NCBI RefSeq assembly: GCF_001306135.1
Contig: NZ_LGKP01000040.1
Location: 216,726 to 280,725 of the forward strand
DNA: 64,000 nucleotides
Direction of reading: 5' to 3'
From: Herpetosiphon geysericola
GTDB taxonomy: Bacteria; Chloroflexota; Chloroflexia; Chloroflexales; Herpetosiphonaceae
Positions within the stretch are counted from its first letter, which is position 1; every line of letters starts with the position of its first letter. Under the pieces are notes generated by a model, which was not told where the DNA came from, searched no databases, and worked only from the letters and a program-made list of their open reading frames with translations. Below are positions 1-64,000 of the stretch, one piece after another. Made by a program: the position numbers and the translations under genes.

Positions 1-11
1 CTGAAAACAAC

Positions 12-1682
12 TTGCACAAAATCATCCTTGATGATCCATTCAACAACCAAAATGCTGATCCTATTCTGTTTGGACGGGGTGGCACTGGCTTGAGCGCCGA
101 GAACACCCTGCGCGCTGGCGATAGCATCACTGGGTTGCAAGGCGTTATGACCTACACCTGGGGTGGCGCAACTGCAAGCCCCAATAGCTACCGCGTGCGG
201 GTCAGCCAATCACCAAATTTCGTTGCTGAAAACCCACGTCCAACCTCGCTTGCGCTTGATGGCTCATTGCGCGTGGCTGGGGTTAACGTGTTGAACTACT
301 TCAACACCTTTGGCACAAACGCTTGTACTGGCGGGGTTGGTGGCGCTGCTACCGATTGCCGTGGGGCTGAAAACGCCACCGAATTCACACGCCAAAGAGA
401 CAAAACGATTGCCGCAATCATTATGACCCAAGCCGACGTTATTGGCTTGATGGAAATTGAAAACGACGGCTTCGGCAGCACCAGCGCCATCCAAGATTTG
501 GTTAATGGCTTGAACGCTGCCACAGCTCCAGGCACGTATGCCTTGGTCAATGTCGATGCTTTGACCGGCCAAACCAATCCATTGGGTACCGATGCAATCA
601 AAGTTGCCTTGCTTTACAAACCAGGCAAAGTAAGTTTGACTGGCACAACCGCCGTGCTCAACACTGGCGCATTCGGTGAATTCAACACTGGCAGCGGCCC
701 AACTGGCCGTAACCGCCCAGCGTTGACCCAATCGTTCACCGAAACCAGCAGCGGCGAAACCTTCACCGTCGTGGTCAACCACTTGAAGTCGAAGGGTAGC
801 GCGTGTACCGATAACATTAGCCCAGTGCCAAGCGACCCAGATTTGGGCGATGGCCAAGGCAACTGTAACCTGACCCGCAAAACCGCCGCGCAAGAGTTGG
901 TCACCTGGTTGAACACCGACCCAACCAACGTTGATGATAGCGATTATTTGATCATTGGCGACTTAAACTCATACGCCATGGAAGATCCAATTACCGTTAT
1001 TCGCAATGCTGGCTATGTCAACGTGCCAAAAGCCTTGCTTGGCGACGAAGCCTACTCATACATTTTCGACGGCCAAACTGGCTCGCTCGACCATGCCTTG
1101 GCAAGCAATTCGTTGTTCGGCCAAGTTGCCGATGTGCAAGAGTTGCACATCAACGCCGACGAACCAATTGCCTTAGATTACAACACCAACTTCAAGAGCG
1201 CCAGCCAAATCGTCAGCTTGTATAGCAACAACGCCTACCGCGCGTCAGACCACGACCCAATCGTGGTTGGCTTGAACTTGGGTGCAGCTCCAACTGCCAA
1301 CTTCGGCACCTCAACCAAGACGGTCAGCGACACCAGCGTCGAACAAGGCGAAGTCTTCACCTACACCTTGACGATTCGCAACACTGGTGCAGCAGAAGGC
1401 AGCTTCAGCTTGAGCGACGTGATCAATAGCAATTTGCAAATTGTGAGCGTCAGTGCTGGCTTGACCACCAGTGGTCAAACCGTCAGCACCAACAGCAGCT
1501 TGGCTCCAAATTCTATCAAAACCTACACGATTGCAGTGCGCAGTGTTGGTAACTTCGTTGGAACGGTCAGCAACACCGCTGTGCTCAATAGCGATATTGA
1601 CTTGACTGCCGATGATGTGACGATTACCGCAACCTCAAACCCAAGCTTTACGGTCTACTTGCCATTCGTGAACAAAAACTAA
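12..1682 (+). CDS. Secreted nuclease of the endonuclease/exonuclease/phosphatase fold (ExeM/NucH-like) with a C-terminal DUF11-type repeat; probably 5'-truncated by the window edge
   Basis: 556-aa ORF with EEP-fold-like motifs (NHLKSKG, SDHDPIV) and a C-terminal TYTLTIRNTGAAEG DUF11-like repeat. The reading frame is open up to position 1. Confidence 0.55.
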   Translation: MHKIILDDPFNNQNADPILFGRGGTGLSAENTLRAGDSITGLQGVMTYTWGGATASPNSYRVRVSQSPNFVAENPRPTSLALDGSLRVAGVNVLNYFNTFGTNACTGGVGGAATDCRGAENATEFTRQRDKTIAAIIMTQADVIGLMEIENDGFGSTSAIQDLVNGLNAATAPGTYALVNVDALTGQTNPLGTDAIKVALLYKPGKVSLTGTTAVLNTGAFGEFNTGSGPTGRNRPALTQSFTETSSGETFTVVVNHLKSKGSACTDNISPVPSDPDLGDGQGNCNLTRKTAAQELVTWLNTDPTNVDDSDYLIIGDLNSYAMEDPITVIRNAGYVNVPKALLGDEAYSYIFDGQTGSLDHALASNSLFGQVADVQELHINADEPIALDYNTNFKSASQIVSLYSNNAYRASDHDPIVVGLNLGAAPTANFGTSTKTVSDTSVEQGEVFTYTLTIRNTGAAEGSFSLSDVINSNLQIVSVSAGLTTSGQTVSTNSSLAPNSIKTYTIAVRSVGNFVGTVSNTAVLNSDIDLTADDVTITATSNPSFTVYLPFVNKN

Positions 1683-1697
1683 TTTGGCCTGAGACCA

Positions 1698-1736
1698 AGC
1701 GCCCAGCACCAATTGCGGTGTTGGGCGCTTTTTTGC
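1698..1736 (+). terminator. Rho-independent terminator after the nuclease gene
   Basis: Stem agcgcccagcacc / ggtgttgggcgct (one mismatch), loop aattgc, followed by tttttt. Confidence 0.7.
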
Positions 1737-1801
1737 TTAATCAGCCCAAAGCCTCTAGCCAACCAGAGGGTAGTTTTTATCATAAGCCCGATTGAAACAG
1801 C

Positions 1802-2284
1802 TTGGATGAGAAGCCAGTCATGGAGTATGTAGATCGTAGCGATTCAATCAGCGAATATCTCAATCGCTGTTCATTCCACGATACCATCACAATCACGAAT
1901 CGATTAACTGCCGATGGCGATCGAATTATCACTATCCTCAACAATCACAGCATCGCAATTGAGATTTATTTGGCAAAATCAAATTATTGCCTGATTAATG
2001 CAGGGTTGGGGTTCAATGTTAATGATGTGTATTGGCCCAATTTCCCAGCAATTGCAGTGCTTGAATATTTGATTAACGGTAACCTGCGCGAAAAACTGCG
2101 CATGCTTGGCTCACGCTGCGTTGGCGTGAGCAGCAATGTGCTGATCAACAATGAAGAAATCTATAGCAATCGCACCAGATGCTTGCTTGGCGAAGCGCTG
2201 CATCTGGTCACAAAAACAACCAGCTATGTTCAGTATCCAAGCCTAGTCGATTCAAAAGCAAGTAATAATCAAGCATTGGCCTAA
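1802..2284 (+). CDS. Hypothetical protein in a low-GC islet
   Basis: 160-aa ORF that is visibly more AT-rich than its neighbours. I recognise no domain. Confidence 0.35.
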   Translation: MDEKPVMEYVDRSDSISEYLNRCSFHDTITITNRLTADGDRIITILNNHSIAIEIYLAKSNYCLINAGLGFNVNDVYWPNFPAIAVLEYLINGNLREKLRMLGSRCVGVSSNVLINNEEIYSNRTRCLLGEALHLVTKTTSYVQYPSLVDSKASNNQALA

Positions 2285-2372
2285 AGATCCAATAGGCCAA
2301 ATTGGGGCTTGCATCAGCAAAACCAACCTTGTAAGCTACCAGCACCACATTCAACCACATTGGGAGCGAGAG

Positions 2373-3464
2373 ATGCTTGTTTTTTGGCATACCTATCAAC
2401 AGCTCAAACGAGTGAGTTGCCTATTCGTTTTAGGTTTGGGCTTGGTAGCATGCGCCATTCCAGGCAATTATTCCTCGGATAATCCACCGACCAGCCCACC
2501 AGCCGAATTGCAAATCGAAGCAGGCTTTACGATTAGCCCACTGATTACTGGCCTCGATCAGCCAACGGGGCTAGCCTTTGATCCCCAAGGGCGTCTGTAC
2601 ATTGCGCAACGATCAGGCAGCGTCCTGATCAAAGAGGGCGCTGATCCGCCGCGTGAGTATGCGACAGGCTTCAATAAACCGCTAAGTTTGCACTGGTTTG
2701 AGCAAGCTTTATATGTGGTTGAGCAAGGCCAAATTCAGCGCTTGAGCGATAACAATGGCGATGGAATAGTCGATCAGCAAACGATTTTATTAAGCGATCT
2801 GCCTGATCAGATTGAAGCAGCAACCCTTGTCTCCGATGCCCAAGGCTGGCTCTACCTTGGGGTTGGCACTCAAGCAGATCACACTGCAACCGCTGGAATT
2901 CAAGAGGGCTATATTCGACGTTTTCGAGCCGATGGCAGCGAAACCAGCGTTTATGCAACTGGTTTGCGCATGCCGTTTGGCTTGGCGTTCAATGCCCAAC
3001 AGCAGTTGTATGCAACCGACAACGGACGCGAAGGCTTAGGCGATGATCTGCCGCCAGATGAGGTTAATCGGATTGAGGCGGGAGCCAATTATGGTTGGCC
3101 AGCATGTTGGGGCCAGCGCCAGCCGGATGCCGATGGCGGCGGAGATCAAGCAGTTTGTGCAACCACCAGCGAGCCAGTGGCCTTGTTGCCAGCCCATAGC
3201 GGCGTAACCGGAATTGTCTTCTATCAAGGCACAACGTTTCCTGCCAGCTATCACGGTGATGGATTTATTGGTTTATCAGGTTCGTGGTATAGCCAAGAAT
3301 TGCGCGGCCATAGCATTGTGCGCCTGAATGCAGAAGACCAGCGCATTGTGCCATTTGCCAGTGGCTTTGCGCGGCCCGTTGGCTTAGTTATTAGCCCGCA
3401 AGGCGAGTTGCTGGTGGCAGATTATGACCGTGGCATGATCGTTATGATTGCAGCCAAACCCTAA
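2373..3464 (+). CDS. PQQ-dependent soluble sugar dehydrogenase (glucose/sorbosone dehydrogenase, SGL beta-propeller), predicted lipoprotein
   Basis: N-terminal signal with a lipobox-like LVAC. Beta-propeller family motifs (LAFDPQGRLY, ATDNGRE, ANYGWP). Confidence 0.6.
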   Translation: MLVFWHTYQQLKRVSCLFVLGLGLVACAIPGNYSSDNPPTSPPAELQIEAGFTISPLITGLDQPTGLAFDPQGRLYIAQRSGSVLIKEGADPPREYATGFNKPLSLHWFEQALYVVEQGQIQRLSDNNGDGIVDQQTILLSDLPDQIEAATLVSDAQGWLYLGVGTQADHTATAGIQEGYIRRFRADGSETSVYATGLRMPFGLAFNAQQQLYATDNGREGLGDDLPPDEVNRIEAGANYGWPACWGQRQPDADGGGDQAVCATTSEPVALLPAHSGVTGIVFYQGTTFPASYHGDGFIGLSGSWYSQELRGHSIVRLNAEDQRIVPFASGFARPVGLVISPQGELLVADYDRGMIVMIAAKP

Positions 3465-3476
3465 ACACAGAGAAAG

Positions 3477-3968
3477 TTGCCGAATATGCCTCAATTTATC
3501 AGCATTGCATGTGGTGTTACCCCGTGGGCCTTCGCGATCCAGCCAACTACTATTTGGTTATGGAGCGGAACGATCGTCGCGACAACCGTTTGGGCCAAAG
3601 CGATGGGATTAATCTACTACGATTGGTTTGCTGATCGCTCAGCATGGCGCGATAGCTTACGATTAATGGTTGGAAGCCTGCTCGTACTTGGGTTAAACTT
3701 TACTATTTTTCGCTCGTCGACCGCAATTTATAGCAGCGTCGTTAGCCTCATCGGCGTGGATTATGCCAACTTGAAGTGGCTTATCCACCAACGCAAGGCC
3801 AAAGCAATTACTCATGATTCGCTAGGCCAGCTTAAGGTCGTTGAGCATCAGCCCATGCTCTATCAAGCGCTCAGCAAAATAGTGATCATGATTAATCTGT
3901 TTGCGCTGATTGCGGCAATAATTGGAACATTCCTTTTATTATTTTTCATGTCGTTCTTTGCTCGTTAA
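3477..3968 (+). CDS. Small polytopic membrane protein, paralogue 1 of a tandem triplet
   Basis: 163 aa with 4 predicted TM segments. Shares an N-terminal ...ACGV... motif and a C-terminal Q-L-(K/Q)-V-(V/A/E) motif with the next two ORFs. Confidence 0.5.
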   Translation: MPNMPQFISIACGVTPWAFAIQPTTIWLWSGTIVATTVWAKAMGLIYYDWFADRSAWRDSLRLMVGSLLVLGLNFTIFRSSTAIYSSVVSLIGVDYANLKWLIHQRKAKAITHDSLGQLKVVEHQPMLYQALSKIVIMINLFALIAAIIGTFLLLFFMSFFAR

Positions 3969-3990
3969 TGATTGAGAAGATGGAGAACCG

Positions 3991-4473
3991 ATGCAACAAC
4001 TTATCCTTGCTTGTGGAGTAAATCCATTGGCCCCAATTATTCTAATCTTTGGGACAGCAATGCTGCTATTTATCAGTAATATGACAATTAAATATTTCTT
4101 GCTTGCAAAAACACATCGTTCAAAACGTCGTTCATTAATAATCGATAGTTTGAGCTTGACTTTTATTGAAGGCTTTGTAATCGGCTTGGTTATTCTATCT
4201 GCGACACTTTTACCGAATGTTGTATTTATGACGGAAATTGGATTTTTATTTTCCTATCAAATCATTATTTGGGCACTGTTTTGCATCGTCGATACATTTT
4301 TTATCAAACGTTGGTCAATTCAAACCAAATTTCAAGCGATTAGGCTAGACGACAGTCAACAATTACAGGTTGCGCCAGCACAGCGCACTTATCTACCACC
4401 ATGGGTTGTAGCATTCATATCAAATACATTAATCCTTGGCTTAATTGGCTTATTGTTTTGGATAGTCAATTAG
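3991..4473 (+). CDS. Small polytopic membrane protein, paralogue 2 (low GC)
   Basis: 160 aa. Starts MQQLILACGVNPL and has the DDSQQLQVAPAQ motif. Codon usage is much more AT-rich than paralogue 3. Confidence 0.5.
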   Translation: MQQLILACGVNPLAPIILIFGTAMLLFISNMTIKYFLLAKTHRSKRRSLIIDSLSLTFIEGFVIGLVILSATLLPNVVFMTEIGFLFSYQIIIWALFCIVDTFFIKRWSIQTKFQAIRLDDSQQLQVAPAQRTYLPPWVVAFISNTLILGLIGLLFWIVN

Positions 4474-4492
4474 TTTATAACGCGGAGCAGCA

Positions 4493-4984
4493 ATGCAACA
4501 AGTAATCCTTGCTTGTGGCTATGGTTTATGGCCTCAATCATTTGGCTGGCTCTATTGGTTTATCGGTTTTTGGCTAACGATAGCGCTTGTTATCGTGGTG
4601 AAAGCGTGGGTCTTCCCGCGCAACCAATGGATTCAGCGGCGTGCGCCCATGCTTAAAAGTTTTTTGCTTTTTATGTCGGGGACGAGTGTGAGCATGCTTG
4701 TGTTAAGCGGCATCTATTTTCTTGCCCCAGCCATGTTCAGCAATCGACTTGGATTCGTCCCCACCTATCAACTGGTGTTGCTTGGGGCAATCTGTATTCA
4801 CGATACGCTGATCGTGAACTATTGGCTCAAACAAGGCTATGCCCAAACCATCGGAGTTGATCCAAATCAGCAACTTCAGGTCGAGCCAGCCCAAAGCCAT
4901 TGGTATCAACCGATCGTGCTTGGATTCGGCACTAATCTCATGCTCTTTCTGGTTATTCAGGCATTACTAAGCCTTGCTGGCTAA
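4493..4984 (+). CDS. Small polytopic membrane protein, paralogue 3
   Basis: 163 aa. Starts MQQVILACGYGLW and has the DPNQQLQVEPAQ motif, closely parallel to paralogue 2. Confidence 0.5.
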   Translation: MQQVILACGYGLWPQSFGWLYWFIGFWLTIALVIVVKAWVFPRNQWIQRRAPMLKSFLLFMSGTSVSMLVLSGIYFLAPAMFSNRLGFVPTYQLVLLGAICIHDTLIVNYWLKQGYAQTIGVDPNQQLQVEPAQSHWYQPIVLGFGTNLMLFLVIQALLSLAG

Positions 4985-5010
4985 TGCCATTTTTAGCATA
5001 GAGCAAACGG

Positions 5011-5748
5011 TTGTTGATTATGACTCTACTGAATAATGCACTTGTAGCCTCAATTGAACCAGATGAGTACGACCCTTGGCTTAGCCTGCACTATCAAACG
5101 CCACAGCAGCAAATCATGCTCTATCGCGGCTCAATCTATCACACTGGCCTATTTGATGACGATCAAACTGAATGTTGCTTAGATTTCAATTTTGGCCATA
5201 GCGACCTGATTCGACCCTATCGCCTCAGGCGGTTTGCAGAATGGCTTATTTTTGTGCCCATGATTGATAACGCTCCTGAGCTTGACAATGTTTGGGCGTA
5301 TCACGCCCAGTTTGGGCAAGGGTTGCTGATTCCCCAACATAACTGGGATGCTGTTTGGCAAGCAGCCGGATTTGCTGTGCGCAGCGTGACAAGCATTCCT
5401 ATCGCCACCAGCGCAGATCTGCAATTGCTTTGGTTGCTGACAAGCCAATTTAAACAAGCTTCACTAGCCATGACGAGGCTAAAAACCTATATCAAGGCAC
5501 TTCAGCAGGCGATTCTTGCAGAGGAGCCAAACCATCAGCCGTCGATTAAACAGCTGCTGCAAGCAATGCTTGATCAGCAACTGTTGCTTGAGCCAATTCC
5601 AACTCCGCGTCTAGCAGCAGGCCTGCCGATTACGGCCTACTGGATTGACCACCAGCAACAGATTCAGGAGTGGCCAGCCCTTATCGTCCAGCAACAGCAG
5701 CCTTACCTGCTACTTTTTGGCACCCTGGTTAAAATCCTCGAAGCCTAA
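5011..5748 (+). CDS. Hypothetical protein
   Basis: 245-aa ORF with no recognisable domain. Gln-rich C-terminus. Confidence 0.4.
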   Translation: MLIMTLLNNALVASIEPDEYDPWLSLHYQTPQQQIMLYRGSIYHTGLFDDDQTECCLDFNFGHSDLIRPYRLRRFAEWLIFVPMIDNAPELDNVWAYHAQFGQGLLIPQHNWDAVWQAAGFAVRSVTSIPIATSADLQLLWLLTSQFKQASLAMTRLKTYIKALQQAILAEEPNHQPSIKQLLQAMLDQQLLLEPIPTPRLAAGLPITAYWIDHQQQIQEWPALIVQQQQPYLLLFGTLVKILEA

Positions 5749-5869
5749 ATTATGGGCAGTTTGCAGGCAAAAACTGATATCTTGCTGAAAATGCTGAGAG
5801 TTACTTGAAAAAGGGAACACAATTGGCCTCGTATCCGTTATGATAAGACAGCCGAAACGATTTTAGTGT

Positions 5870-8197
5870 GTGGAGTATTTGGGTATGCGCTGGATACGCT
5901 GGTGTTGGCTGCTGTTGCTGATAGCCCTACCGATCAGTGCAGCATCGGGCCAAGAACAATCAAATAATGGGCTAATTTGGCAAGTCGAGCCAGTGTTTGG
6001 CACCATCTATCGCCCTGGCGAGTGGATGGCCTTGCGGGTCAAGGTGAGCAATACTGGCGTTGATCGCACGGTTGAAATTCACGTTGGCAACTACAATGTT
6101 GAGCTTGATGTGCCTGGCGGTAGTCAAAAAGAAACCTTGTTGTATGGCCAGTTTGATCAAGCGTTTCGGGTGCCAATGGCGCTCTATTTAAATGGCGAAA
6201 AACGCGAAACCGCCACGCTTCAGTTGCGCTCAACCGATCGCCCGATGGTCGCAACCTTGTTGGAACAACCGCTGCCCCAATTGACCAAGGTGGTGTTGGT
6301 TGCAACTGACAGCAAGCAACTGCCAAACTCGGCGATTGGCCTCGATATGCTCAACGGCATTGCGCTCAATCAGCGGTCGTGGGGCGAGCTATCGCCAGAA
6401 CAACAGCAAGCAATTAAACAATGGGTCAATAATGGCGGGATGTTGTTGGTTGAGCCTAATCTGCTTGAAGATTTGCCAGCCGACCTTCAGCCAGCCCAAG
6501 TTGCAGGCGCGCAAGCGATTGCCACCACAACCTTGAGCCAAGTATTTCTTCAACCGTTCAATGAAGCAAGCTTGGATATTGCCCTGCTTCAGCCAAATAA
6601 TCAATCGGCTACAAGTTTGAAGCAAGATCAAACACCGATTTTTGTTAAACGCCCAGTTGGCAAAGGCTTTGTGATTGCTAGTGCGTTTACGCTAGATCAG
6701 CAGGAAATCGTCGCTTGGCGTGGCTATGAAAATATGCTGGTTTCGCTCTTTCCCCAAGAACAAAATACTGGCTGGATGGGGCCTGGCAGCAGCGAAAATA
6801 TGATCCGCGATACGAATGCCCCAGCCTTGCTCAACAACTTACCAGCGCTTGACCTGCCACCCCTCAAAACCTTGTTAATTCTCTTAGGGATTTACATTGT
6901 GTTGGCAGGGCCAGTAACCTACCTTGTGCTGCGGCGGCTTGATCGCATGGCCTTGGCATGGCTGACAATTCCTGCATTAACGTTGATTTTTGCTGTGCTG
7001 GCTTATGGAATTGGCTCAAAACAACGGGGTACCGATATTTTGGTCCATGATGTGGCCTTAATCTACCCCGATGCTGATGCCAATGCGACTGTGCTTGGTT
7101 ATGCAGGGATTTTCTCGCCTGTTCGCGACGAATATCAGGTAACAATCAAAAACGGAGCCTATCCACGGCCACTCTTGGTCAACCCCAATATGGGCGGCAA
7201 TAATGGCGGGGTCAATGCAACGCGAGCGCTCTATAGCCATCAACCAGGCGATATTCGCAACCTGACGATCAATCAATGGTCGATGGAAATGTTTGCCTAC
7301 GAACAAAGCATCAGTGATGCGCCACATGTGCAAATCGAAATCAGTATGAAAGAAAAGAACATCATTGGCACCGTGCGCAATACCAGCAAATATACGCTCA
7401 ACGAAGCAGCATTTATTATGTTAGGCAACGCCCAAAAGTTTGGCACAATCGAGCCAGGCGCTGAAAAATCGATTGAATTGCAAATTAACAATAATCCTTC
7501 AATGTCGGGCGCAAGCTATTTGCTGTTTCAAAAAGAGCTTGATGCTGGCTACCAAACGCCATCCGGCCCACCACGCGACCTGTTGGCCAAAACCCAAGCG
7601 CTTGATATTGCCCTGCCCAACATTTATAGCTCGGTTGATCGCAACGCCGTGTTTGTAGCGTTCGTCGATTTCAATCAATCGGTGATCGATTTGCCGGAAA
7701 AACGCTTTGCAGCAACCCAACGTAGCCTGTTAGTACAATACCCACAATTAAGCTATAGCCAAAATGTGGTTGAACTCACCAACAATTGGTTCAGCTATAC
7801 CATGGAAGAAGATCCCAATATGGGCATGGGTTCGGTGTGTACTACCAGCGCACGCGGCACAGGCACAAGCATTTCGCAAAAAACTGGAATCATCCAACTT
7901 AACTTACCAGCAACGCTTAGTTCAATCGAAGCTCAATCGCTGCGCTTTTTGCCAACGATCGATGGTGGCATGGTCGCGCCCAACAAAGTTAACTACGAAC
8001 TTTATAATTGGGTTAATGGGCAATGGGATGGGCTAAGCTTCAAAAATGGCGCGCTTGATCTTACCACCAACCCAAGCGATTATTTACAACAAGGCAGTTT
8101 GCGGATGCGCTACAGCATCGATCCATCGATCGACACCACAGCTGGCTTGTGGGGCTGTTTCTCGGTTGGGCCTGTACTGACGGGGGTGGTCAAATGA
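5870..8197 (+). CDS. Large extracytoplasmic protein with signal peptide and one central TM helix; probable accessory partner of the downstream ABC-2 transporter
   Basis: 775 aa. N-terminal signal (LLLLIALPISAASG) and a central hydrophobic helix. Its stop overlaps the ABC ATPase start (ATGA). The true start may be the Met at about 5885. Confidence 0.5.
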   Translation: MEYLGMRWIRWCWLLLLIALPISAASGQEQSNNGLIWQVEPVFGTIYRPGEWMALRVKVSNTGVDRTVEIHVGNYNVELDVPGGSQKETLLYGQFDQAFRVPMALYLNGEKRETATLQLRSTDRPMVATLLEQPLPQLTKVVLVATDSKQLPNSAIGLDMLNGIALNQRSWGELSPEQQQAIKQWVNNGGMLLVEPNLLEDLPADLQPAQVAGAQAIATTTLSQVFLQPFNEASLDIALLQPNNQSATSLKQDQTPIFVKRPVGKGFVIASAFTLDQQEIVAWRGYENMLVSLFPQEQNTGWMGPGSSENMIRDTNAPALLNNLPALDLPPLKTLLILLGIYIVLAGPVTYLVLRRLDRMALAWLTIPALTLIFAVLAYGIGSKQRGTDILVHDVALIYPDADANATVLGYAGIFSPVRDEYQVTIKNGAYPRPLLVNPNMGGNNGGVNATRALYSHQPGDIRNLTINQWSMEMFAYEQSISDAPHVQIEISMKEKNIIGTVRNTSKYTLNEAAFIMLGNAQKFGTIEPGAEKSIELQINNNPSMSGASYLLFQKELDAGYQTPSGPPRDLLAKTQALDIALPNIYSSVDRNAVFVAFVDFNQSVIDLPEKRFAATQRSLLVQYPQLSYSQNVVELTNNWFSYTMEEDPNMGMGSVCTTSARGTGTSISQKTGIIQLNLPATLSSIEAQSLRFLPTIDGGMVAPNKVNYELYNWVNGQWDGLSFKNGALDLTTNPSDYLQQGSLRMRYSIDPSIDTTAGLWGCFSVGPVLTGVVK

Positions 8198-9147
8198 GCG
8201 AATTAGCGATTCAAACTGTTGATTTACTGCGCCGCTATGGCAAATATACCGCCGTCAACAACCTTAATTTAAGCATCACGCCTGGCAGTATTTTTGGTTT
8301 TCTCGGCCCAAACGGCGCTGGCAAAACTACAACCTTGCGTATGTTGGCAGGCTTGCTTGAGCCAAGCAGCGGCCAAGTCTTTTTGCATGGTCAGCTGATT
8401 CAAAAAACCAGCACAGCGGCGGCAATCGTTGGCTATATGCCCGATTTCTTTGGGGTTTACGACGATCTGCGGGTTTGGGAATATCTCGATTTCTATGCCC
8501 GTTGCCATGGAATTGAGCCAGCCAAACGCAAAAGCACCGTCGATGGTCTGCTCGATTTGGTTGATCTGAGCGAAAAGCGCAATGCCTTTGTGCAACACCT
8601 GAGCCGTGGGATGCAACAGCGTTTATGCTTAGCTCATGCGCTTGTCCACGACCCTAAAATTTTGTTGCTCGACGAGCCAGCCAGCGGCCTCGATCCTCAA
8701 GCGCGGGTCGAATTACGTGAGTTGCTGCGCACGCTGCGCGATATGGGCAAGACGATTATTCTTAGTTCGCATATTTTGAATGAGCTAGAAGATATTTGTA
8801 CCAATTTCGGGATTATGGCGCGTGGCCAATTGCTAGCCCAAGGCTCGCTTGAAACCTTGCGCCAACGCAGCCGCCCAGCCCTCCAAATTAAAGTGCTTGA
8901 TGATTTAGAGCGGGCGATGCGCTTGATTGGCGCTCAAGCTGGGGTGTTGCGTGTACTTGAGCCAGCAGAAGAAACGCCCAACCTAATCGAAGTAGAATTT
9001 GATGGCAATGAACAGCAAGCAGCACAGTTGCTGCTCAATTTAGCGCGTGCCGAGTTGCCAATTGCCGATTTCCATCGCGAAGACGATTCGCTCGAACGGC
9101 TCTTTTTGCAGCTTGTCAATGACCATGTTACGGAGGAACAGCGATGA
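8194..9147 (+). CDS. ABC transporter ATP-binding protein
   Basis: Walker A GPNGAGKTT, ABC signature LSRGMQQR, Walker B ILLLDEPASGLD. The start MSELAIQ overlaps the upstream stop. Confidence 0.85.
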   Translation: MSELAIQTVDLLRRYGKYTAVNNLNLSITPGSIFGFLGPNGAGKTTTLRMLAGLLEPSSGQVFLHGQLIQKTSTAAAIVGYMPDFFGVYDDLRVWEYLDFYARCHGIEPAKRKSTVDGLLDLVDLSEKRNAFVQHLSRGMQQRLCLAHALVHDPKILLLDEPASGLDPQARVELRELLRTLRDMGKTIILSSHILNELEDICTNFGIMARGQLLAQGSLETLRQRSRPALQIKVLDDLERAMRLIGAQAGVLRVLEPAEETPNLIEVEFDGNEQQAAQLLLNLARAELPIADFHREDDSLERLFLQLVNDHVTEEQR

Positions 9148-10232
9148 GCAATCGTGCGGCAAGCAGGCGTTGGCGCTTGCAACCAAACCCAATTGTGGTC
9201 AAAGAGCTGCGTTCGCGCATGCGTGGTGGCCGAGCTTTTATGTTGCTCACTGGTTTTTTGCTGGGCTTAGGCTTAGTTGGCTATGGCTTGTTTCTGCGCG
9301 CTACCACCGGCCAAAACAACGGCGCACCGATTTTTAGCGCTCAAGTTGGCCAAACCCTATTTGCAGGTTTAGCCTTTATGTTGCTGTTTTTGGTGATTCT
9401 AATTGCGCCAGCAGTAACGGTTGGAGCGATTAGCAGCGAGCGCGAACGCCTCACCTACGAAATGTTGATCGCCACCAATTTACCATCGCATCGCTTGTTG
9501 TGGGGCAAATTGATTTCAGCGCTATCGTACATTGCGCTCTTGCTTTTGGCCGCAATTCCGCTGGGCAGCATTGTCTTTTTATTTGGCGGGATCACCGTGC
9601 GCCATGTTATCCAAGCAGCAGTCATTATTGTGCTCAGTGCAATTACCAGCGCCATGCTTGGCATTTGGGCCTCGGCCATGACCGGCAAAACTGGACGAGC
9701 AGCGGTCGTTAGCTATGTGATTATTGGCTTAGTGCTTGGTGGATTTTTGTTTGGAGCAGAAATCTGGACTAATCGCAGCACCGATCCTGTTCCCACTGGG
9801 TTATTAGCACCCAACCCGATTAGCGCCTTGGCTTCGAGCCTTGGAACGTTATCAGGGCCAAATAGTAGCGGCATGGCATTTGAAGGAATCCCGAGAGCAG
9901 CTGGCGGTGGGCCTGGTTGGTGGCCAGGCAGCAACCCCTTCAGCAATGCAGGCCTCGATTTTCCTGGTTGGCAAACCTTTTCAATTGGCATTTACCCAGT
10001 AACCGATCAATTCGGGCCTGATGGCATGCCAATTATTGCCGAGCCACGTTCGGTTTGGCGCATTACACTTATCATTTTGATTATGGCATGTCTAGCCTTC
10101 TTTTGGATGGCGCTGCATGCAGTCAAACCACGCCGCCGTTGGATGCCAACCTGGGGCGATGCGGCGATGCTTTCAGTTACCTCGCTCAGCTTGCTTGGTT
10201 TGGGCTTTTGGATTGGCTGGTGGTTCCGCTAG
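9144..10232 (+). CDS. ABC-2 family transporter permease
   Basis: 362 aa with at least 6 TM helices. The start overlaps the ATPase stop (ATGA coupling). Confidence 0.7.
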   Translation: MSNRAASRRWRLQPNPIVVKELRSRMRGGRAFMLLTGFLLGLGLVGYGLFLRATTGQNNGAPIFSAQVGQTLFAGLAFMLLFLVILIAPAVTVGAISSERERLTYEMLIATNLPSHRLLWGKLISALSYIALLLLAAIPLGSIVFLFGGITVRHVIQAAVIIVLSAITSAMLGIWASAMTGKTGRAAVVSYVIIGLVLGGFLFGAEIWTNRSTDPVPTGLLAPNPISALASSLGTLSGPNSSGMAFEGIPRAAGGGPGWWPGSNPFSNAGLDFPGWQTFSIGIYPVTDQFGPDGMPIIAEPRSVWRITLIILIMACLAFFWMALHAVKPRRRWMPTWGDAAMLSVTSLSLLGLGFWIGWWFR

Positions 10233-10329
10233 GTTAGGTTCAGCATCAATCCATAGCTCCTAAAACACGATTAAACACCAACCCCGCGCCAATTGGCGCG
10301 GGGTTGATGCATTGGAAGAAAAGACCAGG

Positions 10330-11577
10330 TTATGGAGTTGCGGTTGGTTGTTGCAAGGTTGGCGTAATGCCAGTCGTTGCAGTTGCCAACGGCGCAGCAG
10401 TCAAGGGAGCTAAGGTTGTGGTTGGCTGGGTTGTTGGCATCAACGAAGGCACCGCCACCACATTTTGGCTTGGAGTTGCCGTCGTATCAGGAAACAGCAA
10501 GCTCATTGGGGGCAACTTGAAGAAATACAATACCCCTAAGAGCGCAGCCAATACGACCAATGAGCCTAAAATACCCCACCCAGATAAACCACCACTTTCG
10601 GCCTTGGCAGCAGCGCGAGGCGCAGATGCAACAGGGCGGGCATGGGCTTCGGCCATAGCCGGAGTCAAACGACCTGAAGCAGTCAATGGCACATGCTGGA
10701 GGGTTTCATCATCGTGCATGCCAACCACGGCCATGGGCTTGGTGCCCGTTGGCCCAGCAGGCAACTCAAATTCCTCGGTGATTGGGTCGGCACTGCGGGC
10801 TGGCGTTGTCAATGGCTGGTTTAATAATGTTTCCAACAATGGATCATTAGCTTCAAGCTCATCAAGCTCATCGACTTCGACCAACAAAGCAGTGATATTA
10901 TCGTAGCCACCAACCCCATTGGCCAAATCAATCAGTTTTGGCACAATCTGATCGAATGGCAGGGTATTGATCGTGCGTAAAATGGTTGCCTCATCAACGA
11001 AGCCATGCAAGCCATCAGACGAGATCAAAAAACGATCGCCAACCTGAACAGGCTCGCGAAACACATCAACTTGAACCTCGCGTTGATGCCCAACGGCGCG
11101 AGTGATGATGTTTTTGATCTTCGACTGTGACGCTTGTTCGCGAGTCATTAACCCTGCGCGAACTTGCTCTTCCACAAATGAGTGATCAACCGTAATTTGG
11201 CGCATCGAGTTATTGCGAATCAAATAGGCTCGACTATCGCCAACATTGGCTAGAAACGCTACATTTTTGAAAACTAGCAAGGCCACCGAGGTGGTTCCCA
11301 TATTGCCACGGCCACGATCGAACACAGCCTGATTAGCACTCACGATAGACGTAGTGAGGGCCTTGGGAATATCGGTTTGAACAACGTTCGGAAATGTTGC
11401 CAACATGGTTTGCACAGCCGTTTGACTGGCGACTTCGCCAGCTAAATGACCGCCCATGCCATCGCAAACAACAAAAAGTTGGATTCCGTTTGGTAGCGGG
11501 TCGCCCACGCCATAGGCATCTTGGTTAACTTCGCGTGAACGCCCAATATCGGTTTGTGCGCTGTGGCGTAGCTTCAT
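10330..11577 (-). CDS. PP2C-family Ser/Thr protein phosphatase with C-terminal TM anchor and Pro/Thr-rich tail
   Basis: MKLRHSAQTDIGRSREVNQDAY ... VCDGMGGHLAGEVAS PP2C motifs, then a TM helix and a PTT-rich tail. AGGAG RBS before the Met at 11577. The ORF-track start at 11592 is less likely. Confidence 0.8.
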   Translation of the reverse strand: MKLRHSAQTDIGRSREVNQDAYGVGDPLPNGIQLFVVCDGMGGHLAGEVASQTAVQTMLATFPNVVQTDIPKALTTSIVSANQAVFDRGRGNMGTTSVALLVFKNVAFLANVGDSRAYLIRNNSMRQITVDHSFVEEQVRAGLMTREQASQSKIKNIITRAVGHQREVQVDVFREPVQVGDRFLISSDGLHGFVDEATILRTINTLPFDQIVPKLIDLANGVGGYDNITALLVEVDELDELEANDPLLETLLNQPLTTPARSADPITEEFELPAGPTGTKPMAVVGMHDDETLQHVPLTASGRLTPAMAEAHARPVASAPRAAAKAESGGLSGWGILGSLVVLAALLGVLYFFKLPPMSLLFPDTTATPSQNVVAVPSLMPTTQPTTTLAPLTAAPLATATTGITPTLQQPTATP

Positions 11578-11804
11578 CGATACTCCTGTCAATCCCGGGA
11601 CGATTTACATCGTGAGTGTATCGGCGCGAGTATAGCATAGGCCGTACTATGCGGCAACAATGCAATCACGGCATCCACTTCGATTTGAGCTATTTTTGTT
11701 ATTGTATTGATCATCTTGGTGAATGTCTATAGGCAGAAAGCCCAAAAAGCCCTGTGCTATAATTGCGCAATTAAAGATCCGCATGAAAGGTATTGGTTTT
11801 TTGT

Positions 11805-12761
11805 ATGGCATTTGCAATCGGGATTGATCTCGGTGGCACCCACTTACGGGCTGCCTTAGTAGACCGAGAAGGTGAAATTCTTGCCCATGAACGGATTCGC
11901 ACCGAAGCTCATGAAGGTGCCGAAGCAGTGGTTGGTCGGATTACTCAATTAATTAACGCCATGATCGCTGCGGCGAATGGTGAAACAATTATCGGCGCTG
12001 GGATCGCCGCCCCAGGCCCGCTTAATCCTTTTACCGGCACGGTCATTACCATGCCCAATTTGCCAGGCTGGGAGAACTTTCCAATCCGCGAACGGATCGC
12101 CGCTCACGTGCCCTTTCCGGTTGTGCTCGGCAACGATGCCAACCTAGCAGCGGTTGGCGAATGGCTGTTCGGTGGCGGGCGTGGCATGCAAAATATGATC
12201 TATGTCACAATTAGCACTGGCGTTGGCGGTGGCGTTATTTGCGATGGCCGCTTGTTGCTTGGCCATAATGGCTTTGCCGCCGAAGTTGGCCACATGGTGC
12301 TTGACCCCCATGGCTTTGCCCCGGCCACAGCAACCCCAGCAGGCTCGTGGGAAGCCTTGGCATCGGGCACGTTTTTGGCCTACCACGCTGCTGAAGCGAT
12401 GCGCGCTGGCACAGAAACGGTGCTTAATCAATTAACCACCCCCGATGCAGTTACGACCCATCATTTGGATCTTGCGGCCCAACAAGGCGACGAATTGGCA
12501 ATTCGTTTGATCGAAAATGCTGGTTTTTGGTCGGGCATCGCCTTTGTAAACCTCTTGCATATGTTCAGCCCCGAGGCCATTTTTGTGGGCGGCGGGGTCT
12601 CCAACTTAGGCGATCGCTTGCTCAACCCAGCGCGGGCCGAAATTACCAAACGCGCCTTGCCTGGCTATCGCAATGTGCCAATTCATCAAACCAAAATGGG
12701 CGATAACCTTGGGGTGCTCGGCGCCGCCGCCTATGCATTTAGCTCAGTCGAATTCGCCTAG
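11805..12761 (+). CDS. ROK family sugar kinase/regulator (glucokinase-like)
   Basis: IGIDLGGT N-terminus and a VGGGV-type ROK glycine motif. 318 aa from the MAFAIGIDLGG start. Confidence 0.75.
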   Translation: MAFAIGIDLGGTHLRAALVDREGEILAHERIRTEAHEGAEAVVGRITQLINAMIAAANGETIIGAGIAAPGPLNPFTGTVITMPNLPGWENFPIRERIAAHVPFPVVLGNDANLAAVGEWLFGGGRGMQNMIYVTISTGVGGGVICDGRLLLGHNGFAAEVGHMVLDPHGFAPATATPAGSWEALASGTFLAYHAAEAMRAGTETVLNQLTTPDAVTTHHLDLAAQQGDELAIRLIENAGFWSGIAFVNLLHMFSPEAIFVGGGVSNLGDRLLNPARAEITKRALPGYRNVPIHQTKMGDNLGVLGAAAYAFSSVEFA

Positions 12762-12851
12762 TTCTCTGACAAGCCGCTCGGTTCCAAAGCATCCCGCCAA
12801 CGCGGCTTTGGGTCTTGGCGGCTTGGCGTTTTTAGTACAAAGGATGTCAGC

Positions 12852-13751
12852 ATGTCGCTCAGGATTCGCCGCAGTGAAATGACCTGCCCAGCACATAGCC
12901 TCGCCATGATCAGCAAAGCAGCTGTTTCTGAGGCCGATGAGGTCATTATCGATTTGGAAGATGCGTGTGCAGTTTCACAAAAAATTGCTGCCCGCGCTAC
13001 GGTCATTCAGGCCTTGCAAACGCTTGATTTTGGTCAAAAGCTGGTGGCGGTGCGGCCAAATGCCGTCCAAACTCATTATCACTATCGCGATGTGGTCGAA
13101 ATTGTCGAGGCTGCTGGTGATAAAATCGATGTGCTGGTCATTCCAAAAATCGAAACTGGCGATGATGTGCGCTTTGTTGATCGTTTGCTGAGCCAAATCG
13201 AAGCCAACATCGGCCTTGCGGTTGGTTCGATTAAGCTCGAAGTATTAATTGAAGGTACGCGGGCTTTACAAGCAGTTGACCACATTGCCAATGCCTCGCC
13301 ACGCTTGGAGAGCCTGATTTTTGGCTTGGCCGATTATGCAGGCGATTTAGGCGCCCGTTCTGCTGACGATCAATGGGGCATGTTTGCCTATCCCAAGCAC
13401 AAAATGCTGGTTGCTGCCAAAGCAGCAGGCCTAGCAGCGATTGATAATGTAACTTTTGCCTTCCGCGATCCTGAGGCTTGCCAACACGATGCTGAGCGGG
13501 CCGCTGCGATGGGCTTTGATGGCAAATGGGCAATTCATCCAGCCCAAGTGCCAATTATTAACCAAGCCTTTTTGCCAACTGCCGCCGAAATCGCCGAGGC
13601 CCAACGCTTGATCAACGCCTATGCAGAGGCCGATCAGGATGCAGGGTTGGGCGCAATTGCGATTGATGATCAGATGATCGATGCGGCGAGTTTGCGGGTG
13701 CATGCCAAAAAGTTGGCCCTCGCCAAACGCGCAGGGTTAATTGAAAATTGA
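12852..13751 (+). CDS. HpcH/HpaI aldolase / citrate-lyase beta subunit-like (CitE family) protein
   Basis: 299 aa. CitE-family N-terminus (TCPAHSLAMISKA...DEVIIDLEDA) and Mg-binding acidic residues. Confidence 0.65.
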   Translation: MSLRIRRSEMTCPAHSLAMISKAAVSEADEVIIDLEDACAVSQKIAARATVIQALQTLDFGQKLVAVRPNAVQTHYHYRDVVEIVEAAGDKIDVLVIPKIETGDDVRFVDRLLSQIEANIGLAVGSIKLEVLIEGTRALQAVDHIANASPRLESLIFGLADYAGDLGARSADDQWGMFAYPKHKMLVAAKAAGLAAIDNVTFAFRDPEACQHDAERAAAMGFDGKWAIHPAQVPIINQAFLPTAAEIAEAQRLINAYAEADQDAGLGAIAIDDQMIDAASLRVHAKKLALAKRAGLIEN

Positions 13752-13837
13752 GCAATAACCGCTCAATTTCGTGCCTCATGATATACTGTGAGCAGACTGA
13801 CATTGCAAGCCCTCACACATAGGACATAAAAAACACA

Positions 13838-15640
13838 ATGGCTGAACAGACGCACATTCGCAACTTTAGCATTATCGCCCACGTCGATCATGGCAAAACT
13901 ACCCTCTCGGATCGCCTGTTGGAAGTGACCCAAACCCTTTCATCACGCGAGATGCGTGCCCAAACCCTTGATGCCATGGATTTGGAACGCGAAAAGGGCA
14001 TCACAATCAAGATGCACCCCGTCCGGCTAGAATATACTGCCAAGGATGGTCAACAATATGCCTTGCATATGATCGACTGCCCTGGTCACGTTGACTTTAG
14101 CTACGAAGTTTCACGCTCGTTGCAAGCCTGTGAAGGCGCATTGTTGATCGTTGATGCTTCGCAAGGCATCGAAGCGCAAACCTTGGCCAACGTCTACCTG
14201 GCGCTCGAAAACAACCTCGAAATTATTCCAATCTTGAATAAAATCGACTTGCCTGGGGCTGAGGTCGAGCGGGTTTCCGAGGAAGTCGAGCATGTGCTGG
14301 GCTTGCCACGCGAAGAGATCATTTTGGCTTCGGGCAAGGAAGGCACCGGCGTGCCCGAAATTCTCGAAGCGATTGTCGCCCGCATTCCACCACCAAGAGG
14401 GAAGAACGAAGCGCCAGCTCGCGCGTTGATTTTCGATTCGCAATATAACGCCTACAAAGGGGTGATTGCCTATATTCGGGTCGTCGATGGCACAATTCGC
14501 ACTGGCGATAAATTGCGCCTGATGGGCACCGACGTGCTGACCGAAGCGATGGAAATTGGCTTCTTCCGGCCTGGCATGGTTGCTGGGCAAGCGCTCAGCG
14601 CTGGCGAGGTTGGCTACATCGCTACGGGCTTGAAATCGGTGCGCGATTGCCAAGTTGGCGATACAATCACCCTGATTGATAACGCGGCAACCGAAAGCTT
14701 GGCTCCCTACGAACCAGCCAAACCAATGGTGTTTGCTGGCTTGTATCCAGTCGATTCAGGCGATTACACCTTGCTGCGCGATGCGCTCGATAAACTGCGC
14801 CTGAACGACGCAGCGCTTTCCTTCGAGCCAGAAACCTCAGCCGCTTTGGGTTTTGGCTTTCGGGCTGGCTTCTTGGGCTTGCTGCACATGGAAATTGTTC
14901 AAGAACGGCTTGAACGCGAATACAACATCGACTTGTTGATCACCGCGCCAAGCGTGGAATATCAAGTGCTGACCAATGCTGGCGAGATTTTGATCATCGA
15001 TAATCCGTCGGAATTGCCTGATGTTGGTATGATTGATCAAATCGAAGAGCCAATGATGGCAATCAGCATTATCGTGCCAACCCGCTATATCGGCGTGGTG
15101 ATGGAATTGGTCACTGGCAAGCGTGGCGTGTTCCAAAGCATGGATTATCTCGATAAAGAGCGGGTGGTGCTGAAGTACGAAATTCCACTTTCCGAAATTG
15201 TGGTCGATTTCTACGATTCGCTTAAATCGCGCACCCAAGGCTATGCCTCGCTGGATTATCATCTAAGCAGCTATCGTGCTTCAGATTTGGTTAAGCTCGA
15301 CGTCTTGGTCAATGGCACGCCAGTTGATGCACTTTCGATGATTACCCACCGCGATAATGCCTATCGCCAAGGCCGCCAATTGGTCGAAAAGCTGCAAAAG
15401 CTGATTCCTCGCCAAATGTTCGAAGTGCCAATTCAAGCAGCGGTCGGCTCACGGGTGATCGCGCGCGAGACCATTCGCGCCATGCGTAAAGACGTGTTGT
15501 CGAAATGTTATGGTGGCGACATCAGCCGCAAGCGCAAGCTCTTGGAAAAGCAAAAAGAAGGCAAGAAGCGCATGAAGATGGTCGGCAATGTCGAAATTCC
15601 GCAAGATGCCTTTATGGCGGTCTTGAAGCTCGACAGCTAG
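13838..15640 (+). CDS. lepA: Elongation factor 4 (LepA)
   Basis: [22 protein letters not shown] GTPase N-terminus. 600 aa with a LepA-specific C-terminal domain. Confidence 0.95.
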
Positions 15641-15663
15641 ACCAAAACAGCCGCCAATACCGA

Positions 15664-15697
15664 CTCCACACTGAGCAAAAAGTGTGGAGTTTTTTTG
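15664..15697 (+). terminator. Rho-independent terminator after lepA
   Basis: Stem ctccacact / gtgtggag followed by a ttttttt tract. Confidence 0.75.
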
Positions 15698-15770
15698 TGC
15701 CCGTGATCCTTTGCCATGTTGAACGCGGTTGCAGCTGAGCTTAACGGCGCAGATTAGCGCGAGCCTAGCG

Positions 15771-16376
15771 CTATTCATCGATCAGTGCGCTGCGTAATTC
15801 GGTATGAGCTACAAAGCGCTTGTATTTACCTATTGCAAAATTAATCAGCCCATAGCCAAGCACAACACCAATTGCATTCATTAACACATCATCAATGTGG
15901 GTAATTCGAAAGTGATAGCCAACAATTAAACCAGTCAATAACTGAATTGTTTCTGTACTGAAGCCAACAAGCAGCGCAATAGCGAGCATAGTTTGTATGC
16001 GGAGCTTTTTGAATAAGCGCAAAAATATTCCAAACGGAATTGTAAGAAGTATATTGAGGATATATGATTTGAGTAATCTCAAGACAGCGTTATAATCATC
16101 CATCGCAAAGTATGGTTGCTTAAATGGAATCAGATATATCGATTTGCGATAAGGATAATTCTTGATATTATCCCATAACGCTATACCATGATAATTTATT
16201 GGTAAACAGATTTGGGCAATTACCCCAAAGATATAGACTATGAAAAGACAATATAGCATTATTTTATATTTAGGTTTATCATTTTTCAACATCCATAATG
16301 CTAAGGGAATAATGATAATCAGCGAATAGCCAAGAAATGCTAATGTTTCGCGTAGCATACCGTATAAATCATCCAT
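15771..16376 (-). CDS. VanZ-like family membrane protein (low-GC gene)
   Basis: About 5 TM helices. VanZ-like ETIQLL and IDDVLMNAIG motifs. Markedly AT-rich codon usage compared with its neighbours. Confidence 0.55.
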   Translation of the reverse strand: MDDLYGMLRETLAFLGYSLIIIIPLALWMLKNDKPKYKIMLYCLFIVYIFGVIAQICLPINYHGIALWDNIKNYPYRKSIYLIPFKQPYFAMDDYNAVLRLLKSYILNILLTIPFGIFLRLFKKLRIQTMLAIALLVGFSTETIQLLTGLIVGYHFRITHIDDVLMNAIGVVLGYGLINFAIGKYKRFVAHTELRSALIDE

Positions 16377-16467
16377 GCTAAAACAGTCGATTCCATCAAT
16401 ATGTGCAAGATCATTGAGGCTGAGTGGAGTTGAACAATCTATGCGTGAAGCAATGGGGAGAAGGAGG

Positions 16468-17265
16468 CTAAATTGCGGCGTTTCTAAGCGCGCTGATGCT
16501 TAAATTGCGAATTTCTAAGGCTTGGGATTGGTGCGCTAGCAGGCCGCCGCGCACAATTCCGCGCGGTGAAATCTGAGCATATTGGTTATCGAGCCAGAGA
16601 ATCAAGCCTAATTTGCTGGTTGGCAGATTGCGCGTTTTGAGCACCAATTGCTGATCCAGCCAAAACTCAACCCGATCTGCATACCAATCGATTTGATAGT
16701 GTTGCCAAGCATTCCATGCAAGCTGAATCGGCTGGCTGCGCACGCCCAAAGCCAATTGCAGCAAGGGCAAGCAACAGCGTTGACGCAACCAGCTATTTTG
16801 ACTAAGCACAACAGCCAACGGGGCCAGCGGCAACAACGCCAAACAGAGCGCCAAACGCGGCACAAAACTCATCGCGAGCCAACCGTTGCTCGCGCCATTG
16901 GCGGTTAATTCAAGGTTGCTCGCGGCGCTTGCATAAAAAAACCACAACGCTTGGGGCAAGCGCAAACGGCGCAAGCCAGTGCCAGCAGGATCATTCCACC
17001 AACCAAAGCCTGCTGTGCCAACAAAATGCTCAGGATCGCCACAAAACTGCGCTTCAAGTTGCAAGCGGACTGGTGCTTGCCAACGTAAATCACCAGCAAC
17101 ATAATCATCCAATTGCGCATCGCTATAAACTATGCGATCATACTGAGTAAGGGCGAGGCGCACCCCAGCAGCAAGCGGCTGAATCTCAGCATTATTGGGT
17201 GTCCAAGCATGCCAGCGCCGACCCCAAAACGAGCGAAAAGTCATTAGGAGGCTCCTATGTCGCAA
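16468..17265 (-). CDS. Hypothetical protein
   Basis: 265-aa ORF on the minus strand with no confident domain call. Its 5' end overlaps the start of the DCC gene by a few bases. Confidence 0.4.
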   Translation of the reverse strand: MRHRSLLMTFRSFWGRRWHAWTPNNAEIQPLAAGVRLALTQYDRIVYSDAQLDDYVAGDLRWQAPVRLQLEAQFCGDPEHFVGTAGFGWWNDPAGTGLRRLRLPQALWFFYASAASNLELTANGASNGWLAMSFVPRLALCLALLPLAPLAVVLSQNSWLRQRCCLPLLQLALGVRSQPIQLAWNAWQHYQIDWYADRVEFWLDQQLVLKTRNLPTSKLGLILWLDNQYAQISPRGIVRGGLLAHQSQALEIRNLSISALRNAAI

Positions 17266-17643
17266 GCGTTGTTAATTTTTGATGGAACCTGCGATTTTTG
17301 CACCCGCGCCGCCCGTTGGATCAAAAAACTTGATCGTCAGCAACGAATTCGGATTGAGCCATTTCAAAAAGCTGGCATTCCCGAATCGGTTGGCTTAACC
17401 TATGCCCAATGCGAGCAAGCAGCATGGCTGCAAACTAGTGATGGTACATTGTGGCGCGGAGCAGGGTCGGTTAATGCGGCCCTGAGCATTGCAACTGGCA
17501 ATCGTTTGCCTTTGAGTTTATACCAAACGTGGGGTATCCGCCAGATTCAAGATAGTGTCTACAAACTAATTGTCAAATATCGCCATCGGATTCCAGGCGA
17601 TACCCCGCATTGCCAACAGTTTCCCGCCGATTGCGCGCGCTAA
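17257..17643 (+). CDS. Thiol-disulfide oxidoreductase DCC family protein (DUF393)
   Basis: LIFDGTCDFC motif near the N-terminus. 128 aa. Confidence 0.7.
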   Translation: MSQALLIFDGTCDFCTRAARWIKKLDRQQRIRIEPFQKAGIPESVGLTYAQCEQAAWLQTSDGTLWRGAGSVNAALSIATGNRLPLSLYQTWGIRQIQDSVYKLIVKYRHRIPGDTPHCQQFPADCAR

Positions 17644-18110
17644 GCGTTCAGCTGTTCGAGCAGCCATTCAAGTGCTCGTTGCGCCGAAGCTTGCTTATTG
17701 CCCAGCCGATCGTAGGGCCAAACGTGCTGCTCGACCAAGGCTTGATTCGGCAAAGCCAAGCCTAAATACACTAAGCCGACTGGCTTTTCAAGGCTGCCTC
17801 CACCAGGCCCAGCAATGCCAGTCGTGCTTAGGCCAACCGTTGCCCCAAGCGCTTGGGCAGTGCCTTGGGCCATGGCTAAGGCCGTTTCTGCACTCACCGC
17901 GCCAACCGTTGCGAGGGTCGAAGCTGGCACATGCAAAAGCTGCTGTTTGGCACTATTGGCATAGGCAATGATGCCGCCCAAATAGACCTGCGAACTACCA
18001 GCGATATTGGTCAGCCAATCGCCCAACAGGCCACCAGTACATGACTCAGCGGTGGCGAGCGTCCATTGGCGTTGGGCCAAGGCCGTGATGACTGCTTGGG
18101 CTAAGGCCAT
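17640..18110 (-). CDS. CinA C-terminal domain protein (nicotinamide-nucleotide amidohydrolase PncC-like)
   Basis: TLATAESCTGGLL motif. I chose the start at MALAQAVITA (18110) rather than the ORF-track 18179, because a short ORF occupies 18115..18270. Confidence 0.7.
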   Translation of the reverse strand: MALAQAVITALAQRQWTLATAESCTGGLLGDWLTNIAGSSQVYLGGIIAYANSAKQQLLHVPASTLATVGAVSAETALAMAQGTAQALGATVGLSTTGIAGPGGGSLEKPVGLVYLGLALPNQALVEQHVWPYDRLGNKQASAQRALEWLLEQLNA

Positions 18111-18114
18111 GGAT

Positions 18115-18270
18115 TTAGCCTGCACGCTGTTTGCCGAGTAACTGAAATGCAGTAAAGCCCAAATAAATAATAAAGCCAATAATTAAGAGCTTGATCAGGC
18201 CCTTAAACAGCATGCCAATAAACAACAAGGCCAGAATAGTCAAAATAATTTGCACAAGTTTACGATTCAT
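18115..18270 (-). CDS. Small hydrophobic membrane peptide (51 aa)
   Basis: MNRKLVQIILTILALLFIGMLFKGLIKLLIIGFIIYLGFTAFQLLGKQRAG, predicted as two TM helices. Below the 60-aa cutoff of the ORF track. Confidence 0.35.
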   Translation of the reverse strand: MNRKLVQIILTILALLFIGMLFKGLIKLLIIGFIIYLGFTAFQLLGKQRAG

Positions 18271-18477
18271 TGTCGGTTCCTTCTATAAAAAACGCCGCAG
18301 AGAACCCCGACACTCGTGGGCGTGGGGTGAATGCGTGCCAGCGTTGGTGTAAGGGATATTAAAGAGAGAATCAGATTCGACTATTGAGGGAGATGACGTA
18401 TACTAAACGACGCTATACCTTCCTAGTTCGGTATAGCCTCGCCCCCGACTGTTCGTAGCAGTGCGGGGGTATTGTTG

Positions 18478-18678
18478 TTAGACACTCCCATCTACCTCTC
18501 GCTGCGATTCCTCGCTTGCCTCCTCAAGTAATCGCCGAACCTCCTCAATCGGGATACGATGGGCGCGCCCAAACTTGTACGATTTGATCTTCCCCTGCTT
18601 GATCCATAACCGAATGGTCTGTTCTGACAGTTTCAGGTATTCGGCTAATTCCTCGGTTGTGTAGAACTCCGTTGGCAT
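18478..18678 (-). CDS. Excisionase/MerR-like helix-turn-helix DNA-binding protein (about 66 aa)
   Basis: EELAEYLKLSEQTIRLWIKQGKIKSYKFGRAHRI HTH. A strong GAGGGAG RBS lies 5 nt before the MPTEFYTT start. A longer ORF to 18756 is also possible. Confidence 0.6.
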   Translation of the reverse strand: MPTEFYTTEELAEYLKLSEQTIRLWIKQGKIKSYKFGRAHRIPIEEVRRLLEEASEESQREVDGSV

Positions 18679-18738
18679 ATCTCCCTCATGTTGCGATAAG
18701 GTTTTCATTTTCACAGTGTACGATGTTTTATATATATA

Positions 18739-18754
18739 GTCAATATCTATTGAC
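18739..18754. promoter_or_regulatory. Perfect 7-bp inverted repeat gtcaata-tc-tattgac in an AT-rich divergent promoter region
   Basis: Lies between the HTH gene (minus strand) and the 196-aa ORF (plus strand). Surrounded by TATA-rich -10-like boxes. Confidence 0.5.
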
Positions 18755-18793
18755 AAATATATATAATAGTATATAAAATCGATATAAATAGAT

Positions 18794-18820
18794 TATCTAG
18801 GTGCTACGAACACCTAGATA
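18794..18820. promoter_or_regulatory. 10-bp-arm palindrome tatctaggtg-ctacgaa-cacctagata (operator-like) just upstream of the RBS of the 196-aa ORF
   Basis: Perfect inverted arms visible in the sequence. Located about 20 bp upstream of the aaagga RBS and ATG at about 18841. Confidence 0.5.
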
Positions 18821-18840
18821 TATTGAAAGGAACTAGGACT

Positions 18841-19413
18841 ATGGAAACCACCATCTTCACCAAGACCATCAAGTATGACCGCACTACCCGCGACTTCGCC
18901 ATGTACCTCAATGGTGAATTGATCGGCTATGTCGCCTCGTATCTCCAAGCCGAAATTGAATTCAACAGCTTGGTTCACGATATTTTGACCCGCACCGCTG
19001 TTGCTGATGCCAGTGATGTCGCGGATGAGGATGTTGAGGCGATATTGGTTGCAGGGAACGAACCACTACCCACATCCGCCGCTGCGGTGGCGAATGCACC
19101 CAGCATTGCGATCTACCGCGAATTAGGGCAAACCAACGCATCCAGCGAAACGAATGGGTCGCTGGTGTTCACCCCAAGCGGCATGGATGCACGGTTTATC
19201 ACCCTCAAACCACGCGATACCTACGAACTGTACACCTTCCTTGCCAAACACCTCTTAGTGGCGACGATACGAGGCCGATTCCTGAATACGAACATCCTGC
19301 CTTTCGTCGGAGATGGACTGCCTCTCTTGCATTTATCAAGAACGAGGTTGCGCGTCGGTCTGAAACACCAGCGGCGTAGCCATGCAAACTCCAACCAAGC
19401 GTACATCGCATAG
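18841..19413 (+). CDS. Hypothetical protein; its C-terminal region may be disrupted by or run into the IS left end
   Basis: ORF 18823..19413. The likely start is METTIFTK with an aaagga RBS. No recognised domain. The 3' portion overlaps the region where the IS605 left end is expected. Confidence 0.35.
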   Translation: METTIFTKTIKYDRTTRDFAMYLNGELIGYVASYLQAEIEFNSLVHDILTRTAVADASDVADEDVEAILVAGNEPLPTSAAAVANAPSIAIYRELGQTNASSETNGSLVFTPSGMDARFITLKPRDTYELYTFLAKHLLVATIRGRFLNTNILPFVGDGLPLLHLSRTRLRVGLKHQRRSHANSNQAYIA

Positions 19414-19789
19414 TGTGTACAACCTGAACTATCATCTGGTTTTCGTAACGAAGTATCGGCATGGCGTTCTTACGGGACGCATTGCCGATCACCTGAAAAC
19501 CACCATCCCTGTGGTGTGTACCCGTTATGGATGAGAACAACTTGCACTCGAAGTGATGCCTGATCATGTTCACCTGTTCCTGTCGGCATCACCGACAACG
19601 GCCCCGATGGTGATTGGCAAGACCGTCAAGAGTATCCTTGCGGTAGATGTGTTTCGCACGTTCCCTACCCTCAAACGTCGCTATTTCTGGGAGAGTGGGT
19701 TGTGGACAGACGGGTGCTACTATGGTTCGGCTGGTACGGTGTCAGCCCACACCATTGCGATGTACATCGCCAACCAAAAGGAAGCCTAA
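19382..19789 (+). pseudogene. tnpA: IS200/IS605-family TnpA (Y1 HuH transposase) interrupted by an in-frame TGA
   Basis: N-terminal part MQTPTKRTSHSVYNLNYHLVFVTKYRHGVLTG...VVCTRYG, then a TGA at about 19532, then EQLALEVMPDHVHLFLS... in the same frame (ORF 19553..19789). The HuH motif HVHLF is present. Total length about 135 aa, typical for IS200 TnpA. Confidence 0.7.
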
Positions 19790-19791
19790 CG

Positions 19792-20959
19792 ATGACCACC
19801 CTGACCCGTTGTTACAAGTACCGCATGTATCCGACCGATGACCAGCACACCACACTGGTGCGGTGGGCAGGGTGTCGGCGATATGTGTGGAACTGGGCCT
19901 TGCGCCAACGCAAAGACCACTACCGCGCAACGGGTCGGGGCTTAGGCTATGCGAAACTGGCGGCGGCATTGACTCGGTTAAAGCGCGATCCAGCCCATGC
20001 GTGGTTGCGCGAATGCGTCGCGCAAGTCTTGCAACAAACGTTGATGGATTTGGAACGGGCCTTTACCAACTTTTTTGAAAAACGGGCCAAGTATCCACGC
20101 TTCAAGGCACGCAAAACCACGCCGCACAGCCTGCGCTTTCCGCAATGCGTGCTGGTGGTGGATGCCCACACGATCAGCGTCCCAAAAATCGGTCTGATGC
20201 GGGCGGTGCCATCGTCCACTGGTGGGAATCACCAAAGGTGCAACTATCAAGCAAGACGCGACCGGGTCGTGGTGGGTGGTGTTCGTGTGCCACAGTGACC
20301 GCCCCGATACCACGCCGACCGCTGATCGACCTGTGGGGATCGATGTGGGCCTTGAATCCTTCACGACCCTGCACACGGGTGCGAAAACTGCACCCCCGAA
20401 GTTTTACCGTCGCGCCCACAAGAAATTGGCCCACGCCCAACGCAACCTTTCCCGCGTCCAAAAGGGTAGCAATAATCACAAAAAAGCCCGACAGCGCGTG
20501 GCAAAAATCCACCAGAAAATCAAGAACCAGCGCACCGATTGGTTGCACAAGCACGCGCTGGGGATTATCCAGAATCATGATACGGTGTGCATCGAAGATT
20601 TGAACGTGCGTGGCCTTGCGAGAACCAAGCTGGCGAAGTCGTTCATGGATACCGCCCTGAGTACCTTCATGCAGATGTTGCGCGAAAAAGCCGAATGGCA
20701 CGGACGACAGGTGGTACAGGTTGGGCGGTTCTACGCCTCATCCAAGACCTGTCATGCGTGCCATACGAAAGCTGCCTTGACTCTTTCCGACCGCGTGTGG
20801 ATGTGTCCCACTTGTGGCACGACCCACGACCGTGATGTGAACGCCGCCATCAATATCTTGCACGAAGGGGTACGCCTGCTTGCCGTTGGGACGACGGAAA
20901 GCCAAAACGCTGCTGGAGACCCTGGAAGTCCTGCGAAACGTAGGCGAGTCGGTCGCTGA
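19792..20959 (+). pseudogene. tnpB: IS605 OrfB / TnpB (RNA-guided nuclease family) with a +1 frameshift near 20205-20215
   Basis: The N-terminal part MTTLTRCYKYRMYPT... (frame of ORF 19702) continues as ...HRPLVGITKGATIKQDATGSWWVVFVC...GIDVGL... and a C-terminal zinc finger CHACHT...CPTCG (ORF 20222..20959) after a single-base insertion. The ATG immediately follows the tnpA stop. Confidence 0.7.
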
Positions 20960-20993
20960 AGGCAGAAGCCACGCCCCTTGTGGGCGTGGTAGT

Positions 20994-21272
20994 TCACGAT
21001 AAGCCAATATCCCAGGTGGCGGCGATTTCTTCTTTGGTGAATGAACGGAAGGCTAAAACCGTCGAGGTGCGCACAATCCCCTTCAGGCTGCCAATTTGGT
21101 CGGGCACAGTTTTGGCCAGTTGATCATAATCGGCCAAGCGCACAATCGCGATAATATCCCATTCGCCTGTGACCGAATAGACCTCGGCCACGCCTTCAAT
21201 CGCGGTCAAGCCAGCCGCTACTCCATTGGCGGCGCTTGGTTCTGTTTGAATATGCACAAATGCGGTGATCAT
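20994..21272 (-). CDS. Stand-alone Lrp/AsnC-type ligand-binding (RAM) domain protein
   Basis: 92 aa. The sequence VYSVTGEWDIIAIVRLADYDQL resembles the AsnC C-terminal regulatory domain. No HTH is present. Confidence 0.5.
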   Translation of the reverse strand: MITAFVHIQTEPSAANGVAAGLTAIEGVAEVYSVTGEWDIIAIVRLADYDQLAKTVPDQIGSLKGIVRTSTVLAFRSFTKEEIAATWDIGLS

Positions 21273-21379
21273 CGCTGGTTCCTCGCCATAGCATGCAAAA
21301 AATTCAGCTTATTTTAACATAGTTGCCATGGGCCAAGCGTACAGTAGCTCAGCCCGCTCCACCAGCGGAATGGATGGGG

Positions 21380-23368
21380 TTAGGGCAGCAATCGCAGGCG
21401 TTGCAACGTCACTGTTTGTTGCTCAGCCCCAGCCACCACCGGATCAAGCCGTAGCATGCCAATCTGGCCTTGCCAAGTTGGAATTTGGCTGAGATCGAGG
21501 GTGTAGGTATGCAGCGCGCCATCGCCAATCACATCCCACGCAACCGAATGATCCTCGGTTGCGCCTTCGCCTGGAGCCATCCAATAGAGTTGACCATGTT
21601 GGTTGGGCAAGCTGGTGGCCATCGTAATTTCTAGTTTGCGCCATTGAGCGCTATCAAGCGTGATGCGGGGGCTAAGCAAATGCGGGTCTTGCTCGGGCAC
21701 AAATTGCCAACCATCAACCCACGTCGTGCCAGCAATAAAATTCTCGCGCCAGCCCAAGCTCCAATCCTGCCAATGCCAATCGGGCGCACCTTGAGGAATG
21801 GGATCGAGCTTGAAGTAGCTGGCATGAGTCAGCGTCATTGGCTGTGCTTGGTGCAAAAACGGCGCAAAACATTCGGCCACTGCGTGCGGCTCTAAGCCAT
21901 AGCGTTCGAGCAAAATTGGGCTGGGTGTAACCGCCTGCTGATCGAGCCAAACTGTATAGCCAGCACTGGTCGTATCCACAATTTTGGCGCTAATTTCCAA
22001 GCAGCCATGCTGCCAATCGCCGGGGCTTACACTGAGTGGCAGACTATTTGGGCGCGCAAATTCATATTCTGCATACAATGCTTGCAAGCCATTCGGCACA
22101 AGATAAAAATCATTGCTGCTGCCAGTTTGGGCCAATTCAGTAATCACCATGCGATCTTGATCGTTGGCAGCATCGCCGTTGGCGTTAATTTGCCAGCCAT
22201 TGCTCAAGGCCATGCCAAGCAAAGCTGTACTGAGAGCTGGCTGCCACCAAGGCCAACGCAGTACGCTGATCGTATTCAGCGCCAGCGTGCTCAACAAAGC
22301 CCACGGCGGCAAGCAGGCAATCCAAAATTCAATATTATCTGGCTCCCACCAGCCAAAAAAGAGGCTATAGCTTACCAGCCAGGTTGTAGCCAGCAACACT
22401 AACGGGCGTGATTGCTGCCAAAGCTGCCGCCAACGCCAGCCAATTAGGCCAAGGCTTGCAAGCAACACTCCGCCACCAAGCCAGCCATGAATCGTATGTT
22501 GCCAACCGCTGAGCAAATTGCCAATACTCGTCGCGCTTGGCGTCGCGCCCCACAAACCAGTATTCGCATATTCAAATAGCCATTGTTGGATTTGCGCCCA
22601 GCTCCGAAAGCCGCTCAAGCCAAACATCACAATCGCATAGCTGCCGCCAACCACCAGCAACCCAACCATGGCATAGTGGATGAATGCTCGCCAGCGTTGG
22701 CTCCATGGCGTGGATTGCCAATTGGCACTCAGCCAAACCGCCAGCACTGGCAGTAACCACAACACATTTGTTTGATGAAACAGAATCGCGCCGCTATGCG
22801 CCAAACCAAGCCAGCGCCATAAATTCACATTTTGCGGAGTTTCAGCTAAGCGCAGCAACAAACCAGTGGCAATTATCAAAAATAGGCCAGCCAAGGTATA
22901 GACCTCGACCTCAACCGCGTAATACCACCAAGCATACGCGCCGCCAACCAGCAGACTGCCAATAGTCGCCAACCACGCTTGGTTGGTCAACCGATAGAGC
23001 AAACTCCACCAGATGATTACGCCGCTTGCGCCAGCCAGCACATTGAACAATTGCAACGGCCCGAAGGCCATGCCCCGATAACCCACAACCTGACTGAATC
23101 CATAGACAATTTCGCCAAGCGGCCCATACAACAAATGATGGGGATGAAACGATTCGCGCCACGGTTTGGCTTGCACCGCCGTCGCATACGAATAAGCATC
23201 GAAAGTATGAATTTGCGTGAGCGTTAGGCTATAGAACAGAACTAGGCCCAGCCACGCCAAACCAAGCTTTAAGCGAAATTGTTGCTGCATTGCGGTATCC
23301 AGAAAGCGCGCTAAAACAATGACACAGCCTGTTGTTACAGACTGTGCCATAGTACCATTGAATGACAT
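21380..23368 (-). CDS. Large polytopic membrane protein, GT-C-fold glycosyltransferase-like (ArnT/PMT-like) with an extracytoplasmic C-terminal domain
   Basis: 662 aa with more than 10 TM helices in the N-terminal two thirds, followed by a soluble C-terminal domain of about 200 aa. The family assignment is tentative. Confidence 0.4.
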   Translation of the reverse strand: MSFNGTMAQSVTTGCVIVLARFLDTAMQQQFRLKLGLAWLGLVLFYSLTLTQIHTFDAYSYATAVQAKPWRESFHPHHLLYGPLGEIVYGFSQVVGYRGMAFGPLQLFNVLAGASGVIIWWSLLYRLTNQAWLATIGSLLVGGAYAWWYYAVEVEVYTLAGLFLIIATGLLLRLAETPQNVNLWRWLGLAHSGAILFHQTNVLWLLPVLAVWLSANWQSTPWSQRWRAFIHYAMVGLLVVGGSYAIVMFGLSGFRSWAQIQQWLFEYANTGLWGATPSATSIGNLLSGWQHTIHGWLGGGVLLASLGLIGWRWRQLWQQSRPLVLLATTWLVSYSLFFGWWEPDNIEFWIACLPPWALLSTLALNTISVLRWPWWQPALSTALLGMALSNGWQINANGDAANDQDRMVITELAQTGSSNDFYLVPNGLQALYAEYEFARPNSLPLSVSPGDWQHGCLEISAKIVDTTSAGYTVWLDQQAVTPSPILLERYGLEPHAVAECFAPFLHQAQPMTLTHASYFKLDPIPQGAPDWHWQDWSLGWRENFIAGTTWVDGWQFVPEQDPHLLSPRITLDSAQWRKLEITMATSLPNQHGQLYWMAPGEGATEDHSVAWDVIGDGALHTYTLDLSQIPTWQGQIGMLRLDPVVAGAEQQTVTLQRLRLLP

Positions 23369-23373
23369 TCAGC

Positions 23374-25641
23374 TTATTTGGTCGTCCAAGGCAGATAGAC
23401 TTTATAGTTAACTGCTGGAGCTGTCACGACGACCGTACCTTGCATATTGCTGTGCAACGTACAGACATAGCTGAAGCTACCAACCTGATCAAAGGTTACT
23501 GCATACTCTTGGTTTTGGCTTAGGTTGCCCGACGCCCAGGTGAATGGGGTTTGGCTGCGGATTGTGTTGTGCGGAGCGCTATCAAGGTTGCGCCAGAGCA
23601 CGCTCGTTCCCAAGGTAACTGTAATTGGGCTTGGGCTAAAGCGGAAGTTTTGAATGTTGACGGTTTGGGTCGCGGTGTAGGCAAAGTTTTGGGTCACGCT
23701 CTGATTGAGTGCAACCGTAACTGTTGCTACTTGGGTTTCCAAGGCCATCAAATCGCTCGCGATGGTGTAAGTGCCTGGCGCTAAGGTCAAGCTATAGACC
23801 CCTTGAGCGTTGGTTTCGGTCGTAACGTTGCCTGGGTTAGCGGTGATCACTGCGCCAGCGCGGCCAGTACCGTTGAGGGTCACTGTGCCGGTTGCCGTCC
23901 CAGTTGGGCCACCACTAAAAGCAAAATCCTCGGTAGCAACTTGGCCTTTGACAATCGTCACTTGGCGGATAATTGGATCTTGGCTTGGCACCGTGACAGT
24001 TGCGGTATAGACGCCTGATGGCAAGCTAGTGCTATAGACACCAGTCGTTTTGCCAAATTCAACCACGCCAACGCTATTTTCCAAGCGCACGGTGGCCGAG
24101 GTGGCGGCAGTGCCATTAACCGTGATGCTGCCTTGCAAGGTTGGGGCAATCGCGGTCAAGGCATTAACATAGCCATGGCCAAAGGTGTTGTTTGGAATGC
24201 TTGAGCCAGGTACGCCACCACAGGTTTCGGTTGAAGGCGCAGCGGTCGCGGTTTCTTGCAAGATGGCGCGAGTCAGATCAACTTGGCCTTGCAATTCTGG
24301 CCGAGCCGACCACAACAAGGCTACCACACCAACTACGTGCGGGCTAGCCATACTCGTGCCTGAGCTTGAGCCATAGCTGGTGTCGCTGCTGCGGGTAGCC
24401 GAACGAACACTAACCCCTGGAGCAGAAATATCAGGGCCAAGGCGGCTTACGCCGTTATTGGTAGCAGGGCCACGGCTGCTAAATGAGGCAATTGCACTAG
24501 TAGAATCATGTGCGCCAACTGTAAAGCTTTCTGGGTAAATTGCCACTGGTGTAGTAATTGTGGCACAACTACCACCCTCGTTACCAGCTGAGGCCACAAA
24601 CATAATCCCAGCATTGGTTACGTTTTGAACTGAGGTCTGAATCCCATCAGCAGGCGTGTTGACACAACCTTCTTCTGGTGGGCAACCCCACGAGTTGTTG
24701 ATCACGTGTGGGGCTTTGCTTGGGTCGCCTTCAGCACTGGTGCCAGCGCTTGGGAATGGAGCAAGCATCCAGTCGATACAGCGAATGTAGGTTGCAGGTG
24801 TCCCAACACCAGCATCCATGTTGCGGCAAGCGATCCACTTAGCACCTGGCGCAACCCCAATTTGTTCGCCCGTACCGTTATCGCCAACCACCGTCCCAAC
24901 GGTGTGCGTCCCGTGTGAGTTATCGTCACATGGTACGTTAATCGCAATCCCACAGGGGTTGGTGCCACCACCTAACGAGGTGCGAATACCGTCATACCAG
25001 TTGTAATCGTGGCTAGCAGTTGTGCCATCCCAGCCGCGATATTTGTTCTTGATCGCAGCGTGGGTCCAGCGAACGCCAGTATCTTCGCCAGCAATCACAA
25101 TCCCTTGACCTGTGATGCCCTTGGCCCAGACTTGAGGAGCTTTAACGTAATTCACACCCCAGGTTATTGCATTGACTGCTTGTGGTGCTGGGCTTGGGCT
25201 AGTTTCGGCAACAGGTTTTTCAACCTTAACCACAATCGTATCTTCGATCAACTGCTTGACGCTGGCTTGTTCGGCCAACCATTGAGCGCTGGCTAAATCA
25301 AGCGTTGCATACACGGCATTGACTGAAAGAAAGCCTTCTGATCGAATTCCACGGTTGCTGAGTTCGCTCAGGAGCGGGGTTTGATCGCGTTGGGCTTGTT
25401 GGCGCAAGGCAGCGACAACAGCAGCACCTTTGGCTTCTTTGCTTGCTAAGCGATCAGCGAAATTGGTGTCGACTTGGTTTTGCAACAATACCAAGGTTGG
25501 CACTTGTTGACCTGCATTCAGCTTGGCCAGTAAAGCTGAATCGGCCTTGGTGGCCAAGCGGTCGGGTGTGTTGGCGGAGGCGCTTGGCAGACAAAAGCCC
25601 GCTAACACCATCAGGAGGATGAATGGTTTGAACAGACGCAT
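23374..25641 (-). CDS. Secreted subtilisin-like serine protease (peptidase S8) with internal beta-sandwich domains and a C-terminal cupredoxin (plastocyanin/azurin-like) domain
   Basis: Signal peptide (MRLFKPFILLMVLAGFCLPSASA with a GGGGAG RBS). Catalytic motifs DTGV, GHGTHTVGT, SGTSMASPHV. C-terminal ...APHNTIRS...YVCTLHSNMQGTVVV type-1 copper ligand pattern. Confidence 0.8.
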   Translation of the reverse strand: MRLFKPFILLMVLAGFCLPSASANTPDRLATKADSALLAKLNAGQQVPTLVLLQNQVDTNFADRLASKEAKGAAVVAALRQQAQRDQTPLLSELSNRGIRSEGFLSVNAVYATLDLASAQWLAEQASVKQLIEDTIVVKVEKPVAETSPSPAPQAVNAITWGVNYVKAPQVWAKGITGQGIVIAGEDTGVRWTHAAIKNKYRGWDGTTASHDYNWYDGIRTSLGGGTNPCGIAINVPCDDNSHGTHTVGTVVGDNGTGEQIGVAPGAKWIACRNMDAGVGTPATYIRCIDWMLAPFPSAGTSAEGDPSKAPHVINNSWGCPPEEGCVNTPADGIQTSVQNVTNAGIMFVASAGNEGGSCATITTPVAIYPESFTVGAHDSTSAIASFSSRGPATNNGVSRLGPDISAPGVSVRSATRSSDTSYGSSSGTSMASPHVVGVVALLWSARPELQGQVDLTRAILQETATAAPSTETCGGVPGSSIPNNTFGHGYVNALTAIAPTLQGSITVNGTAATSATVRLENSVGVVEFGKTTGVYSTSLPSGVYTATVTVPSQDPIIRQVTIVKGQVATEDFAFSGGPTGTATGTVTLNGTGRAGAVITANPGNVTTETNAQGVYSLTLAPGTYTIASDLMALETQVATVTVALNQSVTQNFAYTATQTVNIQNFRFSPSPITVTLGTSVLWRNLDSAPHNTIRSQTPFTWASGNLSQNQEYAVTFDQVGSFSYVCTLHSNMQGTVVVTAPAVNYKVYLPWTTK

Positions 25642-25739
25642 AGGCTCCCCACAACAGGTAAAAGATATTAACTTAGCTGCAAGTATAGCAAACTTTTGGG
25701 CATGGTAAAATAGCACGATGCTGATAGATTGCGACATGC

Positions 25740-26741
25740 TTGAAATGGACGATTATGGAAGATTTTTTGCGCCGAGCAGCGGCGGATTTACATATTGGGG
25801 TTGAACAAACCAGCCCAACCACCTGGACATTAACTATTCCCGGCAGCTTGGCTCGGGTTTTTGGCAAAGAAACGGTTTTGGTCACGACCGATAAACAGGT
25901 TGCTGCGCTCGACCCTGATCTGCAATTGCTTTCGCCAAACTCATCGTTAACCTTGCGCCTCGCTGAGCAGTTGCGTTCGCGCGGGCGGCCAACTCATCGC
26001 GCGCGCTTGGAATGGTATCCTGATCAAGCGAGCTTATTGGCCGATGTGCAGCAAGCGCAGCTGATTCAAGGCCCAGCTTTGCAGATTAGCGGCTTGCAAC
26101 AGCATATCGTGCTGCGAATTACCTTCCGCATTCGCTTTGAACGTGAAGTGATCGAAGAAAAAATGGTGGCATGTTGTGTCGATTATGAAACTGGCCAAGT
26201 TTGGCCAACGATTACCGACATTACCAATTTGCGTGAGCAATTAACGCCCTTGCCCACAACTGGCCTAACCGAGGAGCACGTTAATGTCGCTTTGCACCAT
26301 GCGCGGCGCTGGCTCGAACGCTTGCTCTACCCGCAAAAAGCCCTGCACGAAGCCCAACTTGCCCAATTGCTGGCGGTCGAAAAAGCGCGCATCAATGCCT
26401 TCTACGATGCCTTAGAGGAAGATTCAGGCTTGGCCTTAGGCGCAAAAGAGGGTGAATCGAACAAACAATATGCTCTCGAAGAAGAACGCAAACGCTTGCT
26501 TGATGAGCAAGAATATCGCTATGCGCTTTCGCTGGCCGCCGAAACCGTGAGCGTCGCCACCCTCCACGTGCCAGTCTTGCACATTGGCAGCAATCAACAA
26601 GCACAATTAATCGCGATCTCGCCCTTGTTTGAGCCAATGATTCAATTGCCCCACTGCCAAGCCTGTGGCCGGCAAGCAAGCTTAGTCCAGCACAAAAATC
26701 AACTTGTGTGCAACGTTTGCCATCAAGTGCTTGCTCAATAA
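25740..26741 (+). CDS. Hypothetical protein with a C-terminal CxxC...CxxC zinc-ribbon
   Basis: 333 aa. The C-terminus is HCQACGRQASLVQHKNQLVCNVCHQVL. Confidence 0.45.
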   Translation: MKWTIMEDFLRRAAADLHIGVEQTSPTTWTLTIPGSLARVFGKETVLVTTDKQVAALDPDLQLLSPNSSLTLRLAEQLRSRGRPTHRARLEWYPDQASLLADVQQAQLIQGPALQISGLQQHIVLRITFRIRFEREVIEEKMVACCVDYETGQVWPTITDITNLREQLTPLPTTGLTEEHVNVALHHARRWLERLLYPQKALHEAQLAQLLAVEKARINAFYDALEEDSGLALGAKEGESNKQYALEEERKRLLDEQEYRYALSLAAETVSVATLHVPVLHIGSNQQAQLIAISPLFEPMIQLPHCQACGRQASLVQHKNQLVCNVCHQVLAQ

Positions 26742-26755
26742 GCTGTTTGGTGCAT

Positions 26756-26790
26756 GCCCCTTGGGTTAATCAAGCCAAGGGGCATTTTTA
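26756..26790 (+). terminator. Rho-independent terminator
   Basis: Stem gccccttg / caaggggc with a 12-nt loop, followed by attttta. Confidence 0.7.
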
Positions 26791-26975
26791 TTTAACTAGC
26801 CCAAGATTCATCAATGTTCATCAATTGATCAGCCTTCAGCAGCTTGCAGGCCACAGCAAACAGCTCTATGATACGAGCTAGGCATAGATCCTTTGGCCTA
26901 GCGCAAATCACCCTTTCTATGCAGATCAGTCCTAGGACCCAAGCGCCTGATCGTTGGAGCATTGAAAGGGGAAGT

Positions 26976-28067
26976 ATGCGGTACAACCAAGCGTATCTTG
27001 AAGGCTTACGCCCAATTGGCGACCCTGCCGCCGATAGTTTAATTGCCGAATTGGCTGCGAACGGCGATTTAGCACGCGTCAGCCATGTGCTGCGCCAAAT
27101 CACCAAGAACGATCAGCCATGGCCCCACGATCTGCCGCCGCTACTTAGTACATGGCTCGCACACCATTCCACGCTTCGTACAGCTATCGACTGGCAACGA
27201 ATTAATAACGGGGCAGCTTTTTTTGCCCGCTACGGCATGGCGATTACGGTTGTGCTCTCAACTGCGGCCTTGGTTGGCTGTTATGCGGCCCAAAAAGGGG
27301 TCAAAGTGCTGACCCAAACCCAACGTTTGCAGGCCGAACCCTATCGCCGCGTCACCGAATCGGGCCATTTTGTGATGGCAGTATTGCAGCCAAATGCCTT
27401 ACAGGCTAATGGCGAAGGCGTGCAGATCATTCAAAAAGTGCGCCTGATGCACGCCGCTGTGCGCTACCAAATTGCCCAAGCTGGGCAATGGAATCACAGC
27501 GAACTTGGGGTGCCAATTTGCCAAGAAGATATGTTGGGCACGCTGATGGTTTTTTCGTATGGTGTAATTTGGGGCTTGGAGCAACTTGGCTATCGCATCG
27601 CCAAGCAGCAAGCAGAGGATTTTCTGTATACCTGGAATCTCATTGGCAGCTTGATTGGGATCGATCCAGCTAGTTTGCCGTGCTCAATCGCCGAAGCCGA
27701 GGATCTCGCGTATAGCATTTCTAAGCGTCAGCATGGCCCATCGGATGAGGGTCGCGAACTGACCCAAGCGCTGCTGGCAATGCATACAGGGCTCTTACCA
27801 GGCCGTTTTTTCGATGGCATGGTTCCGGCATTAATCCAGCATTTGGCAGGCGCTGAGGTTGCGGAATGGATGGGCGTGCCCCAAACCCGTTGGAAATATG
27901 CGTTACGCTATCTCAAAACACTCAACAGCGCCATGCGAACCATCACCCAGCGTTTGCCTGGCCTCGATGAGCAATTTGATCGCTTAACATTTTTGTTGCT
28001 GCAACGCTGGACGGGCGCAATTCATCGTGGCGAATTGAGCGCAACCCTCAACGAACGCAGCGCTTAA
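26976..28067 (+). CDS. DUF2236 / MpaB-like putative oxygenase family protein
   Basis: 363 aa from MRYNQAYLEG, with an aaagggg RBS. The RLMHAAVR-type motif and overall length fit the MpaB/DUF2236 family. Moderate confidence. Confidence 0.4.
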   Translation: MRYNQAYLEGLRPIGDPAADSLIAELAANGDLARVSHVLRQITKNDQPWPHDLPPLLSTWLAHHSTLRTAIDWQRINNGAAFFARYGMAITVVLSTAALVGCYAAQKGVKVLTQTQRLQAEPYRRVTESGHFVMAVLQPNALQANGEGVQIIQKVRLMHAAVRYQIAQAGQWNHSELGVPICQEDMLGTLMVFSYGVIWGLEQLGYRIAKQQAEDFLYTWNLIGSLIGIDPASLPCSIAEAEDLAYSISKRQHGPSDEGRELTQALLAMHTGLLPGRFFDGMVPALIQHLAGAEVAEWMGVPQTRWKYALRYLKTLNSAMRTITQRLPGLDEQFDRLTFLLLQRWTGAIHRGELSATLNERSA

Positions 28068-28154
28068 TTCAATCAACCCCTCCAGCTAATGCTAAACTAA
28101 AGCCAATCTGGCGATTGCCACGATTGGTCTTTTTTGGTTCTTGACAGTATTCGA

Positions 28155-28195
28155 TTTACAGTGTAAATTCATTGATAAGATTTACACTGTAAATC
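28155..28195. promoter_or_regulatory. Two 15-bp palindromic operator sites (ATTTACA-N-TGTAAAT) upstream of the TetR gene, with a cttgaca -35-like box at 28141
   Basis: atttacagtgtaaat at 28155..28169 and its reverse complement atttacactgtaaat at 28181..28195, 15-40 bp upstream of the TetR start codon. Confidence 0.7.
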
Positions 28196-28210
28196 TATTG
28201 AGGTTTTGGA

Positions 28211-28909
28211 ATGGCGCGCACGCGGAATCATGTACTGAATGCTGAAACAATCGTTCAAATTAAGCAAGCGGCTCGGCAACTTATGGCGCAGCATGGCACA
28301 GCAGGCTTATCAATTCGAGGGATTGCCAAAGTGCTGTCGGTCAGTCCTCCGGCGCTGTATCACTACTTTGCCAACTTGGACGACCTGATTACGACCTTAA
28401 TCGCTGATAGTTTTAATAGTTTGGCCGACCGCTTGGATGAAGTTGGGCTTAAAAGCCGAACTAAGACCAAAGCGGGCCGCTTATTAGCAGTCCTTGAAGC
28501 CTATCGCAGTTGGGCGTTTGAGCATCCAATCGACTTTCAACTTATCTATGGTAATCCGATTCCAGGCTATAACGCACCACGGGAAATTACTGTGCCAGCA
28601 GTGGTACGGACATTTGTTACCCCAGTCCGCTTGGCAGATTTAGCCATCAAAGCTGGCGAATCAAGCCTCAACGAATTTGTCATGACCGAGGCCTGTGCCG
28701 AACGCATGACCGACATGATTACCCAAAATAATTATCCGGTGTCACTTGAATCGATGTATGTTGTGATGACACTTTGGACGCAAATTCATGGCCTGATTAT
28801 GCTGGATTTGTACGGGCATCTTAGTTCGAATGTTGGGAATGCTGAGGAATTCTATCGCCATCGGGTGATGGAAATGTTACGCAGTTTTGGCTTTCACGAT
28901 CTAACTTAA
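28211..28909 (+). CDS. TetR/AcrR family transcriptional regulator
   Basis: N-terminal HTH GLSIRGIAKVLSVSPPALYHYFANLDDL. 232 aa. Confidence 0.8.
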   Translation: MARTRNHVLNAETIVQIKQAARQLMAQHGTAGLSIRGIAKVLSVSPPALYHYFANLDDLITTLIADSFNSLADRLDEVGLKSRTKTKAGRLLAVLEAYRSWAFEHPIDFQLIYGNPIPGYNAPREITVPAVVRTFVTPVRLADLAIKAGESSLNEFVMTEACAERMTDMITQNNYPVSLESMYVVMTLWTQIHGLIMLDLYGHLSSNVGNAEEFYRHRVMEMLRSFGFHDLT

Positions 28910-28993
28910 TTTCATGCTGGCAGTAACCTTATAAAGTGGCCTTGGCAACGAGGTTGAGCTTGCTATTGCCAAAAATTAACAAGGAATTTTCAA

Positions 28994-29917
28994 ATGATAA
29001 GCGAATTACACGTTATTTTTGGGACTGGCCCGATTGGCAAAGCGACCGCCCGTTGTTTGGTTAGCGCAGGCAAACAGGTGCGAATGATCAATCGTTCGGG
29101 CAAGGCCAGCCATCTGCCAGCGAGCGTTGAAGTGCTAGCTGGCGATATTTACGATCAACAATTTGTCGCCCAGCAAACCCGCCATGCCGCCAGCGTGTAC
29201 CAGTGCGCCCAGCCAGCCTATTACGAATGGACAAGCAAATTTTCCGCTATGCAAGCGGCTGTGATTGCAGGCGTAGCCCAAAGCGATGCGCGGCTGGTGG
29301 TGATGGAAAATTTGTATGGTTATGGCCGCAGCAAGCAGCCAATGACAGAGGCAACGCCATTTGCCGCCCACACCCGCAAAGGCAAGTTGCGCGCTCAAAT
29401 GAGCGAGCAGCTGTTTGCTGCCCATCAGGCTGGCAGAATTCGCGCAACCAGCGTGCGGGCCTCAAATTTTTATGGCCCAGAATATCAACTGATGGGCGAT
29501 CAGGTAGTAAAACCAGCATTGCAGGGCAAAAAAGTTAATTTGCTGGGTAAAGCCGATGTTGCGCACAGCTTTAGTTATGTCAATGACATTGGTGCAACCC
29601 TAGCCCTTTTGGGCAGCGATGATCGTGGTTTGGGTCGCCCATGGCATGCACCCAGCCCAGCTGCGCTCACTCAGCGCGAATTTGTGGCAATCTTGGCCAA
29701 GATTTTGGGCAAGCCAGTTGGCTATCGCACGATCAACACGGCGATGGTTTGGCTACTTGGGCGCTTTGTCAAAGAAATAGCCGAAACTGTTGAGATGATG
29801 TATGAGTGGCAAGCGCCGTTTGTGATGGATAGTAGCGCGTTTAGCCAAACCTTTGGGCTTGAAGCAACTCCCATCGAACAGGGGATCAAAGCGATGGTGG
29901 ATTGGTTTCGCAATTAA
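28994..29917 (+). CDS. NAD(P)-binding Rossmann-fold protein (NmrA/epimerase-like atypical SDR)
   Basis: N-terminal VIFGTGPIGKA glycine motif. 307 aa. Confidence 0.65.
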   Translation: MISELHVIFGTGPIGKATARCLVSAGKQVRMINRSGKASHLPASVEVLAGDIYDQQFVAQQTRHAASVYQCAQPAYYEWTSKFSAMQAAVIAGVAQSDARLVVMENLYGYGRSKQPMTEATPFAAHTRKGKLRAQMSEQLFAAHQAGRIRATSVRASNFYGPEYQLMGDQVVKPALQGKKVNLLGKADVAHSFSYVNDIGATLALLGSDDRGLGRPWHAPSPAALTQREFVAILAKILGKPVGYRTINTAMVWLLGRFVKEIAETVEMMYEWQAPFVMDSSAFSQTFGLEATPIEQGIKAMVDWFRN

Positions 29918-29933
29918 CCAGCAGCGCAGGCGT

Positions 29934-30509
29934 TTAAAAGCTTGCGCTGCATTCCAAGGCCTCGGCCAGCAGTTGTTTATAGTCGCTGCGCGGCATTTCA
30001 TAGGCTCCAAAGGTTGCCAAATGCGGCGTGAGAAACTGGGTATCGAGCAATTGAAAGCCGCCAGCTCGTAAGCGCTCGACCAACGCCACCAAGGCAACTT
30101 TGCTGGCATCGCGCACCTTGCTCCACATACTTTCGCCAGCAAACAAGCCCGCCAAGCCAACCCCATACAAGCCGCCAACCATCTCGCCATTCTGCCATGC
30201 CTCAACGCTATGCGCCAAACCACCAGCGTGCAATTGACTATAAACCTCGATAAATTCTTGGCTGATCCAAGTTTCATCGCGTTCAGCGCAGGCTTGCATT
30301 GTTTCGCGAAACGCCGTATCAAAGCGAATTTCAAAGCTTTGGCGGCGAATCGTGCGTTGCAACGAATGCGCCACGTGAAAACGCTCATCAAGCGGAATAA
30401 TCGCCCGTGGATCGGGATCATACCAATAAATTTGGCCATCCTCGGCCATGGGAAAGACCCCTTGGGCATAGCCATAAATTAATAATTGTGGTGAGAGTCG
30501 CTTGGTCAT
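29934..30509 (-). CDS. aat: Leucyl/phenylalanyl-tRNA--protein transferase
   Basis: MTKRLSPQLLIYGYAQGVFPM...GGLYGVGLAGLFAGESMWS family motifs. I chose the internal Met at 30509 over the ORF-track 30584. Confidence 0.8.
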   Translation of the reverse strand: MTKRLSPQLLIYGYAQGVFPMAEDGQIYWYDPDPRAIIPLDERFHVAHSLQRTIRRQSFEIRFDTAFRETMQACAERDETWISQEFIEVYSQLHAGGLAHSVEAWQNGEMVGGLYGVGLAGLFAGESMWSKVRDASKVALVALVERLRAGGFQLLDTQFLTPHLATFGAYEMPRSDYKQLLAEALECSASF

Positions 30510-30545
30510 GCTATCATGTCTCCAAAAAGTGAGGTCAATCAACCA

Positions 30546-30887
30546 ATGAATACACCACGGGATGTGGCAACCGCCGAACCACAAACGACCACTGATGTCG
30601 AGCTAGATTTTATCACGCTCAGCGATGAGGAATTGGAAAAACCCTATCGGGTGATTTTGCAAAACGATGATATAACCCCCATGGAAGTGGTGGTCTGGGT
30701 TTTGGAAAAGGTTTTTGAGCAATCGTTTGAAAAAGCCAACAGCATTATGCTCGAAGCCCATCTCAAGGGTCATGCCTTGGTCACGATTTTGCCCTTCAAA
30801 GAGGCCAGTTCGCGGGTGTATAGCGCCCAAAGCCGTGCCCGCGATCTGGGATTTCCGCTCGTCTTGTTCCTCGAACCAGATTTTTAA
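30546..30887 (+). CDS. clpS: ATP-dependent Clp protease adaptor ClpS
   Basis: YRVILQNDDITPMEVVVWVLEKVF core ClpS motif. About 113 aa from MNTPRD; MSPKSEV at 30516 is an alternative start. Confidence 0.85.
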   Translation: MNTPRDVATAEPQTTTDVELDFITLSDEELEKPYRVILQNDDITPMEVVVWVLEKVFEQSFEKANSIMLEAHLKGHALVTILPFKEASSRVYSAQSRARDLGFPLVLFLEPDF

Positions 30888-31028
30888 CCGAAGGTTCAGT
30901 TGTTGGGGGCCAGGGGTCAGCGCGTTCGAAGGCTGAAGTGAATTATGCTTGAGCACGCAATTATTCAGCTAGCTGGCCCCTAATCCCAGAAACCTCATCC
31001 TTCATCCCTCATCTTTCATAATTTCGCA

Positions 31029-31086
31029 ACTCTGCGCCTCTGCGTTAAAACTTTTTAGCCACGAATTGCACGAATTCCACGAATGA
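31029..31086. repeat. About 58-bp element (ctctgcgcctctgcgttaaaac...ttagccacgaattgcacgaattccacgaat) that is an inverted copy of sequence downstream of the MVP-like gene
   Basis: Its reverse complement matches about 32803..32866 and again about 33013..33075, with one indel. Contains three CACGAAT motifs at 9-bp spacing. Confidence 0.6.
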
Positions 31087-31306
31087 TCATTTTTTGCCCC
31101 CGATTGCACAGATTATTGCGATTATGTTCCGCTAGCCCATAGCCATTTCCTTGATCCCGCTTCCCCTTTTGCTTTTGACTTCTGCCTTTTGCCCTTTGAC
31201 TTTAGGTTTCATCCTTCATAATTCATCCTTCATTCTTGTAATACATGTCATAGCAATTGTCACAATCGCGGTGTATGCTAGCCCTAGCATAGTAGCGGAG
31301 GACACA

Positions 31307-32695
31307 ATGATTATCCCTTGGATCTACTACGTTCAAGCTGATGAACAATTATTAGTTGAGAGTTTTAGCCGCCGTTGGACGGTCAATGGGCCGCAACGCT
31401 ATACCGCCCGACCATTCGAACGCATTACGCGGCGTAGCGGTTTGGTACTTGGCCCAACCGAATATGTCTATGTCACCGATTCGTTGAGTGGCCAAGTGCG
31501 GCTCGAACGCGGCCCACAACTGCTCTTCCCTAACGCCTACGAAGAGCTTGGCAAAATTCTCTTGGCAATCCCGCTCAAGAAAAACCAATATGCCCGCATT
31601 TTGGATCGTAGCACTGGTCAATTGCGGGTTGAGCGCGGCGAGCAAAGCGTCTATCTCCAACCAAACGAAATTCAAATTGGCGCAATTGAGGCTGGCTACA
31701 ATATCGATGAGCATCACGCTGTTTTGGTGCGCAGCACCACCGATGGCCAATTAAACCTGATTACCACGCCCCAAGTCTTTATTCCCACCGCCGAACAAGA
31801 AGTGATCGAGCATCGCCAACGGATTTTGCTCGAAAACCATGAAGTTGTGGTGATTAAAGATCGCGACGGACGCTATCAATTTCGGCGTGGCAGCCAGCGC
31901 GATCGCTCATTCTTCCTCGAACCATACACCGATTTGGTGACCTTTCGCTGGTCGTCGGGCTTGCACAAAGATAAACGCAATTTGGTCATTACGCATTTGG
32001 ATATTCGGCCAAAATTTATGTGGTATGCCTTCGAGGCGCGCACCCAAGATAATGTCGAGATTTTGATCGATATTACTTTCTTCTGGCAATTGGCCGATGT
32101 TGAGGCCATGATTGTGAGCACCGATGATGCGCCAGGCGATATTTGCGCCCACGCTCGCAGCGCCATCATCCAAGCGGTTTCGCAAACCAGCCTTGAGCGC
32201 TTTTTATCCAATTTCAACAGCATTGTGCGCGATGCGGTGATTGTGCCCGAAGATGATTTTTATGCAGAACGTGGGGTCAAATTGCATTCGGTCGAAGTGC
32301 GCTCAATTACCTGCAAAGACCCTAATACCCAGCGTGTGCTGCAAGAAATTATTCAAGAAACCACCAATCGGCTCAATCGGCTGCAAAAGCAGGAGAGCGA
32401 GAACGAAATCAAGGTCAAGCAACTTGAGGGCGAAATTGTCGCCCAAGAAACCCGTAGCCGCTTGCTCGAATTGCAGCGCCGCATCGCCCAAGCAGAAGCT
32501 GAAACCCACGGTTTGGCCGAGGCCGAACGGGTTCATGCTTTTATCCAAGGCCTCGGCGACGATTTGCCAATCAGCGAAAAGCTGGCGATTTTCAATATTC
32601 TGCGCCGCCAAGAGGCAATTGCAAGCCTCAGCCAAGGTAAGGCCCAGTTGTATCTCACGCCCGCCGATATTAATTTGAGCCTTGAGCATCATTAG
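31307..32695 (+). CDS. Major-vault-protein-like protein: at least 4 MVP-type repeats, an SPFH/band-7-like shoulder domain and a C-terminal coiled coil
   Basis: Repeated about 50-aa units (GQVRLERGPQLLFPNAYEE / GQLRVERGEQSVYLQPNEIQ / GQLNLITTPQVFIPTAEQE / GRYQFRRGSQRDRSFFLEPYTD), then a band-7-like region and a heptad-rich QKQESENEIKVKQLEGEIVAQETRSRLLELQRRIAQAEAE segment. GGAGGA RBS before the Met at 31307; the ORF-track start at 31151 is unlikely. Confidence 0.5.
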   Translation: MIIPWIYYVQADEQLLVESFSRRWTVNGPQRYTARPFERITRRSGLVLGPTEYVYVTDSLSGQVRLERGPQLLFPNAYEELGKILLAIPLKKNQYARILDRSTGQLRVERGEQSVYLQPNEIQIGAIEAGYNIDEHHAVLVRSTTDGQLNLITTPQVFIPTAEQEVIEHRQRILLENHEVVVIKDRDGRYQFRRGSQRDRSFFLEPYTDLVTFRWSSGLHKDKRNLVITHLDIRPKFMWYAFEARTQDNVEILIDITFFWQLADVEAMIVSTDDAPGDICAHARSAIIQAVSQTSLERFLSNFNSIVRDAVIVPEDDFYAERGVKLHSVEVRSITCKDPNTQRVLQEIIQETTNRLNRLQKQESENEIKVKQLEGEIVAQETRSRLLELQRRIAQAEAETHGLAEAERVHAFIQGLGDDLPISEKLAIFNILRRQEAIASLSQGKAQLYLTPADINLSLEHH

Positions 32696-33090
32696 TTAGT
32701 AGTGGCGGTCGGGTATTAGGGATCGGGGATCAGATAGTGGGATTTATTTAACCACGAAGAACACGAAGCGCACGAAGGTTTAAGCTATTGAGTCCCAAAT
32801 GTTTATTCGTGTCATTCGTGCAATTCGTGGCTAAAACGGCTGGTTTTTAACGCAGAGGCGCAGAGCAATGATTGCTTGTGGCTCGTGGCTATTTGAGCCT
32901 TGAGCATCATTAATTAGTAATGGAGGTCAGGGATTAGGGATAGGGGATCAGATAGTGGGATTTATTTAATCACGAAGAACACGAAGGTTTAAGCTATCGA
33001 GTCCCAAATCCTTATTCGTGTCATTCGTGCAATTCGTGGCTAAAACGGCTGGTTTTTAACGCAGAGGCACAAAGCATCGAAGGCTAAATT
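32672..33090. repeat. Tandem direct duplication (two copies of about 195 bp, period about 221 bp) starting inside the last about 25 nt of the MVP-like CDS
   Basis: Copy 1 runs from about 32672 to 32868, and copy 2 from about 32893 to 33088. Both start with ttgagccttgagcatcatta(g/a)ttagta..gg.ggtcgggtattagggat.ggggatcagatagtgggatttattta and contain CACGAAG arrays followed by attcgtg arrays. Copy 2 lacks one 9-bp CACGAAG unit. Confidence 0.75.
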
Positions 33091-33119
33091 ATGAGAGCTG
33101 AAGCATGAAAGTCAAAATC

Positions 33120-33195
33120 CAATAGCCCTTCTTCGTGCTCTTTGCGTTCTTCGCGGTTTCGCGCTTCGTGTTCCTTCGTGCTTTTCGTGGATCAA
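33120..33195. repeat. Additional array of cttcgtg (reverse-complement CACGAAG) motifs at about 9-10 bp spacing
   Basis: cttcttcgtgctctttgcgttcttcgcggtttcgcgcttcgtgttccttcgtgcttttcgtgg, immediately next to the stop of the downstream GT2 gene. Confidence 0.55.
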
Positions 33196-33198
33196 ACC

Positions 33199-34392
33199 TT
33201 ATTGCGCATCCCGACGCTGCACAAACCGAAATTCGCCGCCTTTTTCCACATCCATCACATGGCCGCGCCAAACAATGCGTTGCGGGGCCAGCAATGCCTG
33301 AATCAATTGCACTGGAATTAGCAATTCTAAAAATGGCACAAGCAGCCAATAACGCCGTGGCGTGGATTTAGCAAGATAGTGCTGATCGATTTGGATAAAA
33401 TTCAATAGCCCAAGCAGCGTGTAGATTGCACTAAACCAGCGCTGGCGTTGGCTTGGGCGCACCACAGTCACCACTGCCAAAAGCAAGGGAAACAGGGTTG
33501 GCACAATTACCAAACAAAACAATAAACTACGTTCGCGCCGATTCAAATGGCGCAACAACGATTCGCGCGGAAAGATAAACCAGCGTTGAATTAAGCTGCG
33601 ATAACGCTGAGCATTGGTCACGGTCGTGCGAATTGCATGGCGCATGCTGGTTTGCTGCAAGCCCAAGCCAGCCTGTTTAACCCGCTGGGCCACCGCAAAA
33701 TCGTCGGCCAAAATATGCTCTAGGCCATTGAAACCATCCAATTGCTCTAGCACATCGCGCCGCAACGCATAGAACATGCCATTAATCGTAAATGGCTCGC
33801 TGACTTGAATATAGGGCACATAGGTCAGCAAACTATTGCTATTAACAAACAGCGCCACCAAACTCGACCACGCATTATCAAATGAGCGATAGTAGGGCAA
33901 GCCAAACGCCAAGCCAACCCCCGCTTGATCCAGCCATGGCAAACACGCTTCCAAGCCATAGGCTGGTAGGCTGGTATCATCATCGAGCACGCAAATGATC
34001 TGGCCTTGGGCTTGCGCCAAACCAGCAATCAACTTGAAGGTTTTGGGGTTTACGCGCTCTGCAGGAGCAGGCAAGCTGATAATGCGAATTGTTTGGTTGG
34101 CATATTCTGCTTGCAGTTCGTGGCAAAGTTGCTGCGCTACCGCATCGTTATCATCAATCAGCCACAACCATTCGCGCGCATAGCTGCTTGGCGCATCCAA
34201 GTTGGCGCGTAAACATGTAGATAAATGCGGGTCGCCGCTCAATATTGGCTGAAGCAAACTCACTAAGGTTGTCGCTGGCTCGCGCTGCGATTGAGGCGTA
34301 GGCTTGCGAAAAAAGCGCCAAACTTGCCACCACTTCCAGCAACGTTGACCAAGCATTAAGCCACATAACAGCAACCAAATCCGTTTAATCAT
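33199..34392 (-). CDS. Membrane glycosyltransferase family 2 (ceramide-glucosyltransferase/GT21-like), paralogue B
   Basis: DDDTSLP ... D-x-D-like motifs, an N-terminal TM helix and C-terminal TM segments. I chose the start at MIKRIWLL (34392); the ORF-track start is 34479. Confidence 0.6.
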   Translation of the reverse strand: MIKRIWLLLCGLMLGQRCWKWWQVWRFFRKPTPQSQREPATTLVSLLQPILSGDPHLSTCLRANLDAPSSYAREWLWLIDDNDAVAQQLCHELQAEYANQTIRIISLPAPAERVNPKTFKLIAGLAQAQGQIICVLDDDTSLPAYGLEACLPWLDQAGVGLAFGLPYYRSFDNAWSSLVALFVNSNSLLTYVPYIQVSEPFTINGMFYALRRDVLEQLDGFNGLEHILADDFAVAQRVKQAGLGLQQTSMRHAIRTTVTNAQRYRSLIQRWFIFPRESLLRHLNRRERSLLFCLVIVPTLFPLLLAVVTVVRPSQRQRWFSAIYTLLGLLNFIQIDQHYLAKSTPRRYWLLVPFLELLIPVQLIQALLAPQRIVWRGHVMDVEKGGEFRFVQRRDAQ

Positions 34393-35551
34393 GATTTTGC
34401 TCCTTGCCCAGCCACTGCGCTGCTGCCAAATGCCGCAACCGCATGCGCTCGCCACGCCAAACAATGGTGTCATCGCCAAGCAAGCCCCAGAGCATCAGCA
34501 ATGGGTCAAGCAGTGTTCCCAAAATGCTCAAAGGCCAAGCCCACCACGGCGTTGCTTGTTGGCAATAACGCCGCATTTGCCAAACATGCAAGCTCAATTG
34601 CGCCGCCAAACAGGCCAGCAACCAAGGCCGCAGCTTTGGATTAGGCAGGCTTGCCAACGCCAACAGCGGCGGAATCGGCTGAGCAACGCTGGTCAGGCCA
34701 GTTACGAACTTGTCGCGCTGTTTAAGCTCAGGCAACATCGACACCCGCGGAATTGTAAACCAGCGCTCCATCTGCAAGCCATAGGCCTTGAGAGTGGCAA
34801 AATAATTATCGACTGTGTAGATTAATGGCGTTTGTAGATTGCGTAAGCCATGCGCTTGCACCCGCCGTGCCAACTCATGATCATCATCAATCCGCCCATC
34901 CATTGCTTCAAAACCACCAATTTGCTCAAATACGCTGCGTTGCAAGGCAAATTGATGCCCAGTAATCGTGTATGGCTCGGTCAACGCCGCCAAGCCCACG
35001 TAGCTTGGTAAGGCATTGGCGTTCACAAAATTGCTCATCAACGCAGAAGGCAAATTTTGCCAATTCGTATAACAAGCCAAGCCAAAAATCGCCCCAACCT
35101 GCGACTGCAACAAGTAGGGAATCGCTTGGCGCAAGCCATCAGGCGGCAAGGTTATATCATCATCAACAAACCAGACAACCTCTGCTTGGGCGTGGGCCAA
35201 CGCTGCCCGCATTTTCCCCAATTTCGAGGCTAGGCGGCCCCAATCAGGCTCAATTTGCAAAATGGTAATTGCATGGGTTGGATTATTTTTCTGTAAGGCC
35301 GCGCAGATTGCAAATGTTGCCTGATCAGCGCGATCAACCACCCAGTAATGATTAAGCTGGCCAGAATAGCGCAACTTCAGCCGTTGCTCCAACGTTGTGG
35401 CCAAATCGAACACGCCATGAGTCAAAGGCTGAATTAAATCAATGCTTGGCCAAACAGCGGGTTCGGCAGGCTTGGGCTTGGCAAAAAAACGCCGCAACAT
35501 CAACCAACGCCAGCAACGATCAAGCAAATACCACAGGGCCAACAATCGCAT
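34385..35551 (-). CDS. Membrane glycosyltransferase family 2 (GT21-like), paralogue A
   Basis: VWFVDDDITLPPDGL and other motifs parallel to paralogue B. The start codon shares one base with the upstream hydrolase stop. Confidence 0.6.
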   Translation of the reverse strand: MRLLALWYLLDRCWRWLMLRRFFAKPKPAEPAVWPSIDLIQPLTHGVFDLATTLEQRLKLRYSGQLNHYWVVDRADQATFAICAALQKNNPTHAITILQIEPDWGRLASKLGKMRAALAHAQAEVVWFVDDDITLPPDGLRQAIPYLLQSQVGAIFGLACYTNWQNLPSALMSNFVNANALPSYVGLAALTEPYTITGHQFALQRSVFEQIGGFEAMDGRIDDDHELARRVQAHGLRNLQTPLIYTVDNYFATLKAYGLQMERWFTIPRVSMLPELKQRDKFVTGLTSVAQPIPPLLALASLPNPKLRPWLLACLAAQLSLHVWQMRRYCQQATPWWAWPLSILGTLLDPLLMLWGLLGDDTIVWRGERMRLRHLAAAQWLGKEQNHD

Positions 35552-36402
35552 TATGTCGCCTCAATCTGCGCCAACGCATAATCAATATATTCATCAATTT
35601 GGGCTAGCGAAGCACAATGTTGAGCCTGCGGCACGCGATAATAGCTCGCTGTCGGGTAATACTGGCGCAATAATGCTTGATCGCGCCGCCCAAACAAGCC
35701 ATCGTGTTCAGCCACAATCATGGCCAGTTTGCCATGCCAACGCGCCGCACCCAAATGCCAATCCAGCTCGCGCCACCAACCCAACAAGCTCAGATAATCG
35801 TGGCGTTGCATTTTTTGCAGATTTTGCTGCAACCGCTCAGCCCAAAAAGGCCGCAGCATGGTGGCCATTGGCTGCAAAAATTGCTGAGTGCCGCGCCAAA
35901 ACAGCCAACGCACCAAGCCCAATGGCAAGATCGCGACCAGTGGATGCAGCAAACTGAGCCAAAGCCAACGCCCACGCCGCGGCACGCCAGTATCCGAAAG
36001 CAGCAAGCCTTGGGCCAATTGCGGGCGATAGTGCAACAGGGCTTGGGCAATCAAGCCGCTATACGAGCCAGCCACAATCCAGCCAGCTTCAAATTGCAAA
36101 TAATCGAATAAGGCTTGCAGATTGGCCGCCAAATCTGCGAGATTATCAATTGTGTTGGGGTAGGCGAGGCTAAGTACCCGATAGCGCTGCTGGCAACGAT
36201 CCAGCCAACGAAAAGCCAAATCGGCGCGCGCCAAGCCACCAGGCAAAATCAACAAGCCAGGCAAATTACCGCCAGTATCACAAATTTCCCATTCGTGGCC
36301 GTTGATGCACACCCGTTGCACTGGATAGCGCTCAAGGGTTTGCTGATAACAGGTTTGGCAATCGGCAGCGCTCATTAACTGCTCATACTCATGCTGAATC
36401 AT
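35551..36402 (-). CDS. Alpha/beta-hydrolase fold protein
   Basis: GSYSG nucleophile elbow (G-x-S-x-G). 283 aa. Translationally coupled to the downstream GT2 genes. Confidence 0.6.
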   Translation of the reverse strand: MIQHEYEQLMSAADCQTCYQQTLERYPVQRVCINGHEWEICDTGGNLPGLLILPGGLARADLAFRWLDRCQQRYRVLSLAYPNTIDNLADLAANLQALFDYLQFEAGWIVAGSYSGLIAQALLHYRPQLAQGLLLSDTGVPRRGRWLWLSLLHPLVAILPLGLVRWLFWRGTQQFLQPMATMLRPFWAERLQQNLQKMQRHDYLSLLGWWRELDWHLGAARWHGKLAMIVAEHDGLFGRRDQALLRQYYPTASYYRVPQAQHCASLAQIDEYIDYALAQIEAT

Positions 36403-36761
36403 TCAGGCTGCCTCTCAAGTTGCGCTACTGCTGCGCCTAAATTGCTGCAAAGTTGCTCTAGCTGCTCGCTTAGGCTTGCTACACTCATTCTAAGCCTTTT
36501 TATGCAGGAGTTTTGCAATGGATAGCGTCACAGTAGCAGACATTGATCGACCACAACCACGCTGGCAAAGCATGGTTTATGGCTGGTATTTGCCAGCATG
36601 TTTGACGCTCGTTTGATTCAGCATTGGGCTAGCCTTCAAGCCCACAACAATGTGCGCAGCATGATGTTGGCATGGCTCACGCTCACAATTGTCACAGCCT
36701 GTTACCTCACTCTAGAATTTGAGGCGAATGGCATTTTAAAACCTGTCACTTATTCAAAGCA

Positions 36762-38156
36762 TTAAATTGGCAGGCTTAATTGAATATGTGCGCCTTGCTC
36801 GCTGGGAATCAGCACTGCATCGCCGCCGTGGGCGCGCAGAATCGCCCGCACAATCGCCAAGCCAAGGCCCGAACCGCCCTCAGCGCCACGCACGCCACGC
36901 TCCCAAATTGCTTCACGCATAGCCGCCGGAATACCCTCGCCAGTATCTTGAACATCGATCACAACTTGATCGGCGGTTAAGCTGACCCGCATAATAATTT
37001 GGCCGCCTGGAGGCGTGGCCCGCAAGGCATTATCAAACAAATTCAACAAGGCTTGCTTCAACCGATCACGATCAGCATCGATGATAATTGGACGCGGCGG
37101 AACTTGGGCCAGCAATTCAACTCCACTCCGTTGCGCCCGCCCACTCAAATTCTGCACCAATTCATAAATCATTTCGCCAAGATCAAGGCTTTGCTTGGGG
37201 CCGAGGGTCAGGCTTGGTTGGGCATCGGTGCGCAAAAGCTCATCGGCCAAACGAGCAAGCCGCGCAATTTCGGCCTGCATTGCCTGAATCGATTGCGCTT
37301 GTTCGTCGGCGTTCTCTGCATCCTCGATATTTTCCAAGTAGCCGCCCAAGGCCATCATCGGCGTGCGCAACTCGTGCGAAACATCACGGTAAAACCGCCG
37401 TTGCGCTTCCGATTGGTGCTCGATCCGCGATAAACGCTCGGCCAATTGGTCAGTCATGGTATTGATTGAACGGGCAAGTTGGATAATTTCCGAAGGGCCA
37501 CGTTCAAGCGCCCGTTCGGTCAGATCACCATTGGCAACTTGCTCGGCAGTTGTGCGCAATTGGCCAATGAGCCGCGCCAACCAACGGGCTACCAACGACG
37601 ACCCTAAAAAGGCAGCCGCAAAGGCCAAAGCAATCGAAATAAAGACAAAGCGGCCCAGCACGCGCAATAAGCGATCTTCGTCGGTAACACTTTGCGAAAC
37701 CTCAACGACCCCCACAACCTTTTGCTGCCAACGCACTTGACCTGCCACATAACGTCGCCCACGAGCCTCGCCCACAAACACGGTTGGGATACTAGTTACA
37801 AATTGGCTAGCAGCAGCCCGACTTGGAAACGCCGAGTTCGAGCCATTGGCCCCAAAAATTTGGCCTGCGCTGCCAAAGACCCGAATTGCGCCATCGCCAT
37901 TGCCAATTGGCCGACTCAGCAGAATATTAGTTGCCGATTGTAAATCGCCATCGCTGGCTATCAGTTGCTCAGCAAAGGCAATATACAACTCCAGCTGATT
38001 ATTTAATTCAACACTGCGCCGATCTGCTTCGCTGATCCGAACACCCATGAGAATAATAATCGCGATTAATGCTAAAGGCACAACACTAACCGCCACCATC
38101 GTGATCGTGAGGCGTACAGCTAAGGTTACAATTTTAGGTCGATGCACTTTTTTCAT
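36762..38156 (-). CDS. Two-component sensor histidine kinase (TM-HAMP-HisKA-HATPase)
   Basis: N-terminal TM helices, H-box DVSHELRTPMMAL, and ATPase motifs (LFDNALRAT, DTGEGIP, GGSGLGLAIV). Confidence 0.85.
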   Translation of the reverse strand: MKKVHRPKIVTLAVRLTITMVAVSVVPLALIAIIILMGVRISEADRRSVELNNQLELYIAFAEQLIASDGDLQSATNILLSRPIGNGDGAIRVFGSAGQIFGANGSNSAFPSRAAASQFVTSIPTVFVGEARGRRYVAGQVRWQQKVVGVVEVSQSVTDEDRLLRVLGRFVFISIALAFAAAFLGSSLVARWLARLIGQLRTTAEQVANGDLTERALERGPSEIIQLARSINTMTDQLAERLSRIEHQSEAQRRFYRDVSHELRTPMMALGGYLENIEDAENADEQAQSIQAMQAEIARLARLADELLRTDAQPSLTLGPKQSLDLGEMIYELVQNLSGRAQRSGVELLAQVPPRPIIIDADRDRLKQALLNLFDNALRATPPGGQIIMRVSLTADQVVIDVQDTGEGIPAAMREAIWERGVRGAEGGSGLGLAIVRAILRAHGGDAVLIPSEQGAHIQLSLPI

Positions 38157-38228
38157 AGCAGCATTATCGCATAGCTAGCCACTTGCATGGCATGATATAA
38201 TCGCTTTTGAGAAAATTTCTCCCCTTAA

Positions 38229-40001
38229 ATGAAACTTGATGTAGAAAGTGTAGAGGCAATGTCTACGTTAACCTATCCGCACCTGCCCGCGCCCTTCGAA
38301 ATCATCGGTGCTTGTGGCAAGCAGTCGAGCCATCGGCGTTTTTTTATGGCCAAAAAAGCAGGTATTCCCTACCTCGTTTGGTGGGAAAGCCGCATTCCCG
38401 ATGCCTTGCGCAAACAACAAATGGTGGTGCAAATTGCCGAGCAGGCAGGCAGCGAAGTTGCTATTTTAGATGTTCAGGCTTTGTCGCTGCAACAACTTTT
38501 GGATACAGCTGGCAGCCTTCCGGCCCCAGTTGCCGCCCAATATGCCTTAGGTCTGATCGAAACCGCCGAATTTAATCATCGCCAGCGTACTGCGCTAACC
38601 AGTAGCAATTTGTATGGGCCAAGTTTGCTCGACCTTGGCTCTCAAGGCACAATTGCACCTAAAATCGATCCCAGCCAAGGCCAAAAAGCCGGGCCGATTC
38701 CTGCTCAATTATTACCAGTCAACGAACAGCCAAGCCCGCAAAGCGATAGCTATTATATTGGGGCCTTGATTGCATGGATGCTTAGCGGCCAATTTGCCCC
38801 CCAAGGCAATCCTTTGGCCATGTTACCAGCAATTGATGGCCGCTTGGCGAGCATTTTACAACGAGCAACCGCCGCCAATCCAAAACAACGCCCAAACGCC
38901 CAAGAGCTTGGCCAACAAATTCAAGATTGGTTATCGGGCAAAGTTGCTCAACCTGCTAAAAAGAAACCTTCAAAGCTGAAATGGCTGGTCGGGGCAATTG
39001 GCACGGCAATCGTAACCTTATTAATCATCTATGGTTTATCGCAGAAGAACTCAGTGCCGGATACTGAGTTTGGCAAGGCCTCAGCAGGTGCTGGCCCAAG
39101 CACCGATTTCCAACCAGATAAACCTGGCACAGGCTTGGCCATCCTCAGCGATATCAATGAGGTTGAGGTTAATCGAATTGACGATACGCGCTATCCTGAA
39201 ATTGATATGTATCTGAGCATCATGCGCCCGACTGGGGTTGTAACCGATGTTCCACGCCAAAATGTCAGCGTGTTTGAAAATAATAATAAAATTGAGAACT
39301 TCTCATGGGTCAATCTCTCGAAGATTCGCGATCCGCTCAATATTATGTTGGTGATTGATACCAGCGGGAGTATGGGGCCTAGCAAAGAAGGCTTGACTGA
39401 CGGCGGCTTAGATGCAGCCAAAATAGCTGCCCTCGATTTTATTGAACGCCTGCCCTCAAACACCAAGCTTGGCTTAATTCACTTTGGCACAATGGTGACG
39501 GTTGATCACTCATTAACCGACGATATTGGCGCGGTGCGCCAAAGCATTACCGAGCTTAAAGCTGAAGGCCAAACCGCAATCTATGATGCTTTGGCAATTA
39601 GCTATACCCAATTACGCCGTGCAGAAGGCCGAACCTTCATCGTGCTCATTTCTGATGGCGCTGATACCGCCAGCAAAGGCGATAATTACGATAGCATTGT
39701 GACCAAAGCAGCCAAAGCCAAAATTCCAACCTATATTATTGGCCTAACCAGCCCAGAATTTGATGGCAAATTGCTGGAAGATTTACAACGCGATACCAAA
39801 GCGATGATCTACCAAACCCCATCTAAAGAGCAATTGACCGGCTTCTACGGGGAGGTTGCCCAAGAAGTCGCTGGCCAATATCGAGCCAGTTTCAGCGTGC
39901 CTGATAGTTATCCAAGCGGCGCTGAAATTAAGCTCAAGGTCGAGGTCGATGCTGGCGATGGCCGCTTAGTCACCAAAGAACGCACCTATAACAAGCCTTA
40001 A
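38229..40001 (+). CDS. Membrane protein with an N-terminal cytoplasmic domain (weakly kinase-lobe-like, no catalytic motifs), one TM helix and an extracytoplasmic von Willebrand factor A domain
   Basis: MIDAS motif MLVIDTSGSMG plus downstream T and D residues. TM helix LVGAIGTAIVTLLIIYGL. Divergent from the histidine kinase. Confidence 0.6.
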   Translation: MKLDVESVEAMSTLTYPHLPAPFEIIGACGKQSSHRRFFMAKKAGIPYLVWWESRIPDALRKQQMVVQIAEQAGSEVAILDVQALSLQQLLDTAGSLPAPVAAQYALGLIETAEFNHRQRTALTSSNLYGPSLLDLGSQGTIAPKIDPSQGQKAGPIPAQLLPVNEQPSPQSDSYYIGALIAWMLSGQFAPQGNPLAMLPAIDGRLASILQRATAANPKQRPNAQELGQQIQDWLSGKVAQPAKKKPSKLKWLVGAIGTAIVTLLIIYGLSQKNSVPDTEFGKASAGAGPSTDFQPDKPGTGLAILSDINEVEVNRIDDTRYPEIDMYLSIMRPTGVVTDVPRQNVSVFENNNKIENFSWVNLSKIRDPLNIMLVIDTSGSMGPSKEGLTDGGLDAAKIAALDFIERLPSNTKLGLIHFGTMVTVDHSLTDDIGAVRQSITELKAEGQTAIYDALAISYTQLRRAEGRTFIVLISDGADTASKGDNYDSIVTKAAKAKIPTYIIGLTSPEFDGKLLEDLQRDTKAMIYQTPSKEQLTGFYGEVAQEVAGQYRASFSVPDSYPSGAEIKLKVEVDAGDGRLVTKERTYNKP

Positions 40002-40025
40002 CCTTCTCACCTACAGCATGTTTTC

Positions 40026-40062
40026 AATCGCAGCATCTTAACCAATGCTGCGATTTTTGTTT
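40026..40062 (+). terminator. Rho-independent terminator after the vWA gene
   Basis: Stem aatcgcagcat / atgctgcgatt followed by ttttgtttt. Confidence 0.75.
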
Positions 40063-40117
40063 TGGGCTAAAATTGTGCTACAGTGCAAACCACAATCGCA
40101 CCTATGAGAACACCCAA

Positions 40118-41020
40118 ATGCTGGATTTACAAAAACTGCGCATGTTTGTGGCCGCTGCCCAAAGCCGCAATTTTACTCGCGCTGCTGAACAACTCGATCT
40201 CACACAGCCGACCGTTAGCCAACAAATTCAGACCCTTGAACGCGAGTTAGGCGTAAGTTTGTTCGAGCGGCTAAGCCGTGGCATCGAGCTAACCGCTGCT
40301 GGACGAGCGCTTTTACCCCATGCCGAACAAATGATTGCGCTCGAACGGATTGCAGAACAGGCGGTGCGTGCCGCTGCTGGCCAAAGCGAACGCACCTTGC
40401 TTTTAGGCGTTGGCAATACCTTGGCCACCTATGCGCTGCCCGATTTGCTGCAACGCTTCAACTGGGAACACCCAGAATTTGTCGTCCACATCGGCACTGG
40501 CAACACCGAGCAATTGCTGGCCCAAGTTATTTCTGGTGAATTTGAATTGGCCCTGGTTGGTTCGCCGATTAGCCATAATCAATTAATTGTGATGCCGTTT
40601 CTCAGCACCGAATTGGTGGTCATTGTTAGCCCTGATGATCCTTGGGCACGCTTGAAACAAATTAATCTCGAAGCCTTGCATGGGCGACGCATGCTTTTGC
40701 GTGAAGAAGGCTCTGCTTTGCAAGCGAGCGTCAGCGAGTTGCTCACCAAGCAGCAAATTCGCCCCAAACAGCCAATTGTGCTTGGCAATCTTGAGGCGAT
40801 CAAGCGCTCGGTTGAAGTTGGCTTAGGCATCGCCTTAGTGCCAGCCATGGCCGTGCGCCGCGAAGTAGCGGCTGGGCGTTTGCGCCAATTGCATTTGGCC
40901 AATATGCTAACACGGCGGGTTTATAATGTGGTGCATCATCGCGATCGCCATATTACGAATGCAGCCCAATTGTTCCTCGATCTCTTGCGCAAACCGTTGG
41001 GGCCTGATACTAACGAATGA
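40118..41020 (+). CDS. LysR family transcriptional regulator
   Basis: HTH RNFTRAAEQLDLTQPTVSQQIQTLE at the N-terminus. 300 aa. Confidence 0.85.
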   Translation: MLDLQKLRMFVAAAQSRNFTRAAEQLDLTQPTVSQQIQTLERELGVSLFERLSRGIELTAAGRALLPHAEQMIALERIAEQAVRAAAGQSERTLLLGVGNTLATYALPDLLQRFNWEHPEFVVHIGTGNTEQLLAQVISGEFELALVGSPISHNQLIVMPFLSTELVVIVSPDDPWARLKQINLEALHGRRMLLREEGSALQASVSELLTKQQIRPKQPIVLGNLEAIKRSVEVGLGIALVPAMAVRREVAAGRLRQLHLANMLTRRVYNVVHHRDRHITNAAQLFLDLLRKPLGPDTNE

Positions 41021-41104
41021 AGCCTTGATATGATATGATACGAGCTATTGCTTCCGACCACCTTTTGGAGCAGAACCCGTTATGGGCTTGGGGGAATGGC
41101 CTGC

Positions 41105-41692
41105 ATGACCGATGCAGAACGACAATGGGTGAGCGCCGCCAAAGCTGGCGACGTTGAAGCCTTCAATCAATTAGTGCGTATGTACGAAGGGCGGGTCTAT
41201 GGCTTGGCCTATCGCATGCTGGGCGATAGCGATAGCGCTGCCGATGTGGCCCAAGATACCTTTATCTCGGCATTTAAGGCAATTAAACGCTTTCGCGAAG
41301 GCTCATTTGCTGCTTGGTTGCTGCGCATTGCCACCAACGCGTGCTACGATGTGTTGCGCGCCCAAAAACGCCGCCGCACCAGCTCGATGGATCAAATGCT
41401 TGCTGGCGACGATGATAGCCCAGGCGAGCAATTTGAAGATCAATCGCTGCCACTCGATCAACATATGATCAATCGCGAGTTGCAAGCAGCAATCCAAGCA
41501 GGCTTGGCAACCTTGCCCGAAGATCAACGCGCAGTGTTAATTATGTGCGATATTCAAGGCTTTGCCTATGAGGAAATCGCAGCAGCTACTGATACCCAAC
41601 TGGGCACAGTCAAATCGCGGCTCAGCAGAGCACGAGCAAAGTTGCGCGATTATCTTAAAAGTCGGGAACTTTTGCCAACTGCCGAACGTTAA
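41105..41692 (+). CDS. RNA polymerase ECF-type sigma-70 factor
   Basis: Region 2 (YGLAYRMLGDSDSAADVAQDTFI) and region 4 (VLIMCDIQGFAYEEIA) motifs. Confidence 0.8.
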   Translation: MTDAERQWVSAAKAGDVEAFNQLVRMYEGRVYGLAYRMLGDSDSAADVAQDTFISAFKAIKRFREGSFAAWLLRIATNACYDVLRAQKRRRTSSMDQMLAGDDDSPGEQFEDQSLPLDQHMINRELQAAIQAGLATLPEDQRAVLIMCDIQGFAYEEIAAATDTQLGTVKSRLSRARAKLRDYLKSRELLPTAER

Positions 41693-41722
41693 GCTTGATA
41701 TGACGACACAAGTGGGTATGCA

Positions 41723-42565
41723 ATGACACCAATATCTGAACAACACCAAGAACTTCTTTCGGCAGCCCTCGATGGTCAGCTTAGCGCCGCCGAGCAAGCT
41801 CAGTTGGATCAACAGCTTGAGCACGACCCTAGTTTAGCTGCCGAATTTGCCGAGTTGCGCTCGATGCAGGCGTTGTTGCAAGACCTCCCGCCTGTTCGAC
41901 CACCACGCAGCTTTACGCTCGATCCCGCTCTCCATGCGCCCAAACGCAGCTTCTGGCTCAGCGGCTGGACACGTTGGGTCACGGTGGTTGGCGTATTCGC
42001 TTTAATGCTGACCGTTGGCTTACAGCTCAGCAATCAGGCTGAGCAAGCAATGACCATGGCTCCTGAATCGCGCATAATGAGCACTGAATCAGCAGCTGTT
42101 CAATCCCAACAAGCCGAAAACGAGAGTCCTGTAGCGCCACCAATGAGCACGGGAAGAAGCGCAGCCATGCCAACCCCAGAGATGGCGCTGCTGCAAGAAC
42201 CAACTGGTGGCGCTGCCGATGCAATGAGTGGAGCCTATCCACCGCCGGCCCAACCATACGCTGCTGGCTCAGGTCCAATGAGCGATACAAGCGATATGGC
42301 TCGGAGCATCAGCCCTGAGCAAGCAACCGCCATAGCAGGCAATAGCTTGAACCAACCATTGATCGAGCGCAATGATACCTCATCGCCTGATACAATCAGC
42401 TTGGAGCCGCCAGTGCTCAAGGATCAGGTGCTTGAGCAAACAGCTCCTGCACCAGCAGCCGAGTCTGAATCATCACTATTGCTCTGGTTCAGCATCGCAC
42501 TCGTACTGGGGATTGGCTTAGCGTTCGCTATGGGCTACTGGTTCAAACTGCATAAACAAGCCTAA
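41723..42565 (+). CDS. Putative membrane anti-sigma factor
   Basis: Directly downstream of the ECF sigma gene. The N-terminal cytoplasmic segment has the amphipathic helix LSAALDGQLSAAEQ, then a TM helix, a Pro/Ser-rich region and a second C-terminal TM helix. Confidence 0.5.
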   Translation: MTPISEQHQELLSAALDGQLSAAEQAQLDQQLEHDPSLAAEFAELRSMQALLQDLPPVRPPRSFTLDPALHAPKRSFWLSGWTRWVTVVGVFALMLTVGLQLSNQAEQAMTMAPESRIMSTESAAVQSQQAENESPVAPPMSTGRSAAMPTPEMALLQEPTGGAADAMSGAYPPPAQPYAAGSGPMSDTSDMARSISPEQATAIAGNSLNQPLIERNDTSSPDTISLEPPVLKDQVLEQTAPAPAAESESSLLLWFSIALVLGIGLAFAMGYWFKLHKQA

Positions 42566-42567
42566 AT

Positions 42568-43170
42568 CTACCACGGCTGTCCTTGCGCTTCTGCTTGGGC
42601 AGCCCTAATAAATTGGGCTAGCACCGCAATTCGCGCTTCCGCCAAACGCCGCGCACTGGCAAGGCGTAGTTGGCTCGGCAAATGGTGCAGATTGTGCTCT
42701 AAGGTCGCCAATGCATCACCAAATGTTCGATAGCGCGTATCACGGCCAACTTTGCTCACAATCCGCAAGATTCCTACCGCCCCTAGTTGCTCCAAGATAT
42801 CGGCATCACGCAATAAACTGGCTTCAATACTGGTTGGCTCATCCTGTGGGAGATGTTGGCCAATCGCCGCCACTACCGCCGCAATTTTGGCGCTGGGGAA
42901 TTGCCATTCTTGCAATAGCGCAGGCACTTGCTGCATAGCATAGGCCACATTATCCCAAGCAGCCAATGCTGCTGGGTCAGCAGGCCGATGGCCGATAAAG
43001 ACCCCAAGATCGTGCAACCATGCTGCCGCATACACCACATCGTCATCATACGCCAAGCCTTCACCAAGGGTTGTCGCCAACTGATAAAGTCGTGGCTGAT
43101 GGCTATATTTATCGATCGGCAGAGCTTGCTCACGAATATAGGCCTGAATTTGGGCCCGAAAATCTGGCAT
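42568..43170 (-). CDS. HD-domain phosphohydrolase
   Basis: AAWLHDLGVF H-D motif. I chose the start at MPDFRAQ; the ORF-track start is 43224. Confidence 0.6.
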   Translation of the reverse strand: MPDFRAQIQAYIREQALPIDKYSHQPRLYQLATTLGEGLAYDDDVVYAAAWLHDLGVFIGHRPADPAALAAWDNVAYAMQQVPALLQEWQFPSAKIAAVVAAIGQHLPQDEPTSIEASLLRDADILEQLGAVGILRIVSKVGRDTRYRTFGDALATLEHNLHHLPSQLRLASARRLAEARIAVLAQFIRAAQAEAQGQPW

Positions 43171-43395
43171 AAAACTATCTCCTGCAAGGCTAAAATGATC
43201 TGTTACCCACCAAAACCAACCCATCTGTCACCTGGGTAGACCCTACTTTTGAGAATTGACATAAACGTCTTATCGCAGGTACACTACAGCGACCACTCAA
43301 CCACAACCCATTTTAGCAAGCAATGCTGCGTTGCCGAGCTTTAGGCGGTATGGTATAGTTTGGTTGACAGCAGTCTGCAACGTGAGAGCATCACC

Positions 43396-44217
43396 ATGAG
43401 CGTAATCGTCATTGATGACCAAGTTGTGCATTACGAGACCTTTGGGCGTGGTCGTCCAGTCCTATTTCTCCACGGCTGGCTCGGTTCGTGGCGATACTGG
43501 ATGCCGACGATGGAATTCGTTTCCAAAGATTTCCGCACATATTCGTTCGATTTTTGGGGTTTTGGTGATTCAGATAAAACAAGTACTGCCAAGAGCATTA
43601 GCATTACCAATTTCTCTGATCAAGTGATTCGATTTTTGGATGCCATGGGCATCGATAAGGTGCCGCTAGTCGGCCACTCCATGGGCGGAATGGTCGCGCT
43701 CAAAACTGCAATCCGCCACCCCAATCGGATTAGCCGAGTTGCGGCTATTGGTGCTCCCATCGTTGGTACATCGCTTTCAGGCTTGCTTAAACTCACCGAT
43801 AATCAGTATGTTTCGCGAGCAATGGCGCGCGTGCCAGTCGTTACCAAGTTTTTGTTTCGCTGGTTCTTAGGCAATGTTAGCGATACCGCCTATAGCGAAA
43901 TTCTCGACGATAGCGTTAAGCCAACCGAGGAAAGTTTGCGCCGCGCCGTTGGCTCGATGATGCGCACCGATCTGCGGCCTGAACTGGAACAATTGACGGT
44001 TCCAACCTTGGTCGTCCACGGCGCTCGCGACGATATTGTCAACCCAAATCAGGCCGATATTTTCTTACAACGCGATATGGCCAACACGCAAGTATTTGTG
44101 ATGCCAGAAAGTCGCCATTTTCCCTTCCTTGACGAGCCAGCCCAATTTAACAAGGTGCTTCACGCCTTCTTAAAACGGCCAGTCAACGAAACCCGTGCTG
44201 CTGCTGAAGCAGCATAG
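43396..44217 (+). CDS. Alpha/beta hydrolase
   Basis: GHSMGG nucleophile elbow. 273 aa from MSVIVIDD. Confidence 0.7.
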   Translation: MSVIVIDDQVVHYETFGRGRPVLFLHGWLGSWRYWMPTMEFVSKDFRTYSFDFWGFGDSDKTSTAKSISITNFSDQVIRFLDAMGIDKVPLVGHSMGGMVALKTAIRHPNRISRVAAIGAPIVGTSLSGLLKLTDNQYVSRAMARVPVVTKFLFRWFLGNVSDTAYSEILDDSVKPTEESLRRAVGSMMRTDLRPELEQLTVPTLVVHGARDDIVNPNQADIFLQRDMANTQVFVMPESRHFPFLDEPAQFNKVLHAFLKRPVNETRAAAEAA

Positions 44218-44234
44218 GTAGTTAGGTCAAGTTC

Positions 44235-44522
44235 ATGATTGATGAACAAACTGAAGCCTTAGTTCGGCGACTCAAAAGTATCGAAGGCCATGTGCGTGGC
44301 GTGCAACGCATGCTCGAAGAGGATGCCTACTGTATCGATGTGCTGCGCCAAACCTTAGCCATTCGTCGCGCACTCGAAAAAGTTGATGCCCTCGTGCTCG
44401 AACGCCATCTCGCAACCTGCGTTACCAACGCAATTCGCTCACCCAACGAGGGCGAACGCGAACAGGCCATTACCGAAATTCTCGAAATTTTTGCGGCAAC
44501 CCGCAGCGTTAGCGAGAAATAA
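44235..44522 (+). CDS. CsoR/RcnR/FrmR-family metal-sensing transcriptional repressor
   Basis: 95-aa all-helical protein. The RLKSIEGHVRGVQRMLEED...C..VL pattern is typical of the family. Confidence 0.7.
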   Translation: MIDEQTEALVRRLKSIEGHVRGVQRMLEEDAYCIDVLRQTLAIRRALEKVDALVLERHLATCVTNAIRSPNEGEREQAITEILEIFAATRSVSEK

Positions 44523-44530
44523 CCACCCCT

Positions 44531-45559
44531 ATGAATGAGTTACTACCCTATCCATTGCTGGGCATTGTCGGCCAAAGCGAGCTGAAAACCGCGCTTACCT
44601 TGGCTTTGGTCAATCCCGCTGTGGGTGGGGTTTTGTTAAGCGGCCCCTATGGCGTGGGTAAAACTACCGCCGTGCGCGGCTTGCTCGATATTATGCCCTT
44701 GGTCAAACGCTCGCGCTGCGAGAATAATTGCCCGCCCGACGACGATAGCGATCTCTGCCCAACTTGCCTCGACTACCTCGAACGCGGCGAATCGCGGCTC
44801 AAAGATGACCTCATGCGCTTAATCGAACTGCCACTCAACGCCCGCTTAGAGGATGTGGTCGGCGGTATGAACGAGCGCGTCGCCATCGAACAACAACGGG
44901 TGGTGCTCGAAGAAGGAATTTTGGCCCGCGCCAACAATAATTTGCTGTACGTCGATGAAATTAATTTGCTTGATCATGCGGTGATCGATGCGATTCTCGA
45001 TGCAGCAGCCCAAGGCCAAACCTTTGTGCGCCGCGGCGCAATGGTCAAACTCTATCAAAGTCGCTTGGTCTTAATTGGCTCGATGAATCCAGAGGAAGGT
45101 CGGCTACGGCCCCAAATCTTGGATCGTTTGGGTTTACGGGTTTGGGTTGGTCCCCAACCAACCGCTCGCGAACGGCTTGAAATTTATCGCCGTGCAATCG
45201 CCTTTCGCCAAGATCGAACGGCGTTTCGGCTGGCCTATGCCCAAGCAACCACCCAACTGCGGCTCGATGTGCTCAAAGCGCGCGATTTGCTGCCCAACGT
45301 TCATTTAACCAAAGCTGCTGAACGCTATGCAATGCAGATCATCACTCAATTGGCAATTCCTTCGCATCGGGCCGAAATTGTGTTGCTCGAAGCTGCCCGC
45401 GCCCGCGCTGCCGCCGACGATCGCCTTCGCGCTACGCCCAACGACATCAAAGCAGTTGCCCCAATGGCCTTGCGCTGGCGCCAAAGCCCACATCTCAGCG
45501 ATTTTCTGAAGCAGCACGAAACTGAGGAAGGCCTTATTGCCCAAGTCTTGCAAGCTTAA
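44531..45559 (+). CDS. Mg-chelatase subunit I (ChlI/BchI)-like AAA+ ATPase
   Basis: Walker A GPYGVGKTT, Walker B LLYVDEINLLD, and a Cys-rich insertion CENNCPPDDDSDLCPTC. Confidence 0.7.
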   Translation: MNELLPYPLLGIVGQSELKTALTLALVNPAVGGVLLSGPYGVGKTTAVRGLLDIMPLVKRSRCENNCPPDDDSDLCPTCLDYLERGESRLKDDLMRLIELPLNARLEDVVGGMNERVAIEQQRVVLEEGILARANNNLLYVDEINLLDHAVIDAILDAAAQGQTFVRRGAMVKLYQSRLVLIGSMNPEEGRLRPQILDRLGLRVWVGPQPTARERLEIYRRAIAFRQDRTAFRLAYAQATTQLRLDVLKARDLLPNVHLTKAAERYAMQIITQLAIPSHRAEIVLLEAARARAAADDRLRATPNDIKAVAPMALRWRQSPHLSDFLKQHETEEGLIAQVLQA

Positions 45560-45951
45560 TAATAGACTTCGCGGCCAAAAAATGCTTGCACATCACGCGA
45601 ATTCATATAGGCCAGCACAATCACATTCCACAACATACCGCCCCAAGCCCAGCGCTCGCCCAATAAACCATCTAAAATGTAGCCACCAATCGAAACATAG
45701 GCGCTAACAATCACCACCCACCACATCACGCGCCAGCCTTGAAAGAGCGCCAACCCCATCACAACTTGAAAACATGCGGTCACAACCAGCACAATTGGAT
45801 CTTCCGACAAGATAAATTGTTCCAAAAAAGCTGGCACACGCCCCAATAAGGCCACCCCAACCTCAACCATTGCGGTCAGCACATAGCCAATCGCAATCAC
45901 CGTAATCAAAAATGGGCGGCCAAAAGCCAACGATTCATTGCGTTTGAGCAT
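45556..45951 (-). CDS. Small integral membrane protein (4 TM, DoxX-like?)
   Basis: 131 aa, strongly hydrophobic. Confidence 0.4.
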   Translation of the reverse strand: MLKRNESLAFGRPFLITVIAIGYVLTAMVEVGVALLGRVPAFLEQFILSEDPIVLVVTACFQVVMGLALFQGWRVMWWVVIVSAYVSIGGYILDGLLGERWAWGGMLWNVIVLAYMNSRDVQAFFGREVYY

Positions 45952-45964
45952 GCTTGCTCCATTT

Positions 45965-47185
45965 CTATAAAATCGGCCACAGCGGCGAAAGCACCAACTC
46001 GGCAGCTTTGGTATACCACGGCCGCTGAATCCATTCAGCCAAGGTTAATTCGCGGGCATTGGTCATATCGCAGGCAAAAATTGCTTCCATACGCTCAGCA
46101 AAGGCCGCATTGTAAATTTCAAGATTAATTTCGTGGTTGCCTGCCAAACTCAGCCGATCAAGATTGGCCGTGCCAACCGTCGACCAAATGCCATCAATCG
46201 TCGCGGTTTTGGCGTGAATCATGGCGTTTTCATATAGAAAAATTTTAATTCCATGGCGCAGGCAAAATTCAAAATAATGGCGCGCCAGCCAATCAGCCAA
46301 TACATGGTTCGATTCAGCTGGGACCAAAATCCGCACATCAACCCCACGCCGCGCTGTGAGCACCAAAGCCTCTAAAATCGCCCGATCGGGAATGAAATAG
46401 GCGTTGCTAATGTAGACAAACCGCTCGGCCCGTTCAATTGCATCGAGATACATCGAACGAATTGGAAACACCAAGCGCCCAGCATCATTGCGCTGCACCC
46501 GCACTGTCGATTGCCATTCCAAATCAAGGTCGATGTTAAGCCGAGGCAGGCGTCGCCGATAGCGATTCCATTGCGAAGCAAACATCTCGGCCAAATTACT
46601 CACAATCGGCCCGCGCACTTGCACATGGGTGTCGCGCCACTCAGTGCGATACAATTCGCCCAAATTATAGCCACCAATAAAGGCCACATCGTTATCGACG
46701 ACCAACAGTTTGCGATGGTCGCGGGCATACGAGCCAATATCAAAAATTTGCGATAGCTTTGGGAATGCAGGATAGGTCAAGAGCTGAATTTCAGCAGGAA
46801 ACTTTTTGAATTTGCGCGGCACCACCAAATTCGCAAAACCATCGACAATCACATACACGGCCACGCCGCTATGGGCTTTGCGCATCAAGGCATCACGAAA
46901 TTTTTGGCCTAATTCATCGCCTTTGAAGATAAAGGTTTCGAGCAAAATCAAGCGTTGCGCCGATTCGATAGCTTGCAGCATCGCCGGAAACAACTCTTCA
47001 CCAGACATATACAACTGAAATTCATGGCGATCGTCGCTGGTTGGCGGCAGGCTAATCCGTGGATAGCGCTTATAGCTGGTTGGTCGCCATTTGCGCACGC
47101 CAATCAACAAAAAAGCCAAGCTCACTTGGAGTACGACGATCACCACCAGCATCGTTATCAGATCTTGAAATGATTCAAATGGCAT
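45965..47185 (-). CDS. cls: Cardiolipin synthase (phospholipase D family)
   Basis: Two HKD motifs (HRKLLVVDNDVAFIGGYN and IHAKTATIDGIWSTVGTANLD) and an N-terminal TM helix. Confidence 0.85.
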   Translation of the reverse strand: MPFESFQDLITMLVVIVVLQVSLAFLLIGVRKWRPTSYKRYPRISLPPTSDDRHEFQLYMSGEELFPAMLQAIESAQRLILLETFIFKGDELGQKFRDALMRKAHSGVAVYVIVDGFANLVVPRKFKKFPAEIQLLTYPAFPKLSQIFDIGSYARDHRKLLVVDNDVAFIGGYNLGELYRTEWRDTHVQVRGPIVSNLAEMFASQWNRYRRRLPRLNIDLDLEWQSTVRVQRNDAGRLVFPIRSMYLDAIERAERFVYISNAYFIPDRAILEALVLTARRGVDVRILVPAESNHVLADWLARHYFEFCLRHGIKIFLYENAMIHAKTATIDGIWSTVGTANLDRLSLAGNHEINLEIYNAAFAERMEAIFACDMTNARELTLAEWIQRPWYTKAAELVLSPLWPIL

Positions 47186-47202
47186 CCGCCGTACTCCATC
47201 AA

Positions 47203-48438
47203 CTAGTGCAGTTCGCCAAACAACACAATTTCGGCGTATTCACCACGAATAATGCCACGACTTGCCTCTGGCACAATCAACAAGCCGTTTGCTCGTGCCA
47301 TCGAGCTAACCAAGCCTGATCCTTGGGCACCGGTTAATTCAGCGGTCAAGCCTTCAGCGCTGCTTTTAACAATCACCCGCAAATATTGGCGCCGTTCGTT
47401 GCTTTCTAAATCGGCATCAAGCAATTTGGCCCAAACGCTAGGCCGAAATAGCTGTTGATAGCCACCAATTTTGCGTAACGCAGGCCGCACAAATAGCTCA
47501 AAACAAACCATGGCCGAAACGGGATTACCAGGCAAGCCAAAAATTGGTTTGCCATTGATTGAGCCAAAGGCCAAAGGTTTGCCTGGGCGCATGCGCACGC
47601 GCCAAAATTCCAATTTGCCAACTTCGTTCAAAATCTGCTTGACCAAGTCATAATCGCCAACCGACACGCCGCCAGAGGTCAGCAATACATCTGCTTCGGC
47701 CACTGCTTGGGCTAAAATTGCGCGCAAGGCCTCAGCATTATCAGGCACAATTGGCATGATAATCGGAATTGCTCCCGCTTCGCGCACTTGAGCAGCATTC
47801 GCATAGCCGTTCGAGTTGCGAATTTGGCCAGGGTTTGGCTCAATGCCAACATCAACCAACTCATCGCCAGTTGCAATAATTGCCACCCGTGGTTGGCGAA
47901 ACACTGGCACTTGGGCCGCGCCAATCGTAGCCAAAACCCCAATGCTACCAGCATGCAAGACCTGCCCAGCGTTTAAAACCAAGGCTCCAGCCTGCATATC
48001 CTCACCCGCTGGCCGAATATTACTGCCATGTTGGGTTGCTTGAAACATCCGCACAACATCGGGTTGGGCGTTGGGTTGGCCTTCGTCGGTTTCCTCAAAG
48101 GGCACAACTGCTTCAGCATTAGCCGGAACTTGGGCACCAGTCATAATCCGAATTGCGCTGCCAGCCCGCAATTCATGCGTTGGCACCGCTCCCGCCGCAA
48201 CCCGCTCAATAATCTGCAAAGCCACAGGCTGATCGGCACTGGCTTGAGCCACATCGCCAACCAACACCGCATAGCCATCCATAGCCGAATTGGCAAACGG
48301 CGGTGCATCGCGATCGGCATACATTGGCCTGGCCAGCACCCGACCCAAGGCCGCAGTCAATTCAATTGATTCGCTGGCGAGGGTGGTCATACGCTCAAGA
48401 ATCGCCGCTTGAGCATCAGCAACAGCAAGTAAGCTCAT
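47203..48438 (-). CDS. moeA: Molybdopterin molybdotransferase MoeA
   Basis: N-terminal ...AALGRVLARPMYADRDAPPFANSAMDGYAV and a GGVSVGDYD motif. Confidence 0.85.
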   Translation of the reverse strand: MSLLAVADAQAAILERMTTLASESIELTAALGRVLARPMYADRDAPPFANSAMDGYAVLVGDVAQASADQPVALQIIERVAAGAVPTHELRAGSAIRIMTGAQVPANAEAVVPFEETDEGQPNAQPDVVRMFQATQHGSNIRPAGEDMQAGALVLNAGQVLHAGSIGVLATIGAAQVPVFRQPRVAIIATGDELVDVGIEPNPGQIRNSNGYANAAQVREAGAIPIIMPIVPDNAEALRAILAQAVAEADVLLTSGGVSVGDYDLVKQILNEVGKLEFWRVRMRPGKPLAFGSINGKPIFGLPGNPVSAMVCFELFVRPALRKIGGYQQLFRPSVWAKLLDADLESNERRQYLRVIVKSSAEGLTAELTGAQGSGLVSSMARANGLLIVPEASRGIIRGEYAEIVLFGELH

Positions 48439-48495
48439 ATAAAAAAAGGCCATGGATGGGCCAAAACCCAATCCATGGCACACTCCTCACAACAA

Positions 48496-48873
48496 CTAAC
48501 GACCACCAGCAGGCTGCAACGCCTTGACCTCGGTAATCGCGTTTTGTTCGTCAACAAAGACCACGGTTGGCTCCCATTCTTCGGGCTTGGCATCAACTTG
48601 GGCATAGGCCATGATAATCACCAAATCGCCAACATTGACTAAGTGCGCCGCAGCACCATTGAGTTGAATTGTGCCCGAGCCACGTTCGCCTACAATTGCA
48701 TAGGTTTCGAGCCGCGCACCATTATTAACATCGACTACTTGAACCCGTTCAAATGGCCAAATTCCCGCTGCTTCCAAAAGATCCTCATCAATGGTTATCG
48801 AACCAACATAATTGAGGTCTGCCCCAGTGACGGTGGCGCGGTGAATTTTGGCATGCACGAGGGTACGAATCAT
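48496..48873 (-). CDS. panD: Aspartate 1-decarboxylase
   Basis: [29 protein letters not shown], including the pyruvoyl-forming G-S site. 125 aa. AGGAGT RBS. Confidence 0.9.
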
Positions 48874-49172
48874 CGTTGATTACTCCTTAGGTTGGTCGCC
48901 GCTGTTCATCCCATCGATCAACAGTCGCCGCCATACATCATGATACGGCTGTCAGTAGTCTAACGCAAGTCATTTTTGCTAATCTAAACATTGCATTTGT
49001 AGAATTTTTAGCCATCGGCGATCGATTGCCGCCCTCTAATCGCCCTCTAGTGGGTGCAGGGGTATGAAAACCTGCGTTTCCCTCCGGCGGAGGGACGGAA
49101 GGGTGGCGAAACACATCTAGCCAATCGATAAAATCAAGAACGCAGCAAAAATAGCGCATGAGCCAACAAGAG

Positions 49173-49394
49173 TTATTTTTGCGGATTAGGATAGCGTTCG
49201 AGCTTACCATCAAGATCAGCAATGCGTTCGCGCAATTGCTCAACGCTCAGGGCAGTGCCATCGTCATCGGTTGGCAACACAATTCCTTCAGCCTCAAGAT
49301 CCCAATTTTGTTCGAGGCCTTCCAAGGCGCGGGCCAATTTGCGGCGTTCCGAAAGCCATTCCTTGCGATACATCCGATTTTTATATTGTGGCAT
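49173..49394 (-). CDS. Small hypothetical protein (73 aa, charged/coiled-coil)
   Basis: MPQYKNRMYRKEWLSERRKLARALEGLEQN... with a GGAGGA RBS. The ORF-track version (49460) is longer. Confidence 0.35.
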   Translation of the reverse strand: MPQYKNRMYRKEWLSERRKLARALEGLEQNWDLEAEGIVLPTDDDGTALSVEQLRERIADLDGKLERYPNPQK

Positions 49395-49432
49395 ACAATC
49401 CTCCAATTCAAGTAATAGCTCTATTGTACCAT

Positions 49433-50104
49433 TCAGCGTTGCGCGCTTTGAGCCAACCAAGCTGGCAGTTCACGCAACTGGTTTAAAATTGCTGCTGGTT
49501 GGGCTGCGCTGAGCGTTGCCACATCATGCGTGCCTGTTGTAATCGCCACGCTGGCAACCTGGGCGTTATGGCCAAGCGTAATATCGTGGGTCGTGTCGCC
49601 AATCATCAGCGCTTGAGCTGAATTCAAGCCAAAATAGGCCAAGGTTTTTTCCAGCATCTCGGCATGCGGTTTTGGCTGAGTTACCGAATCGTTGCCCATC
49701 AGCAAATCAAAATACTCAAATAAGCCAACTTGCTGCAATACAGCAGCGCTCACTGGGGTAATTTTCGAGCTAGCAATCGTCAAACGATAGCCAGCCGATT
49801 TTAATTCGCTGATGGTTTCGGCCACGCCTACAAACAAGCGACTGCTCGGAATCGCAATTTCACGATAGATTGTACGATAGCGCTCGGTCAAAATGGCATA
49901 GTTTTCAGGCAGAAAATCGGTCAAGCGTTCCCAAAAAACCTGCAATGGCAAGCCAATCCATGGCGCAATCTGGCGATATTCAGCCCCAGCAAAGCCATGT
50001 TCAGCCAGCACTTGATTGACCGTATCTACAATCCCTTGCGCCGAATCGACCAACGTTCCATCTAAATCGAAAGCCAATAATTGAATCTGCTGCGAATTAA
50101 CCAC
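49433..50104 (-). CDS. HAD-superfamily hydrolase (phosphoglycolate-phosphatase-like)
   Basis: LLAFDLDGTLVDS motif I. 223 aa. Confidence 0.7.
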   Translation of the reverse strand: MVNSQQIQLLAFDLDGTLVDSAQGIVDTVNQVLAEHGFAGAEYRQIAPWIGLPLQVFWERLTDFLPENYAILTERYRTIYREIAIPSSRLFVGVAETISELKSAGYRLTIASSKITPVSAAVLQQVGLFEYFDLLMGNDSVTQPKPHAEMLEKTLAYFGLNSAQALMIGDTTHDITLGHNAQVASVAITTGTHDVATLSAAQPAAILNQLRELPAWLAQSAQR

Positions 50105-50300
50105 CGCCGACTCCTAGCGTAAGCAACGAATCTAAACAGCTATTATGCAACGTTTGAGCAGTTTCGCAAATTGCTCAGCAATCCATGCCAAAAATCGTGA
50201 TCAAGTGTATCTAACCAAGGTGAGTGAATAGATTTACCAGCTATGTTTTGCATAGCATCCATTCCACAGAGGCTGGCAATCTTCACCCAAACCAGCCTTT

Positions 50301-51194
50301 GTGGAGTTACCCATGCGCTATCTTGGCCTAAGTGGCCGCATTTTAAAACGAGCTGATTTACAAGCGCCCAACCAGCAAGGCCTAAGCCAATGGGTTTTGT
50401 ATCTTTACGATGTGCTGCGCTATCTCGACCAACAGCAAATTAATTGTTATCGCTTGCCAGCTTGGCCCTATGAATTGCTGAATAGCTGGCCCAAAGCCGT
50501 CGACCAACTCAAGTTAATTGGCAATTATGCTCAACAAGCCAAAATTCGCCTAACCTATCATGCGCCAAGCAATGTGCTGCTCAATAGCCATGATCAGCAT
50601 ATTCGCCAGTATGCGCTGAATTATTTAACTAGTGCAGCAGACTTTTTGATCCAGCTTGGCAGCCATGATCCAGTGATTGTGGTCCATATTGGGGCACAGT
50701 ATGGTGATCGCGCTTGGGCTTTGGCCCAAACGGTTGCCAGTTTACAGCAGCTTGATTCTACAGTTCTCAATTGCTTAGCCCTAGAGGCCGATGGCCGCGT
50801 GTGGAGCTTGCTCGATGCATTGCACATTCATGCTCAAACCAGAATTCCGGTTATTTTCGATTGGCTGCATCATCAGCTTTACAACCCAGCCCAACTCAAT
50901 GCTGCCGCTGGATTGGAATATGCGCTAGCGACTTGGCCAAGCCAACGCAAGCCCAAAGTGCATTTTAGCTCACCAAGAACCGAAATTCGGCTTAGTCAAC
51001 GCCAGCAATTGCTGTTGCCAACCTGGCATGAACACAGCGATTTGGCCAATCCATTTGAATTAATCAGCCTGCTACGTTTGCCATTCCAGCGTGATTACGA
51101 TCTAATGCTTGAGGTTAAGGCTGGAGATTTGGCGCTTGAACGAGCGCGCAGCGATCTCCAACGCTTTGCACCTGAAATAGTTGATGTGGAGTAG
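50301..51194 (+). CDS. uvsE: UV DNA damage endonuclease (UvsE/UVDE)
   Basis: IRLTYHAPSNVLLNS, VIVVHIGAQYGD, LALEADGRVWSLLDAL and IPVIFDWLHH blocks match the conserved UVDE TIM-barrel motifs. Confidence 0.75.
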   Translation: MELPMRYLGLSGRILKRADLQAPNQQGLSQWVLYLYDVLRYLDQQQINCYRLPAWPYELLNSWPKAVDQLKLIGNYAQQAKIRLTYHAPSNVLLNSHDQHIRQYALNYLTSAADFLIQLGSHDPVIVVHIGAQYGDRAWALAQTVASLQQLDSTVLNCLALEADGRVWSLLDALHIHAQTRIPVIFDWLHHQLYNPAQLNAAAGLEYALATWPSQRKPKVHFSSPRTEIRLSQRQQLLLPTWHEHSDLANPFELISLLRLPFQRDYDLMLEVKAGDLALERARSDLQRFAPEIVDVE

Positions 51195-51197
51195 CGT

Positions 51198-51836
51198 ATG
51201 CCAGAAGCCATTACGCCAGTTTTAGTTGCAGTTTTGAATAACCAAGCAGATTGGCAGCGAATTCAAGACCAACATTGGTATCGGGTTCCGTTGGCGCATG
51301 CGCCACGGCGGATGGCTGCTGGCATTTTGGCATGGTATCAAACCAAGGCGTTTGGCGCTGAGGGCGGCCAAATTCGCTGGTATGCAGAAATTAATCATGT
51401 AAGCCAAGCCACTCGTAGCCAGCTTATCCCTGAACAGCCAGAGCATCCGCGTGCTCAAGAGCGCTATTGGCGGCTGCAAATTGGCCCGTTGCAAAGCTTG
51501 CCTCAGCCAATTAAGGCCCAGCGCTTTCGGCGGATTACCTTTATTAGCACCAATTGGCAGCAATTCATTCACGCCAAACAGATCAACGATTTATGGCTAG
51601 GTGATAGCTTAATCGAGCAACTAAGCCAACAACTCATCAGCGAGGGCATGAACGTAGCGCGACGGCGCTTACACGATGGTAATACGCCGCCGCAAGGCAC
51701 ATGTATTCTGATTCCATTGCTCAATCAGCTTGAGATCCAGATTGGTGAGCGAGTTTTACGCCTCGAACATGAGGATTTAATTTGGGATTTTGCTGGCTGC
51801 TTAGCCCAAATTCGCGCCTTACAACGCCGCAATTGA
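51198..51836 (+). CDS. Hypothetical protein, likely co-transcribed with uvsE
   Basis: 212 aa. Its start is 4 nt after the uvsE stop. Confidence 0.4.
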   Translation: MPEAITPVLVAVLNNQADWQRIQDQHWYRVPLAHAPRRMAAGILAWYQTKAFGAEGGQIRWYAEINHVSQATRSQLIPEQPEHPRAQERYWRLQIGPLQSLPQPIKAQRFRRITFISTNWQQFIHAKQINDLWLGDSLIEQLSQQLISEGMNVARRRLHDGNTPPQGTCILIPLLNQLEIQIGERVLRLEHEDLIWDFAGCLAQIRALQRRN

Positions 51837-51848
51837 GCTAGTTTCAAT

Positions 51849-52394
51849 CTATTGACCAGCAAGCAACAAACGGGCAAGGCGCTCGCCGCCAACCAAATCG
51901 GCCAAATGGGCCAATTGGTTATCTTCGTAGGCTTGATTAAACAGCGCTACATCGAGGGCTAGCACTTTGCGGAAGGCAATAATTGCATTAGCGGGGTCGC
52001 TGCTAGTAGCGGCAATCTGCTCACCAAACGGCATAATAATATCCAGCATCGCCAACGGATAGCGCACAGGCAAGCCAATGCGCACATGAATTTCGCCAAT
52101 TTTTAGGCGTTGTTGGGCATAGGCTTCATCATACGTCCCGCGAAACAAATCGCTAAACCATGTTCCCAGCATGCCCGTCAAGCGTTCGACCGAAACGCCA
52201 TCGAGATATTCAGCGGTCGCGGCGTGACCAAGCAAGCGCTTGTAAAACGCATCAGTAAAATCCTTGGTTTGGGCTTTGGCTCGCTCGTGTAAGCCGCCGA
52301 GCAATTGCGCTTCAGCAGCAGAAACATCCATCATTTTGACCAACTCGGTGAGAATGGCCGTGCCCTTCACGCCCCAACTTTGACGATCTGCCAT
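51849..52394 (-). CDS. Protoglobin / globin-coupled-sensor-type globin domain protein (globin domain only)
   Basis: 181 aa. Protoglobin-like helices (FYKRLLGHAATAEYL ... HVRIGL) and no output domain. Confidence 0.55.
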   Translation of the reverse strand: MADRQSWGVKGTAILTELVKMMDVSAAEAQLLGGLHERAKAQTKDFTDAFYKRLLGHAATAEYLDGVSVERLTGMLGTWFSDLFRGTYDEAYAQQRLKIGEIHVRIGLPVRYPLAMLDIIMPFGEQIAATSSDPANAIIAFRKVLALDVALFNQAYEDNQLAHLADLVGGERLARLLLAGQ

Positions 52395-52409
52395 GAGCTA
52401 CCTCCTTGA

Positions 52410-52787
52410 TTAAGCACTCATCAGTTCGGCGATTGCCCGACCAGTTTCCCGCGCTTCAATCCGAATCATGCCAAGATTGGCATGTTGACGCAGAATGATC
52501 GCCAGAATCATTTGGGTAGCTACGGGCATGACCAAGAGATAGCCACTTTCGGCGTTAACAATGGCCTCGTTGGCCTTACCAATTTTCAAATCGTTAACCA
52601 CGCGGGTCGTGACCCCCATCATGGTGGCTGCAATCGCTCCCATGCGGTCGGCATTAACATCAGCCGACATGCGCGAGCTAATCAAAATCCCATCTGAACT
52701 AATTAATGCGGCCCCATTAATATCGTTACCATTATTGGTAACCAATTGGCCTAAAATAGTATTAATTTGTTCCGAACGACTAGCCAT
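52410..52787 (-). CDS. Roadblock/LC7 domain protein (MglB/CvnB-like)
   Basis: 125 aa. GAALISSDGILIS ... LLVMPV pattern typical of Roadblock/LC7. Confidence 0.7.
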   Translation of the reverse strand: MASRSEQINTILGQLVTNNGNDINGAALISSDGILISSRMSADVNADRMGAIAATMMGVTTRVVNDLKIGKANEAIVNAESGYLLVMPVATQMILAIILRQHANLGMIRIEARETGRAIAELMSA

Positions 52788-53361
52788 GAGAATGCTCCTT
52801 GTGAGTTACAGGCGAGGAGGATGAAGCTTGGGCTAAAACGTCGATTCGATCTAATAAGGTTGAAATAACATCGCTTACCGCAGCATAATCAGTTGCAACG
52901 CAAGCGAGGATCGGAATATCGTTTGGTAGCCCTAAACGGCGGCGAATATACGTTGGCGGCAAGGCCCCAGGTAAATCTTGTTTGGTGGCGGCAACCACAA
53001 ATGGCACGGGGGTCATGGCCGCGAAGCGTTCCAATACAACAATTGTCTCGTTAAAATGGGCTGGTCGACAGCTATCAACTAAAACAATATAGCCCAAACA
53101 TCCTTCAGCTAAAATTTCCCACATAAAATCAAAACGTTCTTGACCAGGCGTGCCAAATAAAAGCAAGCGTTGTTCGGCATCAATCGTCAATGTGCCGAAA
53201 TCCAAGCCAACCGTCGTATGATGTTTGAGTTCTTTTTCTTCGGTATGGGTCACGGGAACATCAGTATCAACAACCTCGATTTCGCTGACTGTGCGAATAA
53301 ATTGCGATTTACCCGCCGCGTATGCTCCCGTGATAACAATTTTATAATTGACCATTGTCAC
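52780..53361 (-). CDS. Small Ras-like GTPase of the CvnD/MglA-like family
   Basis: G1 GAYAAGKS, switch-I T in TVGLDFG, G3 FGTPGQERFDFMWE (the characteristic CvnD LFGTPGQ.RF.FMW motif), G4 TKQD. Confidence 0.75.
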   Translation of the reverse strand: MTMVNYKIVITGAYAAGKSQFIRTVSEIEVVDTDVPVTHTEEKELKHHTTVGLDFGTLTIDAEQRLLLFGTPGQERFDFMWEILAEGCLGYIVLVDSCRPAHFNETIVVLERFAAMTPVPFVVAATKQDLPGALPPTYIRRRLGLPNDIPILACVATDYAAVSDVISTLLDRIDVLAQASSSSPVTHKEHSHG

Positions 53362-53363
53362 TC

Positions 53364-54062
53364 CTACGCACTAGCGCTGGTACGACGCAGCCGCGCTTTG
53401 ATAGCTTGAACCAACCCCCGCACCCGAGTTTCAACCATATGTTCAGGGTTTGGAGCCATCAAGACTGGGCTAAGCGAACGCTGAGAAACAACAATCTCGC
53501 TAGACACCTCCACCAAGTTCAAGGCGATCAAACGATGCAAGACATTGAGGGTTTGATCGTAATTCCAACCAGTGGCTTCAACGAGTTCGGCCACGCTTAA
53601 TTCTTGGACCAATTGGCTCAGAATGCGCCAATCTTCGAGGGTCAGGGTGATGTCGCTGGCTTGGCTGAGCTTTGGCACCAAGCGCAAACGCGAGGTTGGC
53701 TGAAGTTTCGTTGTGCCAGCCAAGCGTTGTGGTTGGTCGCGGCGACGCAAGCCTTCAATAATCAGCCAATCAATTGAACGCTGAATTTGCACGCTGACCG
53801 TTTCTTGCGGGTTTGGTGGCAAAAAGACAAATTGGGCATCATCCCACGCCAGCATATCAAACACCGCTTGCTCACCACATGTTACTCGTTCGTGGGAGGT
53901 ATTTTTGACCACCCCTGCATTGATGATCGCGCCATCAAAAAACCACAACATCGCCTTGAATGGAGCATTTGCAATCAGTAGACGACCAGTTTTGCGCCCA
54001 TGATGAAATACATGCATCAAATCAATTAATGGCATATCAGCAAAATTACCTTCGAGAGCCAT
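53364..54062 (-). CDS. DUF4388 domain protein with a C-terminal winged-helix-like (DUF742-like) region
   Basis: DMPLIDLMHVFHHGRKTGRLLI...FFDGAIINA ... GEQAVFDMLAWDDAQFVF match DUF4388. I chose the start at MALEGNF (54062); the ORF-track start is 54182. Confidence 0.55.
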   Translation of the reverse strand: MALEGNFADMPLIDLMHVFHHGRKTGRLLIANAPFKAMLWFFDGAIINAGVVKNTSHERVTCGEQAVFDMLAWDDAQFVFLPPNPQETVSVQIQRSIDWLIIEGLRRRDQPQRLAGTTKLQPTSRLRLVPKLSQASDITLTLEDWRILSQLVQELSVAELVEATGWNYDQTLNVLHRLIALNLVEVSSEIVVSQRSLSPVLMAPNPEHMVETRVRGLVQAIKARLRRTSASA

Positions 54063-54423
54063 AGCCGTCTCCTTTTTGCGCAGTACAACCAGTCGATGTT
54101 GTCTAGGTTTTGTCCATATTCTGTACAAAAATAATACATAACTGGAACAAATATATTTTCTAGCAGGCTTAATTGCAGGCATCGACGTAAGAAAAATAAC
54201 AACTCTATTATGGCCGCAACTGGATGTATCCGTCTATGATATGTCAATACTCTTTATGGCTATGCAGGGGTAAGGTTACGCTTGGGATGGAAGTACTAGA
54301 AGACGTTTCCATGGAGAGGAGCGAAGGTATAACGTGCTGGGTTGATTGAACCATGCCTAAGAGGGGTTTGTCAAGATGGGATACAATAGCCACGATCTGC
54401 AGTTTTTTAGTATTGAGGTTGTT

Positions 54424-55044
54424 ATGGGCTTACATGTATCATCACATCCATTGGTCTTACATAAATTGGCGTTACTGCGGCGCGTTGAAAGCGAACCAAA
54501 GAAATTTCGCGAATTGGTGCGCGAAATCTCGCAATTTTTGGTTTATGAAGCAACTGCCGATATGCCGCTTGCACCTTATACAATTCAAACTCCTTTAGGC
54601 TCGATGGAAGGCCATGCAATCGGTGCTCGCATTGGTTTGATTCCAATTTTGCGTGCAGGCTTGGGCATGGTCGAGCCAGTGATTGACCTTTTGCCAACCG
54701 CCCATGTCTGGCACTTGGGCCTGTATCGCGACCATAATTCGCTTGAGCCAGTTACCTACTATAACAAATTGCCAGCTCAACCTGATATTGATGTATGTTT
54801 GATTCTCGACCCAATGTTGGCAACTGGTGGCTCGGCAGTTGCTGCGGTTGATATTTTGAAGGCTTGGGGCGCTGCCAAGATTAAATTCTTGGGGTTAATC
54901 GCCGCACCTGAAGGGGTAGAACGCTTGCAAACTGCTCACCCCGATGTGGAAATTCATTTGGCGGCACTTGACGAACGCTTGAACGAACAAGGCTATATTG
55001 TGCCAGGCTTGGGCGATGCAGGTGACCGCCAATTTGGAACGTAG
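54424..55044 (+). CDS. upp: Uracil phosphoribosyltransferase
   Basis: [12 protein letters not shown] ... [15 protein letters not shown]-binding motif. About 206 aa. Confidence 0.85.
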
Positions 55045-55050
55045 GCAAGA

Positions 55051-56031
55051 ATGCGTATTTTAGTCACTGGGGCAACTGGTTTTTTGGGTTCGCACACCGC
55101 TTTGGCCCTGCAAAAAGCTGGCCATACGGTGCTTGGCTTGGGGCGCCGTTGGCAGCAGGTTCCGCAGCTTGTGCGCGCTGGCATTGAGCCAATTACTGCT
55201 GATTTACGCGAGCGTGATGCAGTAATTGCGGCCTGCGCTGGTTGCGATCTGGTGGTGCATAGCGGGGCACTTTCGGCGCCGTGGGGCAGTCGGAGCGATT
55301 TTCAGGCAATTAATGTTGACGGAACCGCGCATGTGCTGGCTGGTTGTGCTGCGCACAATATTGGACGCTTGGTGTTTATTTCATCACCAAGCGTTCTTTC
55401 CAATGGCCGCGATCAGCTTGATTTAGTCGACACTGCGCCCTATCCGGCGCGACCAATCTCGCTGTATTCAGCCAGCAAACAGCAGGCCGAGCAATTGGTG
55501 CTGGCTCATCCAACCCCAAGCGTCATGTTGCGGCCCAAGGCGATTTTTGGCGAAGGCGACCAAGCCTTGTTGCCACGGATTATTGCTGCGGCACGAGCTG
55601 GGCGCTTACGTCAATTTGGTGCTGGCCAAAATTTGGTTGATTTAACCTATGTGGAAAACGTGGTGCATGCGATTGAGCTGGCGTTAACTGCACCAGCGGC
55701 GCTTGGCAAGGCCTATACAATCACCAACGCCGAACATCCGCAGCTGTGGGCGGTCATTCGGCGGGTGCTGGCAGAGTTGGGCGTGCAGAGCCAGTTGCGG
55801 CCAATGCCCTTACCTGTGGCATTGTTGATGGCGCGAATAATGGAAAGTATCAGTGCAGTAACCAAGCGCGAGCCATTATTGACCCGTTATAGCGTGTTGG
55901 CCTTGGCGCGTAGCCAAACCCATTCAATCGTTGCAGCTCAACACGATTTGGGCTATCAACCACAAATTAGCCTTGAGCTTGGCATTCAACGCACAATCGC
56001 CGCCCTCAAACAGCCAACAAAGGTGGATTAA
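55051..56031 (+). CDS. NAD-dependent epimerase/dehydratase (3beta-HSD-like extended SDR)
   Basis: MRILVTGATGFLGSH Rossmann motif and a YSASK catalytic region. Confidence 0.7.
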   Translation: MRILVTGATGFLGSHTALALQKAGHTVLGLGRRWQQVPQLVRAGIEPITADLRERDAVIAACAGCDLVVHSGALSAPWGSRSDFQAINVDGTAHVLAGCAAHNIGRLVFISSPSVLSNGRDQLDLVDTAPYPARPISLYSASKQQAEQLVLAHPTPSVMLRPKAIFGEGDQALLPRIIAAARAGRLRQFGAGQNLVDLTYVENVVHAIELALTAPAALGKAYTITNAEHPQLWAVIRRVLAELGVQSQLRPMPLPVALLMARIMESISAVTKREPLLTRYSVLALARSQTHSIVAAQHDLGYQPQISLELGIQRTIAALKQPTKVD

Positions 56032-56847
56032 ATGCAGGTTTTCTTGCTGGATACGGGAATTTGCCGCGTGCCCGAATATCATATGTTGCGCGATGGCAGC
56101 AGCCAAATTATCGATTGCCATGCAGTTGTGGCCTTGATTGACCATCCTCAGCGTGGTTGGGGCTTGTTTGATGTTGGTTATAGCCAAGCGATGCTCAGTG
56201 CAACCGAGCATTTGCCGTGGTCGCTCTATCGGCGGGCTACGCCACTGCGCTTGTCGCCAGCACTAGAAGTGATCAATCAACTGCCAAACTATGGCTTGAG
56301 CGCCGCCGATATTAGCTGGATTGTGCTTTCGCATGCGCATGCCGACCACGTCGCCGCGTTGGCCGATTTTCCGCAGGCCGAGTTGTATCTTTCGGCGGCG
56401 GCGTTTGAGTTGGTTAGCCAAGTTCAGGGGATTAATGCCTTGCGGCGCGGGATTATCCCAAGCTTATTTCCCCAAAATTGGCACCAACGCCTGCATTTAA
56501 TTCATACATTTAACGATCAGCCATTGTTTGCCTTGGGCAATAGCCACGATTTGTTTGGCGATGGACTATTGCGCTTGGTTGAATTGCCTGGCCATGCACG
56601 CGGCCAAATTGGCATGTATGTTGCCAATCAACGCCCAATCTTGCTGGCTGCTGATGGCGCGTGGCATTCGCGGGCAATTCGCGAACAAGTGTTGCCGCAT
56701 CCAATCACCTATTTTATGATCGACGATGCTAAGGCCATGGCCACAACCTTGGCGCGCTTGAGTGCGTTTGCCCAAGCCTATCCCGAGGTGTTGATTGTGC
56801 CTTGCCATTGCCCAGAAATCTATGCCAGCGAGGTAGCCAACACATGA
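56032..56847 (+). CDS. MBL-fold metallo-hydrolase
   Basis: HAHADH motif (LSHAHADHVAAL). 271 aa. Its start abuts the previous stop. Confidence 0.7.
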   Translation: MQVFLLDTGICRVPEYHMLRDGSSQIIDCHAVVALIDHPQRGWGLFDVGYSQAMLSATEHLPWSLYRRATPLRLSPALEVINQLPNYGLSAADISWIVLSHAHADHVAALADFPQAELYLSAAAFELVSQVQGINALRRGIIPSLFPQNWHQRLHLIHTFNDQPLFALGNSHDLFGDGLLRLVELPGHARGQIGMYVANQRPILLAADGAWHSRAIREQVLPHPITYFMIDDAKAMATTLARLSAFAQAYPEVLIVPCHCPEIYASEVANT

Positions 56848-58145
56848 GCATCAGCGATATGTTAATCACAGGTGCGTATTTTGGGCGAGCGCGTTGGCGT
56901 TGGCAATGGCTGAATCGGCAGCGCTTGCGAGATTTTCAAGCTGCCAAGGCGCAACAATTAATTCCTTGGGTGGCCCAACATTCAGCCTTTTATCGCCAGC
57001 ATTGGCAAGGCCACGACCTGCGCGATTGGCGCAATTTGCCTATGGTTGATAAACGCTTGATGATGGCCAATTTTCGTGAATTCAATACCTTGGAAGTGCC
57101 AGCAGCGGCGGCCTTCGATCTGGCGCAACAAGCAGAGCAAGAGCGCGATTTTGTGCCGCGTTTGGGCGATCTGACGGTTGGGCTTTCGTCGGGCACATCG
57201 GGGCATCGTGGCTTGTTTTTGCTGAGCCCCGCCGAGCAATTGCTGTGGGTTGGCACGATTTTGGCCCGCACCTTGCACCACATCAAGCCAACCAAAATCG
57301 CCTTTTTTCTGCGTGCCAACAGCAATCTTTACCAACAGTTGGGCGGGCGTTTGATTCAATTTCGCTATTTTGATTTGACCCAAGCGCTTGAGCCACAGCT
57401 TGCAATGCTAAATACCTACCAGCCAACAATTATCGTTGCGCCGCCTGGGTTGCTGTTGCAATTGCTCGCGGCGGCCCAAAACGGCAAATTGACCCATCGC
57501 CCTGAGCGCATGATCAGTGTGGCCGATGCACTAGCCCCAGATGAACAAACGCAGCTCAGCACGTTTTTTGGCATTCCAATCGAGCAAATCTATCAAGCAA
57601 CCGAAGGTTTGCTGGCCATTTCGTGTGCTCACGGCAGCTTGCACATTCAAGAAGATTTGGTGGCGCTCGATTTTGAGGATTTGGGTCAAGGCCGAGTTAC
57701 GCCGTATGTAACCGATTTGTGGCGGCGCACCCAGCCAATTATTCGCTATCGCTTGAACGATGTGTTGCGCCTAAGTTCGCAGGCGTGCAGCTGTGGCAGC
57801 AGCTTCAAAGTAATCGAGCAAATTGAGGGGCGACGCGATGACATTTGCTACTTTACAGCTCATGGTCAGCGCCAAGCAATGTTCCCTGATAGCTTGCGTC
57901 GCGCCATTCTCCTAGCCCATCCGGCAATTCAAGAATATCAAATCATCCAGCCAGCAGATGATCAGCTTCAGGTTCGATTAACCATAACAGATACGGCGGA
58001 TGCTACATTGGTTAGTACAGCAGTTGAGCAGCAGATTCAGCGCCAACTAGCAGAATATGGTTGTAGCGCGTATCATTTGAGCATCCATTTTGCAGCAATC
58101 GATTATGGGACGCTGAATAAACGTCGGCGTGTAATTCGGCAATGA
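56844..58145 (+). CDS. Adenylate-forming enzyme of the ANL superfamily, coenzyme F390 synthetase / PaaK-like
   Basis: GLSSGTSGHRG P-loop-like AMP-binding motif. About 430 aa. Start MSISDM overlaps the MBL stop. Confidence 0.55.
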   Translation: MSISDMLITGAYFGRARWRWQWLNRQRLRDFQAAKAQQLIPWVAQHSAFYRQHWQGHDLRDWRNLPMVDKRLMMANFREFNTLEVPAAAAFDLAQQAEQERDFVPRLGDLTVGLSSGTSGHRGLFLLSPAEQLLWVGTILARTLHHIKPTKIAFFLRANSNLYQQLGGRLIQFRYFDLTQALEPQLAMLNTYQPTIIVAPPGLLLQLLAAAQNGKLTHRPERMISVADALAPDEQTQLSTFFGIPIEQIYQATEGLLAISCAHGSLHIQEDLVALDFEDLGQGRVTPYVTDLWRRTQPIIRYRLNDVLRLSSQACSCGSSFKVIEQIEGRRDDICYFTAHGQRQAMFPDSLRRAILLAHPAIQEYQIIQPADDQLQVRLTITDTADATLVSTAVEQQIQRQLAEYGCSAYHLSIHFAAIDYGTLNKRRRVIRQ

Positions 58146-59395
58146 ACTATTGCATCTTGGCGCTTGGCTCACGGGGCGATGTACAGCCGTTTATCGCTTT
58201 GGCGCTTGGTTTGCAGGCCCAAGGGCATCAGGTTGTTATCGCCGCCGCCCACGATTATTGGGCGCTGGTCGAAGGCTATGGTTGTCGCTTTGCACCCTTG
58301 ATTGGCTCGATTCAAGCCTTGCTTGATCCTGAGCAAATGGCAGCGGGCTTGGCAGCAGGTCGCGGCGCGATTATCAAACAATTTCTGCACCAAACGCCGC
58401 CAATTATTCAGCAATTAATGACCGACGCGTTAGCCGCCTGTCGTGATGCAGATTGTTTGATTGTGGCGAGTTTAGGGTTCTGGCCTGCTTTACATCTCGC
58501 TGAGCATTTGCAAATTCCGGTGGTGGTGGTGCATATGCATCCGTATGGCGCTAGCAGCCAAACGGCGCATCATTTTACGCCGCAATTGGCGTGGCCTGCC
58601 TATCGCCGCATGAGCTATGCGCTAGCCGAACAAGTGCAATGGCAAGTGTTGCGCATGGCCTTCAATCAAGCGCGGCAACAGGTTTTGCAACGACCAGGCT
58701 TGAGTGTCGGTCAACTGTGGCAACGTAGCCGCCAGTTTGAGCCGCCAAGTTTGTATGCCTATAGCGCGTTGGTTGCGCCGCCGCCTGCACGTTGGCAGAA
58801 CTCTGGCTCAATTACCGGCTATTGGATGCTCGAACCAGCGTCAGATTGGCAAGCGCCAGCGGCAGTGAGTGATTGGCTGGCAGCAGGCCCAGCCCCAATC
58901 GCCGTGAGTTTTGGCAGTATGATCCATGGCCAACAGCGGGGCGCGGAATTAAGCCAATTGCTGATTGCAGCCAGCCAAAAAGCCAAGGTGCGATTGATTA
59001 TCAACCAAGGTTGGGGCGATTTGGCTCAGGGCCAGCTCCCAGCCAATTGCGTTGCAGCTAATGGCTTGGATTATGCTTGGCTGTTTGGGCAAGTTGCGGC
59101 GGTGGTGCATCATGGCGGGGCAGGCGTAACGGCAACCGCATTGCATGCCGCCAAGCCAGCGTTGGTCACGCCATTTTTGGGCGACCAATATTTTTGGGGC
59201 CAGCGGGTGTATGCTTTAAAAAATGGGCCAGCGCCTGTGCCAGCTAATCGATTGCAGATCGATCGTTTGGCGCAGCTATTGCGCAGCCTGAGCGAACGCA
59301 CTGATTATCAACTCGCAGCCCAGCAGATCGCCAGCAAACTAGCCACTGAGCATGGCGTACAACAAGCAATCGCATGGCTAGACCAACGATTTTGA
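58142..59395 (+). CDS. Glycosyltransferase family 1 (UDP-glycosyltransferase, MGT/GT28 N-terminal type)
   Basis: LGSRGDVQPFIALALGLQAQGH N-terminal acceptor-domain motif and a C-terminal HHGGAG donor-binding motif. Confidence 0.7.
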   Translation: MNYCILALGSRGDVQPFIALALGLQAQGHQVVIAAAHDYWALVEGYGCRFAPLIGSIQALLDPEQMAAGLAAGRGAIIKQFLHQTPPIIQQLMTDALAACRDADCLIVASLGFWPALHLAEHLQIPVVVVHMHPYGASSQTAHHFTPQLAWPAYRRMSYALAEQVQWQVLRMAFNQARQQVLQRPGLSVGQLWQRSRQFEPPSLYAYSALVAPPPARWQNSGSITGYWMLEPASDWQAPAAVSDWLAAGPAPIAVSFGSMIHGQQRGAELSQLLIAASQKAKVRLIINQGWGDLAQGQLPANCVAANGLDYAWLFGQVAAVVHHGGAGVTATALHAAKPALVTPFLGDQYFWGQRVYALKNGPAPVPANRLQIDRLAQLLRSLSERTDYQLAAQQIASKLATEHGVQQAIAWLDQRF

Positions 59396-59419
59396 ACTTT
59401 TTAATGACGAGGTAGTACT

Positions 59420-60406
59420 ATGCAGTTTCCTCTGCGCATCGCCGGCATCGGCGCTTACGTTCCAGCAACCATCGTTACCACAAGCGAATTAGCCGAGCGC
59501 TTTGGGGTTGATCCAAGCATCATTGAGCGCACTACGGGCATTACCGAGCGCCGTTATGCGGTGGAAGAAACTGCCTTGACGATGGCAGTCCAAGCCTCGC
59601 AACAAGCGCTCGCCGATGCCAAGTATGAGCTTGATAGTATCGATTTGATTGTGGTGGCAGCGGCAGGCATGCATCAATACATTCCATGTACCGCCGCATT
59701 GTTGCAAAAGGCTTTACAAGCACCAGCGGGTCGGAGCGCATGTTTCGATTTAAACGCTACCTGTTTAAGTTTTCTGTTTGGCTTGCAATTGTTAGCGCCC
59801 TTGATTGCCAGCGGAGTATATCAACGGGTGCTGTTGGTCAGCACTGAACGCGCTTCGGTTGCGCTCAACCCCAACGAATGGCAATCGACAGCCTTGTTTG
59901 GCGATGCAGCGGCGGCAGTTATTTTGGAGCGTGGCGATGGCAGCAGCAGCCTCGAACGAAGCCAATTTACCACTTGGAGCAATGGTAGCGATTTGATTCA
60001 AATTCGCGGCGGCGGCTCTAACCAGCATCCCAATGCAGCCACCACCACGCCTGACATGAATTGGTTTTCGATGCAAGGGCCGTTGGCGTTTCGCTTTGTG
60101 TTTCGTGAGCTTCAGGAATTTGTAAAGCAATTTTTGCTCGATCTTGGCTGGCAAAATCACGAAGTCGATGCTTTGATTCCACATCAAGCCAACCGCCATG
60201 CAATTGAGCAAGTGCAAGTGCGCTTAGGCTTTACAGCTGATCAAGTGATTAGCAATTTTGCCAAACGTGGCAATTGTGTTGCTGCCTCAATTCCCTTGGC
60301 TTTGGCCGAAGCTGTGGCCGAGGGCCGCATCCAACGCGGCAATCGACTGGTGCTACTTGGCTCGGGCGCTGGCATCACCTTGGGCGTGGTGGCCTTAATT
60401 TACTAG
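59420..60406 (+). CDS. 3-oxoacyl-ACP synthase III (FabH/KAS III-like condensing enzyme)
   Basis: 328 aa. FabH-like N-terminus and an active-site region ...CLSFLFG...; His/Asn region HQANRHAIE. Confidence 0.7.
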   Translation: MQFPLRIAGIGAYVPATIVTTSELAERFGVDPSIIERTTGITERRYAVEETALTMAVQASQQALADAKYELDSIDLIVVAAAGMHQYIPCTAALLQKALQAPAGRSACFDLNATCLSFLFGLQLLAPLIASGVYQRVLLVSTERASVALNPNEWQSTALFGDAAAAVILERGDGSSSLERSQFTTWSNGSDLIQIRGGGSNQHPNAATTTPDMNWFSMQGPLAFRFVFRELQEFVKQFLLDLGWQNHEVDALIPHQANRHAIEQVQVRLGFTADQVISNFAKRGNCVAASIPLALAEAVAEGRIQRGNRLVLLGSGAGITLGVVALIY

Positions 60407-60409
60407 GAA

Positions 60410-61162
60410 TTGGCAATGGTTGTGTTGATTACTGGGGCTGGCACTGGCCTTGGTCAGGCCATGGCGCTGGCCTTGGCCAAACGGGGTGCGACAATTATTT
60501 TGGTTGGTCGGCGCCCAGAAAAGCTAGCCCATAGTGCTGGCTTGATTACCCAGGCAGGCGGCCAAGCGTGGCCAATTGTTTGCGATCTAAGTGATCAGCA
60601 GGCGGTGGAAACACTCGCCAACCAGATTAAACACCGCTATCTTCAGCTCGATTTAATCATTCATAATGCAGCAATTTTGGCTGGTGGCGTTTTTGAGCAG
60701 CTGCCTGAACAGAACATTTTAGCTGCAATTAATGCCAATCTGGTAGCCCCAATTTGGCTTACCCGCCAACTCTTGCCCAAAGCAATCTTGATTGTGGGCA
60801 GCACGGTCAGCAGGGTTGCCATGCCCGGCGCAAGCCTGTATAGCCTGAGCAAAGCGGCACTTGAGGCATGGGGCTTGGCGCTCGCCGCGGAAACCACAAT
60901 CAGGGTTGTGCGGGCCTATCCGCCAGCCAGCAAAACCGCAATGACCGCTGCTATGGCCAAACAAAGCGGCCACCGTTTTCCCCTAGCCGAGCCAAACCAC
61001 GTAGGCGAGCACATTATTCGGCACTATTTGGCAGGCGAAACCGAAATTATACTGAGTATCAATGATCGATTGCTTTTTTGGCTGCAACGCTACAGCCCAA
61101 AACTGCTCCAAGCATTACTCAAACGCTATCATCGCCAGCTAATCAAGCTTTGGAGCGCCTAG
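60410..61162 (+). CDS. SDR-family oxidoreductase
   Basis: VLITGAGTGLGQA glycine motif and a YSLSKAAL catalytic Y-x3-K. Confidence 0.8.
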   Translation: MAMVVLITGAGTGLGQAMALALAKRGATIILVGRRPEKLAHSAGLITQAGGQAWPIVCDLSDQQAVETLANQIKHRYLQLDLIIHNAAILAGGVFEQLPEQNILAAINANLVAPIWLTRQLLPKAILIVGSTVSRVAMPGASLYSLSKAALEAWGLALAAETTIRVVRAYPPASKTAMTAAMAKQSGHRFPLAEPNHVGEHIIRHYLAGETEIILSINDRLLFWLQRYSPKLLQALLKRYHRQLIKLWSA

Positions 61163-61236
61163 CCCAAGCATTTGACAAACCAAACCCAGCCAATTACAAT
61201 TGTTGCCTTGTTGATACTTAATATCAATAATTACTA

Positions 61237-62805
61237 ATGAAAGGTTTGGCAATGCGGCGTTTTGGTGCTCAGCTTTCAGGGCTGATTCTGCTTCTCAATC
61301 TGTTAATCGCCTGTGGCACAGCCAGCGAAACAACTCAAACAACAACTTCGACGAATGCAACGAGCGAGCAAACGGCCAATCCAAATGGCGTGTTGCGGAT
61401 TGGTACTGGTATCAATCTGCCAGTTGGTTTGGATGTAGCTCAAGGCTCGACTGGCTACAACATGGTGACCTATGGCGCAGGCGAAACCCTCATGCGCTTT
61501 ACAGCCGATAACCAGCTTAAGCCGTGGTTGGCCGAAAGCGTCAGCGCGCTCGATGCTACGACCTGGCAAATTAAACTGCGCCAAGGTGTGCGCTTTCACG
61601 ATGGCAGCGAACTCAAGGCCAGCGATGTAGTTACCTCATTCAACAGTAGCTGGCAAAACTTGAGTGCCGCCAAAAACTTCATTCCTGCAGATAGCAAAAC
61701 CACAGTGATTGATGATTACACCCTCAACTTGAGCACCAGCCAAGCTGAAGGCAGCATTCCCTATAGCCTTGCCAACTGGAATTTCGTCATTCACAAGCCT
61801 GCGCTGAATGGCGTTTCAGTTTTGACTGGCATGTATCAACCAATCAGCCTCGAAAAAGACCAAGAATTGGTGCTCGAACGCTTTGCCAATTATTGGGATG
61901 GTCAGGCAGGCCTGCAAAAAATCATTGTCAAGAAAATTCCCGATGCCAATGCCCGTTCTTTGGCGTTGCAAAGCGGCGATTTAGATCTGTTGACCAATGT
62001 TGCGCCTGATCTGGCCAGCGGCCTACCAGCAGATATTGAGCTTCAGAGCGTTGCTGGCACGCGTATGCATTATGTTATGTTGGATAGTGCAAATCCACCA
62101 TTCGATGATCGTTTGGTGCGCCAAGCGCTGACATTGGCAATCGATCGCCAAGCATTGTTGCAAGCGACGCTTGATGGTCAAGGTGCAGTCGCAACCAATC
62201 TCTATCCAGCAAGTGTTGGGATTGAACTTGTCGAAGCCCAAATTTTTGATCCAGCCCAAGCAGCCACATTGCTTGACCAAGCAGGCTGGGTTGTCGGCAG
62301 CGATGGAATGCGCAGCAAAAATGGCCAACCACTGGCATTTACCTTGCACAGCTACCCAGGCCGCGCCGAACTAACCTTGATGGCAATCGCGATTCAAGCC
62401 CAATTAAAAGACCTCGGGATCACCGTCGAGGTCAAGGAAGTGACCGATATTGGCGAAATCGTCGAAAAAGGCAACTTCAACGCCAGTATGTATTCCATCG
62501 GCACTTCGCCAGATCCCCAATATACGGTTGGCACGACCCTAATTAAAGGTGCGGCCTACAACTACACTGGCTATAGCAACCCAGCAATTGAAAGCGCTTT
62601 TGCAGAGCTACGCGCCGAGCAAGACCATGCCAAACGAATCGCAATTGCCAAGCGGATTCAAACCGAGGTCAAAAACGATCCGGTGAATGTATACCTTGCC
62701 AGCCCGCCGCTGATTACGGCCTATCGTAAGGGCAGCCTCAGTGGCTATGTGCCAAATCCCAATGATGTGTATTTGATCACCAAGGAATTGAAACTCAATC
62801 AATGA
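61237..62805 (+). CDS. ABC transporter substrate-binding lipoprotein (family 5, peptide/nickel type)
   Basis: Lipoprotein signal (LIACGT). 522 aa. Directly followed by DppB/DppC-like permeases. Confidence 0.8.
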   Translation: MKGLAMRRFGAQLSGLILLLNLLIACGTASETTQTTTSTNATSEQTANPNGVLRIGTGINLPVGLDVAQGSTGYNMVTYGAGETLMRFTADNQLKPWLAESVSALDATTWQIKLRQGVRFHDGSELKASDVVTSFNSSWQNLSAAKNFIPADSKTTVIDDYTLNLSTSQAEGSIPYSLANWNFVIHKPALNGVSVLTGMYQPISLEKDQELVLERFANYWDGQAGLQKIIVKKIPDANARSLALQSGDLDLLTNVAPDLASGLPADIELQSVAGTRMHYVMLDSANPPFDDRLVRQALTLAIDRQALLQATLDGQGAVATNLYPASVGIELVEAQIFDPAQAATLLDQAGWVVGSDGMRSKNGQPLAFTLHSYPGRAELTLMAIAIQAQLKDLGITVEVKEVTDIGEIVEKGNFNASMYSIGTSPDPQYTVGTTLIKGAAYNYTGYSNPAIESAFAELRAEQDHAKRIAIAKRIQTEVKNDPVNVYLASPPLITAYRKGSLSGYVPNPNDVYLITKELKLNQ

Positions 62806-63752
62806 GTACGCTGCTTCGCCACATTGCTGGGCGCTTGCTCAGCGGGCTGATCGTCTTATGGATGGTCAGCGTGCTGGCCTTTCTGATTATTCATGCAGCC
62901 CCAGGCGACCCAGCCCGCATGCTGTTGAATGCCAACGGCCTCGATGCGCCGCCAGTCGAAGCGGTCGAGGCCAAACGGCGCGAGCTTGGCCTCGACCAGC
63001 CGTTGATTAACCAATATAGCAATTGGATTGGCGGCATTCTACAGGGCAATGTTGGCAACAGCTACCATTCGGGCAAGCCTGTTTGGCTGATGTATCGCGA
63101 GCGTTTGCCAGCGACCTTGCTGATGGCAGGCTTGGCCTTGCTGCTCTCACTAAGCATTGCAATCCCCTTGGGCTTGCTCAGTGCTATCAAACGCCACAGT
63201 TTATTAGATCATGCGGCGCAACTGTTGGCAGTCATCGGGGCGGCAATTCCTGGCTTTTGGATTGGCTTGGTGCTGATTTTGGTCTTTGCTGCCAAACTGC
63301 GTTGGTTGCCAGCCTTGGGCAGTGCCACATTTAAAGGCATGCTTCTGCCAGCTATTATTTTGGCCTTGCCCAATATAGCCCTGACTTCGCGGCTCGTGCG
63401 TGCGACGACGCTCGATGTGCTGAATCAACAATACATCGTAACTGCGCGGGCCAAAGGGCGTTCGGAATATGGCTTGTTATTTGCCCATGCCCTGCCTAAT
63501 GTTGCGGCCAGCCTGATCACCCCAATGAGCCTAGAAATAGCATTTTTGCTGACTGGGACAGTGATTATTGAGCATGTTTTTGCCTATCCTGGGATTGGGC
63601 GCATGGCGGTTGAGGCAGCGTTAATTGGCGATATGCCAGTTTTGGGTTTGGCGGTGTTGATTGCAGGAGGAATCTATGTTGTCGCTAACTGGTGCGCTGA
63701 CCTCGGCATGGCAGCGCTTGACCCACGGCTCCGCCAACTTCACCAACGCTAA
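62802..63752 (+). CDS. ABC transporter permease (DppB/OppB-like)
   Basis: 316 aa with 6 TM helices. EAA-like motif region (ARAKGRSEYGLLFAHALPN). Confidence 0.85.
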   Translation: MSTLLRHIAGRLLSGLIVLWMVSVLAFLIIHAAPGDPARMLLNANGLDAPPVEAVEAKRRELGLDQPLINQYSNWIGGILQGNVGNSYHSGKPVWLMYRERLPATLLMAGLALLLSLSIAIPLGLLSAIKRHSLLDHAAQLLAVIGAAIPGFWIGLVLILVFAAKLRWLPALGSATFKGMLLPAIILALPNIALTSRLVRATTLDVLNQQYIVTARAKGRSEYGLLFAHALPNVAASLITPMSLEIAFLLTGTVIIEHVFAYPGIGRMAVEAALIGDMPVLGLAVLIAGGIYVVANWCADLGMAALDPRLRQLHQR

Positions 63753-63813
63753 ACAGGTTGAAGAGCAACGCACAAAGCCGCAATTAAGCAGCATTGGGCG
63801 CGTGGCCGCTGGA

Positions 63814-64000
63814 ATGTTGCTGCTCATGGTTGTGGCAGTCAGTATTGGGCCATTATTTTGGCAGGTCGATCCGCTGGCGCAACATATTGGGCAACGGTTG
63901 AATCCGCCATCGTTGAGCAATCCGCTTGGCACCGATCAATTTGGGCGTGATGTTTTAGCTCGAATATTGATCGGCGGACGCTGGTCGTTAGCGGGAGCGG
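63814..64000 (+). CDS. ABC transporter permease (DppC/OppC-like), 3'-truncated by the window end
   Basis: N-terminal TM helix then PLGTDQFGRDVLARIL, the typical DppC N-terminus. The start is approximate. Confidence 0.6.
   Translation, partial: MLLLMVVAVSIGPLFWQVDPLAQHIGQRLNPPSLSNPLGTDQFGRDVLARILIGGRWSLAGA

Follow-up and report, generated by a model that had tools for sequence, protein, structure and literature searches.

In the 64-kb window analysed here (the whole stretch of 64,000 nucleotides from Herpetosiphon geysericola), we examined a gene that encodes a protein resembling the major vault protein (MVP) and its flanks. The coding sequence (31307-32695, forward strand) is preceded by a GGAGG ribosome-binding site (31297-31301) and specifies a soluble SPFH protein of 462 aa and 53 kDa (WP_054537234.1). 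ClpS is encoded upstream, and a convergent glycosyltransferase gene lies downstream (33199-34479, reverse strand). Internal alignment divided residues ~1-225 into five MVP-type beta units of ~42-47 aa each, which share the motif h-h-h-x-D-x3-G-Q-h-R-h-x-R-G-x-Q...P-x-E; the initial annotation had recognized the repeats and their motif, but had counted four of ~50 aa. The repeats are followed by a shoulder/SPFH domain (residues ~226-338), a cap helix that runs unbroken for 77 residues in the AlphaFold (AF2) model (339-415), and a conserved C-terminal motif, LY(F/L)TPxD.

This order of MVP repeats, shoulder and cap helix had been proposed from the open reading frame, and both sequence and structure searches bore it out. 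Judged against Pfam gathering cut-offs, the protein matched Band_7 (PF01145; 30.5 bits vs 23.6, residues 232-363) and MVP_shoulder (PF11978; 27.8 bits vs 25, residues 235-317), as anticipated, whereas the vault repeat models remained below threshold (Vault_3, E = 0.0018, 18.8 bits vs 28.8). MVP chains were the sole phmmer matches in the PDB (E = 2e-7), with an alignment covering repeats, shoulder and cap helix, and this sequence search returned no solved bacterial homologue. In the AF2 monomer (pLDDT 86.2), the beta repeats lead into an alpha/beta domain and then the long helix; residues 1-225 are all-beta and the last 20 C-terminal residues are of low confidence. Foldseek comparison of the model with the PDB gave MVP for all of the best 12 matches (E = 1e-25 to 1e-18) and also matched the MVP R1-R7 crystal structures (E = 2e-9), while HflK/C, stomatin and prohibitin ranked behind MVP (E about 1e-8 to 5e-10). 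Structure prediction thus recovered the expected vault fold, well ahead of other SPFH proteins.

We conclude that the product of this Herpetosiphon gene is a short, bacterial relative of eukaryotic MVP. Eukaryotic MVP (PDB 4V60, 7PKZ, 9BW5) is its top sequence match and by far its top structural match, and has the same succession of beta repeats, SPFH-like shoulder and long cap helix. In contrast, eukaryotic MVP has ~860-890 aa (~100 kDa) and nine repeats, the two proteins are only ~20% identical, the cap-ring domain has no obvious counterpart here, and no genes for the vault partners (vault RNA, TEP1, PARP4) lie near the locus. Membrane SPFH cages (HflK/C, stomatin, prohibitin, flotillin, QmcA-YbbJ) also place a long helix after an SPFH domain and form oligomeric barrels, and the Band_7 and Foldseek matches reflect this likeness. 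Unlike these cages, the Herpetosiphon protein carries N-terminal MVP repeats, has no transmembrane segment or N-terminal membrane anchor (maximum KD19 = 1.55) and has no NfeD or FtsH partner gene; no NfeD gene was found at the seven orthologous loci or at the three loci of more distant homologues. If it behaves like vaults and SPFH cages, the protein would most likely self-assemble, with the cap helices forming a barrel, into a shell shaped like a ring or a cup, although our model is of a monomer only, whereas the eukaryotic vault is a closed 39-mer half-shell or 78-mer particle.

Prokaryotic MVP homologues have been published before (Daly 2013, PMC3762200; Sokolskyi 2019, bioRxiv 10.1101/872010; Asgard MVP, PMC12962969), and all are experimentally uncharacterised. 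They share repeats, shoulder and cap helix with the Herpetosiphon protein, and the Asgard MVP also has five repeats (PMC12962969). The Herpetosiphon protein, however, belongs to a short, more divergent family that carries only an SPFH label at NCBI ('SPFH domain-containing protein'). This family is centred on Chloroflexota and Cyanobacteria and extends to other phyla, with lengths of ~460-960 aa and 813 representatives at E <= 1e-3 (50%-identity clusters; 187 at E <= 1e-30). The initial description of such proteins as poorly characterised therefore stands, but they are not rare. Gene neighbourhoods are not conserved among the homologues.

Next to this gene, the flanks are unusually rich in repeats. 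We compared seven orthologous loci (H. geysericola, H. giganteus, H. llansteffanensis, NSE202, H. gulosus, H. aurantiacus and metagenome locus L124), in which the upstream flank measures 182 to 674 bp and the downstream flank 124 to 606 bp. The gene is single-copy and stand-alone, with orthologues of at least 90% identity in all sampled Herpetosiphon. Outside ~70 nt 5' of the ATG, both flanks vary and are composed of repeat 'words'. Those ~70 nt (31235-31306, forward strand) form the only upstream segment common to all seven loci; they contain ATGTCATAGCAATTGTCAC, the palindrome ATGCTAGCCCTAGCAT (31275-31290) and the ribosome-binding site, and probably constitute the promoter and 5' leader of the gene.

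Upstream of the leader on the forward strand, a heptamer array of TCATCCT (x3.6; 30993-31019) recurs as a word at 31208-31237 and at an unrelated H. llansteffanensis locus (L069), and pyrimidine-rich words (TTTTGAC/TTTTGCC, then TTCATCC x4) occupy 31160-31237. The short 5' direct repeats reported earlier were thus present, both as heptamer arrays and as three copies of TCATCCTTCAT (30995, 31209, 31223). The mosaic repeat IR-L (31001-31092, forward strand) combines CATCCYT heptamers, CTCTGCGCCTCTGCG-TTAAAAC, a TTTTAGC tag and a solo arm of three CACGAAT units (31060-31083). IR-L is an inverted copy of both 33006-33109 and 32797-32865, confirming an upstream element that had been described as 58 bp and is in fact longer. 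The inverted-repeat arms match over 40 nt at 88-90% and over 21 nt at 100%; overall, inverted repeats of ~100 bp with 82-100% identity enclose the gene and its leader. A CACGAAT array is also present, with three units, in H. giganteus and, with two, in H. llansteffanensis. NSE202 retained the neighbouring words with no array, and H. gulosus, L124 and H. aurantiacus likewise had none, so that the array is missing in 4/7 loci and stands at -247, -258 or -333 in the other three.

Downstream of the gene lies a tagged tandem-array palindrome (copy 1, 32744-32843, no strand assigned) comprising TTTAAC-CACGAAG x3 (32753-32776), a 29-nt loop and TTCGTG x3 (32806-32829)-GCTAAAAC. When folded, this element forms an interrupted hairpin of -31.9 kcal/mol (z = -4.0); full three-unit palindromes gave z of about -4 to -5.7, against -2.25 for the two-unit duplicate. 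In five Herpetosiphon species the palindrome sits 25-60 nt past the stop codon and shows two compensatory pairs; it is missing in two of the seven loci, namely H. gulosus, which has no array at all, and L124, whose downstream flank has only an unrelated TTCGTG/TTCGCG array. Immediately beyond copy 1, a two-unit array of period 8, TTTAAC-GCAGAGGCGCAGAG (32845-32865, forward strand), is 100% complementary to 31030-31050, and an 18-mer of it was found in more than 120 metagenome stretches, within similar palindromes. Past the CDS, we found no intrinsic (Rho-independent) terminator on the forward strand. The palindrome is T-rich on its 5' side and A-rich on its 3' side on both strands, and since a U-rich 5' flank with an A-rich 3' flank reverses the order of an intrinsic terminator, it is not one itself.

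Part of this region (32673-33085) is tandemly duplicated on the forward strand. In unit 1 (32673-32890), GGGAT words, palindrome copy 1 and a GCAGAG unit accompany the final 23 nt of the CDS; unit 2 (32891-33085) combines a pseudo 3' end of this CDS with the second palindrome copy (32962-33052), in which the left arm is down to two units (32971-32985) opposite a right arm at 33015-33038. The spacing is 218 bp at first and 209 bp past the loss of one 9-bp unit, close to the ~221-bp period of the initial annotation. The two units are 89-93% identical, and a divergence of 7-11% makes an assembly artefact unlikely. Comparison of related loci, as had been suggested, placed the 218-bp duplication in H. 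geysericola alone (absent from 6/6 other orthologous loci). Further out, the outer part of the right-hand inverted repeat, IR-R (33054-33125, forward strand), holds a GCAGAGG unit, ATGAAGC/ATGAGAG words and AAAGTCAAAA, and is inverted relative to 31001-31050 and 31168-31203. It is followed by a degenerate reverse-strand array of ~7 units (CACGAA/CGCGAA/CGCAAA, ~9-bp phase, tag TTGATC; 33126-33198) that abuts the glycosyltransferase stop codon and is conserved in H. llansteffanensis, H. giganteus and NSE202.

Exact CACGAA-N3 x3 arrays occur at 31060(+), 32753(+), 32806(-) and 33015(-), four in total vs 0.00 expected from 100 shuffles. The 9-bp phase and the presence on both strands agree with what had been reported, whereas the count of at least five does not; besides the four exact triples there are the two-unit array at 32971(+) and the degenerate array (33126-33190, -). 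The 2.3 kb around the gene hold 18/38 of the CACGAA/TTCGTG hexamers in the window. Flank words were also found at no fewer than two unrelated Herpetosiphon loci, L034 (H. aurantiacus) and L069. A covariance model of the Herpetosiphon palindromes, which detected only the two palindrome copies in the window, matched L034 (E = 7e-9) and, at E = 1e-6 to 8e-14, palindromes on phage contigs and in other phyla. CACGAA palindromes with a 'TTnAC' tag therefore form a cross-phylum class, phage contigs included. Among bacterial instances, the position before CACGAA is C in 92% and the one before that A in 62%, and a downstream inverted partner accompanies 39% of array instances in bacteria and 14% in viruses, whereas two control hexamers gave 0/122 and 0/119; this bias and these partners indicate that the class is real and not a search artefact. 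Arms are near-identical within one genome and differ between genomes. Hexamers are kept while spacers vary, and spacer complementarity from arm to arm is 61%, vs 45% for shuffled partners, which suggests that the hexamers are constrained beyond base pairing, e.g. by a binding protein. We found no recurrent regulator gene or transposase family near the arrays at array-bearing loci, no mention of the class in the literature searched, and no match at gathering score in Rfam 15 for the window and 15 array loci (only chance-level matches at E <= 10).

These observations do not support the gene-specific mobile or regulatory cassette of the initial annotation: the same words lie at unrelated loci, none of 120 bacterial array-bearing loci tested has an MVP-like gene, and more distant homologue loci in other phyla lack CACGAA arrays. 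Dispersal of the repeats, which the same annotation had named as evidence against a special association with the gene, is what we found. The repeats near the MVP-like gene are dispersed intergenic hairpins, with further copies at unrelated loci and across many other phyla.

Among known repeats, the cyanobacterial STRR heptamers, reportedly described by Mazel and colleagues in 1990, are short tandem intergenic words of unknown function, found beyond one species in locally hypervariable regions and not built as tagged inverted pairs. The TMECO/PIT triplex motif likewise consists of short tandem intergenic words in locally hypervariable regions (PMC4666352). The Herpetosiphon repeats resemble both in being intergenic words conserved past one species within hypervariable surroundings, but differ in sequence and period. 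TMECO-like CCCTC...GAGGG elements were observed in orthologous flanks of other Herpetosiphon species, and none in the 64-kb window. REP/BIME/REPIN elements of Proteobacteria are short extragenic imperfect palindromes (PMC2817692, PMC3116915, PMC3733652) and, like the Herpetosiphon repeats, are dispersed, form mosaics, vary between relatives, lack target duplications and often lie 3' of genes. In contrast to the single 20-40-nt palindrome of REP, however, the Herpetosiphon arms are tandem arrays of 8-9-nt units, with a TTnAC tag in place of GTAG or CGTC and a core sequence that is found across phyla and phages. Whereas REP is linked to RAYT (Y1 transposase), we saw no such gene near the arrays, where a GxxExxY nuclease gene was the only recurrent cargo.

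We therefore favour, with a probability of roughly 0.7, an explanation in terms of two independent things: a gene for an SPFH protein of the MVP branch, and flanks colonised by dispersed repeats that are not a device for the gene. The hypervariable intergenic flanks would have been colonised by short dispersed repeats to give a BIME/REP/STRR-like mosaic, whose main component would be a tagged tandem-array palindrome (TTnAC, 2-3 units of CACGAAG-N2, loop, then the inverse). The fixed downstream palindrome is most likely a 3'-UTR or intergenic hairpin between two convergent genes, and may serve in mRNA 3'-end protection or gene insulation. The solo upstream arm, the differences between two and three units and the 218-bp duplication would be by-products of slippage and recombination among repeats and not a regulatory device for the MVP-like gene. 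Three observations count against this explanation. A hairpin at a fixed place after the gene in five species could have a gene-specific role, an inverted upstream copy in three close species (four with the NSE202 remnant) points to a bracketing by inward-facing arms that goes beyond one accident, and the merely partial complementarity of spacers between arms hints at a constraint on the hexamers other than pairing.

A tentative proposal about where the repeats came from, which does not conflict with the explanation above, is that the arrays are terminal repeats of a small selfish element; in its full form, the arms would enclose a gene for a GxxExxY (PDDEXK_3) nuclease, and the short palindromes would be REP/MITE-like derivatives without the gene, mobilised in trans. 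Since some copies carry the GxxExxY gene in their loop, the short palindromes may be empty derivatives of this kind. At seven array-selected loci, a PDDEXK_3/TIGR04256 ORF of ~125 aa lay at most 150 nt from arrays, exactly between inward-facing arms in four of them. In the reverse direction, all three PDDEXK_3 loci chosen by protein, on viral contigs, were flanked by ~9-bp-phased arrays (one has CACGAAA x3 and TTTCGTG x3). PDDEXK_3 is reported to be of unknown function and to have undergone multiple transfers across prokaryotes and viruses (PMC3424549), and the near-identity of arms within but not between genomes, together with array presence/absence polymorphism among Herpetosiphon species, also fits a selfish element. 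On the other hand, the gene is absent from the window and from all fetched Herpetosiphon loci, was found at only 7/240 array loci, where other ORFs also occur between arms, and could be cargo rather than mobiliser. In addition, while inverted arms are present, 59 elements showed no MITE-type target-site duplication at any boundary offset.

We consider it improbable that the 9-bp-phased arrays are operators for a regulator of the MVP-like gene, e.g. of the ribbon-helix-helix type on tandem sub-sites. Conserved hexamers with variable spacers, arrays both upstream and downstream of the gene in three species, and fixed-phase triple repeats, which are typical of cooperative binding, would all suit such a role. 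The upstream array, however, changes position or is lost, while the conserved part is the proximal ~70 nt, and arrays occur at unrelated loci, in distant phyla and in phages with neither a nearby MVP-like gene nor a recurrent neighbouring regulator gene.

Two further readings appear very unlikely. A mobile, inverted-repeat-bounded cassette carrying the gene (31001-33109, a composite or MITE-like transposon) would explain the ~100-bp inverted repeats and resembles the array-gene-array units of GxxExxY genes, but the gene keeps its syntenic position with ClpS upstream in H. gulosus and L124, both devoid of the inverted repeats, is single-copy with highly similar orthologues throughout the genus as sampled, has homologues in other phyla with no arrays, and shows no target-site duplications. 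There is equally little to recommend a phase- or copy-variable switch altering expression within a population: species do differ in the number of units (2 or 3) and of segment copies, as do the two tandem copies, but contigs encoding the H. aurantiacus protein from independent samples have equal layout and gene spacing at the three places listed of seven similar ones, neither the CDS nor the conserved leader is among the variable parts, and inversion between the repeats moves gene and promoter together and would therefore have no on/off effect.

The H. geysericola CDS at 31307-32695 (+) encodes a 462-aa protein with the same sequence as KPL80340.1 / WP_054537234.1, annotated by NCBI as 'SPFH domain-containing protein'. 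The initial annotation took it for a major-vault-protein (MVP) relative, and this assignment is supported. In a Pfam profile search, Band_7 (30.5 bits; cut-off 23.6) and MVP_shoulder (27.8 bits; cut-off 25) scored above their cut-offs and Vault_3 fell below threshold. Against all PDB sequences, major vault proteins were the sole matches (E 2e-7), in an alignment that covers the repeats, passes through the shoulder and extends into the cap helix. An AlphaFold2 model with 71 homologues as input (mean pLDDT 86) has an all-beta N-terminal half, followed by an alpha/beta domain and an unbroken helix at residues 339-415. Its top 12 Foldseek hits among PDB entries are without exception vault structures (E 1e-25 to 1e-18), with HflK/C, stomatin and prohibitin ranking after them (E about 1e-8 to 5e-10). 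The repeat motif described earlier was recovered in the N-terminal half, but as five repeats of ~42-47 aa rather than about four of ~50 aa. We found no hydrophobic anchor in the protein. It belongs to the SPFH superfamily as a short, soluble, MVP-like form and, by analogy with vaults and SPFH cages, would self-assemble through its cap helix.

Such proteins had been called rare and poorly characterised in bacteria, and only the second half of that description stands. A word-indexed search gave more than 366 matches, and the family comprises 813 representatives when clustered at 50% identity, 187 of them at E<=1e-30, ~460 to ~960 aa in length, from Chloroflexota, Cyanobacteria, Riflebacteria, Wallbacteria and other groups; it is not rare. 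MVP homologues of bacteria and archaea have been published, including a five-repeat Asgard MVP (PMC3762200; bioRxiv 10.1101/872010; PMC12962969), none with experimental characterisation. The gene is a clean example, from a culturable genus, of a short bacterial vault-protein relative. Part of the residual interest of the locus lies in its product as a tractable candidate: expressing this 53-kDa five-repeat MVP could ask if prokaryotic 'mini-vaults' form, a question relevant to how the eukaryotic vault arose.

Across orthologous and distant homologue loci we found no conserved operon partner, and the neighbourhoods of MVP-like homologues differ from one another and hold no NfeD-type partner, indicating that the MVP-like gene stands alone. 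Directly upstream lie the divergent genes for leucyl/phenylalanyl-tRNA-protein transferase (-) and clpS (+) at 29934-30887, whose 5' ends overlap. The synteny of this N-end-rule pair holds in five of the six other orthologous loci; H. aurantiacus has a TetR/NmrA pair in its place. Converging on the vault-like gene from the other side are two tandem paralogous Glyco_transf_21-family glycosyltransferase genes and a 283-aa ORF (33199-36402, -). The 3' end of the glycosyltransferase genes adjoins a ~7-unit CACGAA/CGCGAA array that is kept in three other species. A tRNA scan of the window returned nothing.

To compare flanks between species, we used the orthologous loci of H. aurantiacus, H. llansteffanensis, H. 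giganteus, H. gulosus, strain NSE202 and one metagenome contig, reached via protein cluster members. Among the seven loci, that of H. geysericola included, the upstream intergenic region measures 182-674 bp and the downstream one 124-606 bp. All that is common to 7/7 loci upstream is the ~70 nt before the ATG (31235-31306), retained even in H. aurantiacus with its different upstream gene. This leader holds the RBS and a perfect 7-2-7 palindrome, ATGCTAGCCCTAGCAT, located 17 nt ahead of the ATG, that could be an operator or a 5'-UTR hairpin; a promoter consensus scan found no plus-strand sigma-70-like site upstream of the CDS. The locus is an ordinary, conserved, stand-alone gene for a short vault-protein homologue, set between two hypervariable intergenic regions that are colonised by dispersed hairpin repeats, one of which is now fixed just behind the gene.

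In the window, the repeats consist of tandem CACGAA-N3 units of period 9 on both strands, as had been noted, although the count of at least five triples did not hold. We found four exact three-unit arrays, at 31060 (+), 32753 (+), 32806 (-) and 33015 (-), where shuffled sequences lead one to expect none, together with a two-unit array at 32971 (+) and the degenerate ~7-unit array at 33126-33190 (-). Within the 64-kb window, three hexamers of any one sequence at 9-bp phase occur at this locus only. The flanking inverted repeats were confirmed (31001-31092 versus 32797-32865 and versus 33006-33109; 82-100% identity), as were short direct-repeat words in the 5' leader, with heptamer words present upstream. 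The tandem duplication (32673-33085) does copy the end of the CDS, its final 23 nt, but its copies are spaced 218 bp apart, narrowing to 209 bp where one 9-bp unit has been lost, instead of the ~221 bp first given. Comparison of related strains, proposed at the outset, found the duplication in H. geysericola alone among the seven loci.

The upstream CACGAAT array lies at -247 in H. geysericola, -258 in H. giganteus and -333 in H. llansteffanensis, and is absent from the other four loci. In H. giganteus (locus L250, 2500-2900) the upstream mosaic words are tandemly triplicated with a ~118-bp period, and just one of the three copies has the CACGAAT x3 array. What sets that copy apart from the array-less ones is an indel of 35 bp, flanked on both sides by the direct repeat TTTTTNGCCAC, pointing to array gain or loss by slippage between short direct repeats. 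The 218-bp duplication and the solo upstream arm in H. geysericola are most likely products of local recombination or slippage.

The one positionally stable feature is a palindrome of the form TTTAAC-CACGAAG x2-3, ~29 nt, TTCGTG x3-GCTAAAAC, which sits 25-60 nt past the stop codon in five species and is present in the window in two copies (32744-32843 and 32962-33052). Folding yields an interrupted hairpin with three helices (-32 to -34 kcal/mol; z -4 to -5.7), in which two pair changes are compensatory, among them CACAAAG/TTTGTG in H. aurantiacus. The hairpin is T-rich on its 5' side and A-rich on its 3' side, the reverse of what an intrinsic terminator has, and no terminator-like site was found on the plus strand after the CDS.

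The initial annotation had placed the gene in a repeat-rich cassette and had offered, among other options, a binding array for a phased regulator. Neither reading is supported, given how the repeats are distributed elsewhere. At two unrelated Herpetosiphon loci (L034, L069), CTCTGCGCCTCTGCGTTAAA, CATCCCT arrays, CGCGAAG arrays and full CACGAA palindromes also occur between genes. A covariance model built on six Herpetosiphon palindrome copies recovered L034 (E 7e-9) and matched full-length palindromes in Verrucomicrobiota, Acidobacteriota, Planctomycetota, Desulfobacterota, Methylococcales and phage contigs (E 1e-6 to 8e-14), with no further copies in the 64-kb window. No MVP-like gene lies in any of the 120 bacterial array loci listed, and distant MVP-like loci have no arrays. 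Dispersal of this kind was named at the outset as an outcome that would count against a cassette tied to the gene. A blastn search of plasmids with the palindrome gave just chance-level matches of 23-33 nt. For annotation, then, the eye-catching repeats are to be read as dispersed elements and not as regulation of the vault-like gene.

Scans for CACGAA-N3 x3 returned at least 120 loci in genomes (L001-L120) and at least 120 in viral contigs (L125-L244). Since two control hexamers likewise gave at least 120 loci, raw counts were rejected as evidence of enrichment, and we turned to features outside the search pattern. Among 142 bacterial instances in the matches listed, position -1 relative to the first hexamer is C in 92% and position -2 is A in 62%, with Ts ahead. 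An inverted TTCGTG array follows downstream, at a distance of 11-132 nt, in 39% of the bacterial instances listed and 14% of the viral ones, versus 0/122 and 0/119 (0/241) for the controls. The palindromes extend just 2-3 nt past the arrays, and no target-site duplications were found. Arms are near-identical within a genome and different between genomes. Spacers match between arms at 61%, versus 45% for shuffled partners; because this match is only partial, the hexamers appear constrained beyond pairing. Orientation relative to flanking ORFs, from crude ORF calls, showed no significant bias.

Among the matches listed, the arrays occur in PVC, Acidobacteriota, Desulfobacterota, Methylococcales, Chloroflexota, Bacteroidota and phage contigs, and by these sequence features they represent a class of palindromes that crosses phyla and shares a conserved outer tag, TTnAC. 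Rfam gave no match in the region, in the window as a whole or in 15 array loci. Literature searches with CACGAAG and CGCAGAG concatemer strings found no paper on the arrays or palindromes, and none on Herpetosiphon REPs. The class, shared by many phyla and phages, is apparently undescribed so far, and is the other source of residual interest in the locus.

A second word family has the same architecture. The 18-mer CTGCGCCTCTGCGTTAAA (31030-31050 and 32845-32865) occurs in at least 120 metagenome stretches (L489-L608), in analogous palindromes of the form TTTAAC-(GCAGAGN)x2-4 followed by the inverse, with period 8 and the TTAAC tag of the CACGAA class. These often adjoin further arrays with CRCRRAG-like cores, and 7-9-nt arrays (GTCAGAA, CTTTGTG, CATGTAG) often lie beside them.

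All-versus-all ORF clustering of the 120 loci listed found only generic large families recurring near arrays (sigma-54 activators, ABC ATPases, SDR, kinases). ORFs lying within palindromes were the sole source of a different link. A ~125-aa PDDEXK_3 / TIGR04256 'GxxExxY' ORF lies no more than 150 nt from arrays in 7/240 array-selected loci listed (L111 3154-3588; L092 939-1365; L606; L562; L536; L534; L118), and in four of the seven it is exactly between inward-facing arms. In the reverse direction, ~9-bp-phased arrays flank all three GxxExxY loci chosen by protein similarity from viral contigs (L609-L611), one of them with CACGAAA x3 and TTTCGTG x3. The family has no established function and a patchy, transfer-prone distribution (PMC3424549). 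We found no GxxExxY gene in the Herpetosiphon DNA examined (window and fetched loci). As the association appears in both test directions, the short palindromes may be gene-less derivatives of a GxxExxY-bearing element. Extending this, we tentatively propose, at roughly three chances in ten, that the CACGAA (period 9) and GCAGAG (period 8) arrays belong to an undescribed superfamily of 'TTnAC-tagged tandem-array palindromes' that spans phyla and is carried by phages. Such palindromes would mark the ends of a miniature mobile element, complete copies of which would encode a GxxExxY (PDDEXK_3) PD-(D/E)XK nuclease, and the scattered intergenic gene-less hairpins, among them the one now fixed behind the vault-like gene, would be its non-autonomous derivatives. 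If true, this would be the first proposed function for the GxxExxY family and a new REP-like repeat class. The repeat class, with its testable link to that family, may be a more valuable result than the vault-like gene itself.

A further type of element, CCCTCACCCC...GGGCGAGGGG, has no copy in the window. It was observed in the orthologous flanks of other Herpetosiphon (L248 ~4780-4930, L249 ~4460-4560, L250 ~2395-2450, L251 ~2430-2620), where it is similar to the TMECO/PIT intrastrand-triplex motif of E. coli (PMC4666352).
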